A stretch of 63,955 nt of DNA, the filler included, from Intoshia linei (lineage: Eukaryota; Animalia; Orthonectida), in NCBI GenBank assembly GCA_001642005.1. It is 12 parts of 12 records of this genome, joined end to end, with 100 filler letters (N's around TTAATTAATTAA, not from the genome) between each part and the next. Parts side by side here need not be neighbours in the genome. Positions count along the whole stretch, not along the records: positions 1 to 11,919 come from LWCA01001128.1; 11 more parts are not named here. One strand, written 5' to 3'. The position numbers and the translations under genes are program-made. The notes beneath the pieces were generated by a model that had not been told where the DNA came from, ran no database searches, and worked only from the letters and a program-made list of their open reading frames with translations. How positions within the stretch are numbered: position 1 is the stretch's first letter; every line of letters starts with the position of its first letter. Positions 1 through 63,955 of this stretch are shown here, one piece after another.

Positions 1-2
1 GG

Positions 3-480
3 TTTATCTATCCAAATTTTTTGTTATTTGTGCATACTGTTATGAATACTGAAATAGCTAATGGTTAAATGGGAAAAACGTCTAGAAACGGATTTTCATT
101 TAATAAATGTTAGCAGACTAAGTCTGGGGATCCGTCGACAGCGTTTATGAATACAATTTACAATATGGTTTATTGTATTAATATATTCTGTAATAATGAT
201 GTTAACGGATTAATGTTAATGGGCGATGACAGTTTACTGATTCTAAAAAATACCCTCAACGATCCATTTCTTATTACAAGAACATTTTATACCCAATTGA
301 ATTTACAGTTAAGTTGTTGGAACCTGCGCATGCATATTTTTGTGGCAATTACCTCATACATGTAAACAATATCTATAGATTTTTGCCAGATCCATTGAAA
401 AGAATAGAGAAACTAAGAGATTCGTATATTACAAATTACGATAAATTAGCCGAAACTAAATTAGTCGAAAGTGATAAATA
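3..480 (+). pseudogene. Endogenous viral element: decayed RdRp fragment of an alphavirus-supergroup (virga-like/Martellivirales) +ssRNA virus
   Basis: Frame 3 reads *QTKSGDPSTAFMNTIYNM (motif B; SG at 123-128) then LMLMGDDSLL (motif C; GDD at 222-230). After a frameshift near 303-310 it reads VKLLEPAHAYFCGNYLIHVNNIYRFLPDPLKRIEKL. Motif order and spacing match the tobamovirus-type QRKSGDxxT..GNT / GDDSLL / YFCG / DPLK-KL pattern. Stops at 66-68 and 111-113; no introns; runs off the left edge. Confidence 0.88.
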
Positions 481-1278
481 ATTTCAATAAATGAGGATCA
501 ATGATAAAAATATGACAGGATATATCAATATGAAATGCGAAATGCAATTTTTTTTGCAAACGATACGTAGTGCCATATAGCCCGTGTTACCTCTCAAACG
601 CTCTGGAATTGAAATTTTATATTTACAATAAATAGTTATGATATTCAAGAATATGCTTTTTTTAATGCCTAATTTGGTAAAATAAAGTCATAAATTTTAG
701 AAAAATTTCAACGCCACCCCTCAAAGAGGGTTATTGTGTATGATAAATTTGGCACTGCCCTAATTTTCACTGCACATTATTCAAATTTTTCCAATGTACA
801 AATTACTTTTTACACCATCGTTTCAATAATGTGAAATAATTATGCAGAAAAAATACGCTCATATAATGACGAATATGCTCAATATAATTTATTTAAAATA
901 TAAACCTGATATCGGACAATTAATTGCCACACTAAACCCAATATAATTGATTTATTTCCATTTACTATATCCAACACATTGATATTTACCATCTTGTTCT
1001 ACATAATTTATTAACATAAATATAAGTAAAAAGTAATGTATCAATGTTAAAAATTAAAATGACTATTATTAATGAGTAATAATATTTGCTACCACAATAA
1101 ATACAGTACAGTCGCAAAGTGGGGTACAAAATATTTTGAAATTTTTTTTACAAATAAATTTTACTGAGTAACTTTTTTTCAAACAAATAATACTTCGTAA
1201 TATAAAAAAAATCATAGTTCAAATTTTTAAAAAATTAATGCTTAAACTAAATTTATAAGAGTAAATTAATTAAAAATA

Positions 1279-1422
1279 CAGTAAGACCTCTTAATACCGC
1301 CATTTTGGTATTTCTATATTAATAGCGGTATTGAGAGTATAACGTGGTAGCGAATAGATCATGGATACGTTTATATGGTAAAATAATAATAAATATAGTG
1401 GCGGTATTGAGAGATCTAATTG
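1279..1422. mobile_element. Tc1/mariner-type MITE
   Basis: ~24-bp imperfect TIRs (CAGTAAGACCTCTTAATACCGCCA / TGGCGGTATTGAGAGATCTAATTG) flanked by TA on both sides. Confidence 0.75.
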
Positions 1423-2147
1423 TAATAGGATCACATAAATATTTGGTTCCATATACAACCCAATCAAACCTGATATAAAAAATTGAAGATAAACTTGCTA
1501 TATTGAAATACAATGTATCTACATCGTAATTCTTATATAATTGGACAGAAATTAACATCAAACATTTCTAGTGGTTAATATTATTAATTATGATAATTTT
1601 AATCCAAAATTATTTAAATGTTATAAATTACTTTATTTTTATCTAAAAATTCTAAAAACACGGATACATTTGAAATGTAGTGAACTCTCGTCATTTTCTT
1701 TTTGTTAATGATAGGCTAAAATCATAAATAATTAAAAAGGTATAAATATATTCCAATTCAAGATAAGGCATTTTTTTGCAATAATAAACAGAAAATAAAA
1801 ATTTCAAGTCAGAAATTTTAATCTTTCAGTCAAAAACGTGTATTACCATTTTAATAGACAGTTTTGCAAAAGAAAAATTAAAATTGAAATAAAAAAGATG
1901 GTACTTTTTTTCCCACTATAAAGTACAATTTTGTATCTAAATTTCAATCTCTGAAATTAAAATTTTATTTAATCATTACATTTTGTATCATTAATTTAAA
2001 TATTTTTGTAACTATCGATTTTCAAATTTAATTTAAATATAAATTTATTATATTTTAATCATTTATTAACATGTAAAAAAGATTATTTATATTTTTAATT
2101 TTTTCAAATTTCGTTAACATAGAATTAGACTTATGATATAATATAAA

Positions 2148-2529
2148 AACTTACTCATGGTGGAAACAGTTACGGTTTTTGCGCAGTACAAAACGGACTA
2201 GCCAGTTAAAGAAATTAAAATAATTTACCAAATTTGCATTAGCTATTCCATTCATTAAAGATAATAAAATAATCCCATCCCTTAAATCGTGAGATATGTT
2301 TTGTATATATAATGGAGAATTGGCCTAAGAAACATAAACACCTAAAAATAAAAAATTCCAACTTGTACTAAACGAAAATTGATCCACTTTGTAAAAGTTT
2401 TAGATTGCGTTTTCTCTTGAGAACCTAATTTTACAATTTTAAATTTAAAAAAATTTTCCAAAATTTGAAATTACCGACCAACTGGTTAATCGTATTTTGC
2501 ATATTACTGTGTTTTTCCATAAATAAGTT
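2148..2529. repeat. Degenerate inverted-repeat element (probable MITE)
   Basis: AACTTACTCATGG...CCAGTT at 2148-2206 is roughly the reverse complement of AACTGG...CCATAAATAAGTT at 2481-2529. Confidence 0.45.
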
Positions 2530-3155
2530 AAAATTGAAATAAATATAGACCAACTATTTACTTTAGGTATTTGTTTTATAAAATTTATAAAAATTCAGAA
2601 ACAAATAAAATTTAAAAACATGTGTGCTTGTTATAAACTGAGAAATCGATACATTGGTTATCTATTATAGAATTATAAATAATTTACGTGTTTCTTTAAA
2701 ATTTAATTTAATTACACATTATCAATTTTTGAATTTTAATTCGTTTGTAATTTATAGATTTCTGGAACATTCCATATTTTGGACAATGTTAAACATACAT
2801 TTTAATTTTGATATTGTGGGTGTCTTCAATTCATTTATTTTAATGGTACCATTTTTAGGTTTATTGTTTTGCTTTCTATACGTTAATATCGTTGATTACC
2901 AATTTGTAGAAAATTTCACTGGAAATATTTTACATTTATAAACAAATTTATCTTGTAAAATTAAAATTTACGACTTTATTGTTAACAATTCAATTGAATC
3001 AATAATCAATATATTTATATAATCTCACAACACCAGGATTAATAATTATTGTTATTGTTCATTTTATTTTAACCAGTGTACAACAAATGTTTTTACATGA
3101 ATCTACAATGTATGTATTTCAAATGGTAAGCAATATTTATCAAAATTAATTTAAA

Positions 3156-3214
3156 ATTTATTCATCAACATACATTATTGTAAAATTTATAATGTATAAA
3201 TCACGTTAATAAAT
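3156..3214 (-). promoter_or_regulatory. SECIS element (GUGA-core variant) of the minus-strand GPx paralogue
   Basis: Minus strand: ATTTATT-aac-GTGAT-TTATACATTAT-AAATTTTACA-ATAATGTATGT-TGAT-g-AATAAAT. This gives helix I, a GA/GA quartet, a ~10-bp helix II and an AAA apical loop, starting just after the TAA stop (3216-3218). Confidence 0.75.
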
Positions 3215-3215
3215 A

Positions 3216-5517
3216 TTAAATTGTAATTTTATCAATTTCGTTTTGTAGTTTCTCAAATATAAAATAAATATTAAATTCGATATTTCTCAAATTATTAAAA
3301 GTATTTAACCCTAAAGATGTCTTATATTTGACACAAAACACTGTGTCGTAATATCAATAATTTTTTGACATAAGTCGTAAAAACTATTAATTGGTATAGT
3401 TCATTGATATGAATGTTACATGTTATTTTTCAAATCACTTATTCGTAGAACATTTAATGTCAGTATTATGAAATTATTTAATAACAGCCTAGAATTTTAA
3501 AAATTATTAGTTTTGTCTCGGACAAAGTATTAAGATAAATTTGACAACTTGCAAGAAACTTACATCTTCCCGTTCAAAAACGCATTTTATCATCAATTTT
3601 TTTCAAAAAAATTACAAAATTATACACTTGACCGATTGGGGAAATAAAAATATTTTAGAAAATAATAAATTATTTTACTAGCAAATCATATTTTAAAGAA
3701 AATTTTTGAATTGGAATTCCTTGTCTATTTACTAAAAATTTAGTAAAATTCCATTTGATTCCACTTAATTAAAAATATAAACAAATACAATATAGAAATT
3801 TCAATGATCCTAACTTATATGCTACGCGATTTTTGTTTGTGTGTGTGTCCAGCTTTATTTAAAACTACCCGTCTTAGAATTTTATAAAGTCCACATTTCA
3901 ATTAGTCTTATCCGGGGGTGTTAGCAAACATAATTTCAACCTCCCAAACTCACATCTTATGAGTCAGAAACCCCAATTGTCACTCTTTTTGAAAATCAAA
4001 CGAGTTGGAGAATTCAAAAAAATATATACGCCGATGTGGATTTTAAAATCATAAACATTATCATAAATTTAAATTTAAAAAAATTATATCTTCAAAGCCA
4101 AAACCACAAATTACCATTCTTTTTTTAATGAAAACAGTCCTAGAATTTCAAAAAATTTCAATCCGAATAAGTGACGACTTCAGGGTCAAAAAAGCATTTT
4201 AGTATTCATATATTTTTTTCCGAAATATTTTATTAAAATAAAAAATGTAAAATAATAAATGATCCGAAAATTAAAAAAAATATTATTCTGATAAAGCTTA
4301 TTCTAGTTGATATAAATACAAAAGTTCCACCCGAAATATCTACGCATGCCCAATGTCAAATATATTTTAATATATTATTAACCAATATTTTTCAATTATT
4401 TCGATTAAAATAAAAATTGAAAACGTAAATATTGATCCTACAATTTCAAAAAAAATGTGCAGTGAACGTCTACTAATTTCCAATAAAGAAATATTAATGA
4501 AAATCTATATAAATCATCCCTTCAAAATTTTTTTCATTACTACGCAATTTTAAATTTCAAATTCTCAATTTCAAAACATTTTGAATAAAATTTAAATTGA
4601 TTATTAAAATTAGTTAATAGCTAATTACTTGATACTTATTTACTCATTTATTTATGAACATGTGAGTTGATAATTTTATTATATTTTTAATGTTCCATTC
4701 ATGAACATGAATGTATTACTTATATAAAGTTCCAGGTAATTGATTTTGAAGATACATCCATAATGGAGAAGCATTATACCCATTAACATCAATTTTAGAA
4801 AACATGTCAAAAGATACTTTATATTGTTGTGTAACAAATTTTTAAATTTCCATGTTTGAAGACGGTTCCTATAAAATAATATATTATCATTTATATTTTA
4901 ACTTGAATATTTTAAACCTGTGAGCCAAATTGATTACATGGAAAAGCCAAAATTGAAAAATTTTTAGTTTTATTGACAAGATATAAAAATTGTAAAAAAT
5001 TATAATTGCTTTTTGTTAAAGATCATTCAGATGCTACATTAACTAATAATAATACTTTTGATCTAAAATATAGAAAATAAAATAGACTCTAGTGCGGCAT
5101 TTTAAACAATTTTTTACAAGGGTTAGCCCTTAAACTAATTCATGAATTTCTACATAAGATTTATACAGTGATATTTAAAATGACAAACGCAACTCGAATA
5201 GATAGCGTTAAATGTTTTTCATTGCGAATTAGTTTTTCTATTTTAAAAATGCACACTTGTAGTGCTAATTGCCCTTGATTCTTTGATGGGTGTGCGACCT
5301 TAATGTACACCGTACAATGTACACTTATACAAAAGCATGACATTTTTATGTGGCATATACATGTATATGCATTTTGGTGTCTAAGGATTAATATTACTAA
5401 ATAACATATATTTTTCAATGGAAACATTTTTATCATGTCTTTTACATTGAATTTGTAGACATTTTTTCTGATGGTAAAAAAATTTTTAGTATTTAACCGC
5501 ATCAATTTAGGTAACAT
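3216..5517 (-). pseudogene. GPX4: Disabled selenoprotein glutathione peroxidase (GPx4/PHGPx-like) paralogue
   Basis: Exons 5517-5406, 5062-4918, 4868-4720, 3763-3679, 3251-3216. Encodes NVYKFNVKD../DKNVSIEKY|ISKVLLLVNVASE-U(TGA 5025-5023)-[17 protein letters not shown]|EPSSNMEI*KF..W..|[15 protein letters not shown]..|KLQNEIDKITI*. Lesions: frameshift in exon 1, in-frame TAA at 4844-4842, and a GAG acceptor before the last exon. The 149-nt and 85-nt exons equal those of the intact copy. Confidence 0.85.
3808..4385 (+). mobile_element. Non-autonomous Helitron-like repeat (5' end and body) in a GPx pseudogene intron
   Basis: Starts A^TCCTAACTTATATGCTACGCGATTTTTGTTTGTGTGTGT, like an invertebrate Helitron 5' end. 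The body recurs at 35097-35530(-), 48165-48310(+), 54640-55000(-) and 59215-59450(-). Confidence 0.6.
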
Positions 5518-5689
5518 TTTAAAATTTAAAAAATTTATTTATTTATTGTAAATGTGTTACTTAAATAATAATGTAAAATAATCTGTTTTTTTAAATTGTT
5601 GGATTTTTAATTTTTTAATTTAACGGTAACAGACATTCAATTTTATATAAGGCTTATACATTTAATGATATTCAATATGACATAATATA

Positions 5690-6850
5690 ATAGGACGAGA
5701 GCTCCACTATATGAATTTTTAAAAGAAAAATGGTAGAGTGATCGACTGCAGCCTATTTACCTTAATACTGATGACATGAACAATGTCGCACTTATAGATG
5801 ATTCAACTACCGTAAAAATCTCCAAACCCCAAATGGGGAAGTAAATCATAAAATATTTTGGGATGGAAAAAACGGTATTTATAAAATAAAAAAAGAAGTA
5901 TCAACAATGGCTACTTCGTCATTTTATGCAATGTTCTCTCAGCCAATGGGGTTGGTAGTGAGCATAACTATAAAATGTAAAAAAAATTATAAGTCATATT
6001 TAACTACTTACAAAAAGAAAATGATGCAAATCTGATCAGTAGTGAATTAAACTGGAGCATACTACTTGAGTCAGGATATTTAGGATCTTCTTCTGATACT
6101 CCTGAGATATTAAAAATAGCAATGCCACGACCTTCGCAGTGTGTTACCATTACTGAAAAAACCAACCTAAAAAATATGGCTATAAAACGTGTACCAGTAG
6201 AGCAATTCTTTGGAAAACTTAAAAAATCCTTCAAGGTATTGTTTTTTTATTTTTAAAACTGACTTAATTAAGCTTTTTTCCATAGGGTGACAATTTAAAT
6301 TTTTCAAAGATAGCCACTATTTTTTGTAAACTTTGTTCTGGATCTTATATATTTTCGAATAGAAAATTTTTTATTTTTTGTTGGATTGTTAGACGTTTTT
6401 ATCAAACAAAAATTTAGATCAAAATTCTTTCATTTTTCTTAGCCCTGAAAAATTTTATGGACTATATTATTTAGTTTTATAGTGTAAAAATTATAATTTG
6501 TCCACGAGTGCGTATAAATAGAAGTAACTAGATTATTCTATGTTTATTCTTAACTTTAGATATTATCTGGTGTTTATACATACGAGTCATAATCAATCGA
6601 CAGAATTTATTTTGACATTGACTTCGATATATATGTACTATTAACGAATGAATTAATATCAAGAAACGTCTAAAATGAAATGGATCATACGTATGAAATC
6701 AGACTCATGTCTATCAGAAAAGATTGAGAACGAGAAAAAACGTTGAAGTGTAAACAATCTGCTGATCGATACCGGGAAAGATCTTCTATGAGAAATGAAT
6801 TGGATAATTCATTATCCAGTCAATATAATGACATTATGTATTACATTTTA
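5690..6850 (+). mobile_element. Decayed PIF/Harbinger-like DDE transposase with a spliceosomal intron
   Basis: Fragments DSTTVKISKP, WDGKNGIYKIKKEV, WSILLESGYLG, KRVPVEQFFGKLKKSFK | intron 6236-6559 (GT..AG) | ILSGVYTY..FDIDFDI..LLTNELI. Many stops. A close second copy lies at 51570-52360. Confidence 0.7.
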
Positions 6851-7525
6851 TTGTGAATCATTATTATTGTATTGCATTATTCGTATATTCTAAAAAAAGT
6901 TTTACTGCATATATCTATAATAAAATCTGTGGTCATTTTATATATTTATATCACATAGTCTTTCTCTAAAAGTCTACGGTTTACTGTCCTTATCAAATTA
7001 TAAATGCATTTTTGATCTAGTTTTGACACAATTTCGTTAAAACTCTATTTTCAATTAGATCTGCTCTTTGATTTGTTGATTTTTTTCTTTTTAAATTATT
7101 TAATTCTGGAGCTTTTCTAAATAAAATGTATCTGCTATTTTTTTAACTCCAATTCTAATTTTCAATCAGAAAACATGCTCTGTTCCCTCTCATACCCCCA
7201 TAGATTATATAATAAATTTCATGTTGTGTATATTTTAAAAAAATTTTTTTTTTTATTTACAAAACTGTATGATTAAAATGTTAATAACTATTGTCTGGCT
7301 GTATAACATTTTGTTATAATAATAAAAATACTTTTTAAACAGTACATCTAAGTGAAACTCAATAACACTGGGTTTAACTCAGTGAGTTATCAACAGCTTA
7401 AATTGTAATTGTCAACTTAACTATAGTTTCAAAAGTTGCATAAATATGACAATATGATATCAATTCGATGCTGGTTACAAAAAATGAATTTGAATTGATA
7501 TAAATAAAGTTATTTGAGTTATTGA

Positions 7526-10500
7526 ATGACTGCAAATATTTATGATTTTACAGTTGACGATATTGGCGGAAATGCTGTCTGTCTTGATAAATACAGAGGC
7601 AACGTGGTTTTAGTGGTTAATGTAGCCTCTGAATGAGGGTTAACAAAAAGCAATTATCAATTTTTACAGTCTTTATACGAAACAAATAAAGATAAAAATT
7701 TTTCTATTATCGCTTTTCCGTGCAACCAGTTTGGTGGACAGGTTTTTATTTTTTTTTTTTTAATATTTTATATAATCAAGCTTTATATTAGGAACCATTG
7801 TCAAATCCAGAAATTCTTAAGTTTGCTACGGATAAATTTCAAGTTACTTTTGATTTATTTTCCAAAATTGATGTAAACGGAAAGAATGCTTCTCCTTTAT
7901 GGAAATACCTGCAAATCAAGTTGACTGGATTTATTACCAAGTACTATATATTTTATTGTAATATAGTGGTCATCAATCGCAGATCCCTGCGGTTATACTT
8001 AATGTGCGTTACCTTTCACGCATTTATGTATATTTTTAGTTCGATTAAATGGAATTTCACTAAATTCTTAATAGATCGAAATGGTGTTCCTTTGAAACGA
8101 TACGGACCTAAGGATAATTTGAAAGTTTGTTATTGATATTTTTATAACTTAATTCTTCCACTGTCTGTAATGTATTTTTTAATTACCTATTTGAAAATGT
8201 ATGAAAATAAAAGAATAAACGTTTTCAAAATTATGCTGTATATAGTATAGAATACATAGACGGTGAAAGGGTTAAATAATATTTTACAATGTGTGATAGT
8301 TTAAAAGAGGTTGAGAATTACTGATCTATACTCTAAAACAGGGGTTCCCATACTCATTTTATCTACCACCCCTTTTTAGCAATATATTTTGTCACAACTA
8401 TATTAAAGTGCAATTTCGCTAAGTGCAAGTGAAATTTTTCATAAAACTTTCACTTTGGCGATGAATAAATTGTGATTATATTACACTAAGCAACATTTTA
8501 ACACTTAAAAAAATTTCTCTTAGCTTTTATTTTTAAATGATAAACCGAGTTGCAAAATGTATATTCTGAAAGAAAAGGATAAATCTGTCTGCTAGTTACC
8601 GAAATAATATCACATTAATATTGATTTATAAAGAGGATAATTGGATTTCTTATATCATTAAGCGAACTATTTTGGGTATACTAGACATGTAAATAACTAT
8701 TATATTCCAATGCATACATTTGATAAATAACCTTATCAACACAATGCGATAAAGCGAATAACCTTACAAACACAATACATAAAGCGGGCTACTTTATGAA
8801 CTAGTTACAATATTTCAAATTATGCCGAATTAACGACGCAATAAAGAAAACATTATTGCTTTTCTAAGTTTCTAAAATTTATTAGAAAGTAATGTATTTA
8901 TATACAACATTGCATATATGACAATATATAAAATAGTAACATTACATACATACATACAATTGAACTAAGAGAGAATTAAATCCATATATGCCTTGATCGA
9001 TTTTAATTTAAATAAAAAAATTAAAACTTAAATTTTGTAAATATTTTACCATCATGATGAAAAGGCGACGAAGAACAAGATGAAATGCTAAGATCGCTGC
9101 TAATTCGATATTTTTTTCTCCTTTTATATCTCCTTATATATGCTAATTTATATAATCGACATTAAAATGCGATATATCATATCGATAGGTATGAGAAAAT
9201 ATACTAAATGATTTTTTTAAGCGTCCAAAAAATCTTTCCACGCAGCTTTATATTTTCTTAAACCTAAAGTGTCTGAATTCGGTCCCATATATTCAGAGTC
9301 GAGAATCGTACTCCATCTCGTATCACTTTCTTCGTCTGTTTCCTCAATTGGAAGCTTTTTCAGGTAGCTAAGATAACTTGAGTTAACTTAACCTTAGTAA
9401 TGAGTGTTTAATATCTTTAGATGTATAAAGATGTGTACCCATAAAGAAGCTTGTTATTTTTTTACTGGTTAAACTTTTAACTCCCATTGCATCTGAGTAT
9501 CTTTTGTCGAGATCCATCATGTAATCAATATTCCTCTCATCATTTTTATGTGACAAGAAATAAACGGGATCCAATTCCTTATGAGGACACAGGAGTTGGT
9601 ATTTATTTATGGCTATTAATGTGTGTGCGCTTTTAACACTTGACATAAGAATCAGCTTCTTTTTTGTCAACTCTCATGTTACGTAAAATTGTATGTTGAT
9701 GCCTGGCTTCTCTACCAATATGTCACAATGTCTCGTCATAGAAGGCTCAAATATAACTCTGTGAAGCACATATCTAGCTAAGGCCAAGCTTGCAGTTTGA
9801 TGATATATCATGGAGGGAAAATTCGAGGAAGTTTTAGGAGCAATGCTAGAAGTAACCCAATGTAGACAAGATACCTGTAATACAACTGGATCACACAAAA
9901 GTTTATATGAATAGAATGGAGTTCTAGACAAACCTACTTTTCGGCATACATTTAAAGGATGTGCTAATCTGGCGTACTTCGAAATAAAAACACTATAAAA
10001 CCCGCGATCATGCTTCCATCTAGTGCAAGCTAGTACACTTCACCTCTAATAGCATTGACTACAGGAAAATTGTGTGATATCATCCTGGTATTTAGTACAC
10101 TTAGACATGTTTCCTTGAATTCCTCTTTTTCCAGTGGTATTTTGCCTTCAAGTCTTCCAACTCCTTTTAATTTATTTGCCAAACCGGCTCTGTTCAGCCT
10201 TATTCTTTCACCTGACTTCCCAATGTTATTTCCATAAAAAATTAAGAACGTCAATATTTTATTTATTATAAAATGTCATAATTTTAGTTTTTTCTTTGCA
10301 TTTTCATTGAAATACATGATATCTTGCTATCAAATTGATAATTTTTTTAAGCTTTGGACAGTGCGAAGTTAAGTGTTATTATTATTAGATGACCTGGAAT
10401 GGTTGAAAAAACTGGCCTATTTTTGTAGAGTTAAATTAAGGTGCTAATTGTCTTTTATTTGTTATAATGGTACCACTAAATGTTTATTTTCCCAAACATT

Positions 10501-10612
10501 GGGAATCACTGCCATAACGTGATATAAAGTTTGTGGTATTCTACGAAATACCCACTTATTAATTTTTATTTAGAATTTGCAATTTGATGTTGAAAAACTA
10601 TTAAAAGACTAA
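7526..10612 (+). CDS. GPX4: Selenoprotein glutathione peroxidase (GPx4/PHGPx-like, monomeric type), 162 aa, Sec at codon 37
   Basis: Exons 7526-7741, 7792-7940, 8040-8124, 10574-10612, all [41 protein letters not shown](TGA 7634-7636)-[18 protein letters not shown]|[21 protein letters not shown]..|[23 protein letters not shown]..|[12 protein letters not shown]. The U/Q/W/N catalytic tetrad is intact and a SECIS follows. Confidence 0.93.
9249..10254 (-). pseudogene. Decayed intronless ~330-codon ORF of unknown, possibly viral, origin, antisense in GPx intron 3
   Basis: ORF pieces 10254-10030, 10039-9677 and 9673-9386 (the last two in one frame, split by a single TGA at 9676-9674), plus a tail ..[38 protein letters not shown], join with two frameshifts. 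Visibly more GC-rich than the flanks; no motif recognised. Confidence 0.5.
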
Positions 10613-10630
10613 TTGATATTGCTATATATA

Positions 10631-10697
10631 TTTTTGTTTATTTACATGATAAATATATCATAAAAATATTGATATGTATTGAAATAATAAATAAAAA
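10631..10697 (+). promoter_or_regulatory. SECIS element in the GPx 3'UTR, overlapping AATAAA
   Basis: TTTTTGTTTATT (helix I)-tac-ATGAT (core; ATGA 10646-10649)-AAATATATCA-TAAAAATAT (AA loop, 12 nt after ATGA)-TGATATGTAT-TGAA-at-AATAAATAAAAA (helix I). Confidence 0.85.
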
Positions 10698-11067
10698 TGT
10701 ATAATTCAAATACTGTATTATCTAATGTATTTTTTCTGTAATTTATCAACCACATGTGACATACAGTGAGATAAATAATTTTCTTTTTATATATCCATAA
10801 CTTTTGCATTAATTATGATATTTCAAAATAATATATTCGATACGAAAATACTACGTCTGTATTCTAATAAGTATAGTTTCCCCTTTTTTATTAATTTAAA
10901 TTTGATATTCTAAATATTTTTTGATAAATATTATATTTACTCATTTTAAAAAGATTAATTTTGCATATTAAAACTTTAATTCGTTTTATATTTTAATTTA
11001 AATTGGTACATCCCATAAGGTCAAACGTTCAACTGATTTTAAACGAAGAATGATAATTAGTTACTAT

Positions 11068-11364
11068 CAGGGATTGGAAATAATTGCAATTAATTGAAAA
11101 ATATTTTCATTTATCAATTAATTAATTTTTTTCATATAATTTAAAAAATTTAAATGACGAACAAAAGCATACTAGTATATTCATTATAACCACATGACCA
11201 GTTTTTTAAAAATGATTATGATATTGTTATCAATCTTCAATTACAATTGTAATTTAAATTTTTTTATATTTCAAAAAACCAATTTATTGCAATTATTTTT
11301 CATAAAGCAATTGGAAAATATTTTTTTATTTTCGTTAATTGTTATCAATTAATTCCAATCCCTG
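11068..11364. mobile_element. hAT-type MITE
   Basis: TIRs CAGGGATTGGAA..AATTG / CAATTAATTCCAATCCCTG; 8-bp TSD GTTACTAT/GTTACCAT. The same end recurs at 33883 and 36462. Confidence 0.8.
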
Positions 11365-11669
11365 GTTACCATTAGGTGATTTATTTAATATGGGAAATTG
11401 TTACAGTATTGTTTCTCAAAACTGTATTGACATAAGGTTTTTTTAAATATACGATAACATTTAATTTTATATCTAACTAGCTTGGCTGGTTTTATTTATT
11501 TTATAAATACATTGTGGTAATGTTAAAATTTAAGTAAAGTTTATACAAAATGTTTTGACAGTTAAAACTTAAAAATTGCGTAGCAATGAAAATAATTCCG
11601 AAGGAATCAATTATATAGATTTTCACCCATATATCTTTATTGGAAAAGAGAAGTGCAATCCATATTTTT

Positions 11670-11919
11670 TTTGAAATTGGTCCAAATTGGAATTCTGTGA
11701 TATTCTCGGATGAAAAAAAATTCAATTTGGACGGTCCTGATGGATTCTAGTTTTATTGGCATCATCTACGAAAGGAAAATGAAGTCTACTCTACGCGGCA
11801 AAGTGGAGGTGGATTGGTAATGGTCTGGGGAGCATTTTTACAGAAAGGCAAATCCAAATTGGCGATCTGAATGGAAATCAGAACTCTGAAGATTATATTT
11901 TTACCTTATCTGAATTTCT
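11670..11919 (+). mobile_element. Tc1/Tc3-like transposase fragment
   Basis: [43 protein letters not shown]; truncated by a gap. Confidence 0.9.
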
Positions 11920-12019
11920 NNNNNNNNNNNNNNNNNNNNNNNNNNNNNNNNNNNNNNNNNNNNTTAATTAATTAANNNNNNNNNNNNNNNNNNNNNNNNN
12001 NNNNNNNNNNNNNNNNNNN
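11920..12019. other. Artificial contig spacer N44-TTAATTAATTAA-N44
   Basis: The identical 100-nt linker, with stops in all six frames, recurs at 19486, 34978, 42435, 46261, 48313, 50190, 53800, 57471, 60955 and 62591. Confidence 0.95.
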
Positions 12020-12249
12020 TATTATAATGTCCTATTACTTATTAAATTTCAGTATAGTCGATCGCTAGTATTTTAAAAGTATATAGATATAAAGTATTTC
12101 AAAATATAAAGTCGATCTCTAAAAAATCAAGTTAGCCAGCCCTGATGTAGATGATATACATGATCAATTATAGATGTAGACTACATCTACTACTTTACTC
12201 TACAGACCAAATATAGAGGGATCTGACATTGAGACTTTTTTTAAAATTA

Positions 12250-12931
12250 ACATTGCAATTCCTTTTTTCGATTCTATTTTAGTTGAACGCAGCCTACGAT
12301 TTTTCAGTGGTCAACAGATTTTTTTGAAAATATTTTCCCTACATCCCACTTATTTTGAAGATTTGAAAGAATTCGCAGAAAAATATGAATTATTTTTATC
12401 ATGCATATCATTAGATTGAGATCTCAAAGCAGAATATACTAGATGGAAAAAAAACTTGATTCAAAGACCACTATCATCATACAATTAATCGGCTGCAATT
12501 CTAATTTGTTTCCAAATATTCATCAACTATTAATTATTTTGGCAACATTGCCAATCACCACATGTGAATGTGAACGCTCCATTAGCATTTTGAGATGATT
12601 GAAAACCGTTTAAAGATCAACAATGACTGGTAATCGTCTATGTGGAGTGGTCCTCATAAATTGCTACTATGACTATAATTTTCATATTGAAGGTTTGGTT
12701 AATGAATTTGCAATACTTCATCCAAGAAGACTGGACCCAGTTGATTTAGGATTATTTGATGAACAAAAATAATTATTAATTAAATTTTAATCATTTTTTT
12801 ATTTTTGCGAAAAAATACAAATTTGGAAACTATTTTATAACAACTTTAAATAAAATTAAAAGAGACGCCCTAAAAAAAATGTCTTGATATTAAAATTGCA
12901 CCCCATTAACTAGCCTCTTGGATCCTCCCTG
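12250..12931 (+). mobile_element. hAT transposase C-terminal dimerisation domain relic
   Basis: LFPNIHQLLIILATLPITTCECERSISILR*LKTV*RSTMTGNRL; ends in a TIR-like ..GGATCCTCCCTG. Confidence 0.8.
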
Positions 12932-13320
12932 ACTAATATATTCGATATTTGCATTCAAGTATATAGCTCTATACAATTCATTCAACCTTCTGAATCGTAA
13001 TTTGTATTTCATTACTTATATCCACCTCTTGACTTTAAAAGATTTGATATTATAAATAACATTCAATGCTAAAGTACTTTAGTAATATTCATAGAATTAA
13101 TATTTGAAAAACTTAATTTATGTAACATAAATCCTTTCAATTAAAAATTATAATCTGTATAAAGTTACTTTTCCACAAACAGTAACGTTAACAATAAATG
13201 AATGAAACTATTCAAATAAATAATGTTAATTTCAATACCATGCCACTGAACATGACGTGTTCTAAGATTAAAATTAAATGTTTGATTTATAGTAACTAAT
13301 ATTGGACAGAATTTTATAAA

Positions 13321-18611
<5,291 letters not shown>

Positions 18612-19197
18612 ATGTCCGTTTATCTATGTAATTGATAGATGATTTGTACAAAAATAAAATATATTCAATAAAATATTTTCCCTGTTTAATCAAACTGATT
18701 TTTTCTATTGTTTTACTAATACTCTTACTTTTTGTGGAAACACATAAAAACGCATTTAATTTTATGTGTCCAAAAGCATTTATATTGGATAAAATTTTTG
18801 AAAACTAAATAATATCGTTTTTACTCGAATGTACTCGGAACAAGTGAATTTAACTGTTGACAACTCCATACAACTTTGAACAATTCAACAATTGAAATGA
18901 CATATTTAAATTATTTAAATATCTGTAAAGCCGAGATGTATGACATACAACTTAATTTTAATTATACTATTTGTGTTTTCACATGTTTTTTTCAATAATT
19001 TAATTTTTTACAACAGATGTTAAATGAAATTTTATAATTTACACTCACGTGAACTAGAGAATTGAAAACTCAAGTTATAGACTACAATTTATTTTTGATT
19101 TAAATTGTTAGAAAAATATTTTTTTATAAAAAGTATACCGTGCTATTTATTTGGTAATATAAATATTTACAATAAATTATATACATTTATAGTTCTA

Positions 19198-19485
19198 ATG
19201 CCCAACCCTAATCGTTCCTTATTGAATAGCGTTTTGAGAGCTATTGACGAGGGGGAAGATGCAATTGAAAATGTGAATATTGTTGATAACATAAAAATTG
19301 AAATTAATTTCAGTGGTCCTTTATCAATATATAAATTTGTTTCAGAGAATGATGCCTTTTTGGATATTACCGGATCTTATAAAATGGAACTGGAACTACT
19401 GTATCACAGTTTAATTGGATTCCTAGTTGATCATAGAAGACGAGGTCCTTCGCCTAAAATTAAAGGGATAGATCCATTAATTTTG
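19198..19485 (+). mobile_element. Probable N-terminus of a Harbinger/IS5-like transposase, cut by a gap
   Basis: FLDITGSYKMELELLYHSL..RRRGPSPKIKGIDPLIL resembles the 'F..TG...F..L....RRGP..' lead-in to the HTH of DDE transposases. Weak. Confidence 0.4.
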
Positions 19486-20134
19486 NNNNNNNNNNNNNNN
19501 NNNNNNNNNNNNNNNNNNNNNNNNNNNNNTTAATTAATTAANNNNNNNNNNNNNNNNNNNNNNNNNNNNNNNNNNNNNNNNNNNNTCGTGAATGTCTTGT
19601 ATTTGAATGAATTTATTATATTATAAATAACCAGAATTCTAGAAATTAAAATAATTAATAAAATCTAAAAAAATTGAGCTAGAAACAAATTTAAAAAAAT
19701 AAACTGTATAACTAAACATGGAGAACAGTATTATAAGGCGATACCACATTTAAAAGCTCAAACGCCGATTTACGTTAAAATAAAGTTCAGTTTTTATTTC
19801 TTCATAATATTTATACAGTGATATTTAAAATGGCAAACGCAACTCGAATAGATAAGCGTTAAATATTTTTGATTGCGAATTAGTTTTTCTATTTTAAAAA
19901 TACACACTTTTAGTGCTAATTGCCCTTAATTCTTTGATGGGTGTGAAGCCCTAATGTAAATATTTCTGATTAAAAATAACTTAATAAATTATAAATCTAT
20001 ATTTTTCAAATTTTTGATAATGTTAATATTCATTATTCAATGAGATTCTCATGACGAGAACGAAATGTGTAATTAAAACTTTAAAGTGAAAAATAATTTA
20101 TTAAAATCAATAAATTGACCAATAATATAAATAT

Positions 20135-21148
20135 CTAATCTTCTTTATCTTTTCTGGGTTTATTGTTTTCGTGGGCATTATTTCCAATCAGTTGCCAACC
20201 ATTAAAAGCAAAAAAACCAAAAATAGCTTCAATAGGACGAATGGGATCCACAACATCAAAAAGAATAATAAAAATGCGCAAATACAAAGAAATAGAAAAA
20301 AGAACAACAAACAAAACATTGGAATCGATTTTAATCCATTCATACTTTTGAAGTAAAAGCAGTCCACATAAAAGTGCGCTACTCTTTGAGGTGCTAAAAA
20401 TAAAATAAAAAATAAATGACATCAAAATTTACAAAGTTGGTTGTAGAAATTCATTTTGGTGTGCTACAATAATACCTCTAACAAACCTTTGAACGTTAAC
20501 GAAAATACAGGACCCGCAACCTATAAATAGAAATAAAGAATTCCAAATAAAACCACCTTTCAATGTCCCAATCAATAACGCAATTAACCAAGCATCCGGG
20601 TATTGAGAAAAGGCTACAGATATGCCAATCAAAATATTTCTCATTCTGTGAAGTTCTTTGGCAATGTATAAGACCATTTTCATTAATTTGAATGAAAGAA
20701 TACGATGAATAAAATTAAAAGGCATGTAATTAATAACGTACCTTAACAATTGAAAAAATTAATTACCAATCATAGATTTTTGTATTTTTGGATAAAATTA
20801 TAAAATTTACCAAATTATAGTGGCATATAAAAGAGGTGTAGTCGTTTTAATTGGTGTTACAAGTGCATTTCCTAAAATTATATTGCACAATATGCTACTA
20901 GAGAAGCACATTATCATACTGGCCATCCAAGAAGAAAAAGGTTGTCGTTTCGAAAAATTTTCATCTACAATCAATATTATGATCCATTTTTAAATTAAAT
21001 TAAATACAAACAAATTACACTTTGACTTATTCATTGTATCATCTTTGACAGAACAACACATTAAAATGTAATGCACAATGTCCAAGTAAGGACTCATCGG
21101 AATGAATTTCAAGAAGAGAGCCAATTGACTTATGTTATTAAAATACAT
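20135..21148 (-). CDS. TMEM38: Trimeric intracellular cation channel (TRIC/TMEM38), 5 exons
   Basis: ATG at 21148. MSPYLDIVHYILMCCSVKDD | FSKRQPFSSWMASMIMCFSSSILCNIILG..ATIIW | YVINYMPFN..KELHRMRNILIGI..YPDAWLIALLIGTLK | GCGS..VQRFVRG..EFLQPT | TSKSS..VDPIRPIE..*. Short GT-AG introns. Confidence 0.92.
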
Positions 21149-21534
21149 TTCTGAATTTTAAAATATAAAGTTTATTTAAAATACTACAATAGTAGCTGTA
21201 GTTAAAAGTAACAATGTGCTCTTTCTAATCTGTAACGATTTCATGAAACTTTAAATGTTATAAATTATAAATTATAATGTTGTATGGGCGTATTAAATTG
21301 TACAAATTAAATATACATTTGTATTTGCTCATTTTATTGTATAACGTAGTGATTTAATCATTTCCTCAAATTTTTTTTATGGACATGCAATTTGCATTTT
21401 TAAAATTACTAACCAATACAGTTTTTTTGCAACTAGATTTTTATTGTTACATTTCAAATAAATTTACTTTAAAATTAAATATGGCGCCACTTATACATTT
21501 ATACAGGCATTTTTAATTTTGGATTTTAATTATT

Positions 21535-24500
21535 ATGGATTATGGTGTAATTAATATATATTTGTTATTGTCTAGATTTGTTTTTATATTTTTTTAGAGT
21601 TTTATAGAGTTTCCTATAACAAGAAGCATTTTATGGCATACGAAAGCAGTCAATCCTGAAGATTCTCCTCAATTAATTTATAATCATGACTTTTTACTTG
21701 AAATGGATTACAGATTACTACGAAATATTGGTAGACTTTCTTCACGTCTTAAAAACAATGACAATTATGAAGAAGTTATTTTAATGTCCTCCGTTGAATA
21801 TGATAATGGTAATCATTTGACACTGTTGGGTTCAAGGTTCTGTCCGTTTCTAGAAACAGACTAGCTATATGTTTTTAATTTGGTACAAACAGTATATACT
21901 AAATTTATATAGCTTTATATAACTATATAGCTATCGAGGGAACGTTGTGAGGAGTGAAAATTTTTAATTTTAGTAAACATTAGGGTGCTTCAAAATTTTA
22001 TCATTGGTTACAACTTTAGGTCAAACATTTTTGAATTTTGATCAAGAACAGTTAATTCGAAAAATACATTCCCTTACGAAAAAAAACGAAATCGGTTAAT
22101 ATTTATATTAATATTGAAATTCATACAAAAATGTTAAGATAAATATAACTTAATTGATTAACTAACTAATTTGGTTTATGTGGATACTTATGTTGGTAAT
22201 TCCTTTGATGGATTTACCATACTTTGTGGATCATTTTGGTTTTTTGAATTCATTTCTAGCTCATTTATTTTGGTTTTTAATGATGGAATTCCTAATAATT
22301 AACCCCAAAAACTACACATAAATTTTGTTATAAACTAAAAATGAATTTCGTAAAAATCAAAATAAATGAACTAAAATTTAATTTCAAAAAACAAAATGGT
22401 CCACGATACATGTTTAACCCATCAAGTTTGAAAAGAGGATTTTAGGTGATTTTATAGAGGTTCCAGTTTTTTAATTTTAATTTTATTTACGAAAATAAGA
22501 GGTGTAGAGTTTTAAAAACACCGATTTATAATACAGTTTTTCAAGGATTTGATTTCAGAAATTTAGTCTATCAGGGTAACAAACCATAATTATCCTTTTT
22601 TTTTAAATTAAACGAGACCTAGAATTTTTTAAAATCATGAACATTATAAATTTCAATTTCAAAAACGTATCTTCATGGTTAAATCGTCAAATTACTCATT
22701 CTAACTTATATAAAAGTCTATACATTTATTTGTGTGTATTATCATTGTTTTATAAAATTAAAAAAACTTAATAAGCCCAGAATTTAAAAAAGATGACATT
22801 TAATACAGCTTTTTGCAGTTAAAATATATAAAAAATGTCAATGTTAAGTTATGCTTTCATGTTCAAAAAAGCAATTTACTGTTTACCATTTTTTTGGGGA
22901 AATTATTTAATTAAAACAAAAAATTTGATATAATTAATGGTCCTAGAATTTAAAAATAAAAAATAATCTTGAAACAATTGGGAACCATTCCTTTAAAAGA
23001 TTGGTAATAGTGTATAGTTGAATTTTTATGTAAGATTTTATTTTTTTGGTAGAATTAAAAAGGTCCGATCTAGGTAGAGCTAGGTGCTGTTTGTACGAAG
23101 TAGAAAACAGTCAAAGTATTTATATTTTTTTTCGTGGTTTAAAAGACAATTAAAAACCACACTTTTAAAAAATAGCGGAATAATTGATTTTGATGATTTT
23201 TTGTATACTAATTGGAAAACTCACTTGGTGAGTACTGCTGGACAATACATCAGTTGTTAAAATAATTAAAATTTGTCTAAATTTATATATATGAAATATA
23301 TGAAAATATTTATATATTTTTTCATCATACTAAAATATTAAAACCCTGGGAGGTCGTCGTAGAAACATGATTTGTAGGAGGGTATGCTCATTATTGTAGT
23401 GTTACCATGGAAATTTCGTGTTTTTGATAGTGATAGGGTAAAAATTCAGCATCACGGAATTACTGTAATAGACAATTTATTTTAATTTAAACAATTACAT
23501 AAAACGATATATAATTAAAATAATGATTAATAATCATAATCACAGATATTTCATAATCATTGATTATTATTTTTTGATTTATATTTTTTATTCGTGGTTT
23601 AAAACACGATTAAAAACCATACTTTGAAAAAATAGCGGAATAATTGATTTTGATGATTTTTTGTATACTACTTCTAAAGATTTCTAAGATTTTTATCAAG
23701 CTACTTTATTTATATAAACAAATACAATTCATTGAAAAGTGTACAAAAAATTGCTTAATATTTTTTCCTTTAATTAAAAAAATGATGAGATACCAAAAAA
23801 TTAAGACTATAAATGTATTATTATAAAATTGTAATAATTTTTAGAAGCCAATCGAATTAAAATAATAATGGATAGAATGGAAGTAGCACCATATATTGAT
23901 GATATGTATCTTTCAGAAAATGACCTTGTACCACCCGATGTTTACTTTAAATGTTCAATCAAAAAGACTTCGAACGTTGATCAAATGAAAGATTTTGCCC
24001 TTCAAGAACTGTTGAATAATTGTTCAGGTCAAGCTTTCAGAGGAAATTCACATAATTACTTGATTGCATCGAAAGGACGAATAATCTTTCATAAAACATT
24101 TGAAGAAGGGTTAAATAGAGATATTAATTCATTTCACATAGATTTTTACTTAATTGCACCTCGAACCATATTTTCACTCGTAAAAATACTATCACCCACA
24201 ATTGTTACAACCCCGCTCAGTAAGAGTTTGCTAAGTCCTAGTCAATGCGTTAGATATGGATATCTGAGCATGGACAAATCTCGTAATATTATTATGCTGA
24301 TGAGTGAAGATATACGGACAAAAGAGGTTCCACTGGTTGGTGTATGGGTGTGTGGAGTTAAATCGTTACAAGATTGCTTTGTTTGGAACATATTTTTGAA
24401 ATATTGGTATTCTCTCAATATTAAAAAGGCAAATAAGACTAATTTTTTATTACTATTAACTCTGGCAGACAAGTCAATAACGTTTTACGACGTTAAATTA

Positions 24501-27500
24501 AAAGACCCTGCCGAATCTCATGATTTAAAGTTTTCATTATATTCTTGTCACACTATTGTTAATGTTAATATGGTAAAGTGTTCATATGTTAACTTGAAAA
24601 CAGACTTTAGAACGAATGATAAAGAAACACTTGATATTCCTTTTGTTCCATTTAAGAATACCTTTTCCAAGTCTCAAACCGGGAATGATTTGGATGAATT
24701 TCATTACAATTCTAGCCAATTTATTTTTTCAGACTTAATGAAGAAGCTTAATGTTTTTCCACCGAAAAAAATTGAAAAACCATCAAACATTCCATATTTA
24801 ACATCTCGAATCTTACCATGTGAGTCCACCAATTCAATATCAAAAAAATCTTCATTTTATAGACTTTTTGGTGAATGTGAGCCTGTTAATGTTTCCTTTC
24901 CTAGGCGAGATGTTTCTGCTTTTATTGATGATATACACTCTACTATTTGTGAAAGTGAAACTAATTTAAAACTTAAAATGAAAAATGTCAATATTCAAGA
25001 TAATGATAATGAAAATTCAACGCTTTCTCATAAAAATGCCATCACACAACCAATTATTTCTGATCAGTGCGACCAAGAAAAAGCATTAGATCTTTCTTAT
25101 AAGGGTAAACTTGAAAACTCTGAGAAAGCAAACAGCTTATCTAGTTTCAGCAAGGGTGAATCTGTAGCATCTGTTGATAATTATAAAAAATATTTAGAAG
25201 ATAAGATTGATTCGATGGAAGCTACAATGGTAGAATTATTTAATAGGCATTCTCAACAGGTTTCAGATTTAAAAAGTCAAGTTGATGAAATTCATTTAAT
25301 TCAAAAAAAATATTTTAAAAATCTTTGCCGTGTTTGTAAACACAAGTTACATTCCACCGCTAAAGTCGATGATGTTGATGCTAATTATGATAAACAGAAT
25401 GGTGATTCTGATAGTGATTGTCTTGATTCGAACAAAGAACGTTTATTTGATTCTGAAGGCATTTTAAAACTTGAAAACAAAATTGAGAAAATGTGGGATT
25501 TTTATGCTCAACATAGTTCTAAAAACATCAGTCCAAATTCAAGGTTTTTTCATTTTTATAATTTTTCATCAATTCGTTATTTGTTGTTTCTAATTATATA
25601 TTCATTTAGTTCCGAAAATTGGAAGTTTAAACAACTTGATAATATTACCCAGCAGGTACGCTTATTAAATCCCATTGATGATACGTTAATATGTCTACAT
25701 ATCTTTATCTATATATGTACATTGTACATCGGCTAGCTCTACCGAGGGTCGACTTTTCAATTTATTAAACAATGATTGTGACCTTAACAACAGTCACATT
25801 ATACTTACAATAAAATATCTAATAAATCTTCATAAAAAAATCAGGGATCTTGGATTTTTCCATTTTTTAAAAAGTTTAATTTATGATTTTTTAACTGTGA
25901 AGGTACCATTTTTGAGAGTGAAATATTATTTTATTTTGTGCACTGGAAAAAACTGATTGAAAATTTCTATTTTTTAAGTTTCTGTGACCCAGGTTTCTAA
26001 ATAAATGATTACACACAGAGTCTGTGTATCAGACTAAACTCATTTTTACAAGCTAGAAAAATTTCACAAGGTCCATAAAAATATTAAAAATTAATTAAAT
26101 TCATAGTCCTATAATTTAAATAAATATATAATTCCAATACAATTTTTTTCCATTTGATACTGTAAAAAATCTAGCCTCACAAATTTGATTCGTCCCCGTC
26201 AAAAAGATATTTTAATTATTTTACTAACCAAAAACTTGTATTTTGAAAACTAATTACACATTTAGATATAATTTTTAACTTGATAATTCAAAATTATAGG
26301 TTTCTATCTCAGAAGTTTACCTTTTCTTTTTTATTAAGGGGAATAGAAGCTGTAATTTACATGAATTCATATCTTTTAAGGGGTCTAATGTAGTTTTAAA
26401 TTTAAGAGGTAGTTTTATATACAATTGATATGTATGATTTATAATCACGTTAAATATAAATCTAATTACAACTGCAGCTAAATATTGATTTTATACATAA
26501 CATTAAAATTGAATACTTTATAATTGTTTCTAAGAAATTGAATGAATGGTTTTTTATTGGCGATTTTTAATTTCAAATTGGAATAATGTTTGATTTGATT
26601 TTTTTAATCGAATAATAAATTAAAAATCAATAGATGTGTAATTTTTGTGTTGTTTTTTTAAATTTTATTCAATTATTCTTAATCTTTTGCAATTGTGTTT
26701 TTCAAGTTTTTAAAATTTTTCTTCCTACACCGATGAGTAAAATTTAATAAAATTGCAGATTATTGTTAGTATTGAACCACATTTTTAGCGTTTAAGTCTC
26801 AAGTTAATTATAATGAGAATGACGGATCTAATAATTTTGGTTTCTCGGTATATTTTGAATTTTCAAAATAGTTTAATTACCGCAAATTTTTTATTTCTTC
26901 ATTGTCTGGCTCACTGAGAAAAATTATATATTTATAAAAAATACATTTTAAAATAAAATATACGACGTCCATTCTCTAGAGCAGTGATTCCCGAATCAAA
27001 TAGTGTACGGACCTCATTTTAAAAAATATTGGAAAAATGGGATTTTTCCATTAAGGGTTCGTAAAACTGAATTTTTATTTTAGGATTGGATTAAGAGGTT
27101 TTTCTAATAAGATTTGGTAAAATTGTTTTTTTCATAAAAATATTGGAAAAAGAGGAACTTTCCCTTAAGCGTTGATAAATATGAATTTTTCCACTGCGTT
27201 TAATCAAATTAGTCACAAAATTTTAATTTTTTATATTGTAAGTGGATTTTTCAAAAAAAATATCTGAAAACTCTAAGGATTTGAAATGGTATTTTTTATT
27301 AATAGTATTAATGGAAAATCTGTAATATTAAAAATTCCTCTATAAAAATAAAAAAAAAATTAGGCAGATAGTTTTGGATCCTCAACCTGGAACCACTGCT
27401 CTAGAGCGATGTGTTGTTGGTGTGATACAACTTTGAGCCACATAATCAGCGATCTTACTAATTTATCATATTATTGACTTTTTCACGAAATTTGGTAGGG

Positions 27501-28592
27501 TTATTAAGGGATTTTTTTCACTCAATTTATAAAGATTTTGAAGTCAAATGTGCTACCAAAATTTTGTATCGTTTTCAAGATTATATTTTTTCACCTAATT
27601 TTTAAAGATCTCTTAAAAACGTTAATCCAAAAATTATCTTTAAAATATTTAAGAAATGTTTCCTTAAAAACCTTACCAAATCTTAAAAATTAGGTGAAAA
27701 TAAACCCCTTAAAAACACTACCAAATTTTGGTCTCAAAATTATCTTAAAATCTTTAAATCTTAAATCTTAAAAATTGGTGAAAAAATCAATTATATGATT
27801 AATTAGCAAATCTATGATTATGTCGCTCTTAGTTGTATCGCTAAACTGAATGTTCGTTAAAATGTACAAATCTCCCAGAAACACGTCTGTATCCAATGGC
27901 TTCAAATGAGCAGTCCGCTCAGGTCTACCATTAATAGTGTCAATTTTAAAAACCATTTACCGGCTAATTTTACAATTACATTGTACATAGTCCATTGTTT
28001 TCGCTACCATTAGAACCTTAAAAAAAATTTTTTGACTTATTATTAAAGTAATTACTGGATTATCAACTATTTTTTAATTTTGATTTAGCATTATCTTGTT
28101 GATAAATACGATAAAAACGTTAATGATGTTGATTTGAGTAGAATCGCCGATAGCCACGCAAAAAAATACCTATCGCTTGATAAAATGACTAAACTTTCTG
28201 AAATGAAATTACCTAAAAACCATCAAGTTGTAGAAAAAATTTCTGATAAAACTAATAGTGTTTATGGTCTTCCTACATCATGTATGTCAATTCATACACA
28301 ACAGTACATGCACAATCACGGCCTATTTCTGGACAATGAAAACAGTGAAGATAAATTAGACGACCAACTTGATCCTTTCCAAAAAATACCTTCGAAAATT
28401 ATAAAAAACGAAGAAATTTTAAAAAATCCGTTTGGTATTTCATCAAATTCAAACAATGAAAATGTATTACCATCTACAATACATTTTCAAGATGAACTAG
28501 TCCTTACAAGCTCTCCTAAAAAAGATACAACTATACCAGATGAAACCACAATCGATGTACAAAAACTCAAACAATTACCCAAATTTATATAA
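21535..28592 (+). CDS. STIL: Centriole assembly protein STIL (SAS-5/Ana2 family)
   Basis: Likely exons 21535-21544 (start uncertain), 21608-21808, 23845-25543, 25610-25655, 28089-28592. N-domain FPITRSILW and YGYLSMDKSRNIIML..PLVGVWVCGV; central coiled coil; STAN motif DLSRIADSHAKKYL..GLPTSCMSIHTQQYMHNHGL; terminal TIM motif IDVQKLKQLPKFI*. Confidence 0.92.
22205..22425. repeat. Foldback inverted repeat (~70-bp arms) in a STIL intron
   Basis: TTGATGGATTTACC..TTTATTTTGGTTTTTA pairs imperfectly with TAAAAATCAAAATAAATG..AACCCATCAA. Confidence 0.65.
26982..27398. mobile_element. hAT (Charlie/Buster-type) MITE
   Basis: Ends CAGTGATTCC / GGAACCACTG; perfect 8-bp TSD CTCTAGAG at 26974-26981 and 27399-27406. 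Confidence 0.85.
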
Positions 28593-28810
28593 TACATTTA
28601 CATTTTGTTTTTATTTGATCATTTTAATTAAATTTAGAACGGGTATTGTATTAGGTTTTTATCGCATTTACTGTAAATTGTACATGTATTGATTAAACAG
28701 ATACATTATTATTGATTATAATGCGTCTAAAATTCAATGGTAAAGAAAAATTTAGAACAAGGTAACCAAGTATTTTATTGGTAAATTTTATCAAGAATTT
28801 GTGCATTAAA

Positions 28811-29909
28811 ATGCTGTCAAAAGTTTTTCATGTTTTATGGGTATTTGATAAGGTTGATTATTTGTATTTGTTTTTAGATTGTTAATGTTTTGACGCAAGA
28901 ATTACCAATTGATAATAAAATTGACATTGAAAACATTTTTGTTGCACCCAACCCCATCATTGATAGTGAAGATGTTGCGGTTACAAAAGTTTTAATGGAT
29001 TTGAACGTTACTGCGGATTCTAAAATGTTTCCAATCATAAATGCATTAAACATTACGCAAAATGTGTCGAATCTGTCGGTTAACTCAGCCGAGTATCATG
29101 AAACATTTGCCCTTTGGGGGTTAAGTATGAATATTTTGCATACTGGTGAATCGGCTTTTTTGAGGGCTTATAGCACCAATAATTCTATTCAAGCAATGGA
29201 AACGTGTAACAACATGTGCTTAGATAGAGGTTATTTATTATTAATTAATAACAGTAGATGTACAGAATTAATGATTTTCAATTTGAACATGTTAAAATAT
29301 TAAGGTTGAATAAATGTCTTAATTTTTTACATGTTAATAACAATTCATAAAGTTTTAAATTTAGATAACTGCAATGTGATCAATGTTGATGTTCAAGTAA
29401 ACACAGTATGGGGATTGGATGAATTTTTAGAAATTAAATGCAAATTTTATGACTGTATAAACTACCCCTGTTCTATAAATAAGACTAATCCACAAATTTC
29501 AATTTTTGGATTTCCGTGGAATCTCATCAATGTACCCAAATTTATAAAAAACAATTCTCAATCCATTTTAAATGAAGATATAAATTTTTACGCAAATAGT
29601 GCCAAATTACAGCAAATAGTGAGCAATTTCAAAACAAGCATCATGAAAATGTTTACATTTGATGGAAATGTAACAGACATTCTAGATGTTGATTTGCACG
29701 AAAAGTATAAACGCAACAAATTTATATCAATACGAATTGCTAATAGTACCGATCAAATGCATATTTATGATTTCAATACAACTTTGGTTATGCTTACAAT
29801 GGTTGGTTTTGTTGTATTGGTACTTTCGTTCGGCACAATTGTCCTATATTGGACATTTAGTGGAAAATTAGTTAAATTTCCATCAATTCAAAGATATCGA
29901 AAATGCTAA
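28811..29909 (+). CDS. Uncharacterised type I membrane protein with a Cys-rich (PAN/MANSC-like) module
   Basis: Exons 28811-28840, 28878-29229, 29365-29909 (first intron 37 nt). Signal-like MLSKVFHVLWIVNVLT, CNNMCLDRDNCNVINV..CKFYDC..PC, many NxS/T sites, a C-terminal TM (LVMLTMVGFVVLVLSFGTIVLYW) and a short basic tail. Confidence 0.7.
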
Positions 29910-30399
29910 TTTTGTATCAATAAATCTATTGACTTGATTTAATCATACATTGATTTATAATTAAACTATTGATGTCATTATATGTTCAAATTGGTTTTCT
30001 TTTTTATAAATGTTTTATATTTCATGCTTCAAGGGGGTCCAAAAAATAATTATTTAGAAATGGGGGACGTATACTATTTGAATCAGAAACCACTGCTCTA
30101 CAATATGACAATGGGCGTCCCAGAATTTATGTTTCTCAAAATTCTAAAACTTAATTTTTAATAAAAGGGAAATTTGGTGTTTTCCACCCTAAAGATCTAA
30201 TTTCTGATAATGAAATTAGCAATACTGCATCACTCTCAAAAAATTGAATTAGAATTTTAATTAAATTTTAGGGCTCTAAATTATATTTTAATTTAATTTT
30301 AAGTAAAGGATGAAATAAAACAGAAATTAACAATTTTAATAAACAATTTACAATATAAATAGTTATTCCCTTATCTAAAAATATTTAATCAATATGTAG

Positions 30400-33232
30400 T
30401 TACATATCACTATCGCTTTTTAATACCAAACGAATCATTCATTAGTACCTGACAAAAATTCATTCAAATTCAAAAATTAATTGGAAAAAACAGGATACTC
30501 GTAGCTACATAATTTAGTTTATTGCAGACCAACACAATTGACTTAAATCTTAAGTTAAAATGACTTGTGATTCACGTGTGACGATCTTGATTAAAATAAA
30601 AAGTCAATTCGTATTTAATTTAGTAAATCGTTATATTTCATAACAGAACAGAATACAAAACAGGTAATTCACCAATATGAAATTAAATTAAAATTCTAAT
30701 TCATTTAAAAAAAAAGTTTGGGGTTTGGCCGTGAACGAGCCAAATTTTGAATTTGATATTTCTAGGACCCTCAGTTTTCTCAGTAAATGGTTACACACAG
30801 ACTGATGCAACTTTAGCACATTTGACTCTATATTAGTAAATACACGTATAAAGATTACCTGTGTTGAAATAGATTGCAAACCATTCAAAATTATTTCAAT
30901 ATTCACATTAAACAAATACGAAACAATCATAATCAGGCGTTCATCTTGTAAATTCATAATTTTGATACATTTTTTTAGTATTGAAAGACAATTGATATTG
31001 CTAAACATGCCCTCAACATTTTTATCAGTTAAGTTTATAGGCTGTGCACATTTCCAGAATTTTTTTGGAAATCTTTTTTCCATATTTATAAATTTAGTTC
31101 GAGTCATAATAATACGGTGAAATTGTTGTATCGCTCCTATTTAAATTAAATTAATTTTTTTATAAAATTCTAAGAAATTTTATTTTTAAATAAAAACTAA
31201 TATGGGATTTTGACTATGAAAAAGCACTCTTTGAAATTTGCGATTTATGATAATGCTTATGATTGAGAGCTATTTTAAAAGCTATTAAAATTAAGTTTTA
31301 TAAAATTTTAAGACTTATTTCATTTTTAAAACAAATATTAATTGTGGTTTTGGCCATGAATATGTGTAAGTGTCTGTAGCTGAGATTTACGACAATGTTA
31401 ATGATTTTAAAACACATATTTTTAAAAAAGGGGGAATTGGGTTTTTAACCCTGAAGGATCCAATTTCTGAAAATGTCACACTCGAAAAACTGTACTAGAA
31501 ATTTGTGTTTTTGAAATTTTGGACTGTTCATTTTTTAAATAAACGGAAACAGACATTCAAATGTATAATTAAAGTAAAGGATAAAATTTACCCAAAAAAT
31601 TAATTTAAATTTCATAATAGAATCATTTTTAGGCAAAAAATACAAACACAAAACGCATTTTTACTTTGAAACACATGTAATAATAGATTAAAACAAAATA
31701 AAACGAAAATAACCTCTTTGTAAAACTTTAATCCCGATAGATTCCTTTTTAACCGAATCACTCATCGGATAAAAGTCACACCTGTAAAAATACAAATATA
31801 TTAATTAATTTAAAAAAATTACTTTAACATGTCAAAAACAAAACGATGATGAAATTGATTGAAACTAAAATTATTAATCCATGACAGAAACTGACATTCA
31901 AATATACCAATATATCTAAAAATTATATAATTTAAAAAGAAAAGATATTACAGATAAACCTCGTTTATTATCATAATGACCATTAAATTACCTTAAAATA
32001 AAGACGGTACAAAGAACAGACAATATGCATTCATATTCAGAATTAAATTGAAACTGACAAACAAAATTACAATTAAATAGTGCAACAGATTTTTCAATGT
32101 CTAGAATAAGTGCATAAAATATTATAATATTAAAATGAAAATTTAAAAAAAATATACCAAATGGAAAATTAAGAATTTGTAATACTTTTTTCATATAAGA
32201 AATTGAAAATTTTTTTAATTTTTCATGATAATTTTTAAAATTAAATTTTTGGTACAAATGATAAATTTTATGTTGAATGGAATAGATATTAACCTTGGGC
32301 TAAAATGAAAATATAGAAATGTAATACATGTGCGAAAAACGTACCCCATGAAGAGATAAAACAATTCCAGAATGTTTAAAATTAATTAAACAGAAATTGC
32401 TAAATTCCAGAAAAACATTGTAATATGGAATTACTTTTAAATCAATATATTTAAAAATTTCTGAAATAGACAGGCTGGCACCATGAATAAATAAAGACAC
32501 GTATATAATTTGAATTATAAAAAAAGGCGTCAGTGCATTTTGATTATTATAATCAGTATTCGTATACTGTAATTTCTTTCGTTTTCTACTGGATTTTTCA
32601 CATATATTAACACTTTTTAAATATTTAAATTCATTAATTTCATTGGATTTATTGAACAACGGGAGTGAAAAATATGGAATTAAAAGTGACATTTCATTCG
32701 GTAATTTTATTTTTTCTTCAGAATCCATGCATGCAGATTTCCAAACTGATTTTACTGTATTCTATTTGATGAAGAATAAATTAAATTTATAAATCAAATT
32801 CAATTTTACCGGAAAATCTGGAATGTTAAAAACACAGGTAATGGATTCGGTCATTCGATGCTATATTGTACAATTTTAATAATGATGTAATTAGATTATT
32901 ATAATTTAAAAAAATTCATAAAAATCAAATTACCCGAATTACAAACAACAAAAGTACCATTTACACAACAAGAAAAAGTACAATGTGTAAATAATTAATA
33001 TTACCAAATAATAGGTTAAAGCTGTCTTGATATCCATATTATGCATACAATTCGTTTCGATCGATGAGTTTTGATTATCAGAGCGTGGTTTTAAGAAATT
33101 TTGGTTTATTGGTATTTTTAAATCAGATTCCATTTTGACAAAATTTGGACAAATAACAAAACATTTTTGACAATAGCGTAACTCATTAATAATATCGAAG
33201 GATTCATGTTGACAGTAATGGCACTTGTCCAT
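30400..33232 (-). CDS. TAF1B: TAF1B/Rrn7-like RNA polymerase I initiation factor (multi-exon)
   Basis: N-terminal zinc ribbon CHYCQHESFDIINELRYCQKC, and the cyclin-fold segment LTPFFIIQIIYVSLFIHGASLSISEIFKYIDLKVIPYYNVF typical of TAF1B. About nine GT-AG-bounded exons, ending VLMNDSFGIKSDSDM* (TAA 30402-30400). Confidence 0.72.
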
Positions 33233-33593
33233 TGCAGTATTAAGATTAACGTTCCAAGTTAAAGGTGACTATATAAACATAATGGAAAAAGTGTAAAAGA
33301 GGAATAGTGTAGTCCACCGTAATATAGTTTATATACATTTAAATTGAAATTCACTTTATGTAACAAATCACCTACACGTTAAGCAATTTGAATATAACTA
33401 TACTTTAATCATTACAGTACGATTACAAATTGTAATGATATAATTAAAGCACGTGATTATTTCATAAATGCAAAAAAATATTGCACCTTTCAATATTGAT
33501 TTTGAAATGTAAGTTTTTAAGGTTTACATTATTTTGTAGCTTAATAAATTAGAATTATTTTCCGTCTCGATTCAAATTGACATCAAATTTTAT

Positions 33594-33827
33594 ATGAATT
33601 GTGAAAATTGTGGATCTGGAAATTTTGATTTGGTAGACGGAATGCAATATTGTTCGGAATGTTTTCAACAGTCTCAAAATTTTAAATCTACCATTATTGA
33701 TACACAGTGTGATGAAACTACTTTTAATGTAACTACAGATCAGTCCATTTTAATCAGAAGAATTAAAGAAAAAAAGAAATTTATTTACAATGATCTATCA
33801 ATGATTCAAATTTTTACTTATTATTTG
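33594..33827 (+). CDS. First exon of a second TAF1B/Rrn7-like gene (truncated, or continuing beyond the gap)
   Basis: MNCENCGSGNFDLVDGMQYCSECFQQSQNF is a zf-RRN7-like ribbon. The exon ends TYYL|gt exactly like the minus-strand paralogue. It is followed by a MITE end and a foldback; no further exon was recognised before the gap at 34978. Confidence 0.65.
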
Positions 33828-33948
33828 GTATATATTTTTTACAATTTAATTTTAAATGTTGACGACGTTTGTATATTATAGACAGGGATTAGAATTAATT
33901 GGTTACAAATTTTTTATACAAATTTATTGAAATTATACTTGAAACTTT

Positions 33949-34101
33949 ATAAATCAATGTACATAAATTTTATAAGATAACCAAATCCAACAAATTAGTG
34001 CAGGGTTTGAAAAATGGTTCTATTTTACTATTTTTGTTTTTTTAATCCTGCTCTAATTTGTTGAATTTGGTTATCTTATACAATTTATGTACATTCATTT
34101 A
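33949..34101. repeat. Foldback inverted repeat (~65-bp arms)
   Basis: ATAAATCAATGTACATAAATTTTATAAGATAACCAAATCCAACAAATTAGTGCAGG is nearly the reverse complement of CCTGCTCTAATTTGTTGAATTTGGTTATCTTATACAATTTATGTACATTCATTTAT. Confidence 0.85.
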
Positions 34102-37100
34102 TGAAGATAAGAATAAAATAATAAACATAATTTCACATAATTTTGGGCAATATATAAATTTATAATATGTTTAATTGTAAATTATTTTTTAAAATATTAA
34201 ACTTATCACAAATTTTAGTATTTAAGATTTAAATTATTGGTTCTTTTCATAGTCTGAAAAATAATAAATTAGCATTTTAACAACACGCTCACCTGGGAAA
34301 AATAAGACTTTTCACATAGTTTTGAAGTTGAGTTTACTTAGTATAATAATGATGGTGAAATTTTTTACCTAATAAACTAGATAATCCATCTGATGTCGTT
34401 TGACCTGTGTTATTATTAGGGATTACAAATAATTGAAAAATGATGAGATAATTTTCAATTAATTAAATTTTTTTTTATGTAGTTTAAAAATTAAATTAAT
34501 AATTATAAACTAATTTATAATAATACAATATTAAGGTGTCAAATTGACACTGTCAACACTCGTTGTAGCGTATCNAAAAATTAAATTAATAATTATAAAC
34601 TAATTTATAATAATACAATATTAAGGTGTCAAATTGACACTGTCAACACTCGTTGTAGCGTATCACAGTCCCACCATGCTTTATTTATTTCCAGAAACAA
34701 TTTTATTTCCAAATTCAAAGAAAAAAATAAAATCAATATTATGAAAATATTTTCTAGATAGTCTACCCTCTACTAAATAAAAATTTGGGACTCGAATAAT
34801 TGAATGTTCATGATTGTAGAAATGGTGAACAATAAATTTAGATATAATAACCGTAAAATTAAAGTTGATATTATAAAAATTGAGAAAAAAATATATGTAT
34901 AACTTATTTATTAATTTTACATATTACAAAGATAAATACATAATAAACATTATTATAATAATTATATCAATTATTTTNNNNNNNNNNNNNNNNNNNNNNN
35001 NNNNNNNNNNNNNNNNNNNNNTTAATTAATTAANNNNNNNNNNNNNNNNNNNNNNNNNNNNNNNNNNNNNNNNNNNNACTAAAATGTTTTTTTGACCGTG
35101 AAGTCGTCACTTATTCGGATTGAAATTTTTTTGTGTGTTAACAGGATAACACTGTACAACCTATAAATTTTTTGAAATTATAGGGCTGTTTTAAAAAAAA
35201 AGAAAAGTAATTTGTGGTTTTGGCCCTGAAAATATAATTTTTTTAAATTTAAATTTATGATAATGTTGATGATTTTAAAATCCCCATCAGCATATATATT
35301 TGTTTAAATTTTCCAACTCATTTAATTTTCGAAAAGAGGGACAACAGGGGTTTTTGACCAATAAGATGTGAAATTGAGAGGTTGAAATTTATGTTATTAT
35401 ACGCCCGGAAAAAACTGTAATTGAAATGTGTCTTTAAAAAATTTTAAGAGTGGTAGTTATTTCATTAAAGTCACACACACAGACAGACACACAAAAAAAA
35501 ATCGCGTAGCCTTTTATATAAGCTAAGATTGTATTATAATTATTACACCACATGTCATTTTTACACTTTAATTTTAGATTGTTCACTTAAATAATTATCT
35601 ATAGCACAGGCTTTTGCAATTTATTGATATTACGACGTACATACATTGTATTAGTACAATGGGTCCTCAAAGAGTTAATAAATAGTATCAATACATGTAT
35701 AATATACATATATACATTGTATATATAATGTAATATTTAATATAATATATTAATAACACACTTATTATGTTAATATGCTTTGAATATAATAATAGACTCG
35801 TCAACAAGGAAAACTGCAAATAATAATTTTTTGGGTATTTGTACTTTTAATTGATTTTTGTTCAAATGAAAGTTCAGAGTGCTAAAAGTGATTAAGTTGC
35901 TAGTGAGTGCAAGTCAAGTGAGACCAACGTTTAACTAAAGTTGGAGACAAGCCTATGAATTTTATTAGAATATTATTAATAGTTAATACAAATATATAGT
36001 GTATCCTTATTTTATAAACGAAATTACCAACTATTTGTCATAAATATGTATAACATTGATGCACGTATAATAAATTTTAAATTGCATATATTAAATGTGT
36101 TCTCAATTAAACAAACATACGCAGCTTTGGGGGAAAATGAAATAATCTATTGCCAATATGAAATAGTGTCTTGAGTTTTCCAACTTTCAAAAAATTGCAT
36201 ATTTTTTGCATTTTAAATTATTTTTTAATACAGCATGCATTATTTTTCAATAATGAATATTACCTTTTAAAAAATAAGTTTTAACTGTAAACATGTAATA
36301 CAGTGAAATTTTTGATATTCGTCAAAATGGGAAATTCTAAAATATTTCCGAATAACGGTATATATAGCAAATAGTAGAACCGGTAGAATTTATTTTATTT
36401 TCTAGTTTATTGGAAAATTGGTGAAAAATCATAGAATGTTTCGCTATATAACTACTTGAGATCAGGGATTGGAATTAATTGATTGCAACTAATTAAATTG
36501 CAATTAATTGGTAAATATTATTGAAAAATGAAAAAATATTTTTTAATTAATTGAAGATTGATGACAATACTAATAATAATTATTAATTTTAATATATTAT
36601 ATATTTTTATTTTTAAAAATATTTTTAAAAAACTGTCATGTAATTATAATGAATATACTAGGATGCTGTTTGTCCGAAGTACATAACAGTCAAGCTAGTA
36701 GGTTAAATAAATCATTTTTTTGGTGACAAACGCGTTTCTATTTTTGTAAAATTGCATAGAATAATGAAAAGTTTTTAATATTTTCTTATACAATTTCAAA
36801 CTATTTTACATATTATAAATGTAGTTGCATTGAATTTTATTTGCAAAATAGTGTTTAGAAAATATTTTATTTCATTTCCTCCTTCGAATTTGGAAATAAA
36901 ATGGTTTCTGAAAATAAATAAAACATGGTGTAACTGTGATATAGTTTATAATGAATAAATTTAATTTTTTCATCCAAACCATTCGTCAATACAAAGATTT
37001 AATTTATATTTTTTCAGTTATATGAAAAAAACCAATTTATTAAAAATTATTTTTGTATTTTTGTACCAAGATATAAAAAAAGTTAAGTGATTTATTATCA

Positions 37101-40100
37101 AATTTTTTTTGTGAATATAGGAGGTTAAACTCATTTGATTCAACTACTGATGAAAAGTTTCCCATTGCGGTATATATTTTTCTGCAACTTATTGTGTCTT
37201 GTAACGGTTAATCCTTTCTCAACAGTCTAATAAAAAGTATTTTACCAGCTATGAAACAAACATTATCATTAAATCTAGAAATTAACATTTAATTTATTTA
37301 TTATTATTTTTACGGTATGTAAGATATTATGTATCGTGTTGTATAAAATATTTTACTTGCTAAAAAAATAATAATTACATCAACGCCATACATATAATAT
37401 GTAATAGGTACTATGTGATGAGAAATAACATTATAATATTGATTCTAGATTCTAATGTTTCATTAAAAAAATAATTAAATATCATTTCATTTATTAAAAA
37501 CCAATATAATTGGAATTGATAAATTGATCGCAATCCATTATTTCCAATGTCACACTTATATAATTATATATTTTTTTATAATAAATTTTTAAATTTACAT
37601 GCTATATTGATTTATTATAATTAAATATTTTCATATAATTTAAATTATTATTTTACCAACTATACAATTTAAATTTTAAATTAATTAAATTATTTTATTT
37701 AATAGCCCTGAACCACTTTATCGGCCTCTATTTTATTATTCAATAACAATATTATGTAATATACATATACATTATATATATTATGCATATATGTATGTAT
37801 ATTTTTAAGTAATGAAAGTCTTTTGGTTGTATTTCATTCTGGTTTCTCAAATTTTATTAAACGTTATTACACCTTAATTCGAATTTCTATTAAATAATGG
37901 TTAAGCTTGGAATTAACATTTTAAAATTTAAAGTACATTAGAGTGTCTTTGTCATCTATATTCATTGATAGCCACTTTAGGACTCAAGTTGTGAATTTTT
38001 GATCAACAACACTTTGTACCAAAAATAAAATTTATTAATTTCATTTAGACGCAATTTGAATTGACTGTAGAAAACTTTTAATTTTCTGTAATGTTTTTAT
38101 TTCCTTATATGATGATATAAAACGTATATTATAAATGATGCATAATGATTTACCATTATGTATAATGAAATAAAAGCGTGTTATCACAAATTTCTCCTTA
38201 TTGGTACTATGTATTACGACTACGAAGTGTATCCATGGTATTATTATCGATATTAGAAAGTATGCAAATCGGGCGTTATTTTTGTATATGGTAAAAATGC
38301 CTTACGTTTCTTTATTAGTGGTTAAAATACTTCTTTAGCTCAGGTTAAATTTCTTGTGAGACTCTTCCAATAAAGTGATTTTTATATAAAATTAAAACTA
38401 ATTGGAACTAGAGGTATATATAGTTTGATTCAGTGAAACACCATAAACTACACAATATAAGTAATATATTTATCACACTGATTTTTGTAAAAAATATAGA
38501 CTTTACGAGTAAGATGTATTTGAAATTACCAACTAATAAATATTTAACAATATAAAACCACAATTTAATAAGCAAAAATGTAATAGTGATATTGATATAA
38601 ATCTACCTACAATGTAGATTTTACATAAGTACATATAAATGATATTATTACTCACTAGAGTTAAATTCATTAAACTACAATTTATTAACAAGATTTAAAT
38701 AAAAATTTTTAGTTTTAGCTCAAATGACACTGGTAATAAACAAAAAATAAATATAAAAACATAAGGTAAAATAGATTACAGCAATATGCTTACTTTCATT
38801 GTCATTATATTCGTTAATAATTATTAATTATTATAATGTAAAATTTTTTTCAATTGACTCAGTGTTACATCCCTGTTTCGGACCCCTGATACACCAAAAT
38901 GTATCATATAAGTGGATGTATAATATTCATTGTACTTAATTTTTATGTATCAAGTTAATATATTAATAATACATTTGTGTTGGTGTTAATACAATTAACA
39001 TTGATCCATTTAATACAAGGTCGGAAACCTTTTGCATTTCGTGGCTCACTTATATATATAAAAAAAAGTCTACGAGCCGCGTTTTGGAAAATGTACGCAT
39101 TATACATTTCAATTATAACTGAAGATAAACGGTTATAGCATATTGAACAAAATAAAATACAGGGCGATCTGAAAATTCATTATTAAATCATTATAATGAG
39201 TCAATTAAAGTAGAGAATGTTTAAATCGGTGTTTAAAAGTTAAAAAATTTAAAAATAAATAATTTAAATGTTTATTCAAAGGGCCACCAAAATTATTCTG
39301 TGGGCCATGTGGTTGCCGACCCCTGATTTAAAATAATAAACTGTATAACTAACTTTACATTACATTTTTATTAAAAACTATAATCAAAATACAAAATGTA
39401 TATGTCAATTTGGTTAAAAATAAATATTATATATACAAATTAAATTATATATACAATGTATATGTAAAATTTTACGGATTAAACAGCACAAATATAATTT
39501 TTAATTAAAATCGGTATTTGTGTTTGAAATTTAATGAAGAAATTAAAATTTAATTATCGCTCAAAATAATCAAATTTTAATCAATATAATGTTCATTTTT
39601 TGATCCAAACTAATGATTTTAGATCTTTTACGTTTGATAGAATTAATAATAGCTTCAAGTTCGTTCGCGTTCATTATTTGATTATAAAAATGTGCATAAA
39701 AAAAAAGATAAATTCAATCCAATTAGTATATCAATAACAATATTTTTTAATATACTTTTTGAAACATTATATTTTACATTCAATTATTCATACAAATATG
39801 TTAATAAAATATTGAAACGTCCAATAATCATCAAAATTTATTTGTGTTGGGTATAATTAGTCATAACAAGATACTTAATTGATAGATAACAAAATAGTAA
39901 ATTAAAAAATCCTACACTATTAGGTACTCTAATAGGTGACGTGCACTGTTAAATACATAATTATGGATTTCTCCTCAAATTTATATATAAATTCAAAAAT
40001 TTTTACATACTAAATAATGTTTAATTGTACATCATACAAAATCAATATAAATTATTTGAAATTACTATATTATATATATTAATACATTATTATTATTATT

Positions 40101-41129
40101 AAATCATTATTATATATTTTTGAATTTACAAGCTAATTTTCAAAAATAATTAGATTTTAAAATTAATATTCAATTGTCGCTATCATAAGTTTGACAATAT
40201 GTGGTTACTTTAGAAGAGTTACTACTCTCGCACTCAGACAATATTTAAATATAAAATTATACAACTATTGTATAATTGTTGTATACATGTTTTAATTATA
40301 TTTTTATATAATTTCACTCAACCTCATGTCTAATACAACTGGAAGCGAAGAACGTAGAACTAGATAACGAGTTAATAAAGCTAAGAAGGAATTAATTGTA
40401 TAAATTAATAAATAATTTATAAAATTTGTAATTTTTGTAAATGATTAAACCAATCATCATCATCGAGCTTTAAAAGAAATAATTAATTTCAACATACACT
40501 AATTTTAAAGACAACATGATATTGTGACATAGCTTACTTATTCGTCAATATTATTTTTTTGAAAATTGACATGCCATATAAGCATGTCAATATGTTGTCA
40601 TCGTAAAAAAATATTTTTGAAATAACTAAAATTAAAAAAGTTATAAAATAAAATAGTTAAAATCACTATTGTATAATTATTTCAACTCGTCAATAAAAAT
40701 TAAATAAGTGTTAATATTTATTGCATAAGTAAAAAAATATTTTGATATATGTCAATAGTGATTGAATAACAGTCAATCGAGATTGTAAAACCCTATAATA
40801 TGTCAAAAAACTCACACAATTTTTAAGTTAAATTTATTTTTTATGATGCCGTATTTCCACAGTGACCTGAAAGAATGTATAAGAAAAGTTATATGTAAGT
40901 AAAAGGTTTGTTTAAGTAATTAGCGTCAATTTGAAGTTTGCATTCCAAATTACATATGCAGTTTATGAGTGCGAGAGTGTTAACACAATTATTTTATTTT
41001 TCTTTGAAAATTTAGATTATCTTGTTCATATTTTATATAGCAAATCTATGATATCCAATTTGGATTATCGATTTGAAAATGACGAGATAAAGAAAGAAAA
41101 TTACAGTAGAATCTTATTCATTATAAAAT

Positions 41130-42434
41130 ATGTATAATTAATAATTATACAACATACAACAAGCATGCATATAACGCTAATAATAATATCAACACAATTA
41201 GGTTTAATTAACATTGTTGATAGTAGTGTAGAACGAGTTTATACATGAAAGTTGTATTTTAATTTAAGTGATTTAACACGATAATGAATGTAAATAAACT
41301 TAATGTTGTGGTTACATTACCCCTTCCCCGTTAGGTTTAGGTGTTGTAGTCTTTGAGATATTTGGGTGTCTTGCGTGCTCAATAAGATTGGTTGATTACT
41401 TATAATTTTAGAAGTTGTAAGATGTTTTTTTTTGATATCGATTTATCGTAGTTTTTTTTGTTCTTATATTATATTTTAATTTTTTTTCGCTTGTTTAATA
41501 ATATCGTAAAAATTTAATTTATTATAGTTTTTGAAAGGTATGTTCATAGGTCTGCCATAAACCATTTCGTATGGTGATTTCCCATGTTTAGACGTAAGTG
41601 TTTTCCGCATTGTCATTAAAATTTAAGGTAATTGTTCATGTCAGTCATCAAAATTATGGTTTGCAGTAACTCTTAATTTGTCTTTTAAAGTCCTGTTCAT
41701 TCTTTCAACTAGACCAGTGCTTTGATGGTTATAGGGGGAACAATTAGTTTTATTAATGTTACACATAGTGCATATATGTTTTACAATTTCTGATTCAAAG
41801 TTGGTACTGTTATCTGTGTGAATTTTTTTCGGGATACCATGCAATGTTATTATATATTCCACAATAGCTTTAGCGACCGTAATAGCATCGATATTCGATA
41901 TTGCGATTGCATAAGGAAAACTTGTATAGTGGTCCATCATGGATAGAATATATTCATGATCTTCAGTCGTTTCTGGAAGTGGACCTAAGATGTCCAGCTC
42001 CCATAAATCATTAATAGAATTAGTTGAGATAAGTTTTAGGGGTATGTTGTGTGCATCGATGGCATTGAGATACAAAATCATGTACGTTTTTAAAAATATT
42101 TGGCCAGTATAAATGATTTGAAATCGTGTTTAATGTACCTTTTATTCCGGGATGAGTGCTAAGATTTGAGCTTTGGAACCATTTTATTATTTCTGATTTT
42201 TTTGATTCTGGAACAAGTAATCTTTTCCCTTTTTTGTTAGTGTAAACGATTGCATTGTTGATAATATTACATTTGTTGATAATATTTTTGTAGATATAAC
42301 TTTCAGGTAATTTTGTAGAGTTAGATATAGCCTCGAAAAGCTCTTTGCATTGCTTGTTATTTTTCTGCTCGTATATTATATCACTATTATTGTAATTGTG
42401 TATGTGTGTTGAGAAGATTTGTTCATATTCATCA
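41130..42434 (-). mobile_element. Ty3/Gypsy LTR retrotransposon 3' part (integrase, PPT, start of 3' LTR)
   Basis: HPGIKGTL..LYW, LWELDILGPLP..MDHYTSFPYA..GIPKKIHTDNSTNFES..PYNHQSTGLVERMNRTLK. A polypurine tract GGGGAAGGGG-TAA precedes TGTAAC at 41316. The LTR end is not defined. Confidence 0.9.
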
Positions 42435-42700
42435 NNNNNNNNNNNNNNNNNNNNNNNNNNNNNNNNNNNNNNNNNNNNTTAATTAATTAANNNNNNNNNN
42501 NNNNNNNNNNNNNNNNNNNNNNNNNNNNNNNNNNATTATATCTATGCAAACAATAAAAGAAAATTTGATCAAATTTGAACAAAAATTATCCTATTATTGA
42601 TAAATAATAAAAATAATTTTTTTGTTCAACTGTTGATAAAAATAACTAAAAAATTTAATTTTTATATCATTGCATTTAGTTTAATCTAATTAAAAATATA

Positions 42701-42912
42701 CAGTCAGACTTGTTAATAGTGAACCCTTTAGATAGTGAACTAATAGTGAACTTAACTGATATTACTATAATAACTTGGCTTATATAGAAAATAAACTTAG
42801 ATTCATGATAAATAATGTTTCATTTCACTGTCATTTTCATTATTCATTATTTTTTTATAGTGAATATTAAAATAATTCGGAACCAAATGTTCACTATCCA
42901 CAAGTTTGACTG
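42701..42912. mobile_element. Tc1/pogo-type MITE
   Basis: TIRs CAGTCAGACTTGTTAATAGTGAAC / GTTCACTATCCACAAGTTTGACTG with TA TSDs; a partial copy lies at 48535-48717. Confidence 0.85.
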
Positions 42913-42930
42913 TACAATTATTTTATTTAA

Positions 42931-44055
42931 TCCTTTACTACTCGCAAAGGAAATTTTTATCCGTTTTTTATGAATGAAAATAAATTAACATATTTTGACA
43001 TGAACTATAGTAAATAATTAAAATGTCACATTATTTTTAAGATTTAAATTGAGATTAAATATAATACATCAGTCATGTAACATGACAAGTATATGTATAA
43101 TATTACTGTAAGTTACAAATAAACATACTAACGCTAAATTTTTTTTTGATTTGATTATTATTTAGTGAATACTAAAAATTTACAATTCTATTCTTGTTGG
43201 CTGATTTATATGATTATGAAAGAAGACATTGAAGAAGATTTTTATACTTCTAGTGGATCAGAATGCGATAGTGAATATTTGATTGAAAGTTTAACAGAAT
43301 CTGAAAGTAGTGCACCTGAACCTGATATATCCATAACTGGCAAAGATAGTGTGAGTATTTAGAATACGAATAAAATTTACCCAAATAGATTTTTTACAGC
43401 TCCAAAAAATAAAATTTTTGACAGATTAAATATTTCAATTGAAAAATCTTTTAGACCACTAAATAAAACTTAGAAAAAAGTCAAGAGAATTAGCGCCTCA
43501 ATTTGTGTCTACAAAAAATCGGTCTGTTTTTTTTACCATTTCCGGTCATCTAGGAATAATTACACTAGTTTCTTTTTGTCCCAAACCTAGAAAATTTGTT
43601 AATTTGATCTCAACAAAACATGATAGCATTAATTTCAACGAAGAGGATGCAAAGAAAAAACCTAACCTTATATTATTTTATAATAAAAACAAAGATGTTG
43701 ACGTTCTTGATTTATGTAACGAATACAATACAAAAAAGATGGCCTCATTGTTTGTTTCAGGGAATATTTTTGCTGTAAACAGTTACATTATTTATAAATC
43801 GGGAAATGTATATATGCCGAGGAGATTATACTAGAGACAACTTGGAAAATATTGTATGTTCAAATTGCTGTAAAAACAAAGATTTATAAAACTAAATATA
43901 TCAATCAGCGTCATATTTATTATTATCATTGTAATTAAATATTTTATGATATTTAAATTTATTTATTATATCGTGTCACTTTTTCATTCATTAAAACGGA
44001 AATTTTTGTCCTCTTGCGACTGTTTACGTTTTGAAAAAGCGCGAGTAGTAAAGGG
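42931..44055 (+). mobile_element. piggyBac element, internally deleted
   Basis: TTAA on both sides; 15-bp TIRs TCCTTTACTACTCGC / GCGAGTAGTAAAGGG plus subterminal inverted repeats. Remnants include an acidic N-terminus and FCPKPRKFVNLISTKH..KKPNLILFYNKNK-DVDVLD. Confidence 0.92.
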
Positions 44056-44303
44056 TTAAAAGAGATAAAGATAGGAAAATTTTATCTAATGCACAAAAAT
44101 AGACGGTTCATTATCTAAATGGAATTTGACATGTTGAAAAATTTACAATGTAAACAATCATTGTAATTAAAATTTAATTTAATATATTTTATTAACGATT
44201 TAATTTCTCGAATTGTGGCAATTTACATTATGTAAAATTTAAATTTTAAATTGTATTTAATGCATAATATGCATTTCATATAATTTAGCAAAAATTCAAA
44301 AAA

Positions 44304-44422
44304 TTATGCTAGAAACAATAGTTTGTTATAAGGAACTTTTGTTCTTTCATTTTATCTCGAAAGTTCTCCAAAAACATGAAATATGATGTTGGTGGCCGTT
44401 TTGGTCTGGTTAAATTATTCAT
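44304..44422 (-). pseudogene. HMG-box exon fragment
   Basis: After an AG acceptor: MNNLTRPKRPPTSYFMFLENFRDKMKEQK, the PKRPP(T/S)xYF start of an HMG box. The frame then breaks and no neighbouring exons were found. Confidence 0.55.
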
Positions 44423-45481
44423 CTATGTTATTGTTAAAAAAAAATTGCAGAAAAGTTCCAATTTTTAATATTAAAATAAAAATTTATAACAAACTTGTAT
44501 TTCCGTGTATTGTACAAATCTATTTGTAGTATTACAATTGCTGTACTAATTTTTATGAAAATACTGTATACAATTTAATATTTGTCTATAACACTAGACA
44601 ACAAAATGAAAACTTTTTTCGAGGATCTGCATGAGACCCATACAAATAAAAAGCTGAAATTTTCCTAATCACCATGATACTTCTCTTTTTAATTTTACAG
44701 TTCGCTATCAAAAGATAATGACTGACAACATCATAGCAACTAAGCTCTTACTATCTTTTTAAATCTCATTATAGACGAATGGCACGTTTGATATAGATTT
44801 ATGGGATTTCAAAGTTGATTCTCGTATATTAAACTGTATATTTGCATTATCAGATTTTTATATTTATTAGTTATAGAATAACATTTTTTAGTGTTTGGCA
44901 AATATATACCACATGAAAAGCAATAATATGTTTCGTTTATTTCGTAGACATGCATTTTAAATTAATAAATAAATATTCAAACTTAAAAAAACTTCACCTT
45001 TTATAAAGTAAACATTATTTTAAATGATATAATTGGTCAAATTTAGAATTGAAGTGAAACTTTGTTATATATTTTTTTAACATTCACCGTGTTAATACAT
45101 GGGTTATATGAACTAAAACTTATAAATATATTATATCATTAAAATCAGCGCTAGATTATCCACAAGATTATTTTTAAGCAGATTTATTTTTCAGTGTTGT
45201 CTAGTGTAATATATAATTTATAAACACAGTAAATAATGTATCAATATAAATTAAATGGCCATAAAAATACATATTATCAATTTTAGTTTATTTGATGTTA
45301 AATTTAAAGTCAAACCTACTTAACTATGATGACAAATAAAAATTTTTTAATTGTTTATTATCAATTCACTATTGTCAGTCAATATTCGTAGTTACCAATA
45401 AGTTATCGGCGATAACTAGTTTATATTTTATTTTATATATTTATTTTTTATTACAATTTTTGTAGTTATAAATTATAAATT

Positions 45482-45650
45482 ACTAGCTTGGCTGTTTTGT
45501 ACTACGTACAAACAGCACCTAGCTCTGCCGAGGGCACTCTTTTATCATACCAAAAAAATAAATTCACGTTAAAAATCTAACTTAAAAATTCTACTATTAA
45601 CTATTATCAATCCTTTAAAGAAGTGGTTCCCAAATTTGTTTCAGGTGGAA
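45482..45650 (-). mobile_element. Helitron-like 3' end (hairpin + CTAG)
   Basis: Minus strand ..GCTGTTTGTACgtaGTACAAAACAGC-caag-CTAG^T. Related ends at 23070-23113(+), 36658-36698(+), 46775-46900(-) and 54467-54640(-). Confidence 0.7.
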
Positions 45651-45953
45651 CCATCATATCACCAGTAATTTTATCAAACAATTAAATTCTGTTCATATCC
45701 ATTGACGACTTTCAAACAGATCAAACATTTATTGTTTTTCAAGCAAACACGAAATTTTATATTTTGATGAATTTAACTTTAACTTTTTAAGTTTTATAAA
45801 ACTTATACGAAAAAATTTTTATTTATTTTATCATTTTAAAATTTATCGCCTTTATTTTTGAAAAGAATTTATCAATTTGATTAATGGAATATTTTAACTT
45901 TCGCTTGTAATTTTAATAATGAATAACTGAATTCTATTGAGATTAAATTTAAA

Positions 45954-46260
45954 TTAATATTTATTTAAGAAATTAGAGTTACACTTTAGAATCGTTCTCA
46001 TTTCTAGTAATTTAAGGCTGATATGAGTTGATCTTTTATTGTATCCTCCTGCGATACTAAATACTCTCTCAATCATTGAGGAACTCAATGGGACACAAAA
46101 TAACTTTAGTGCCAAAAGTTTTAAATGAGTATATTCTTCATTATTGGTCCACCATTTAATAGGATTTAGATTATGAGATATCAAAATTTGTGATTCATAG
46201 ATTTCTATTTGTTCAAGTAATGTTTTATTATTTATTTTGTTTTTATTCAAAAAGGCATAG
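45954..46260 (-). mobile_element. hAT transposase dimerisation-domain fragment
   Basis: NPIKWWTNNEEYTHLKLLALKLFCVPLSSSMIERVFSIAG. Confidence 0.85.
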
Positions 46261-47929
46261 NNNNNNNNNNNNNNNNNNNNNNNNNNNNNNNNNNNNNNNN
46301 NNNNTTAATTAATTAANNNNNNNNNNNNNNNNNNNNNNNNNNNNNNNNNNNNNNNNNNNNAAACCAAGAAGCAAATATGCTTTAATGGAAAAATGCAAAA
46401 CATTGATTTGGCTGTCTATAAACCAATATTCGCTCTCAGTTATTACGAAAAGTATTGCTGGCCAAATTATTTTAATGTTCCGTCCAACATTACTTGTGAT
46501 GATATTAAAAGACCATATCAAAAAATTCGTTCAAAATCAAATTCGTGTTCATTATAAATGTATAATATTATTTCAATATTAAGCAATTAATATATTTTGT
46601 AGTATTTTATTCATAATTAAATCAAACACCGTTACCCATAATATACAATAAAAATTTTTAGTTTTAAATGGTATGTCGTTTTGAATCACAAAAAAATAAT
46701 AGTATGGGAATATTAAATATTTTTTACGTTGTAAAATGTATGACGACTTAAAAACAAATTAAATAATAAAATGACTATGTATACTGTTATGTACAACGTA
46801 CAAACAGCACCTAGCTCTGCCGAGGGCACATTTTTATTCTACCAAAAAAATAAATTCAAGTTGATCATCTAACTTAAAAATTATATTATTCACTATTATT
46901 AATAACTAACTAACTAAAATTTATCATAGCATATAAATCATAGTGATTTCATTGTTTTTATAAAAATACATCTAATTATTTTGAATTTTATCAATTAAAT
47001 CAAAAGATTAATGTATAAAATATTTATAATGATGCATGTTTCTATAGCAGGGGTGTCAGACTCAATTTGCTTTTTCATACACAAATGAATTTTTGAGAAA
47101 TTGGAATTGTCCATGATGGTAGATTTGGATATTTGGACCAATTTGTGTAATATTTGTAAAATATTGATTTATAACTGCAATAATAACAATCAAAATCACA
47201 GATTACCTTTTTTTATATATACATAATATATGTTTATTATAATTTTGGGCTGATTTATGTTTCAAACAAAAGGGAAAATTAAGTTTTTGACAATGAAAGA
47301 CTTAAATTCTGAAACTGAAAAATAGATAAAACACGCTATGGGATGAACTATTAGAAATTATGTTTTTTTAATGTTTTAATTCATGTCCGTTGGTGAGGAT
47401 AATATTTACCACCAATGCTAATTACTTAAAAATTTATTTTAGATTTATGTTTTTTTAAATTTTTGGGCCTGTTTTATTTATATAAAAAATTAATTTTAAA
47501 ATTGGTTTTTGACCCTAAATAACTCAATTTCAGAAAATGAAACTTTAATATAAACATCACTCGCGAAAAATAGTATAGGAAATTGAGTTTTTTAAATTTT
47601 ACGATTGTTAATTTTTTAAATAAAAGGTAACACACACATTACATTCAATTTTATATAAGTAAGGATGTTATTGATCACGTATTTTCAAAAATACATTTTT
47701 AGTTTGATTTTTTACGTGTTTCATATTTAAAAAATTAATAAGAAATTTATTTCTTAAAAGCATATTGAAAGGTGTACTTGATCGTAAGGTTTGATATATA
47801 ACAAATAAACAACTATTTTACTAACATATCTGTCGCCCTCCAGAGAGTGATTCACGACATAACTTTTTCATAATGAAGAAAATATTTACATAAATTGTTA
47901 TATCATTTAATGACTTAATTAATATTTAG

Positions 47930-48162
47930 ACAAACTGATGGATAATTGTGTATATGATGTACTACACCGATGTACAAATAAATATGATAAAAGAATTTTA
48001 AAAGTTGAGCTATGAGAATTACCCAAAAATAAGTTATGCAGAAAGAAAACTGATTCTATACACAACAGCTGTAGTTCATGAAGTAATAAAACTCGCCATC
48101 CAAATCCCGTGATAAAAAGAAAAACTATGGAAGATTTTGTGATTGAAAACAAATATTTTATA
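47930..48162 (+). pseudogene. Cytochrome P450 (clan 2-like) I/J/K-helix relic
   Basis: *WIIVYMMYYTDVQINMIKEF*..PKISYAERKLILYTTAVVHEVIKL..P / VIKRKTMEDFVIENKYFI. It parallels W..LYM..YPDVQ..EID..S..DR..MPYT.AVIHEVQR..TTED. ExxR is degraded to EVIK; stops and a frameshift are present. Confidence 0.6.
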
Positions 48163-48750
48163 GAAACTAAAAATGTTAAACAATTAACGGTCCAAAAATT
48201 AACAAAAAGATTTGATAGAGCTTATTTTAGTTGATATAAAGACAAAATTTCAACCCCCTAAATCTACGCATTCCCGGTGAAAAATAATTTTTAATATATT
48301 ATCAACTAATATNNNNNNNNNNNNNNNNNNNNNNNNNNNNNNNNNNNNNNNNNNNNTTAATTAATTAANNNNNNNNNNNNNNNNNNNNNNNNNNNNNNNN
48401 NNNNNNNNNNNNTAATTTATTTATAGATACATTTAAATTTTTTACTTCAAGTTTAAAAAAATAACAATGTTAATAAATTTTCTTGCGACCCCAATTTATT
48501 TTGACGCGACCCCTAGTTTGAGAAGCCCTGCTTTAGATAGTGAAGTAATAGTGAACTTAACTGATATTGCTATACTAACTTGACTTATATAGAAAATAAA
48601 CTTAGATTCATGATAAATAATGTTTTATTTGACTGTCATTTTCATTGTTCATTATTTTTTTATAGTGAACATTAAAATAATTCGGAACCAAATGTTCACT
48701 ATCTACAAGTCTGACTGTATTTGTATTTAGTTGTCTTGAACCAACTATAA

Positions 48751-49440
48751 ATGGGTAAAGCAGAAAAAAGTGCAATATTAAGACTTCAATCTGACTTGAG
48801 AAAACCTGTGCCATACATTGAAGCAATACATGAAGAAAATAACATTTTGAACTGGCATTATGTGTTTACAGGGTCCTCTGATTCACCATATGAAGGTTTG
48901 ATTTAAGAAAAATTAATTGTAATTATTTTAGGTAGAATATACCACAGAATGTTACGTTTTCCAACGCATTATCCATTTAGTCCACCAAGTATTTTCATAT
49001 TGACCCCAAATGGAAGATTTGAATTAAACAAACGCAATTGTCTCTCTGTCAGTGATTACCATCCAGATACATGGAATCCATCTTGGTGCGTGTCTACTAT
49101 TTTAATTGGATTGTTAAGTTTTATGCTTGATAATGTCGAAACCGGAGGAAGTATAAATACTTCTGATAAAATTAAGAAAATTCTTGCTAAACAGTCTCTA
49201 GCATTCAATTTACAATATAAAATGTTTAATACGCTATTTCCAAAATATATATAAAAATTTGAAGAAAAAAATGAAAATTAAAGACTTGAACCTATCAAAT
49301 CAGTCAGTATGAAAAAAATATCCGATAATTGAGAATTTAAAATTTCAATATTTGTAATAATATCAATAAATTACTTTGTCATTTTCAAATTTTAATTTTT
49401 CATTGTTTTGTAATATTTTTTGGTTTTGTTTTATTAAATT
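48751..49440 (+). pseudogene. UBE2J2: Ubiquitin-conjugating enzyme E2 J2 (Ubc6-like), probably pseudogenised
   Basis: Exons 48751-48895 and 48932 onward (36-nt intron). PVPYI..NILNWHYV..SPYEG|RIYHRMLRFP..PPSIFILTPNGRF..CLSVSDYHPDTWNPSW. The conserved GxYHG has become RIYHR, helix 1 has a short deletion, and TAA at 49252-49254 plus further stops precede the hydrophobic tail anchor. Confidence 0.8.
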
Positions 49441-50519
49441 GTTTATTTTATTATAAATATTCTTTTCGTTCAATAAAATTGTATTTTGATCTGATAATAA
49501 ATTTAATTGACAAGAATATCTAATGATAAAAAATTATAATCATATTTGCATACAATATGTATAAATTTACTTTAACTTTTAATCTTCCAAATGAATAATT
49601 TTATTTTCCATCGTTTTCCAAATTTTTCCATTAGAGGAACTATCCCGGTTTTCATATAAAGTTAGTTTTGCTGCATTATTACTTACTTACTCAAAAATTA
49701 AATTAACTCTAAAAATATTCCGTTTCCGTCTATTTTATATATTTGCATTTCAACAGTTGAAATGAACCGAATACTTATTATGTTTATCAAATAATTTCGG
49801 ATATTTGAATTGTTTAGATATTAAGGAAACTATTCATCAAAACCCACTTATTTTAGTAACTATTGACTCATAGGTTTTCTGGGACATGTATTTTTTTGTA
49901 TATCTATCTTTCGGGAAAGTTAAATAAAATTTTTTAGCCCAAATGAAATAAATAATTAATTTTGAATTTAAAAAATATATTCAAAATTAACAATTTTATA
50001 TTCACAATGTAAATATATTGATAATAATAATGATTATTTCTATCCTAACTTATATTACATTAGACAAAAAAATGAAAACTTTTTTCGAGGATCTGCATGA
50101 GACTTATATAAATAAAAAGCTAAAGCTAAAGCAAAAACATCATAGCAACTAAGCTATTTCAATTAATTTTAGTTTCTTAATTTTTAATTNNNNNNNNNNN
50201 NNNNNNNNNNNNNNNNNNNNNNNNNNNNNNNNNTTAATTAATTAANNNNNNNNNNNNNNNNNNNNNNNNNNNNNNNNNNNNNNNNNNNNCTCTATAACTA
50301 CAATTGGTAATTACCTAAAATTATATATGGTGAGAAATAGGCATGTATGTATTAACTTCCCAAATTTTTGGAAATATCAAAGCCAAAAAATTGAAAAAAT
50401 TTGTCTGGGAGTATATGGGTTAATGAAGCTGAAATGAAATAAAAAAATATAATATTTCTTATATGTTCAAGTTTCTATTGATATTATTCTGGGAGGTATC
50501 TAATATATTTTATCATATT

Positions 50520-50960
50520 TAAGAGAGGCATTGAAGACACAATAATTGTGATGGATAATGCAAAATATCATAAATGTTTACCTCCTCTAACGCCCAAAAA
50601 AAGGTGATAAAAAACAAATATTACTACAGTATTGCAATCAAAAAAAACATCGATTGTAATGAATCAGACCTGAAAACAATTATATGGTTTAAAGTAGAAA
50701 CGCATATAAATAGAAATAAAAGCCTGTCGTGCAAAATAGCGAAAAATTTAAGGCATAGGGTAATATTTTCACCACCTTATCATTCAGATTTTTAGTCTAC
50801 AGAATTGGTTTTGGTCAATCTGAAGGGTACTGTAGGTAGAATGTAGGACCTTTACACTGTCTGATGTAAAAATGAGACTAGAATAGGCGTTTAAAATATT
50901 CGGGAATATAAATATTACGTGGTAGAAATAAATATATTTAGGAGAAAAACTATTAAAGGG
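50520..50960 (+). mobile_element. IS630/Tc1-like transposase relic
   Basis: IIVMDNAKYH ... HRVIFSPPYHSDF*STELVLVNLKG. Confidence 0.75.
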
Positions 50961-51569
50961 TGTATAACTAAACAAATATGGTCATGAAGTTGGCGTAAAA
51001 CCAAAGGATTGAATGTGAATCAGACGTAGAATAAACTTCACAGTCAGATGATGACAGATATAAGTTGGTAATATTCAAAAATAAATCTAAATATTTTAAA
51101 TTTAGCTTTAGCTAAAAGTTATACCATAATGTATACTCAATCTCTACTATTAAATGTTTAAACGTTTGCTACAAAAATAATACAGTCCGCCCTGGTTTGG
51201 GTCGAACCACGGCAACAACACCCTCGCTTTTTGGGGCAATTTTTCAATATTGTATTAGTTTCATAGTATTATGTATTATATCCTATAAATAAGTGTCAAA
51301 TAAATCTCGTTTTGGGGCACTTTATTTTTGTATCATAAAATCGTTTAAAAATCATAATTATAATGTACTGAGAGAATTTTTCCTAACTATTAATTGTGAC
51401 GAATTATCAAATTACCTTTCTAATTCAAACATAAGTCAATCTATTGTTATAATTTTTCAAACATGGGAAAAAATAACTGGAAACAATTAAAAATTGCTGG
51501 AAAAAGATAAATGAACACCGTAAAAAGACGCATATAACAATTCCTAATATAAAAACTAATTAAATCGAA

Positions 51570-52360
51570 TTATGAATCAAACTGGAGCATACTACTTAAC
51601 TCAGGATATTTAGGACCTTCTGATACTCCTGAGATATCAAAAATAGCAATGCCACGACCTTCGCAGTGTGTTACCGCTAATGAAAAAACCAACCTAAGAA
51701 ATATGGCTCTTAAACGTGTACCAGTAGAGCAATTCTTTGGAAGACTTAAAAAATCCTTCAAGATATTGTTTTTTATTTTTAAAACTCACTTAATTCAGCT
51801 TTTTTTCCATTGGGTGATAATTTAAATTTTTCAACGATAGCCACAATTTTAGGTAAACTTTGTTCTGAATCTTATATATTTTCGAATAGAAAATTTTTTA
51901 TTTTTTTGTTGGATTGTTAGACGTTTTTATATAACAAAAATTTAGATCAAAATTCTTTCATTTTTCTGAGCCCTGAACAATTTTATGTACTATATTGTTT
52001 AGTTTTTTAGTGTAAAAATTATAATTTGTCCACTGGTGCGTATAAATAGAGTAACTAGATTATGCTATGTTTATTTTTAAATTTAGATATTTTCTGGTGT
52101 TAACACATACAACAGAATTCACTTTGACATTAACTTCGATATATGTGTACTATTAACAAATGAATTAATATCAAGAAACGCCTTAAATGAAATGGATCAT
52201 ACGTATGAAATCAGACTCATGTCTATCAGAAAAGATCGAAAACGAGAAAGAACGTTGAAGCGTAAACAATCTGCTGATCGTTACCGGGAAAGATCTTCTA
52301 TGAGAAATGAATTGGATAATTCATTATCCAGTCAATATAGTGACATTATGTATTAAATTT
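51570..52360 (+). mobile_element. Second copy of the intron-containing Harbinger-like transposase
   Basis: Close match to 6050-6850 ([28 protein letters not shown]); the intron donor is mutated to AT. Confidence 0.75.
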
Positions 52361-52704
52361 TATTGTGAACCATTATTATTGTATTGCATTCTTCNTTGAC
52401 TTCGATATATGTGTACTATTAACAAATGAATTAATATCAAGAAACGCCTTAAATGAAATGGATCATACGTATGAAATCAGACTCATGTCTATCAGAAAAA
52501 ATCAAGAACCAAAAAAAACGTTGAAGCGTAAACAATCTGCTGATCTTTACCGGGAAAGATCTTCTATAAGAAATGAATTGGATAATTCATTATCCAGTCA
52601 ATATAGTGACATTATGTATTATCTTTTACATTATCTAAGAGTGCTAGTTATTTCAATAAAGTAGGACAGACAAACAAAAATCGCGTTGCATATTATATAA
52701 GTTA

Positions 52705-53015
52705 GGACAAGATAATACTAGACCTCATGTGAGCAAAAAAACAATGGAAATATTTGCTGCTGAATCAATACAATTATTAGGTTGGCCTCCTTATTCTACT
52801 GATATATTCTCAATAGAAAATCTATGGTCAATTATGAAGAATCGGTTATATGATGGTTCACAATTTAATTCGAAAATGCGAGTATAGCAGAAAATATCTC
52901 ACATTGTCCAGAAACTCAATTTAAAGGAAAAGACCTGATTATAGGGCTACATAAACCATTTAATTCAAAAATGTACGAGGTTGTGATGAATAATGGAAAT
53001 TTGATAGATGTATAG
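52705..53015 (+). mobile_element. Tc1-like transposase C-terminal relic
   Basis: QDNTRPHVSKKT..LLGWPPYSTDIFSIENLWSIMKNRLY. Confidence 0.85.
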
Positions 53016-53453
53016 AATATAATATATATTTAATGTGTGAATAAATAATTATATTTATTGTTTTGCAAAATTGTTAAAACTTTCATATCTACATATAAAT
53101 GAAAAAAATCAATTTCTACAAATTAATTCGGCCCATTTTTTTATTTTTTTTAACCTATGATAGATCTTGCTTCGCTAATTAATACATAAAAGAGTGGAGA
53201 CTTAGAGTTTCACTGATACCAATTGTAAAATTGCTACGAGAGAGTACAAGTAAAATTCGATAATTCATCTACTCGATAAATTGTAAAATATTTTATTTTA
53301 TCTCGTTAAATTGTAATTTAAAATAAAAATTAAGTTTATTATTTTGTACATTATCTTAATGCTGTCACATATCTAACTTTATTTTCTTTATCAATTAAAA
53401 TTCCTTTTTTATATTTACAACTTACCAATTACAATTTTTAACTGATTTAACTA

Positions 53454-53799
53454 TTGATGAAAAATTGCAAATTCTCAAAGAATTGGAAAACGGAATTATG
53501 CACAAAGTATAAAACCGCAATTTCCACAATTTATTCAATTAAAAAAAATAAACAGAAATTACTCAACGTTGGAAAATATGGATTCTGTACAAACAATATA
53601 ATTAGAAAATTCATGAAACAGCCCTTTTTCCCAAAACTAGAAGCATCATTGTTTTATTGGTTCATTGATCGACGTTTTTCCAAAATCCCAACAAATGACG
53701 ATATTATCATTGAGAAAGCCAAATTTTTCCACAATCAATTCTACTCTGGAACAATCTTTAAGGCTAGCTATGGTTGGCTTTACAAATTTAAAGACAGAC
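53454..53799 (+). mobile_element. pogo/Tigger transposase N-terminus (CENP-B type HTH)
   Basis: LCTKYKTAISTIYSIKKNK..FPKLEASLFYWFIDRR..IIIEKAKFFH..FKASYGWLYKFKDR; cut by a gap. Confidence 0.88.
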
Positions 53800-53899
53800 N
53801 NNNNNNNNNNNNNNNNNNNNNNNNNNNNNNNNNNNNNNNNNNNTTAATTAATTAANNNNNNNNNNNNNNNNNNNNNNNNNNNNNNNNNNNNNNNNNNNN

Positions 53900-54065
53900 G
53901 AAGGGTTAAAATTGGACATAGAAAAGTTTTTGTCCAATAAAGAAGCGAGTTTTAATGCTAATGGTATAAATAGACTACCGGAACGTTGGAAAAAGTTTTT
54001 AATGTAATCAAATAAACTTTTTAATTTTGTTAAAAAAACGACATTACTTATGAAACGACCTAATA
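53900..54065 (+). mobile_element. mariner 3' end relic
   Basis: NGINRLPERWKKF followed by a TIR-like CATTACTTTATGAAACGACCTAATA. Confidence 0.65.
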
Positions 54066-54310
54066 ACTTGTCTCATTTTTAAAAAATATAATGCTTATTT
54101 AATCAATTCAGATTAAAATTAAAATTTTTTGATTTCAAATGAATTTAACTTAATTTAATTTTATTTACTTATTGAGAAAATTTACTTACTATTTGTTAAT
54201 TTTAAACCAGATAGCACTGTAGTTGTATAATTAAAACTTATTAATATTTTGATTAGTTACAAAATATAATACAATAATGATAATAATAAATTTATTAATA
54301 AAATGAAAAC

Positions 54311-55908
54311 CTATATCTATTCCTGTAAAGTCTGACAACATTTGTAAAAACGTCTCATTAACACACATTCCTCCATCAACTCGCAAAATATTAACTTTTA
54401 CTCCATAATCATCCATTAGTTTAAGAGACTAAACTTTATATACAAAATCATATATACTTTATATATTACTAGGTTCACTGTTATGTACTAAGCACAAAAA
54501 GCACCTAGCTCTGCCGAGGGCACATTTGTATTCTACCATAAAAATAAATTAACGTTGAAAATCTAATTTAAAAATCCTACTATTCACCATTATCAATCCT
54601 TTAAAGGAGTGGTTTCCAAATTTGTTTCAGGTGGAAATATATTAAAAATTATTTTTCACCGGGAATGCGTAGATTTCTGGGGTTGAAATTTTGTCATTAT
54701 ATCAAATGGAGTAAGCTCTATCAGAATAATCTTTTCTTTTAATTTTAGGATCGTTAATTATTTCACATTTTTTGTTTTAATAAAATATTTCGGAAAAAAA
54801 AATATGAATACTAAAATGATTTTTTGGACGTGAAGTCGTCACTTATTCGAATTGACATTTTTTTGTGTGTTAACAGGATACAACTGTACCACCAGTAAAT
54901 TTTTTGAAATTCTAGGGGTATTTTCATTAAAAAAAAGTGTCATTTGTGGTTTTGGCCCTGAAGATATAAACAGATTGCAATTTTTTGTGTGTGTTAATAG
55001 GTTAAAACTGTACCACTTGTAATATGGTTTAAATTCTAAAGCTGTGATAATTTAAAAATGTATGCCTGTTTATTTATTTATTTGTTTGTTCCAATTTATT
55101 TAAAAAAGTAAGAAATGTATAGTTTTCAAAATACCACTTTCTTATTATATATATATATACACTAATTTATCGTCAATTCGGTTTCATCGCAAATTGCATT
55201 TTCAAAAAGTTAGTCCTTGAAGGTCAAAAACCAATTTGCATTTTTTTTAAAATCAAATCAGTTGTATAATTATAAAGAATTCAAAATTTCATAACTATTT
55301 TAAAATCATCGATATTATGATAATTTTAATTTTCAAAATCTTATATCTTCCGGCTAAAACCCAAAATTACCCTTTTTTGAAAAAATTAAGAAAGTGTTAG
55401 AATTTTATACAACATAAATTCTGGTATAGATATTATAATCATAAACATTACCATACATCGCACCACCAAAAGTGCATTTTCACCATCAAAACCCCAGATT
55501 ACCCTTTTTTTAAAATATGAAAATGGTCCTATAAAATTAAAATAAATGCAGGTGGTAAAGTTAATCCAGTTAACACACAAAAAAATTTCAATCATCAAAA
55601 ATGACGCGTTCACGTTCAAAAAAGCATTTTAGTATTTATTTTACTTTATTTGGAAACTATTTTGATATTTAAACCACTTACATCTGCTGTTGCGAATGCA
55701 ATAGACTCCAAACAGGCTCTGGCTATATGAGCTTTTGATGTGTTCAAGTTCATTCCATAAATAGATCTAAAAATGTAATTATATAATAATTAAATTTATA
55801 AAATAAAATACGCTCGAATATTAGGATCCCAGTGTGGCGTAAAAAATCCACTAAATGTTGTTACAAAGTATACACCATTTGTGTCTTCCACAGATTTAGC
55901 CAATTGTT
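54311..55908 (-). CDS. GK: Glycerol kinase (FGGY family), three internal exons
   Basis: Exons ~55908-55813, ~55766-55681 and ~54428-54311: LAKSVEDTNGVYFVTTFSGFFTPHWDPNIR | IYGMNLNTSKAHIARACLESIAFATAD | LRVDGGMCVNETFLQMLSDFTGIDI. The remaining exons are not in this contig. Confidence 0.85.
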
Positions 55909-56290
55909 CTAAAATGAAAATAAATTAGTTTAGTCAATCGGTGATGAAAATTTCAACAAAATTGACTCCATATAATAATTATAATGACTTTTGATAATTA
56001 TAGTCTTTCAATTCCAATACTGTTATCACTTATTAAAGGAATTTTTGTTAAAACGAAAATTCCATTCCCTTATTTATGGTTAATCAATTAATTTAAATGG
56101 TTTATCACCTTATTTTATTTCTGTAAAAATTTAACTATAAAATTTTTTATGGACCTCAAAAAACTGCTGTGGACTCCCAGGGTCCACATGAACCCGTTGA
56201 TAATGGTTGGTGTATAGTAATTCGTCATTTATTATTCATAAACTTAATTCTGTTAATAAGGACTTACCATGTAGAATCTACATTGTAGAT

Positions 56291-57470
56291 CAGCGGTTCC
56301 CAACCTGAGGGTCGCCAAAGCCTTTTAAAAAATTGTTTTATGACACCGAATTTTTGACGTTTTTTTAAAAAGTCGGCAACAAATTTATATTTACAAAATG
56401 ATTTTTAAACTTGGTTTGGTAAATATGGAAACATAATTTTTGTAATACATCATAATCAAAACGTTAGTTTAAACTGATAGCAGCAACATAAAATTCATTT
56501 TGTACAATTTTAAATTGCCCATGATGAATCGAGAAAAAAATATTAAGAAAAGAAAGTACACTGAAGAATTTTTAAAATATGGGTTTACTTTTATAGTTGA
56601 GGCAGGAATTGAAAATCCACAATGTGTCATTTGCTGCGAAATTATGTGAGCTGAATCCATGAAGCTCAACAAAATGAAACGTCATTTTAACACTAAACAT
56701 CATAATTTAGCGGGCAAGGATGTCCAATATTTTATAAATAAAGCTGATTGTGTTAAAAAAAGCAGGCTTGANAAGCCCAACAAAATGAAACGTCATTTTA
56801 ACACTAAACATCATAATTTAGCGGGCAAGGATGTCCCATATTTTATAAATAAAGCTGATTGTGTTAAAAAAAGCAGGCTCGATTTTGGCGGTCAATATCA
56901 ACAGCAAAATATGGCAGCCATTGAAGCTTCATATTTGGTGGCTCTTCAAAATTGCCAAAGCCAAGAAACCTCACACCATTGCCGAGGAGTTGCTGCTGCC
57001 AGCAACCAAAGACATTGTTCGAGTTATGCTTGGAGCTAAACATGTCAAAAAACTGAATACAATATCCTTGTCCAATAACACTATTATTAGAAAAATAAAT
57101 GACATGTCTGCTGATATTATGGAACAAATAATGCAGGGAATGAAATTAACTCCACTTGGAATATTTAATATCCAGCTTGATGAATCAACAGATGTCGCAA
57201 ACTGTTCTCAGTTACTGGTTTACGTGAGATATATTTAATTTTAAAAATGAGTTTTTTTTTGCAAACCACTAGAAACAACTACTACTACACGAGATGTCTT
57301 TGATACAGTTGGTTCATTTTTGCAAAATCATGACATTCCTTGGGGAAATGTTTGTGGTGTTTGTACAGACGGTGCTCCAGCAATGATCGGATGTAGGTTG
57401 ATATTTCAACGTTTGATAATCAATGCATCACCGAAAGCCATCGGAACTCACTGTATGATTCATCGACAAG
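56291..57470 (+). mobile_element. hAT Buster/Charlie (ZBED5-like) transposon, left end and decayed transposase
   Basis: TIR CAGCGGTTCCCAACCT; [82 protein letters not shown]. Confidence 0.93.
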
Positions 57471-57879
57471 NNNNNNNNNNNNNNNNNNNNNNNNNNNNNN
57501 NNNNNNNNNNNNNNTTAATTAATTAANNNNNNNNNNNNNNNNNNNNNNNNNNNNNNNNNNNNNNNNNNNNTTGTTAATTAATTTCTAAAATATTAAACTT
57601 ATCATGACAAATTTTAGTATTTAATATTTAAATTATTAGTCCTTTTCATAGTGTGAAAAATAATAAATTGGCATTTTAACAACATGTTCACCTGGGAAAA
57701 ATAAGACTTCACATAGTTTTGAAGTTGAGTTTACATTGTAGGTAAAATATCAAATTGATATTTAATATTGTATTTTGCGTCTAAGACATATTTTGACTAC
57801 AAATTGATGTGTGATTAAATTAAAACCAGCAAAATAGTTTCATTTCTAAGCCAAAATTATACTAAAATTAAGATTAAAA

Positions 57880-58077
57880 ATTTTATGAAATACAGTGATA
57901 TCTCGTTCTCGTCATGTTCGATTACTTAAATTTTAGTTTATTTAGAAACAATTTTAAGCCAAAAATATTTTTTGCAATCATAGATATGTAATTTTGGCTT
58001 TACATTTAACTCCAAATAAACTAAAATTGAAGTAATAAAAATGACAAGAACAAGATATAACTGTATTTCATAAAATC
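57880..58077. repeat. Foldback inverted repeat (~90-bp arms)
   Basis: TTTTATGAAATACAGTGATATCTCGTTCTCGTCAT.. pairs with ..ATGACAAGAACAAGATATAACTGTATTTCATAAAA. Confidence 0.75.
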
Positions 58078-59967
58078 AATGGCGAGTTATAGAATAAAAT
58101 GTTAATATTTTCATATTACAGTAATAATCGTATGGCGAGATACACAATTGGCGATATTACTGTATATATATAAACTATACAAATAAGTGCTTAAAGCAGT
58201 GGTTCTTAACCGGGCTGCATAATCAATTTTTGGGGTTTATAGAGCTATTTTCAGTATTTTTAATTACATTACTAAAATAATAGTTAAAAATTAATTATAT
58301 TCGTGTCGCAAAACAACGAGATTTTAGAATTTAATCAAAAATAATTATCTCTTACCTCTAACCCCATTCCTTATCATTATATCCTATATTATATCATATC
58401 CCTATCAACCCCGATTCAGCGATATTCAGTATGTTTAATCCTATTAACAGGGGTGGCAACAGCTGGCAAATTTATTTAAAATTTTAAATTATAAATTTAG
58501 AATTTTTGCGAACCACAAAATTATACCACCATGGTTGATCCGCTTTATCAACAAAAATTACTTTATTATCGCAAAATTCGCAATTTGTAAATAAGTTGTT
58601 AAATTTGTAACATTTGAATCGATTTAATTAAACTTTTTAATGTGTTCAAGTAAATTATTACTGTGGTTAATGGGTTAACATGAAAAACAATACCTTGTTT
58701 TACAAAAATTTCGTATGTCTACTCATAAAGGTGGGTATATGTTAGGGGTGTGTAATGTTCGAACGTTTTATTAAACATTTTTAAGTTTAGTTTTATTAAC
58801 ATTAACATGGTATCAATGTGAACATGAAAATTTACCTCGTATAAGTAACAAATATTTGTTATCAATAATTAATGGATGAAGTCTAGTTAAAAACATTTTT
58901 CGAGTGAATTAATCACACCAACATTGATAGCGATGGTTAATTTTACAAAAAATATCATTTACAAGGTTTTGAGGGTGGTTAAATTTATAAAAAACAATTT
59001 CGGTGTTTATCAGTAATTTTAGAATGTGAAACATAAATATTGACATAAATCACATTTACATTTTTATTAGCAATTTTTCAATGTAGAATAAATCGTATTT
59101 TTAACATTTACCAGGGTATTGAGGGCTATCCTAATTATCCAACGTTAATTAATGAAACTAATCAAACTACAAAGCATTACATTATGCATTTATTTAATTC
59201 ATTTTATAAATTTATGATTTTAAAATCCGTATCAGAGTGTACATTTTTTGAAATTCTTGAACTCGTTTGATTTAAAAAAAAAAAAAAAATTGGGCTTTTT
59301 GACCCGTAAGATGTGAGTTTGAGAGGTTAAAATTTATTTTGTTAACACCTGGAAAGAACTGTAATTGAAATGTAGACTAATGTAATTTATAAAATTTTAA
59401 GACTGGTAGTTATTGACACACAGACAAAACATATTGTATAAAAAAGGATATTAATGATGCGAAATTTTTGTATTAAATCATTTAAAAAATCAAAAATTTG
59501 ATATAAATCAGAGGTGGCCAAATTGTGACCCGCGATGGTTTACTAACAAAATGCAATAAATGTTTGAAAATTTGGAATACGTATTAGTTAATCACACCCA
59601 AGTCATTTTGGCTGTTGAATTTGATTGATTATAACAGTGTTTCCCAACCTTTTATTTTCCAGTGCCCCTGTATAAAATTTTGAAATGATAGCGCTCCCTA
59701 TTAAAACTGAATACAATCGATTGTACTGTTTTTACTTTATTTTTAAGATTATATACACATTCTGTCTAGTGTTGATAACCGGTTAAAATTAAATAATTAT
59801 AAAATAAATTAAAATTTTTTATTCTGCATTACTAAAAAATAAATAAACACAAGATTTTTCTATAATATCAATCATAACATCATACACGTTCTGATATTTT
59901 CACATAAAATTTCCTGTAAGACATTATTATGCTTCTTTTATTTAAATTTAAATTATTATTTTACATT

Positions 59968-60620
59968 ATGAAAAGAAATTCTATTGTTTGGCAATATTTC
60001 TAATCAACGAAAATCAACGGTGAAGCCACATGTACTGCGTGTTCCAAAAAAAATTAAATGTGGTGGTGGTTCTACCTCATCTTTATCATACCATTTAAAG
60101 GTTATACATAGTATTACTCGTGACAATAAAAATTTAAATCAACCAATGATAGATAATTATTTAGCAAAAAGATCTATAGATAAGATGTTGCGCGACTAGC
60201 TAGTAAAAATGGATTAAGCTTTAATGTTATAGCCAAGAGTTCATTAATTCAGGAATCTTTTTGCTGACAAAAAATAACTATTACAAAAATATTTTAAAGA
60301 ATAAAAGAGAATTGGGCACTAGGTATTTTCTAACCCTAGATGAGTACATTTCCATTAAAAACAAACGCTACATAAACATACATGTTCATGAGAAAGAAAA
60401 ACATTGGATCTTATGAAATTACATAGATCCATTTGTAGTACTAAACTGATTGAAATACTTTCCAAAAAATTAAAAGAATTCAATATTTATCTAAATAAAC
60501 ACATAGTTGGATGTACAACAGATGGAGCGTCAGCTATGGTTAAATTTGGAAAAAATATTGAACTTAACCAAATCTGTATAGATCACACAATATATTTTGC
60601 GATAAGTGATACACTATGAA
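59968..60620 (+). mobile_element. hAT transposase relic with a BED finger
   Basis: SIVWQYF..ATCTACSKKIKCGGGSTSSLSYHLKVIH; TLDEYISIKNKRYINIHVH; IVGCTTDGASAMVKFGK..CIDHTIYFAISD. Confidence 0.85.
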
Positions 60621-61733
60621 ATGAAAAAGTTGTGAAAAATAAATCAAAAAATAAAAATTATACCTTTTCATTAAATGAATAAATAAATGTAAAAACGGAA
60701 CTTTGTAAAACTCTTTACCCAAGTTGAGAAATAATTATTATGAATAATAGTAATACTACCGCTATTACAATATTTTAGTGTGATTTTTCTGATAACAATA
60801 TGACCCAATCAGGAATTTCATGGGTGGCTAGGTGTTTTATTTTCGATTTATTCTTAATTCAAAACATTGCTATTTACCTTTTTAATATACTAATTAAGAC
60901 TAATTAACTTAATTAAATATAATAAAGATAATTATTTCACACACCACCTGTGAGNNNNNNNNNNNNNNNNNNNNNNNNNNNNNNNNNNNNNNNNNNNNTT
61001 AATTAATTAANNNNNNNNNNNNNNNNNNNNNNNNNNNNNNNNNNNNNNNNNNNNTTTTTAATTATAATTGAAAGTTCCTGTAACTTTAAATGATTAATAG
61101 TATCTAAGATAAGCGAATAATGTAGTAATTCATGACCATATTCTTGACTCCGTTTGAAGATGGTGGTAATTTATCATATTTACTTTTCTGAACTTGAAGG
61201 TTTGTTTGTATAAAATTGCTTTTAAGCTATTAAGTTAAAAGAAAATTCATCCATAGCGGCTAGTTTTGAAATCTCTTCTTCCATAGATTTCTTAATTAAA
61301 AAATTTTCTAACGTTCTTGCTATTATCACAGGAGGTTGATTCTTATCTTCATTTATGTCTATTTGATGAAGACCCTTTGTGCATTGAACGTTATCTTTGT
61401 TCTTTCGAATGAAAAATTTTCACACATTTGATTTTTTTTAACATGTTAGAGCTCAAAAGTAAAAGGGAAAACTATAAAAATTATCTTACATAAAAATCAC
61501 GAAAGTGATCATATCAATAAAGAGAATATTGATATTAAAAGATGATAACAAATGTAATTTTATTCTAAATAAACCATTGTAAATCTTATATTGACTTACC
61601 TAAGAGAATCTAAAATCGAAAGGCGGATATAAAAAATAAAATATTAAAACAAATATTACAAATTACAAATAATAAATTCTTATAAATATAAATATCAAAA
61701 GTATATCAATAGATAAGAAGATATCAAAGATAA

Positions 61734-61955
61734 TCAATAAAGACCGTCCAAATTGAATTTATTTTTATTCGAGAATATCACAGAATTCCAATTTGTACCC
61801 AAATCCACGTATTTTCTGGCAAAAAAAATACTATTTTCAATATGATGTTTTGAAAGGATCGGAGCATGATGTCGTTTACTCCATTGAAGGTGGGAACAAT
61901 TACTTATTACCTGTTGAACCGTACGGAGCTTCACGTCTAATTCTAAATCGCTATA
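61734..61955 (-). mobile_element. Tc1/Tc3-like transposase fragment
   Basis: LELDVKLRTVQQVI..APILSKHHIENSIFFARKYVDLGTNWNSVIFSNKNKFNLDG; same family as 11670-11919. Confidence 0.85.
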
Positions 61956-63456
61956 AACAATAAAATCCCAATCATGTTCAAACCAGTCTCGACGGTTTTG
62001 GTACCAGTTCGTATAACAATTTATATTATTTATATACTATTACAAGAAAAAGACGTAGTGTATATTGGTAGGCTTGAAGATAAATTTGGATACTTATTCC
62101 ATTTTTTTGCGGTAGTAAGGTACTAATCTAGGAGTTAAAATAAAAAAAACAAAAATAACAATCATTAGTATGATTTTTAGGAATAGAGCAGATACGTGGA
62201 GTTTTAAAGTGTAACGTCTCTGGCTTTTTAAAATACATATATCATACACTACAAATATGTGATGGGGTCCAAATATTTTTTACGTTCGTATGCAATGAGA
62301 ATTTAATTCTTCATATCATACATTTTCTTCAATGTGACAAGTAAATGCTGCATATGTAACAATACTTTGATGCGTTTTCGTAATTACACATGTCGTTTAT
62401 AAGTTATCTATGATTATGATATTAATGATAACAAAATATCACTAATAATAAATATTTATTTACAGAGTTTGTCATTAATATAAATTTTAATGAAAATATT
62501 AAGAAATTAAAGTGAATGACGATAGCATAAATTGTGTTACACACATTTATTTCTACAATGTAATAAATTTTAATTCTCCTGTCTTCGAAANNNNNNNNNN
62601 NNNNNNNNNNNNNNNNNNNNNNNNNNNNNNNNNNTTAATTAATTAANNNNNNNNNNNNNNNNNNNNNNNNNNNNNNNNNNNNNNNNNNNNTAAATATATT
62701 TGTACTTATTTTTAACGTTATATATATTTTTTTTGAGATCTAACCAGATTTTCATTCCTAAAACAGTATAAGGTACACATTTTGGGGTACATGGTATATA
62801 TCAAAATGTTCTATTTTCAAAAAAAACCAATTTTTTATCTACAGTATACATCGTAAATTTTACATCAGATTATGTTATATAATTATATACACTTGACATT
62901 AATGTTTTATTTTTTTTGAAATTATATTTTTAAAGGGTCACAATATTGAATTTTACATCAACTTGAATATAACTTAATTATATAAATTTCCTTATATATA
63001 CACTTTAAAAATGAAATATCTCAAGATTACGATCTAATCAGATAGAATCACAAACATCATTCGAATCCTGACAGTGTTATCTAAGCCATAAACTAAATTT
63101 CGTTCTGCCCTTTTTCCGAAATGTTTCCGAAAATGTTGTACCGTGTTATTAGAATAGATTTATTTCCATAAAAGTTTTATGATAAAACGTAATAATTTCA
63201 TCAATTAATGTAAACAAATGAATTATTGTTTTCCTACCCCTAATAATTTAATTAATTTTGTAAATAATTTTGTCAAATATGAACCATTTGACCTTCAAAT
63301 ATACTAATGTGATATAAAACGTTAAACTACATACTAATATAAATAAGGCTTATGATATTATTACGATTTTATAAGCACAAACAAAAGTGTATGCACGTAG
63401 AAAACATATATCAACAAACGTAAACGAAAAACATTAGTACATTATAATGTACATAC

Positions 63457-63833
63457 TCAATATAAGTAAATATAAACAGTAAGGGTTACCCATAATTGAA
63501 TAAATCCAAATGGATCACCAAACATTTTTTTAGCATAATAAATGTCTCCTCCAGAATAAGGCATAATGATGGATAATTCAGCATATAGTAAAGCTCCAAG
63601 GATAGACAACACACCAGATATAATCCATATAACAATTGACATTCCAACCTTAAATAATTAAATGGATTTATCAATCGTAAAATAAAAAATATTACAGAAT
63701 TTACACTAGATACTATACTTTTTGGTGTAATAAAAATACCGGATCCGATAATACAACCCATAATCATAAAAACACTGGCCCAAAGGCCCAGTTTTTTAGA
63801 ATCGTTTTCAGAACTAGTCGTTGAGTTGTTCAT
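63457..63833 (-). CDS. SLC7 (LAT/y+LAT-type) amino-acid transporter, first two exons
   Basis: ATG at 63833. KKLGLWASVFMIMGCIIGSGIFITPKSIV..NS | 47-nt intron | VGMSIVIWIISGVLSILGALLYAELSIIMPYSGGDIYYAKKMFGDPFGFIQLW. Downstream exons were not found. Confidence 0.9.
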
Positions 63834-63955
63834 AAAAAATAATTTGTGAATTGGCCAAAATAAAATTTTGAATGATATCCAAATCAAACACTACAATGTT
63901 TATTTAACTTTAAAACGCATTGATTTTAAATATGGAAATTATGAAACAAAATTAA

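What the first reader, a model, noticed from the sequence alone, without database searches (positions are those of the whole stretch)
3..480. Endogenised RdRp of a virga-like positive-strand RNA virus
Seen: QTKSGDPSTAFMNT, MGDDSLL and, after a frameshift, AYFCGNYLIH..PDPLKRIEKL in correct order and spacing, with stops and no introns, contiguous with host genes. Known: these are RdRp motifs B, C and downstream of alphavirus-supergroup (Virgaviridae/negevirus/endornavirus-like) replicases, which have no DNA stage. Inference: a germline-integrated fossil of a probably undescribed RNA virus of this host lineage. The ORF track shows only a 72-aa piece of it.
Basis: partly seen in the sequence, partly recalled or inferred. 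Interest (0 to 1): 0.85.

Follow-up and report, generated by a model that had tools for sequence, protein, structure and literature searches.

The report
RNA-virus polymerase fossil in host intron
A broken piece of an RNA virus's copying-enzyme gene sits in the DNA of a small-genomed, likely animal host, likely inside an intron of a cytoskeleton gene; it is likely a fossil of a past infection by an unnamed distant relative of tobacco-mosaic-type viruses, a known kind of relic.

Summary
Two pieces in different frames (114-299 and 266-478) each pass Pfam's RdRP_2 cut-off, far above shuffles. A separately assembled DNA contig carries the element, a host exon and part of a MITE in one piece, and a run of a second study holds the window's own copy. 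So it is host DNA, not a chimera. It lies antisense to a spliced calponin-homology (actin-binding) gene, probably in its fifth intron. The two copies seen differ, so decay looks polymorphic. The nearest proteins are unnamed environmental RdRps at 39-40% identity. Trees put it with them in an unnamed clade beside tobamo-type viruses, but AU tests do not reject tobamo or kita/nege placement. 'Virga-like Martellivirales' holds; no family can be assigned. The host looks like a compact, fast-evolving animal. My unproven guess is an orthonectid, for which a viral-family RdRP gene is already mentioned in print (PMC6396948). Verdict: a new member of a known kind (non-retroviral endogenous viral element), of modest interest for its host and virus lineage.

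The parts
69..299 (+). Viral RdRp fossil, piece A (frame 3): lead-in, motif B (QTKSGD...NT) and motif C (GDD); in-frame stop just before motif B
   Evidence: (RdRP_2 30.1-34.9 bits)
266..481 (+). Viral RdRp fossil, piece B (frame 2): YFCG and PDPLKRIEKL motifs; homology ends near 454, stop at 479-481
   Evidence: (RdRP_2 42.5 bits)
255..300 (+). Zone of the frameshift between pieces A and B; also present in the X1 copy (no indel listed there)
1..68 (+). Probable further decayed viral sequence; the element probably continues left of the window (the X1 contig holds 512 more bases that were not shown)
   Evidence: inference; no significant profile hit; table 8
442..470 (+). 15-nt tandem duplication at the right end of the viral homology
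546..689 (.). Host dispersed-repeat fragments (546-583, 630-689) that bound the viral part on the right
   Evidence: many other contigs match here and run on unlike
906..998 (-). Inferred exon 5 of the host calponin-homology gene (end of CH1), with AG acceptor and phase-0 GT donor at 905 facing the viral fossil
   Evidence: PDB hits to dystrophin, utrophin, filamin, plectin, alpha-actinin, E 1e-4 to 1e-2
1277..1424 (.). High-copy MITE with 26-nt terminal inverted repeats, in intron 4 of the host gene
1632..2540 (-). Exons 1-4 of the host calponin-homology gene; introns of 50, 38 and 513 nt are seen spliced out in run X2
   Evidence: (table 5, record 13, 0 mismatches)

Best explanation
This is a stop- and frameshift-broken fragment of the RNA polymerase gene of a Martellivirales (virga-like) positive-strand RNA virus lying in host DNA, likely copied in by a host retroelement's reverse transcriptase and likely sitting antisense in an intron of an actin-binding gene as a dead fossil. 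Shown: the RdRP_2 homology, the breaks, physical continuity with a host exon and a MITE, and presence in runs of two studies. Inferred: the retrotranscription route (these viruses have no DNA stage; established knowledge), the intronic position, inheritance through the germline, and loss of protein function. The source virus was probably an unnamed lineage related to the environmental RdRps P0005 and P0007.
For: RdRP_2 above cut-off in two collinear pieces; chance control. X1 record 1 (1941 nt, depth 19.3) covers window 1-1407 in one piece, across the element, the host exon at 906-998 and most of the MITE. X2 (another study and year) holds a 184-nt contig identical to the window over 1-134 and a spliced mRNA of the neighbouring gene with 0 mismatches. 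X1's copy differs from the window by one indel and two substitutions inside the element, so the copies do not share all their breaks; this fits neutral decay of alleles. Transposon relics occur in the same scaffold: integrase, hAT, Tc5 and DDE domains. In 4 of 4 trees the element groups with P0005 and P0007 (SH-aLRT 81-89; bootstrap 98) inside a 19-row clade (97-99).
Against: X1 may be the sample the window was assembled from, so it is not independent biology. Only contigs, no raw read pairs, were available. The X2 contig is short, at depth 3, and ends inside the element, so it does not bridge to host DNA. No target-site duplication, poly(A) tract or retroelement was seen at the right edge, and the left edge is outside the window. 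The splice from exon 4 to exon 5 and onward is not covered by RNA, so the intronic position rests on homology and splice sites. AU tests do not reject grouping with tobamo-type (p 0.26) or kita/nege-type (p 0.24) viruses. The element is a long branch of 111 columns, and the references were gathered with virga-type motifs, without an outgroup.
Confidence: 0.85

Rival explanations
1. The element is functional as RNA. Read antisense as part of the host gene's pre-mRNA, it would supply piRNAs or siRNAs against a still-circulating relative of the virus.
For: Orientation is opposite to the host gene. A run that holds spliced host RNA also holds the element's first 134 bases. EVE-derived antisense piRNAs are reported in arthropods (search listing and abstracts).
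Against: Contigs give neither strand nor level; run X2's kind is not on record and its contig may be carried-over DNA. No small-RNA data were seen and no close living relative was found (best identity 40%). The differences between copies look neutral.
Confidence: 0.12
2. The integration is real, but the donor virus infected another organism (the host's own host, a fungus, an oomycete or a food organism) rather than this lineage.
For: Neighbours in the clade include methyltransferase+RdRp segments without helicase (L134, L142) and a tobamo-like genome (L005). These layouts resemble viviviruses and tobamo-like mycoviruses (PMC7724247 passages; PMC12169780 section 3.1).
Against: Entry into inherited DNA normally needs viral RNA inside the host's own cells. 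The element's own branch is long and its nearest rows have no known host. Luckshill virus of that group came from an insect virome (PMC7724247 passage).
Confidence: 0.2
3. It is an assembly chimera or contaminant sequence joined to a host contig.
For: The scaffold is gappy. The bridging contig's depth (19.3) is 2-4 times that of neighbouring X1 contigs (3.4-11.1). X3 and X4, from the same sample as X1, show no cover.
Against: A separate assembly gives the same junction in one contig. The breaks are those of decaying DNA, not of a live RNA virus. A second study holds the same broken copy. Uneven depth and blanks in small contig sets are not evidence, by the tool's own notes.
Confidence: 0.04

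Closest known systems
Non-retroviral endogenous viral elements of Martellivirales in invertebrates (arthropod virga-like EVEs; PMC12548735 passage; listings)
   Same: A fragment of an RdRP_2 gene in host DNA with stops and a frameshift, among transposon relics.
   Different: The host is a compact-genomed, fast-evolving, probably non-arthropod animal. The virus branches with unnamed environmental RdRps rather than with the nege/kita-type insect viruses in my trees.
Unnamed environmental RdRps P0007 (JGI/IMG, RdRp plus NADAR domain) and P0005 (Logan)
   Same: They share Qx-KSGD-x-STA-xx-NT, GDD, FCG and PDPxKRIE motifs, and are the sister rows in all four trees.
   Different: Only 39-40% identical over 111 columns; they are open reading frames of apparently live viruses; hosts unknown.
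Viral-family RdRP gene reported in the predicted proteome of the orthonectid Intoshia linei (Pinzon et al. 2019, PMC6396948)
   Same: A viral RdRP in a compact mesozoan genome, attributed to horizontal transfer; PF00978 is one of the three families named.
   Different: Their filter required a near-complete domain, while this locus has at most an 83-aa open stretch, so theirs is probably another locus. The figure that assigns family to species could not be seen, and my host identification is unproven.
Viviviruses and tobamo-like mycoviruses (PMC7724247, PMC12169780); Tobamovirus; Kitaviridae (Tomato fruit blotch virus, P0033)
   Same: Same RdRP_2 palm motifs. Clade neighbours have vivivirus-like and tobamo-like layouts.
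   Different: No named member of the first two groups was in the tree. Identity is 34% to the tobamo-type L009 and 36% to P0033.

Membership tests
Non-retroviral endogenous viral element | Homology to a gene of an RNA virus without a DNA stage | tested here: met
   RdRP_2 above cut-off; relatives; alphavirus nsP4 hits for the profile led by P0005
Non-retroviral endogenous viral element | Physically continuous with host DNA | tested here: met
   X1 record 1 spans 1-1407, including a host exon and most of a MITE
Non-retroviral endogenous viral element | Disabling stops or frameshifts | tested here: met
Non-retroviral endogenous viral element | Inherited; present in independent individuals | tested here: inconclusive
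   Seen in runs of 2 studies, but the second is one 184-nt contig at depth 3 without a host junction
Non-retroviral endogenous viral element | Integration footprint (target-site duplication, poly(A), adjacent retroelement) | not testable with these tools
   Left edge outside the window; no genome held; nothing evident at the right edge
Martellivirales (alphavirus supergroup) replicase | RdRP_2 palm with motifs B and C in canonical order and spacing | tested here: met
Martellivirales (alphavirus supergroup) replicase | Motif A, methyltransferase and superfamily-1 helicase upstream | not testable with these tools
   These would lie left of position 1; no other viral piece in the window
Virgaviridae (tobamo-type) | RdRp falls inside the family clade | tested here: inconclusive
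   Outside in 4 of 4 ML trees; AU p 0.26 does not reject inclusion
Kitaviridae / negevirus-type | RdRp falls inside the clade | tested here: inconclusive
   Outside in the trees (drawn; same 19-row set); AU p 0.24. Only P0033 is named; the negevirus label for the 9-12 kb rows is recalled.
Viviviridae (proposed) | RdRp in the vivivirus clade; segmented genome with RdRp apart from helicase | tested here: inconclusive
   Neighbours L134 and L142 have that layout, but no named vivivirus was available and the element sits on another sub-branch
Endornaviridae | RdRp falls inside the family clade | not tested
   No endornavirus reference was fetched; a different motif B in that family is recalled, not shown
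Eukaryotic RNAi RdRP (PF05183) | PF05183 domain with DxDGD | tested here: not met
   No such hit at E up to 10

The most novel reading that the evidence does not exclude
The fossil records an undescribed family-level lineage of Martellivirales, so far known only from environmental RdRps, that infects a highly reduced parasitic animal (probably an orthonectid). The insertion is young enough to be polymorphic and, lying antisense in a transcribed intron, supplies antiviral small RNAs. It would give that phylum its first placed RNA virus and give the orphan clade an animal host.
Probability: 0.15. Interest if true: 0.65.

Novelty: new member of a known kind. Interest (0 to 1): 0.4.

Why it matters
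Endogenous fragments tie orphan RNA-virus lineages to hosts. This one links an unnamed virga-like branch (best identity 40%) to a small-genomed, probably parasitic animal whose viruses are scarcely described. My searches listed no paper on the viruses of such a host, only the one-sentence mention in PMC6396948. As a mechanism it is ordinary.

Tried and rejected
No whole genome is held, so the left edge, motif A and other copies could not be seen. The word-index protein search with piece B gave 0 of 26 candidates. The profile search gave 1 of 7985 at E 1e-10, a kitavirus; both are weak searches. Of 7 hits in the 1.84-billion search, 4 are tandem-repeat artefacts. Related-locus scans of IMG/VR gave one short match (L001, not followed up) and none. 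The motif scan of metagenome contigs gave 0. The Atlas gave only sub-0.9 leads for P0007 and could not read the host Sec23. No RNA holder was listed as such; X3 and X4 show no cover of the element; neither is evidence. Profiles of the RdRp parts before and after the matched stretch found nothing significant. No second CH domain was found in 454-905 on the minus strand (weak for short exons). Exons 1 and 4 alone gave no PDB hit. The host could not be named from sequence: the Sec23 search returned only amoebozoan, fungal and unnamed proteins at 34-46%. Dicyema (GC 36.7%) and myxobolids (median intron 22-27 nt) fit the window worse than an orthonectid (median intron 57 nt). No earlier scan notes exist on this genome or sequence. 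Supplements of PMC12548735 hold none of five candidate host genera. Supplements of the bioRxiv virome paper were not available and may bear on novelty.

Full report
Observation. Frame 3 gives QTKSGDPSTAFMNT from 114 and MGDDSLL downstream, with stops at 66-68 and 111-113. Frame 2 gives AYFCGNYLIH...PDPLKRIEKL up to a stop at 479-481. Each piece alone passes the Pfam RdRP_2 cut-off: 30.1 bits on model 273-324 and 42.5 bits on model 331-383. A profile from 55 relatives scores 48.9 and 46.4 bits, against at most 7.6 in 300 dinucleotide shuffles and 5.4 in 116 other window tiles (the relatives were motif-selected, so this control is partly circular). Spacing matches relatives. Homology is demonstrable from about 69 to 454 only. 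No other viral piece lies in the window.

Is it host DNA? No genome is held. The run search listed 4 runs from 2 studies. In X1, probably DNA, one contig of 1941 nt at depth 19.3 covers window 1-1407 in one piece and runs 512 nt beyond the window start. It thus joins the viral motifs to dispersed host repeats (546-583, 630-689), a host exon (906-998) and most of a MITE (1277-1424). X1 may be the source sample of the assembly, and only contigs were available. Its copy differs from the window by one indel and two substitutions inside the element, so the two copies do not share all breaks; both keep the central frameshift. X2, from another study and year, holds a 184-nt contig at depth 3 identical to the window over 1-134. 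It also holds a contig of the neighbouring gene with three GT-AG introns (513, 38, 50 nt) removed and no mismatch. X2 therefore contains RNA of the same organism and the same broken copy. Contigs cannot show strand or level, and that contig does not reach host DNA. X3 and X4 gave no cover of the element.

Neighbourhood. The spliced gene is on the minus strand and encodes a calponin-homology domain. A fifth exon at 906-998 has an AG acceptor, matching phase and a GT donor. It matches the end of CH1 of dystrophin, utrophin, filamin, plectin and alpha-actinin, with fimbrins on top through their repeated domains. In this family CH1 is followed by CH2 (established knowledge). I found no CH2 between the exon and the element (weak for short exons). 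The gene probably continues left of the window, which puts the fossil antisense in intron 5. This is inferred; RNA does not cover that splice. A nesprin-like identity is a recalled resemblance only.

Host. The window is about 25% G+C. Its introns are 38-50 nt alongside ones of hundreds of bases. It has a TGA-containing peroxidase, STIL, TRIC and many DNA-transposon relics. Sec23 scores better on human than yeast (289 against 232 bits) yet reaches only 46% identity to anything returned. This suggests a compact, fast-evolving animal. Published values fit an orthonectid (median intron 57 nt, PMC6543705 passage) better than Dicyema (GC 36.7%, PMC6736024 passage) or myxobolids (median 22-27 nt, PMC13644364 passages). 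No tool named the host; I put the orthonectid guess at about 60%.

Relatives. The full HMMER search with piece B gave 7 hits at E up to 1e-3. Three are RdRP_2 proteins without a virus name (P0005, P0006, P0007) and four are tandem-repeat artefacts. From 142 loci and 4 proteins, 114 regions passed length filters and 55 remained after dereplication at 72%. Best identity over 111 columns is 40% (P0007). With X at the breaks, the element groups with P0005 and P0007 in all four trees: 98/86 in the careful LG+G4 tree, whose bootstrap had not fully settled; SH-aLRT 86, 81 and 89 in the others. It sits inside a 19-row unnamed clade (100/99) that the drawn trees place next to tobamo-type genomes. That clade includes a methyltransferase-helicase-RdRp-TMV-coat genome and methyltransferase+RdRp contigs without helicase (5 loci scanned). 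These recall tobamo-like mycoviruses and viviviruses (PMC7724247 passages; PMC12169780 abstract and section 3.1). Against over-reading: the branch is long (1.3-2.0), AU tests reject neither tobamo (p 0.26) nor kita/nege (p 0.24) placement, the references were motif-selected, and no togavirus, closterovirus or endornavirus rows were included.

How it most likely arose. Viral RNA in a host cell was reverse-transcribed, likely by a host retroelement, and inserted into an intron, where it is spliced out and decays neutrally (confidence 0.85). Homology, breaks, linkage and presence in two studies are shown. The route, intronic position, inheritance and lack of function are inferred. A small-RNA role, a donor virus from another organism and a chimera are the rivals.

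Known versus new. Martellivirales fossils are common in arthropods (PMC12548735 passage; listings). Pinzon et al. (PMC6396948; passages, section 13, text of supplement 1; figure not visible) state that Intoshia linei has a viral-family RdRP gene, one of PF00680, PF04196 or PF00978, and they required a near-complete domain. If my host guess is right, viral RdRP in this genome is already mentioned, though probably at another locus and without phylogeny. Searches listed no paper describing this element. The cross-phylum virome preprint (10.1101/2023.11.03.565523, passages only, supplements not seen) does not contain the words Martellivirales or virga. The library lacks most subscription papers. 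Earlier scan notes hold nothing on this genome; two unrelated RdRp fossils in other genomes show the kind recurs.

Verdict. Real, correctly interpreted at order level, a new member of a known kind. Interest 0.4, for the unusual host and the unnamed virus branch.

Noticed in passing
window 7526-8136 (+): Glutathione peroxidase gene with an in-frame TGA at the catalytic position (VASE*GLT), so probably a selenoprotein; a 50-nt first intron at 7742-7791. No SECIS search was done.
   Followed up: partly
window 14570-16980: A 2.4-kb stretch inside the Sec23 gene holds an unassigned minus-strand open frame (15749-16033) and other coding-looking pieces; possibly a nested gene or relic.
   Followed up: no
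window 23838-25736 (+): STIL-like centriole gene in one 632-aa open frame (Pfam STIL_N); suggests a ciliated, probably animal host.
   Followed up: partly
window 32942-33881: Two divergent open frames that each carry a zinc-ribbon-like CxxC...CxxC start; one has a weak Rrn7/TAF1B hit. Possibly an inverted duplication.
   Followed up: no
window 11920-62690, eleven places: Scaffold gaps are filled with N44-TTAATTAATTAA-N44, an artificial six-frame stop linker.
   Followed up: yes
P0007: The nearest relative is an RdRP_2 fused to a C-terminal NADAR domain, with a hydrophobic N-terminus and no methyltransferase or helicase hit, on a 3941-nt contig; an unusual layout for this order.
   Followed up: partly
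window 5960-6900 and 51550-52660: Two decayed copies of one DDE_Tnp_4 (Harbinger-like) transposon family.
   Followed up: no

Follow-up and report, generated by a model that had tools for sequence, protein, structure and literature searches.

Intoshia linei is an orthonectid, a strongly simplified lophotrochozoan parasite, and the locus described here raises the question of whether its genome still recodes UGA as selenocysteine (Sec). The window in which the locus was found is a stretch of 63,955 nucleotides made of 12 joined parts of the genome; the part concerned is identical to LWCA01001128.1 of the assembly GCA_001642005.1, and the best match for its reading frame at 7792-8133 is A3Q56_06454 of I. 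linei itself, with no transcript-derived Intoshia protein among the matches to that frame. A literature search that covered papers and supplements, with the genome paper outside it, returned no joint mention of selenoproteins and Intoshia or orthonectids and nothing on the Sec machinery of Intoshia, which is absent also from the Secmarker supplements; no tRNA genes were found in LWCA01001128.1, the one contig searched for them. The features of the locus itself suggest that I. linei keeps Sec recoding of UGA, and the arguments for this reading are set out below.

A GPx4-type gene with an in-frame TGA

The locus contains a four-exon gene of the GPx4/PHGPx type (gene 1), which extends on the plus strand from 7526 to 10612, that is, from the start ATG at 7526-7528 to the stop codon TAA at 10610-10612, and comprises 162 codons in exons that total 489 nt. 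We examined the spliced model exon by exon. Exon 1 (7526-7741) has 72 codons, includes the Sec codon and ends with the codon of the tetrad residue Gln72 (7739); a stop codon stands immediately 5' of the ATG, so gene 1 has no in-frame N-terminal extension. Intron 1 (7742-7791, 50 nt, phase 0, between Q and E) is followed by exon 2 (7792-7940, 149 nt), which encodes a short loop of the GPx4 type and, since it contains no Cys at all, lacks a resolving Cys after EP. Exon 3 (8040-8124, 85 nt), which lies between intron 2 (7941-8039, 99 nt, phase 2) and intron 3 (8125-10573, 2449 nt, phase 0), supplies the tetrad residues Trp126 (8050) and Asn127 (8053) together with the RYGP motif. The coding part of exon 4 (10574-10612, 39 nt) adds 12 residues of the C-terminal helix and the TAA. 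All these features are on the plus strand, and all three introns are of the GT-AG type and stand at ancestral positions.

The in-frame TGA (7634-7636) is codon 37, between NVASE and GLT. The sequence-only reading had placed it at the peroxidatic position with homology on both sides, and this is what the alignments show: the match to the Pfam GSHPx family runs unbroken across the TGA (model positions 1-31 upstream of it, 34-67 downstream, and 68-108 in exon 2), and the three PF00255 pieces score 31.0, 36.5 and 43.2 bits, each above the curated cut-off of 27. Among 81 homologues aligned by tblastn, the residue opposite the TGA is Cys in 62; another 11 show Trp, and eight are gapped there. All five of the Trp homologues that were fetched have TGA in their own DNA, which indicates that these are selenoproteins to which the wrong code was applied in translation. 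The Gln, Trp and Asn partners of the tetrad are intact, as that reading also held. In gene 1 Trp is encoded twice, both times by TGG, and Cys by TGT or TGC.

With regard to the family, a PDB ranking of the annotated protein OAF65836.1 puts Schistosoma-type GPx (2v1m, 2wgr) and GPx4 at the top (E-values from 1e-35 to 1e-39), followed by GPx7 (3e-21) and GPx1 (3e-15). The alignment to residues 62-152 of 2wgr is ungapped and spans the site of the insert found in tetrameric GPx, and gene 1 accordingly has no oligomerisation-loop insert. By this similarity ranking, which is not a tree, gene 1 appears nearer to GPx4/PHGPx than to GPx1/2/3/5/6 or to GPx7/8.

The public gene model leaves out the catalytic loop

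The sequence-only reading had expected that automated annotation would truncate the gene at the TGA. The error turned out to be of another kind: the GenBank model (A3Q56_06454, OAF65836.1, UniProt A0A177AV24; 135 residues) skips the UGA by means of a false intron of 54 nt (7616-7669, plus strand) that is really coding, which removes 18 codons around the UGA, and it omits exon 4 and runs on into intron 3. The protein in the databases is thus deprived of its catalytic loop as well as its C-terminal helix. That 7616-7669 is coding is indicated by comparison with a second GPx gene on the opposite strand (gene 2, described below), in which the segment is 87% identical and has no AG acceptor at this place, while the true intron 1 is unconserved. 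Cestode gene models contain the same mistake over a TGA. Skipping of the UGA is a recognised class of annotation error (PMC12822975), and GenBank selenoprotein genes are mostly mis-annotated, with only 5% of the vertebrate ones correct (PMC12822975).

A distant last exon at a conserved position

The claim that a last exon of 39 nt lies behind an intron of 2.4 kb was examined with a tail profile built from 95 homologue C-termini, with Intoshia left out, which was scanned over 23,754 positions on both strands. The scan supports the claim: exon 4 at 10574 ranks first of the 23,754 positions with 8.7 bits, compared to 3.0 bits for the next site preceded by AG, and a pyrimidine-rich AG stands directly 5' of it. 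Its counterparts are the last exon of gene 2 and those of the orthologues. In particular, the genes of the annelid Ridgeia and the cestode Hydatigera share introns 1-3 with gene 1 in both position and phase, and both have a phase 0 intron five residues past the RY[GS]P motif, then a separate short last exon with a SECIS-like hairpin behind it, and TGA at the same site. The Hymenolepis orthologue also has the TGA and a SECIS, and TGA is present at all eight orthologue loci examined. Of the four intron positions ancestral to Sec-dependent animal PHGPx genes, gene 1 retains three and gene 2 all four.

A bacterial origin of the gene is rejected on account of the introns at ancestral animal positions, and host contamination is unlikely, as the record is assigned to I. 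linei, and its short introns agree with the median intron length of 57 nt in this species (PMC6543705). Opposite intron 3, on the minus strand, lies a disrupted reading frame (approximately 9220-10275), for which no match was found in Pfam, PHROGs, NCBIfam, the PDB, phage genomes, IMG/VR or a word search.

A predicted form 1 SECIS behind the stop codon

Behind exon 4 we predict a form 1 SECIS (10625-10703, plus strand) from a structural descriptor, from the fold and from its pairing as compared to gene 2. The ATGA core (10646-10649) is followed by 12 nt, the apical AA (10662-10663) and the 3' core TGAA (10680-10683); helix II has 10 bp with one mismatch and one G-U pair, and helix I has 18 bp. 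This agrees with the UGAN/KGAW consensus for the core (PMC3753652). The core of ATGA, 12 nt and AA is thus as the sequence-only reading described it, but the distance given there was too long: the predicted hairpin begins about 12 nt past the stop codon rather than about 19 nt, with the core 33 nt past it. For Sec insertion, the UGA and the SECIS have to be separated by a minimum of about 50-110 nt. In the spliced mRNA of gene 1 the distance from the UGA to the SECIS core is 411 nt, well over this minimum. The fold of the region (-19.1 kcal/mol, z-score -4.3) was equalled by none of 200 shuffled sequences; it should be kept in mind that helices form easily in this UTR, as its GC content is 12%.

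The descriptors were devised for this analysis. Over 23.8 kb the strict version matches twice, once downstream of the gene 1 stop codon and once downstream of that of gene 2. Since it missed the orthologue controls, it was relaxed and the null expectation was recomputed. The relaxed version finds six of the eight orthologue SECIS elements and gives three matches where 1.1 are expected by chance in about 24 kb; on shuffled sequences of the 130-nt region behind gene 1 it matches in 34 of 3000 cases and on those of the gene 2 region in 26 of 3000. Rfam reports no SECIS match either on the whole of LWCA01001128.1 or on 10600-10740, a miss of limited weight because none of the eight orthologue controls reaches the cut-off of 35 either (scores of 23-28 bits, with two missed altogether). 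A custom covariance model built from the eight orthologue elements found neither Intoshia SECIS; it rests on a rough alignment, partly out of register and with longer apical regions, and recovers only its training set. After the apical AA there are 6-8 nt in the Intoshia elements, as opposed to 14-16 nt in the orthologue elements found by the descriptor, and it is on this short apical stretch that the assignment to form 1 is based. AATAAA signals are found at 10686 and 10690, within the 3' strand of helix I, and the presence of the signal in helix I of both gene copies points to a message with its 3' end shortly beyond the SECIS. This placement could also be due to chance in AU-rich DNA. An ATTAAA is located at 10600; transcripts terminated by it, or by AATAAA signals inside the intron, would lack the SECIS.

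An inverted paralogue that retains the TGA and the SECIS

Inverted repeats led to a further GPx gene (gene 2, 5517-3216, minus strand), arranged head to head with gene 1 at a distance of about 2 kb and missing from the GenBank gene calls. Its exon 1 (5406-5517) encodes a basic N-terminal extension and then the GPx N-terminus with a frameshift, a gap of 4 nt relative to gene 1 near 5434, across which two frames each weakly match a part of the N-terminal profile (E-values of 0.24 and 0.27). The first 18 residues include five K/R and no D/E, and the extension resembles a mitochondrial presequence, if one may judge from composition. An ancestral intron at KYR|G (5405-5063), which gene 1 does not have, separates exon 1 from exon 2 (4918-5062), in which the TGA is found at 5025-5023. 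Exons 3 (4720-4868, 149 nt) and 4 (3679-3763, 85 nt) are equal in length to exons 2 and 3 of gene 1; the former contains a premature TAA (4844-4842), and the latter retains WNF, with RYGP changed to KFSL. The last exon (3216-3251; 11 residues and TAA) is outside the top matches of the tail profile and was assigned by its position and its likeness to exon 4 of gene 1. All of these features, as well as the predicted form 1 SECIS (3148-3222), are on the minus strand. The SECIS has the core GTGA (3204-3201), the 3' core TGAT (3167-3164) and AATAAA at 3162; its fold has a z-score of -2.4, and the core lies 11 nt past the stop codon.

Gene 2 thus keeps the TGA, the tetrad, the splice sites and the SECIS, with the Gly that follows Sec replaced by Ser, and the presence of a TGA and a SECIS with compensatory changes in a second copy strengthens the finding for gene 1. 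Between the two elements, 86% of helix II is paired; two compensatory changes alter both sides of a pair, and a further change alters one side only. Both double changes appear in the unshifted alignment (slide 0), and sliding it by one to three columns in either direction yields none. With two sequences only, the covariation is not significant relative to column shuffles (119 of 500), and we regard it as support, not as proof. Summed exon by exon, the two genes differ by dS of 1.18 with dN/dS of 0.25, so the TGA and the hairpin, kept in both copies, have outlasted a long divergence under selection. In family-profile score gene 1 exceeds gene 2 in all three exons compared.

The reading frame of gene 2 is not open even with the Sec UGA set aside, as it is broken by the frameshift in exon 1 and by the TAA at 4844-4842. 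These two separate lesions make it likely that gene 2 is a recent pseudogene: it is probably an old inverted duplicate, which was once a selenoprotein gene under purifying selection and has since decayed.

Weighing the alternatives

Taken as a whole, with gene 2 as a probable pseudogene, the data are best explained if gene 1 is a functional GPx4/PHGPx selenoprotein gene of I. linei, and we consider this very probable. Should the Sec machinery have been lost recently in Intoshia, UGA 37 would be a plain stop codon and gene 1 a relic that has not yet decayed. Gene 2, which decays and yet keeps its TGA and SECIS, illustrates that such features may persist for some time after function is gone, and the accessible part of PMC5330540 lists losses of Sec from certain insects and mites and from plant-parasitic nematodes; nonetheless, the same part of that source reports none from Lophotrochozoa, gene 1 has no lesion in its 162 codons, with the tetrad and the splice sites intact, and it outscores gene 2 against the family profile, all of which makes a relic improbable. 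Alternatively, the GenBank model could be right, with 7616-7669 a real intron and the product a GPx-like fragment of 135 residues that ends at 8136 and has no catalytic residue. The segment does begin with GT and end with AG, its size is near the median of 57 nt (PMC6543705), and AATAAA occurs at 8206 and 8214. However, it encodes the conserved active-site loop, its conservation in gene 2 without an acceptor is opposite to the behaviour of intron 1, and the same error over TGA in cestode models belongs to the known class of mistakes (PMC12822975); we therefore regard this model as very improbable. Equally little can be said for an altered nuclear code or a general read-through, by which UGA would mean Cys or Trp and the hairpin would be a chance fold of AU-rich DNA. 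The hairpin is indeed missed by covariance models, and chance alone should give about one descriptor match in every 24 kb, but gene 1 spells Trp and Cys with their standard codons, and the hairpin occurs right behind the stop codon in both paralogues (a chance of approximately 1% each), with compensatory changes. Finally, the true codon could be TGC or TGT, misread as TGA in what is a single draft assembly, and gene 1 would then be a Cys-GPx; given the TGA in gene 2 and at all eight orthologue loci, as well as the presence of a SECIS, this is hardly credible.

A separate question is whether gene 2 itself may be a working, possibly mitochondrion-targeted selenoprotein gene, its lesions being assembly errors or confined to one allele. 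Both lesions are at homopolymer edges, dN/dS is low (0.25), the splice sites, the tetrad and the SECIS are intact and the N-terminal extension is basic. On the other hand, there are two lesions rather than one, the gap in exon 1 is of 4 nt and not of 1 nt, the Gly after Sec and the RYGP motif are both replaced, and the SECIS core is just 11 nt past the stop codon. On balance we find a working gene 2 unlikely.

A proposed mechanism

If gene 1 is a functional selenoprotein gene, its four exons, including the one beyond the long intron 3, would be spliced to a message of 162 codons. SBP2 or SBP2L would then bind the kink-turn core of the SECIS in the 3'UTR (the SECIS-binding protein of annelids is SBP2L; PMC2746813), and eEFSec would bring the Sec-tRNA, so that UGA 37 is decoded as selenocysteine and translation stops at the TAA at 10610-10612. 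This scheme presumes that the Sec machinery is present in I. linei. In SECIS-binding proteins, a SID motif has been linked to the binding of form 1 elements (PMC2746813). The product would probably be a small monomeric cytosolic peroxidase of about 18-19 kDa; Gln72, Trp126 and Asn127 would hold Sec37 in place for the reduction of hydroperoxides, probably those of lipids. Judging from what is known of the family, the catalytic cycle would pass via a selenenic acid that is reduced by glutathione; recycling by glutathione is proposed because there is no resolving Cys.

It is tempting to go one step further and consider the two genes jointly, although we regard the combined scenario as doubtful. 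According to it, orthonectids shrank the SECIS to a minimal and nearly GC-free form 1 element that begins right after the stop codon, with the poly(A) signal accommodated in helix I, by which the hairpin could help to set the 3' end of the mRNA. Gene 2 may be, or until recently have been, a mitochondrion-targeted partner of gene 1, and the duplication may then replace the alternative starts of vertebrate GPX4. If this were true, minimal SECIS elements would evade the standard covariance models, and the selenoproteome of orthonectids would remain hidden.

Comparison with known systems

The analysis provides evidence from sequence for the retention of the costly selenocysteine system in an animal genome that is among the most reduced. 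It also corrects the record OAF65836.1/A0A177AV24 and adds an unannotated paralogue, and the two paralogues allow covariation to be checked, in a natural pair, for an AU-rich SECIS missed by Rfam. Compared to the eukaryotic form 1 SECIS (RF00031), the Intoshia elements share the RUGAN/KGAW core, the 11-12 nt to the apical AA, the helix II of 10-11 bp, the presence of helix I and the location in the 3'UTR; they differ in that they are not scored by Rfam, contain about 12% GC and carry AATAAA in helix I of both copies.

In vertebrates a single GPX4 gene gives rise to a cytosolic, a mitochondrial and a nuclear form; it has a form 2 SECIS and carries Lys two residues after Sec, where gene 1 has Leu. 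The likeness lies in the Sec/Gln/Trp/Asn tetrad, the short loop of the monomeric type, the absence of a resolving Cys and the RYGP motif. Introns are conserved between the Sec-dependent genes of flatworms and vertebrates (PMC2679728). The GPx4-like gene of the annelid Ridgeia piscesae has its TGA at the corresponding site, shares three introns with gene 1, or four when compared to gene 2, and, like the Intoshia genes, has a separate last exon that is followed by a SECIS-like hairpin; it is also mis-annotated, being split into two genes. It differs from them in its mostly longer introns, the longer apical region of its SECIS and a C-terminus of the KYW type.

Among the platyhelminths, in which Sec-GPx is kept by parasitic species (PMC3828610, PMC2679728), the Sec-PHGPx of Schistosoma (2v1m, 2wgr) is the best PDB match of OAF65836.1, and the GPx4-like gene of Hydatigera resembles gene 1 in the catalytic-site TGA, the intron positions and a SECIS soon after the stop codon. 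A GTGA core, as in gene 2, has been reported for GPx1 of S. japonicum (PMC2679728). In contrast to the platyhelminth genes, gene 1 has no KYR|G intron, and the Intoshia SECIS elements have a shorter apical loop and are far more AU-rich. A Sec-dependent GPx4 with a SECIS is the usual ancestral state in animals, here kept in a reduced parasite, and leaves the general understanding of Sec biology unchanged.

Possible insertions and alternative message ends in and around gene 1

The third intron of gene 1, the GPx4-type selenocysteine gene, harbors a broken reading frame of ~1 kb on the minus strand (about 9220-10275), a stretch of higher GC content (about 35%) that GenBank splits into two hypothetical genes, one of them A3Q56_06456. 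Searches of Pfam, PHROGs, NCBIfam, the PDB, phage genomes and IMG/VR, together with a word search, revealed no homologues of this frame. It may be what is left of a mobile element or virus that inserted here and has since decayed, which would account for the great length of the intron. The same intron contains seven AATAAA hexamers, and an ATTAAA is found on the plus strand in exon 4 (10600-10605), upstream of the SECIS; if the latter signal were used for polyadenylation, the resulting gene 1 message would be devoid of the SECIS.

Candidate remnants of mobile elements lie elsewhere in this contig. At about 11570-11919 (plus strand) we recognized by eye a Tc1/mariner-like transposase remnant, marked by the motifs FSDEKKFNLDG and VMVWG; Pfam searches with pieces of it returned no match. 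An inverted copy of the sequence adjoining this remnant (4441-4612; 172 nt, 77% identity) lies inside an intron of gene 2, the inverted GPx paralogue. Between the two GPx genes there is a PIF/Harbinger-like remnant (about 5800-6500, plus strand), detected as a weak match to DDE_Tnp_4 (E 0.016). A pair of imperfect 37-nt inverted repeats spaced by 223 nt (11068-11364) resembles a small non-autonomous transposon. Downstream of gene 2, GenBank annotates a minus-strand gene of 94 residues with a calponin-homology domain (1632-2520).

The segment 114-481 (plus strand), which carries no GenBank annotation, retains part of the coding sequence for a viral RNA-dependent RNA polymerase, including the GDD motif; Pfam RdRP_2 matches it in two pieces in different frames (E 3.6e-7 and 7e-9), and a PDB search gave no match. 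It is likely an endogenous viral element derived from a positive-strand RNA virus.

Comparison with annelid and cestode orthologues

As in Intoshia, the GPx genes of the annelid Ridgeia (L002, 5949-9983) and the cestodes Hydatigera (L003, 6001-7904) and Hymenolepis (L011, 4001-4901) are wrongly annotated near the UGA. In Hydatigera, the Q|E intron has a GC donor, and the model lacks the last exon, just as the Intoshia model does.
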